From Basidiobolus ranarum (taxonomy: Eukaryota): DNA of 20,000 bases. A model generated the notes under the pieces. That model saw only the letters and a list, made by a program, of their open reading frames with translations, made no database searches and had not been told where the DNA came from. Where the stretch lies: positions 54,313-74,312 of the forward strand of contig JASJQH010000002.1 of the NCBI GenBank assembly GCA_040143965.1. The letters run 5' to 3'. Every line of letters starts with the position of its first letter. Position 1 is the first letter of the stretch. This document shows, one piece after another, positions 1 to 20,000 of this stretch. Made by a program: the position numbers and the translations under genes.

Positions 1-1014
1 CTTGAGCTACCAGATGACAAGCTTGTTGAAGTTAAAGGTGAAAAGATTCCCTTAGGTAAGTAATGACTTTTAACTTTTTTTGAGCTGTTATCATCCTGAG
101 GTTATATCTTATTTCATTGCCATATATTTGCAGGTAGAATCGACTTTGCTGTCAGTAACGGACTACCCAGACTAACCATACCTCTACAAACCCCGGGTAC
201 TGGGGAGGTGAAAGAACATAGCTTTATACTGCATCCTGAGCTAACCCTTTCAAACCTGTATCATCAAATTCGTGATCATGGTGGTGATATCAAGCTAGTA
301 CATGTTCATGACTCTTTGAAAAATTTCTCTATCGGAGCTCGGTGGACAGCTGGGGCTTCCATAGACGACTTAATTCAAGAATCGACAATGTCGGATGCAA
401 AATCATTCTATATTATTACCGATGACACCAAAATACTTATTCGCATGCCTTCGTTTAAAGGTAAGCTTCGTATAATATCTGATCTATCATGGAATGTGTC
501 TTTTAATCAACTTTTGCCCTGTAGAACGTACAGCTAGTTTAAACAGTCAGTTGATTAATCTTCAATCTCGTCTTGATGCTTTGAACCGAGTGAAGCATAA
601 GTGCGATGTTCAAGCTAATCGAACTTCTCAGATGATTTCTATTGGTGGCTTTGCTGGTCTATGCACTTACTGCGGGGTCATGTCCAAGCTTGTCTGGGTT
701 GATCTTGGTTGGGGCGGTAAACATCACATCTCCTGAACATCTTTGTTTCTGCGATTGTCTAATTTTGTTCTTTACTAGTAATGGAGCCATTTACCTATTT
801 CTCAGGGATTGGGGCGGCAACCATCGGTTATCTTTACTTCCTAGTTACGAAGCGAGACTTCACTACTGATTCTGTGTCGAACATGGCAGCTACCCAACGC
901 CAGATAAAACTCTATGTCGAAAACGGTCTTAACATTGACCTTTATCAGCATTTAACCCAGCAAGCTAACCGTGTCCGAGAGGAGATAGATCGGATAAGAA
1001 CTAGCTATAATTAA
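1..1014 (+). CDS. MCU: Mitochondrial calcium uniporter (fungal-type MCU), 5' end outside the window. Exons <1-55, 134-460, 525-716, 779-1014.
   Basis: Three GT-AG introns (56-133, 461-524, 717-778) join the ORF fragments in frame. The product has an N-terminal domain (GLPRLTIPL...FILHP...RWTAGASIDDLI), PSFKERT, a coiled coil (KHKCD), TM1, the loop DLGW-G-VMEP-FTYF, TM2 and a C-terminal coiled coil, matching the MCU layout. Confidence 0.88.
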
Positions 1015-1420
1015 TATACATTTGTGGATGCAGGCTAGGATATAAGTTAGTTACAATTTCCTTCATTTGGCTTTTCGTCACGTTATCATTTACATTGATT
1101 TGTAACATGTCTGTCCAATTTGATTGGAAATCTTGATCATCAGAATCCATGGATTTACTGCTTTTATCCTATTTCCAAGTCATGTAACACATAGTGTATA
1201 ATAGGTTATTAAACTAATCAACCCTATTCCAACCAATTATACCATTTCCCCATCTTTTCTTATAATTGTTATGGACCGCTTTTTTCATAAAGTTATATTT
1301 ATACTAAGCCCCGTTCTCTTTGAAAACGTAATAGAGATATCAATATTTACCTTTAATTCAGATTCTCTATTAGCTGTTTTTTATTTTAATCCTTCACTCC
1401 AAGTGTAATCCAGTCCAAAA

Positions 1421-1475
1421 GTAACCTGAAATACAAAAGTCTACTTCTCTGGTCTAATACTTACAAACTTCACAG
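1421..1475 (+). other. Possible 5'-UTR intron of the MATH-BTB gene
   Basis: GTAACC donor, CTAAT branch-like motif and CACAG acceptor. It is 55 nt long, about 100 nt upstream of ATG 1574, and similar in size to the other introns here. Confidence 0.35.
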
Positions 1476-1573
1476 GAACAACAGTTTCCTTTTTCAAATT
1501 GTTTACCTTTCAATACGAGTGACTTGACAAAATTGAAACAAGAAATTAGCAAACGTATCTACTCTCTTTCATT

Positions 1574-2803
1574 ATGGCAAGTTTAGATACAAGCACGGGA
1601 CGTAAGAGACCGGTGGTTTCCGATTCGCACATGTACTACTCGTTTCAATGGGAGGTAAAAAATTTTCACGATATAACCACGCGTAAGGTTTGCACTTCGG
1701 AATTTCTTATCATGGACACTATCTGGCGGTTAGAAATCTATCCTATCGGCTATGACGAACATGAGAATTTTGTATCGGTCTATTTAAGACCCACTCGGTT
1801 ACCTTGCCCTAAAGAAGTGGAATTTTGCATATATCTAAAGTTAGACGTTGGATTAAAACGTAAATTGAAAAAATTCACCAGTAGAAGAGTTTTCTGTGAG
1901 AAACAATCGCAGGGATTTGAACGTTTCGTCGATAGAAGGGAGCTTTATGAATTACTTGGTGAACGTGATAGCTTTATAGTTGGTGTGGAATTGTTTTTTA
2001 TTGACGTGAATATTGAGACGGAATTCTCGGACTTTCATTTGAGCGAATCTGGTGTTACGGATATCTCGGGCTTGGAAGCGTTCGATCCGCCTAGTTACTA
2101 CGTACCTCAATTCGAAGACAAACTAAATGATCCAAACTTTAGTGATGTAGAATTTAAAGTAGATGGGAAAGATTTGTACGCTACTAAGTTCCTGTTATGT
2201 TGTAGAAGTAGCTATTTTAGAGCCATGTTCCAGACGTCTAATATGTGTGAAAGCACTCAGCAAACGATTCATCTTCCTGGGTTTAAATACGAGCCGGTCT
2301 TGGCTGTCTTCAAGTATATTTACACTGGCTGCTTCGAATTTGATATAGATGATTTGAAGCCACAAGCTGTTAAAGAAGACACTGAAAAGAACTCTTTCGA
2401 ATATTTATCGGCCGTTTATACACTTGCCGATATGTACGAATTACCTGAGTTATGTCGTTGGATAGAGAGGATACTGGTGACCATAGTATCCATCAAGAAT
2501 TATGATCAGCTGTTACATTTTGCCCATAGATATGAGCTTTGTCGGGTCCTAGCGAAAATTTGTCTATTTGTCGCGAAGCACTGGCTGGATATTCAGCACT
2601 CGGATTCATTTATGACTTTGTTGAATAGTGGAGATGGCCCATTGATTCTCATGCTGTTCAATGGAGTTATGATGGCAAGAACCGGCGCTTCAGAGCGAGA
2701 GGTTTACCAGCGTTTACTGGCTAGACGTGACTTGGATCCCAGTGAAAGCTTAAGTGCAAGTAGTGATGATGTTCCTTCTGAATTAGAAATCACTTATTCG
2801 TAG
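1574..2803 (+). CDS. MATH-BTB/POZ protein (SPOP-like Cullin-3 substrate adaptor), 409 aa, coding region intronless
   Basis: MATH motifs FQWEVKNF, WRLEIYPIG, FVSVYL and QGFERFV. BTB motifs FSDVEFKVDG, LLCCRSSYFRAMF, YIYTG and LADMYELPEL, followed by BACK-like helices. Confidence 0.9.
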   Translation: MASLDTSTGRKRPVVSDSHMYYSFQWEVKNFHDITTRKVCTSEFLIMDTIWRLEIYPIGYDEHENFVSVYLRPTRLPCPKEVEFCIYLKLDVGLKRKLKKFTSRRVFCEKQSQGFERFVDRRELYELLGERDSFIVGVELFFIDVNIETEFSDFHLSESGVTDISGLEAFDPPSYYVPQFEDKLNDPNFSDVEFKVDGKDLYATKFLLCCRSSYFRAMFQTSNMCESTQQTIHLPGFKYEPVLAVFKYIYTGCFEFDIDDLKPQAVKEDTEKNSFEYLSAVYTLADMYELPELCRWIERILVTIVSIKNYDQLLHFAHRYELCRVLAKICLFVAKHWLDIQHSDSFMTLLNSGDGPLILMLFNGVMMARTGASEREVYQRLLARRDLDPSESLSASSDDVPSELEITYS

Positions 2804-3243
2804 ATTTCAGATATTAATAGAACAATGAAGTTCAGTATCTCGTTTCTTGTTTCTTTAACATCCGCTTTCATGTTGTTTAATATATTACTAGTTACTTCCA
2901 TGACCCTACCGCACCATTTCTATATTGAACTTATCTCTATTCCACATGGGGCTTTAAGATTGTACATTCATATCGAAATGACAAATTGTGCTTTTTCTCT
3001 TTAATTTCATCTAATGTATCACTGAACTATCTACGACCACTTTTTATCATTAAAGCATAAATCAACAGTAGAAGTCCATTTTTATATATCTATAAATATG
3101 GATTTGGGATTGAATTGCACAGGGTTTAAACAGAAATGGGTCTGTGAGGTGATTGTTCATGTAATAAACACTCACTCACTTTTCTATTTGTTTGATTTTT
3201 TGGTTGGGATGACTACCAGTGACTTTGAAAAGGCTCATCCGAG

Positions 3244-4351
3244 TTACTCCGTTCTTTGTTTTCCTTGTTTCTTGGTGCTTGTATCTTGGCGTATTAATGC
3301 TAAGAATATACCTATAGTATATCCTAATAGAGATCCCAGTACACATGGAATTGGCCAAGCCTGGTGATGTAGAAATGAACGTTCGATATGATAAGAAGTA
3401 TAAATTGAGAATAAGCTCTGCAGTTAAATTCTTACCTGCCAAGGTCTATCCCAATCTAAAGGGATTACGATTGCACCAAGCCATGCACCAAACACTCCAC
3501 TTACCAATGGATAAAAGGCGAAACGTTCTTTATAGTTCTCTGGGCTAAAAAATATTCATTTAGTTTTCCATTCTATACTCCACGAGAGAATAAAATGAGT
3601 GGAATAGATTCATATTCTAGCCTACTGTTTCTACACATTCCCTTCTAAGCTCTCGAAATAAATAAACCCGATTTCTTACCCTGTTTGAAAAAATACTCGA
3701 ATCCAAGCTTCTGTATCATATTGGAAAACTGAACTCGCAGGAAATACCAAAAGTAGTGACATATACATGGCACCATACCACGTGTGTTGTACAGCTCTAT
3801 GAAAATAAAGATGATTAAAACTAAACTTCCTTTCTTACATTATCATATCAATAAAGAGACTCACTCAGTTAAAGGGGCACCAAATAGAACAGCCAACGTA
3901 TGAAATAAAAAGATTCCACCCAAAGTCAACAAACTAGCCGAAATTAAAGTCTAAAAAGCAAATGAACCCCAGTTGATAAGTTAACACCGAAATTCTATAA
4001 TCCCTTAATAAAGTACTCCTTTCTTGCAACAAGTCAAACTTCTCCACTTTATGAAAAGAACGGATACGTTATGGTAAGTATTAAAGTTTTACATACCGTA
4101 GCTCTTTTTTTAAGTGTAATAGTTCCGGGTTTTTTTTTACTTTGATTGGTTTTCTCAATATATAACCAACCATTTGTTAATAACAAGGCTCTTGTCATGA
4201 ATAATACGGTATTTGTCCATTCTAAATACTCTGCAGGTTTTTCAAATAAAGAATAACCAGGTAAAAGTAGTAACGTGGTAATTGCCAAAGTCACTTGACC
4301 TACCGAAGAAAGTAAGTTGGGTAACTTTGGAAAGTTCGTGTGATTCTTCAT
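3244..4351 (-). CDS. GPI11: GPI anchor biosynthesis protein PIG-F/Gpi11, about 227 aa. Exons 4351-4097, 3950-3865, 3796-3680, 3544-3436, 3360-3244.
   Basis: The spliced translation gives FHTLAVLFGAPL, AWIRVFF and the PIG-F signature [24 protein letters not shown]. All four introns are GT-AG and the phases are consistent. The ORF track mostly misses this gene. Confidence 0.93.
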
Positions 4352-4720
4352 GTTTGTCAACAAAGTTAGTAAACCTTGACTTCAAATAATTTGGAAGTTC
4401 ACTTCCCTTTCAATTACGCATACAAGTTGTTTGATGGTAATCAGCATGAATCGATTAATCGAAACCGGTTTCATTCTTGATTGATTGATGAACAAGGGAC
4501 ATTTATTAGCACAAAAGAGATCCATTAAGTTACAAAATAACCGAAGACTAGGAAATCAAATACTACGTAAAAGCTAAATTGAAGGTGGCAAAGTTAAATG
4601 GATTGTCTGCATGTTAGTATACAAAGCTATAAGGTAGACCGTCATATAAATGAACTATCTAAATGAAAAGAAATCCCTTAGAAAATTAATTCCCAATTTT
4701 CTAGCCAATCTTCTGCTCGT

Positions 4721-6681
4721 TTAATCACAGATACGATTCACCTCTTCCTGCGCTTCTTCCCATGGCTCTAAATTCTACAAAAGGTGAGTGATATCAGTAC
4801 ACTCGATTGTCTAACCAAGCAGTTGCGAGAAAGTCTTACCTTTTTGCACCATTTAACTTGGGCTTTAGCATAAGCAAGCAACATATCTCGTAAATCCAAT
4901 TCTTTGCGCTTTTGGAATCGATCTAGGTCAATCTGGATGTTTGTTGAGATATCGGCGAGTTCAGCATTGATCATTTCTAATTGCTCTTCCAACTAAAAAT
5001 TGATAAACAGTTACCACTACTTCAACGTACCAAAAGTAATCTATCATGCTTAAAATACCAGAGTGATTTGCTCTCGCGTTCTGCCAATGTTGTTCCGTCT
5101 GGTGGCCTCCGGATCAACATCCATGATTCCATGGATAGTATAACTCAACCGATTTAAAAATGATGTGCTACTCTTCTTTCGGGAAGATGATGGTGTACCT
5201 GATGCCGAGGATATGACTGAGGCAGCAGATGAGGGTGGTGTAGGCCTGGGTGACCCAAAAGTGTTGCCTTCGATGCTGGTGGTTTGGTCTACTTCATAAT
5301 TGGTGATGTCTGGTTCATTAGCTGTGGGAGGAGTGGTACCAAGAGGGGCATTAATGAGGTCCTCTTCATCCAGTAGAGCGGTCTTCTTTAGAGCTTCTTC
5401 TAATCTCTTCGATTCTTGTTCGGCAAGTTCTAATTCATTGAGATATATACGTTTATTGGCCAAAGAATCCGAGGTAGTTTCAAGTTGCAAGTGCTTCAAA
5501 TAACGATACTTCAACAGCTTCTTAATAATCGATGAGAACTGGACATATTCTTGTAGAGGCTCGGAGAATTCGCACTCCAATGTCGTAACCTAAACCATGA
5601 ATAAAAGTAAATATCACATGCTTGTGTTATACAAAATATCAGAGGTTACCATGGATCCAGTAGACATGAACGTAGCGTCCACAGCCTGTCCAATCCGTTC
5701 GATCGCATTAGCCAAAGAGTCAGTTTCATTAAGACTGAATCCATTGAAAACAGCACCGAGTTCGGCAAAGTCATTCGCAAGATCTAGAGGCTATGTCAGA
5801 GCATTGTTATGAAATATAGACGGTTGTTCGCTTTACCTCCAAGTTTCTTTGTAACTCTCTTTTGGGTCTTCTCAAGAGCTGTGATATGATTGGAGAATTT
5901 ATTGGTGTAAAGTTCACATTCCAGAAAACGAGGATCTGGCTTCTTTAATTGTTGAAGTGAGCTAGGTGTAGGCAACGGCGAAGGACTGGCTTGACTTTGA
6001 GAGGCAACCACTGGGGATGGTGGTGTCTGAAGTAGATTCTTAGGTATATTACTCAACGGTGGGGAATGCAATACTTCTGCCTGCAGATAGACATAGGAAT
6101 TTTAGTCACCAAGTAGCTTTAAAGCCGTAAAAGATCACATCATACCCATGATACATTCTCCAAAAACCGATGGAATACATGGTCCTCAGAGAGAATTGTA
6201 TGTTCTGCTACACGGTTCAAAAAGGATTGTAATAAACGTTTACGCTTTTCTACCATTAAGATATCATCCTTTCGATTCTGCATGGTAGCATAATGTGCTA
6301 TTTAAAAGTAAAGTATGCAGGGTAGTTAGAACGAAATAGTTTTGAGATACTTTCGACAAATATTTACCAATGGAGTGTTTTCTGGGTATTGGCGGAACAA
6401 TACAACTAGGGTGTAGTTTGCAAAGAGCATTTCGTAAAGATTCAAACTCCGAATATCTACGCCTAACCTCAAAGTTCTTAAATATTTATGAAAAGGGAAG
6501 GTCAGTAAGCGAGACTCTGCACCATTACTTCTATTAAAGTAGTCAGACTTACACCAAAATTTATCACATAAGTAACGTAAGGACTTCCACCATTATCACT
6601 AGCCTTTTGTGATCCAATTATTTTAAATGAATTACGTCGGAAGGCATACTCAATTTTGCAACAACAATCTGAATACTCCAT
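4721..6681 (-). CDS. SNX41: PX-BAR sorting nexin, Snx41/Atg20 family, about 501 aa. Exons 6681-6553, 6476-6368, 6297-6146, 6080-5837, 5783-5650, 5589-5059, 4992-4840, 4774-4721.
   Basis: PX motifs YVTYVI, VRRRYSEFESLR, IVPPIPRKH and RKRLLQSFLNRV. BAR region AELGAVFNGFSL, FSEPLQEYVQF, IHGIMDVDPEATRR (characteristic of Snx41) and the C-terminus WCKKNLEPWEEA. The start codon is less certain than the rest. Confidence 0.88.
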
Positions 6682-7320
6682 ATTGAAGTTAAATACGCCC
6701 AATAGTCAAAGCGGAGTGTGTTTTGAAACTATATAATTCTTCGACTGGGAATTTTGTTGAATTACCAAAAATTACAACCCCTCTAAACTGTGTGGATGAA
6801 GGAAACTTTAGCGTGGAGTGGGGTGAGAGGAAATAAGGAGTGAATAAAGACGGTATAATTATGAACAAGAAAAAGGACGCAAGCAATTTGACAATATCAA
6901 TTTATTCATTAAATATTTAATCAAACTTCACAGTGGTAGAACATGGATAAAAGAAATCGAGAAATAAACATGTAAATAAGCAAAATAAGGAGGGAGTTTT
7001 GGAGTTTGGACTGCTTATTTGGTAAGATCTCTTGTCATCGTAACAATCATGTTGTACTTTTGACATCTGCGTCATCTTTGAGATCAACATTCATTCTCTT
7101 TGACTTTAACTGGTTATGTACAGTGTTTTAATCTAAAATGTGACGATTTCATAAAATAAATGCGACGATCACAAAAAATTGGAGATAAGTTGTCACATCA
7201 ATCATATTTTAGCGATATTTGAACTTCATGCTTTAAGCCACCATTCCACCTAAAAAGCGTAAGTTGCCTCCTCCCACTATATACTAACATACTCGGCTGT
7301 TACTTTTTCTTTAAATTACT

Positions 7321-8577
7321 ATGAGAGGCCAGGATAAAACCCAACGAAAAGAGCGGCATCGAGGGCAAAGTTTGAAGGATAGAGAGGAGGCTTTGAAAAT
7401 GTATACCTCACAGGTGCTTCTTTACATTTTTCAGAAAATCTAAATATCTACCTAACGAAATCTACATAGATATCGGATCCTTTAGGAGAATATCGACTCT
7501 TCATGCAACGACTTCGCTCCAACGGTGCAGCTACTGAAGATTATACACACATCCCTCGAAACCTGATAGGTATATGACATGTTATGAATACTTAGAAATA
7601 CTGTTCGTAAGAGATTTAACTGTAGTTTGAATGATTTAGACTTGGCAGTCGTTCTGATTGCTTCCATCGTTGCTAGAGATAGCTTTCTCTTACCTCGCAC
7701 TCGCTCGATTGGCGATCCCATCAACCATTCCATCAGGATTAACCACACAGCCAGGAAGTTCATTCGCAAAGTTTTGGGTTTAACCCAGCTCTCGTGTACT
7801 AGCTTAATCCTTAGCTTGTTCTTCGCAGTAAGATTGCAACGTGAATCAAACCAGGTATACCAGACATACAGAAAGAGCAAACATCGCTTTTATAGTACTT
7901 GTGGTAAGAAGCAGTCATCCGATATGAGTGAGCTAGATAAAACCGAAGGATGGACTACGATCTCTATGTTTTTAGCGTCAGTTATTGTTGCCGATAAATA
8001 TCTTTCCGATATTACATATACAAATAAGGATTGGGTGGACTTTACGCGTGGTAAATATACTCTCCTTGAGATCAATGAAATGGAAAGGAGGTTTTTGTCT
8101 CAGTTGAATTATAAACTTTACATTACGGAAGAGATGTATGAAGCATTTCTGTCGTACATTGAAGTGGCTCTAAGTCTAAACCAAATTGCTGGACGTGATA
8201 CGCTAACGTACAAGGATCTATCCTTACTGTCTCAATCTTTATTACCTGAATACGTCACTCGCCTGGATCTGTCATTGCGTCCCTTGGATGCTATAGTGCT
8301 TATGAGCAAAATGCTTAGTATTGTCTGTTTATGCTATGTTGCTGTGGTTGGCATTTTAGTTGGTGTAATCGCTAATTGTCTATATGGTGACAGCATTCAG
8401 AACTGTTCTATCAATAGTCATCCAATGAGCTCAAGATCTTCTTTAAATCACTCATACTCTAGCCATCAACAGCCATTCGTTACAAAGCAATCGTTAATCT
8501 GCACGCTCAACAACTTATCTGTTCCTTCACGAGCACTTGATAAACACACTATATTTGAATATCTCTTTTCATTGTAG
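7321..8577 (+). CDS. PHO80/Pcl-type cyclin with a C-terminal hydrophobic helix (CNPPD1-like), about 376 aa. Exons 7321-7413, 7470-7569, 7640-8577.
   Basis: Cyclin box FLASVIVADKYLSD..YTNKDW..EINEMERRFLSQLNYKL, then TYKDLSLL and the hydrophobic stretch MLSIVCLCYVAVVGILVGVIA. Two GT-AG introns link the upstream ATG in frame. Confidence 0.82.
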
Positions 8578-8795
8578 CTCATGCTACAATGTTTAACATA
8601 TCCCTGAGGTATGATTTAGGTAAATAGTAAAGTAAATAATATGTGCTATAATGAGCATCCTTAAATTGTAAAATGAATTATTATTCTTGATCTAATTTCG
8701 AGTAAAGTTAAAAGTACAGATAAGAAAGATTAATGAACCATTTGTATGTATACGAGTGCAAGTATTTACGCGTCTTTTTCTTTTGATAAACTGGG

Positions 8796-9955
8796 TTACT
8801 CTTTATCCATTTCTATAGTTGCGGTGCCTCCCAAATCCGTTGATAAGGCAGAGGCCACAGCTTCAAGTTCTTCTAAAATTCTATCATTCTCTGTGGTATC
8901 CTCTTCTTCGTCTTCTGGTAGGGTAGACGCTGTGGCAATAAGTTCCTCTACATTTGTTATTTCCGCCATTTTTTCCTCGACTGGTTTAGGGATAATCTCT
9001 TTGGGGATTTCGTAAGTTGAACTTACGTCTTCACTGACCACGGTGATTCCCTCAGGTCGTTGAGTGTACACCTCAATGGTTGGGTACTCAATGATGGTTT
9101 TGTGAAAGAGAGAATCTTGAAGGGGTTTATCTAACGAGAGTTCCCAGTATTCTTTACGAGTAGCCTAGAATTTTACAACAAATGGGTCAACGATTCATAT
9201 CACAATATGAAATATTCAGAGATAAAAATACTTACTGGAAGGAATGGAACTCTCATCAAAAGGATCAAAGAATCTAAAGGAGCACTGGCGTAGGTAGTCA
9301 ATTTCGTGAGATTCAAAAGATTATCAGGTCGATTCTCAAGATGGTTCGTTAATAATTCCCGAAGTGTTTTATTCTCGGGTGCACGAGAATCCGTTAAAGT
9401 CAAGTTACACTCGTTGAAAACCCAATCAACAGTCCAATGAATCTGTTTGAGTTTTGTGTGCCAAATACTCTTGTTACACGTACGACGCTTCATGCCTTGA
9501 GACATTCTCGATAGTCTCACACCATGTCGTTTCGCGTTGCTAGCCAAAAGATTATTCCGATGGGCACCACGACGTGCCTCAGAGTTTAACGATAAATTCT
9601 CTCTAGCTGCGTTATCGGTTGTTCTCGAAGTTTCTTCTAAGAATACATAGTCTACCGTTGAAAAAGATTTCTTAGTATTGAATTGACAAACTGAAGGGAA
9701 AGGTACTTGTGGAGACTTACCACTCATCATGTTATTGTAATCGTATTGGTTTAAACTAATGAAATGGTTTTTTGAACGTTCACCGGAACAACCGGTTTCC
9801 GCCTTGTGTTGTTTTGAGCAATTTAAAGAACAAGTTTTTAATAGGCACCTAGGGCATTTGTACTTCCAAGTATTCTCCTTACAGTATTCGCAAAGTTGAT
9901 TATTTTCTTCCTTCATATGCAAGGTATTTACAGGTTCAGGTTTTGGTGAAGTCAT
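8796..9955 (-). CDS. BCD1: Box C/D snoRNA biogenesis protein Bcd1/ZNHIT6 (zf-HIT), about 339 aa. Exons 9955-9721, 9651-9236, 9164-8796.
   Basis: zf-HIT CEYC..KYKCPRC..TCSLNCSKQHK..GCSGER. The motif MMSDYVFLEE is restored by removing the in-frame 69-nt intron. Also GMKRR..NKS, IHWTVDW, KTIIEYPTIEV and an acidic tail. Confidence 0.92.
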
Positions 9956-10097
9956 TGTAGAGGATTTTCAATAGTAAGCCAAAATACACCATATAAATTA
10001 CAGAAAGAAAAAAAAAGAAAAAAATAGATTCAAATATAACACTGATATCATCGCTTTGTATTCATCGAATTCATAAAGTGCATAAAAAATGATAGGC

Positions 10098-10658
10098 TTA
10101 TAAGTAAATTTTATACTTGTATTCATATAGCATGGTATGCCTCTTTTCATGGTTTGTAAGAGCCAGCTTTCGGGTGAATGTTTTCGTGCAACTGAGATGC
10201 GTACACACGTACGGTCTAACACCAGTGTGGATTTTTTTGTGACGTGCTAATGAGGAGGACTACAAAATATCAGTTGTATTCATAAACCAATCATTTAGTG
10301 ACGATCTCGTTTTCAAACTTACTCCGCCAAAAGTCTGAATACACTCTGGATACTTGCATTTGTATGGTTTCTCTCCAGTATGAGTGCGGACATGCACATT
10401 GAGAGCTGAGCGTTGAATAAATCGTTTGTCACAATGGCCGCAACTGAATGCTTTCTCTCCTGTGTGAACGCATATATGTCGGAGCAGTTCTGAGTTGCGC
10501 TTAAATCTTTTTCCACACTCAGGCCAAGTACATTCCACTTTGCGTGAGTCAACACCAATACTCTTGGATCCTTGTTCAGCTGAATGAAAATCCAGCGGTG
10601 GGTTTGAGTTTAGAATCAAGCTTAAATCCATATAAGATAGAATAGCCCAGTCGTTCAT
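10098..10658 (-). CDS. Small C2H2 zinc-finger transcription factor with 4 fingers, about 165 aa. Exons 10658-10323 and 10259-10098.
   Basis: Fingers CTWPEC..HICVH, CGHC..HVRTH, CKYPEC..(intron)..[11 protein letters not shown] and CTHLSC..HEKRH, with TGEK/TGEKPY/TGVRPY linkers. GT-AG intron at 10322-10260. Confidence 0.9.
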
Positions 10659-11196
10659 AAGTGGCGCGAGAAGATGGTCGGTGAGCTGATATAAATACGA
10701 AGAGAGTGATGATTAAGATAAACCCAAATAGACCTAACTAGGGATACAACCAGCTAACTAGCAATACAGTCAGTTAACCATGAATTCAGCCAGTGTCAAA
10801 CTAAATGGTGTTCATGCATGAAATCTTGGACAGCCATCGAGCGATTGAGAGCTTTGCGCTCGATTAGCTGCCAAGGACTAAGTCAACGATTCAAGTGACT
10901 AAAGGTTAGAGCCGTAAGTAGATTGAAATCCATGATTGAAATCCATTCTACTGATCCTATTCCGATTCTTATCTCGATTCTTTAGCAATGCTTTGGATCG
11001 GAAAAGGTTGATTTAGGGCTAGGGCTAGTCTAAGCCTTAGAATTGTTTCATTAATGGATTTATTTCGCTTCAGGTTTCAAACATACACAAACGTACACGT
11101 ACGAGAGAGAGAGAGTTACAAATTCTTACTTGGATATAATTAAAAGAGTTTGGCCGGATACTTGTAGAGTATTTGCGTTTGGGGTGTAATAGTGAC

Positions 11197-20000: not shown

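Follow-up and report, generated by a model that had tools for sequence, protein, structure and literature searches.

A fungal-type calcium uniporter gene of Basidiobolus ranarum with glycine in place of the outer filter aspartate

The outer aspartate of the uniporter filter

Pore proteins of the mitochondrial calcium uniporter (MCU) carry a W-D-x-x-E-P filter, in which the Asp forms an outer ring (the D-locus; D261 in human MCU) and the Glu an inner ring (the E-locus). What is known about a loss of the outer carboxylate comes from engineered mutants. When human D261 was changed to every residue and assayed in HEK cells, D, E, and A alone supported Ca2+ uptake, according to the available part of that report (Phillips et al. 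2019, PMC6347451), which implies that Gly does not support it. The same text describes the human D261A channel as transporting Ca2+ 3.8-fold more slowly while keeping its selection of Ca2+ over Na+, as insensitive to Ru360, and as leaving MICU1 unbound. The D-to-A change in the Tribolium MCU-EMRE channel is reported to give near wild-type selectivity and Na+ conductance, with nanomolar Ca2+ block (Delgado and Long 2022, PMC9757755). A 2023 preprint (10.1101/2023.06.17.545435), as far as its accessible text goes, puts D261A uptake at about 4% of wild type and argues for a role of the Asp ring in capturing hydrated Ca2+ at micromolar levels. It also relays, second hand, that D-to-N and D-to-A changes are mild in two fungal MCUs, and it counts 14 D-locus variants in a sequence library, G among them, with the lineage unnamed in that portion of the text. 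The importance of the D-locus is thus in dispute, with one group describing it as nearly irrelevant to selectivity and conduction (PMC9757755) and the other side reporting that without it uptake at micromolar Ca2+ drops 4- to 25-fold (PMC6347451; 10.1101/2023.06.17.545435), in each case as given in the parts of these sources at hand.

For fungi, the available text of Pittis et al. (2020, PMC7423614) defines "MCUP" as a fungal-specific group of MCU paralogs, which includes the solved fungal structures and whose role as a uniporter in vivo is disputed. Our literature search for WGVMEP, WGIMEP, or "GIME motif" found no occurrence of these terms, and a search linking Basidiobolus with the calcium uniporter found nothing.

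Gene structure, protein fold, and filter reading

Basidiobolus is a soil and gut fungus. We analyzed a stretch of 20,000 nucleotides of Basidiobolus ranarum DNA (contig JASJQH010000002.1, positions 54,313 to 74,312, forward strand), referred to here as the window. Positions 1 to 1014 of its plus strand hold the last four exons of an MCU-family gene, separated by three introns that are all of the GT-AG type (Table 1). When these exons are joined, the frame stays open up to the stop codon, and the translation is identical, letter for letter, to residues 68 to 336 of a deposited 336-aa protein, the hypothetical protein K7432_000122 of B. ranarum (P0001 below); the residues before 68 are encoded upstream of the window.

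Table 1. Features of the MCU-family gene at the start of the window
Feature	Position (nt)	Strand	Basis or remark
Exon cut by the window start	1..55	+	P0001 residues 68-86: end of the presequence-linker and start of the N-terminal beta-rich domain (NTD)
Intron, 78 nt	56..133	+	GTAAGT...TTGCAG
Exon for the NTD	134..460	+	Spliced translation; AF2 and Foldseek
Intron, 64 nt	461..524	+	GTAAGC...CTGTAG
Exon for coiled-coil helix 1, TM1, Trp257, and Gly258	525..716	+	Pfam MCU; model helix 198-254
TGG GGC, Trp257-Gly258; Gly at the D-locus (position of human D261)	710..715	+	
Phase-1 intron, 62 nt, splitting the Val259 codon (G/TA)	717..778	+	GTAAAC...TACTAG
Last exon: rest of Val259, Met-Glu261-Pro262, TM2, and coiled-coil helix 2	779..1014	+	Pfam MCU; model helices 256-282, 288-306, and 311-335
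GAG codon of the E-locus (Glu261)	784-786	+	
TAA stop	1012-1014	+	

The whole protein matches the Pfam MCU family (PF04678) at 102.1 bits (E 5.1e-29; cut-off 30.8). Its top sequence matches in the PDB are fungal MCUs (6d7w/6d80 at 1.9e-29, then 6dt0, 6c5w, and 6dnf), with fungal structures lying between 1e-26 and 1e-29 and animal MCU structures at about 1e-13. An AF2 model built on a 70-sequence alignment (pLDDT 83.7, pTM 0.70) has residues 1 to 68 disordered, strands and helices at 75-189 with pLDDT above 90, and helices at 198-254 (a long one that runs into TM1), 256-282 (the pore helix), 288-306, and 311-335. The model displays the MCU architecture, i.e., an NTD, a coiled-coil helix leading into TM1, a linker, TM2, and a second coiled coil. 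Foldseek placed 6d7w first (E 4e-15, TMt 0.62-0.67), followed by 6dt0, 6c5w, and 6dnf. MCU structures alone, including human MCU-EMRE, stood at the top of its 42 matches at E <= 1e-3 (TMt up to 0.76), and the NTD matched crystal structures of the human MCU NTD (5kue, TMt 0.79). The first 66 residues contain no Asp or Glu, 8 Lys and Arg, and 22 Ser and Thr, a composition that resembles a mitochondrial presequence.

Judged by its sequence and predicted fold, the gene is a fungal-type mitochondrial calcium uniporter pore protein of the MCU family, and the Pfam match and the fungal MCU structure matches confirm the MCU assignment made in the preliminary description of this DNA. In a tree of 149 rows, discussed below, P0001 falls into a starred set of 65 rows that bears no taxon label and lies apart from the set containing the Arcella-type clade. 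Basidiobolus is absent from the genome table of Pittis et al. 2020 (0 matches in 5 supplementary files), and because the genus lies outside that table, an assignment of P0001 to MCUP rests on similarity.

Splicing 716 to 779 yields TGG GGC G/TA ATG GAG CCA, which reads W-G-V-M-E-P, as had been noted before, and this translation is the one found in the deposited P0001. Gly258 is encoded by GGC at 713-715, one transition away from GAC. The two flanking exons each match Pfam MCU on their own (profile positions 58-117, E 1.9e-9, and 120-177, E 5.3e-12), and since these separate matches end at the Trp and start at the Met, the junction sits exactly on the filter. To cover splice alternatives, all GT or GC donors at 640-799 were combined with all AG acceptors at 700-899 for introns of 35 to 250 nt, which gave 128 donor/acceptor pairs, 48 of them in frame and open. 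None of the 128 pairs restored the Asp, and the only one to produce any W-x-x-x-E-P was 717/778 (WGVMEP). Within 700-800 there are just two GAY triplets, at 701 and 753, and neither of them can follow the Trp codon. The earlier statement that no nearby donor or acceptor brings back an Asp therefore held. The data are also consistent with a conserved position of the filter-codon intron in the family.

With Gly258 at the D-locus, P0001 lacks the outer Asp of the W-D-x-x-E-P filter, and Trp257, Glu261 of the inner ring, Pro262, and Tyr265 are all kept. Across the 70-sequence alignment, W257, E261, and P262 are invariant, and the position-258 column (Asp), Y265, Y276, and Y304 are each at least 90% conserved. 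The acidic residue four positions upstream of the D-locus, D254, which takes the place of human E257, is kept in the Basidiobolus proteins. As read from the alignment, a single near-universal residue is missing from the filter of an otherwise complete fungal-type MCU.

Inheritance of the glycine and its occurrence in other MCUs

An alignment of orthologs and paralogs, proposed in the preliminary description as a check on the filter, showed the Gly to be common to two species and the Asp to be present in the sister paralog. P0001 and its Basidiobolus meristosporus counterpart P0004 both have 336 aa and read WGVMEP, whereas P0003 (B. ranarum) and P0002 (B. meristosporus) both have 332 aa and read WDVMEP. 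P0003 is 77% identical to P0001 over their alignment. A third paralog in B. meristosporus, P0005 (359 aa), is distant (37-38% identical) and reads WDVMEP.

The four close Basidiobolus MCUs group together in a single clade (support 100/100). Within it, the two Gly proteins paired with a support of 83/99 when the tree had 20 rows and 92/86 when it had 12, and both trees contain the Gly/Asp column itself as one of about 390. AU tests rejected a species-wise pairing of P0001 with P0003 (lnL 22.7 lower, p 0.0025) and a crossed pairing of P0001 with P0002 (p 0.0028). We also built trees of 7 rows for each half of the protein, with the Gly/Asp column dropped from its half. These supported the Asp pair (91/95 and 90/95) and again rejected the species-wise pairing (p 0.016 and 0.030). 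Their best trees place the root on the P0001 branch, so that the Gly pair is not a clade, and forcing a Gly clade costs 1.9 and 1.8 lnL units (p-AU 0.19 and 0.15). With P0005 as the reference, the derived changes clearly common to both Gly proteins are two only, D258G and I281V, and no others distinguish the pore helix TM2 of P0004 from that of the Asp paralog.

These sequences are most simply explained by a single duplication that preceded the divergence of the two species, followed by a single Asp-to-Gly change on the stem leading to one of the copies, where the residue has been kept ever since. Taken together, the comparisons show that the Gly is inherited and fixed in one of two recently duplicated Basidiobolus paralogs. 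Gene conversion between the B. ranarum paralogs was considered and rejected, because both half-protein trees exclude the species-wise pairing. Over the NTD, identity is 83% between the B. ranarum paralogs versus 71-73% between orthologs. Two metagenome scans for Basidiobolus-like DNA gave 135 pattern matches with no relatives among them, and 9 loci of 22-26% identity that all read WDIMEP, respectively.

For the occurrence of the Gly in other MCUs, an HMMER scan of 1.84 billion representatives returned 775 relatives at E <= 0.001, the best 150 of which were surveyed. Among the 154 proteins of this survey of the best 150 of 775, 149 carried W-x-x-x-E-P, with Asp in 142, Glu in 4, and Gly in 3; the counts are per protein, one Asp protein matching the motif twice (143 motif matches). 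Of the five proteins without the motif, three (P0016, P0023, and P0127) come from gene models that go wrong at the filter or close to it, P0053 reads R-D-V-M-E-P, and P0067 reads W-E-V-M-E-L. The model of P0023 ends in GWD followed by out-of-family residues, i.e., it derails at the place equivalent to 717/778.

The third Gly protein among the matches listed, P0142 (UniRef A0A6B2LFS2), belongs to the amoebozoan Arcella intermedia. It has a COR-A-like N-terminal domain. A search with P0142 found 11 environmental relatives at 44-53% identity, and 12 of these 12 Arcella-type proteins read W-G-x-M-E-P, in a sample biased by having been fetched with a Gly query. Counting the best 150 of 775 survey and these Arcella-query relatives together, the Asp is present in 142 of 160 filter-bearing proteins. 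A tree was made from 149 of the 160 motif-bearing rows, after omission of 11 with too little sequence flanking the motif on either side. In this tree, the 12 Arcella-type proteins form their own clade (100*), in a starred set different from that of the four Basidiobolus proteins (99*). These separate clades indicate that the Gly arose at least twice. At least two lineages of eukaryotes would thus have given up a motif described as invariant.

The two Gly lineages differ at the residue two positions upstream of the D-locus. This residue is Asp in all 12 Arcella-type proteins (D-W-G), whereas in the 142 Asp-type proteins it is Gly in 68, Ser in 49, Asn in 23, and Asp in 2. The Arcella-type carboxylate therefore looks like one that has been relocated two residues upstream. 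In both Basidiobolus paralogs this upstream residue is Gly, giving G-W-G in the Gly copy, from which it follows that the outer ring is simply gone there.

Possible function of the glycine copy and comparison with known systems

From the sequences and from analogy with the engineered mutants, we consider it somewhat probable that P0001 works as a pore subunit despite lacking the outer ring of carboxylates, with weaker Ca2+ capture, with no Ru360/MICU1-type site, and with a role in tuning uptake beside the Asp paralog. [quoted passage not shown] Channels built from P0001, or from P0001 mixed with the Asp paralog, would then recruit hydrated Ca2+ less well at micromolar levels and would be without a docking site for Ru360, ruthenium red, or MICU1-type gatekeepers. 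In mixed tetramers, the number of Asp residues could plausibly range from zero to four and so grade Ca2+ uptake. On this reading, P0001 would be a pore subunit of lower throughput and different regulation, which adjusts the uptake of Ca2+ into mitochondria alongside its canonical paralog. The D-to-A channels of human and Tribolium conduct, by the published accounts available, so that a pore can lose the Asp and still conduct. The preliminary description suggested a natural variant of the filter or a paralog with a modulatory role, which fits the shared Gly, the close Asp paralog, and the intact rest of the filter.

Several points weigh against a working pore subunit. The human scan implies that Gly fails (PMC6347451), and the in vivo uniporter role of the fungal homologs is disputed (PMC7423614), both as far as the accessible texts go. 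The channel half is less conserved in the Gly pair, and the Gly proteins do not form a clade in the half-protein trees.

The comparison between species suggests that the gene is under purifying selection, with a channel part that has been somewhat freer since the species split. In the mature part, the Gly orthologs are identical at 207 of 270 positions (77%), against 25 of 63 (40%) in the presequence. The NTD is conserved in the Gly pair (89/126, 71%) as it is in the Asp pair (91/125, 73%; p 0.78). Over the channel half (193-336), however, the Gly pair is identical at 118 of 144 positions (82%) versus 139 of 147 (95%) for the Asp pair (Fisher p 0.0009), and from TM1 through the filter to TM2 the figures are 44/51 versus 51/51 (p 0.013). 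A relative-rate count against P0005 gave 7 unique changes in the Gly copy versus 16 in the Asp copy for B. ranarum (p 0.09) and 9 versus 12 for B. meristosporus (p 0.66). A generally faster Gly lineage thus finds no support in this count, and the channel-half comparison since speciation is the one result that points to faster change. The rate evidence is mixed, and the lower conservation of the channel half in the Gly pair could reflect a relaxed need to conduct.

Alternatively, Gly, unlike Ala, may abolish conduction, and the protein may act as a dominant-negative subunit that poisons or dilutes the tetramers of the Asp paralog, similar to MCUb in effect but by a different route. We regard this as rather unlikely. 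In its favor, a close canonical paralog exists in both species, the channel-half and pore comparisons point in this direction, and only D, E, and A supported uptake in the human scan, as reported in the available text (PMC6347451). On the other hand, the human and Tribolium D-to-A channels conduct and stay selective in the accounts at hand (PMC6347451, PMC9757755), the D-to-N and D-to-A changes in fungal MCUs are described, at second hand, as mild (10.1101/2023.06.17.545435), and the Glu ring, the Trp, the Pro, and the Tyr of P0001 are untouched. The retention of the Gly in 12 of 12 Arcella-type proteins would also be hard to reconcile with a pore that does not conduct unless each of them has a canonical partner. 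MCUb itself, in the part of the source available, keeps the DIME motif and is non-conductive for other reasons, namely a lack of EMRE binding and autoinhibition by the NTD (PMC13385820). A broader alternative is that the fungal-type MCU paralogs do not serve Basidiobolus as Ca2+ uniporters in vivo, and that another transport or scaffold role explains the change from Asp to Gly. P0001 is closest to the very fungal proteins for which this has been argued (Pittis et al., PMC7423614, in its accessible text). We find it improbable, because the Glu, Trp, Pro, and Tyr show little or no variation over 70 homologs, fungal ones included, which points to a conserved ion-binding pore, and the Asp is kept in the great majority of the filter-bearing proteins counted above (142/160; the best 150 of 775 and the Arcella-query relatives).

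It is very unlikely that P0001 is a redundant duplicate on its way to loss, still intact but effectively neutral. A recent duplicate that has lost a near-universal residue, and whose channel half has diverged faster after speciation, has some of the marks of one, but its frame is intact, its three introns are canonical, its stop lies at the same position, and the second species has an intact ortholog of the same length (336 aa). The higher identity of the mature region than of the presequence (77% versus 40%) and an NTD as well conserved as in the Asp pair (71% versus 73%, p 0.78) argue in the same direction. Finally, the preliminary description had allowed for a sequencing error or a private allele, and a wrong splice would have the same consequence. 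GGC and GAC indeed differ by one transition, but the ortholog in B. meristosporus, which comes from an independent assembly and annotation, also reads W-G-V-M-E-P, and 0 of 128 splice pairs restore the Asp. Since the second species has the same Gly, base-call error (GGC for GAC), an allele private to the strain, and a splice mistake are excluded for practical purposes, and we give an artifact of this kind a negligible probability.

More tentatively, the distribution of the Gly may mean that the outer Asp ring is not needed for Ca2+ conduction in nature and has been given up at least two times, left unreplaced in Basidiobolus and apparently moved upstream in the Arcella-type proteins. If a working pore subunit without the ring is indeed what P0001 is, the Basidiobolus Gly channel would be a naturally Ru360-resistant Ca2+ pore with no docking of MICU1-type regulators, and the Asp/Gly paralog pair could settle whether the role of the D-locus is to recruit ions when Ca2+ is low or is limited to regulator docking.

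Among the known systems, the fungal MCU structures (6d7w/6d80, 6dt0, 6c5w, and 6dnf) resemble P0001 most closely, sharing its layout of NTD, coiled coil, TM1, filter, TM2, and second coiled coil as well as the G-W-x-x-x-E-P context. However, all of them have G-W-D where P0001 has G-W-G. The Arcella-type proteins share with Basidiobolus the Gly at the D-locus and the kept Trp, Glu, and Pro (12/12), but they are non-fungal MCUs in which the Gly originated independently, and their D-W-G is to be set against the G-W-G of Basidiobolus, which shows no such shift.

Animal MCUb (CCDC109B) is like P0001 in being a pore-subunit paralog that stands beside a canonical copy, and either could temper uptake by co-assembly. 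The canonical paralogs are P0003 in B. ranarum and P0002 and P0005 in B. meristosporus, and the pore domains of the putative co-assembly partners are 82% identical. The two systems differ in the filter, since MCUb keeps DIME and its lack of conductance is attributed to a failure of EMRE binding and to autoinhibition by the NTD in the accessible text (PMC13385820), whereas P0001 is without the Asp. They also differ in origin, as the Gly copy arose by a duplication within a clade of Basidiobolus proteins alone (100/100), so P0001 is not an ortholog of MCUb. The label "MCUb-like" used in the preliminary description may thus apply to the effect of the protein at most, and it fails as a statement of orthology, given that the duplication is internal to Basidiobolus and that MCUb keeps its Asp. 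The hetero-oligomer of MCU, MCUb, MCUc, and MCUd in trypanosomes provides a precedent for several paralogs in one mixed pore, as outlined in the parts of two reports at hand (PMC6143741, PMC6727756). The Trypanosoma cruzi paralogs are described with a WDXXEPXXY motif, and none with Gly appears in the available text (PMC6727756), in contrast to the Gly of P0001.

The engineered D-locus mutants, namely human D261A with the residue scan and the Tribolium D-to-A channel, lose the carboxylate at the same position as P0001. However, these are laboratory variants of animal, EMRE-dependent MCUs, whereas the Gly of Basidiobolus is natural, long kept, and set in a fungal-type MCU. A natural Gly protein beside a close Asp paralog in the same cell would provide the D-locus dispute with matched proteins.

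Divergence of the B. ranarum paralogs

The glycine-type MCU of B. ranarum, P0001, carries Y-C-G-V-M-S in TM1 (residues 244-248, window ~671-685), a reading found in this protein alone, while the other three close paralogs read Y-W-V-V-M-A at the matching site. Its pore helix has two further changes, Met271Ala and Val274Ile. The TM1 and pore-helix changes are lineage-specific.

In the N-terminal domain, P0001 and its aspartate-type paralog P0003 are 83% identical (residues 67-192), above the 71-73% of the ortholog pairs and far above the 66% of the B. meristosporus paralogs. Gene conversion between the B. ranarum paralogs was nevertheless unsupported, because trees of the N-terminal half still rejected a species-wise pairing (p 0.016).

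Gene models that derail at or near the filter

Three deposited or predicted MCU proteins, P0023, P0016, and P0127, stop or switch to unrelated sequence at the filter or close to it; P0023, for instance, closes with G-W-D and then residues foreign to the family. They resemble gene models in which a phase-1 intron was missed, one lying just 3′ of the codon after the filter tryptophan and apparently at the same place as the intron at 717-778 of the window. P0023 clusters (98/95) with P0005, the distant third paralog of B. meristosporus, and is possibly its B. ranarum counterpart.

Neighboring genes

The MATH-BTB frame begins 560 bases past the stop codon of the MCU gene. Other open reading frame (ORF) pieces, each assigned by a domain match, are ordinary eukaryotic neighbors that show no obvious connection with the uniporter gene.

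Features downstream of the MCU gene in the window
Feature	Position	Strand	Evidence
MATH-BTB protein, intronless ORF, 409 aa	1574-2803	+	BTB E 4.7e-18; MATH_2 E 4.6e-10
Cyclin N-terminal domain, ORF piece	7627-8577	+	domain match
BCD1 and HIT zinc finger, ORF piece	9200-9955	-	domain match
C2H2 zinc fingers, ORF piece	10260-10658	-	domain match
SET domain, ORF piece	12243-12734	-	domain match

Other residues at the aspartate position

Outside the window, all 12 members of the Arcella-type clade (P0142 and P0155-P0165) read D-W-G-x-M-E-P. An aspartate two residues before the substituted position occurs in only 2 of the 142 aspartate-type MCUs compared, a set drawn mainly from the best 150 of 775 relatives, as if the acidic ring of the Arcella-type proteins had moved by two residues. 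The N-terminus of P0142, from Arcella intermedia, holds a COR-A-like domain (Pfam PF16095, E 9e-10).

Glutamate replaces the aspartate, giving W-E-x-M-E-P, in at least four fungal-type MCU representatives (P0020, P0022, P0045, and P0060), and a fifth protein, P0067, reads W-E-V-M-E-L. This natural glutamate is consistent with human MCU D261E, which is reported as functional (PMC6347451).
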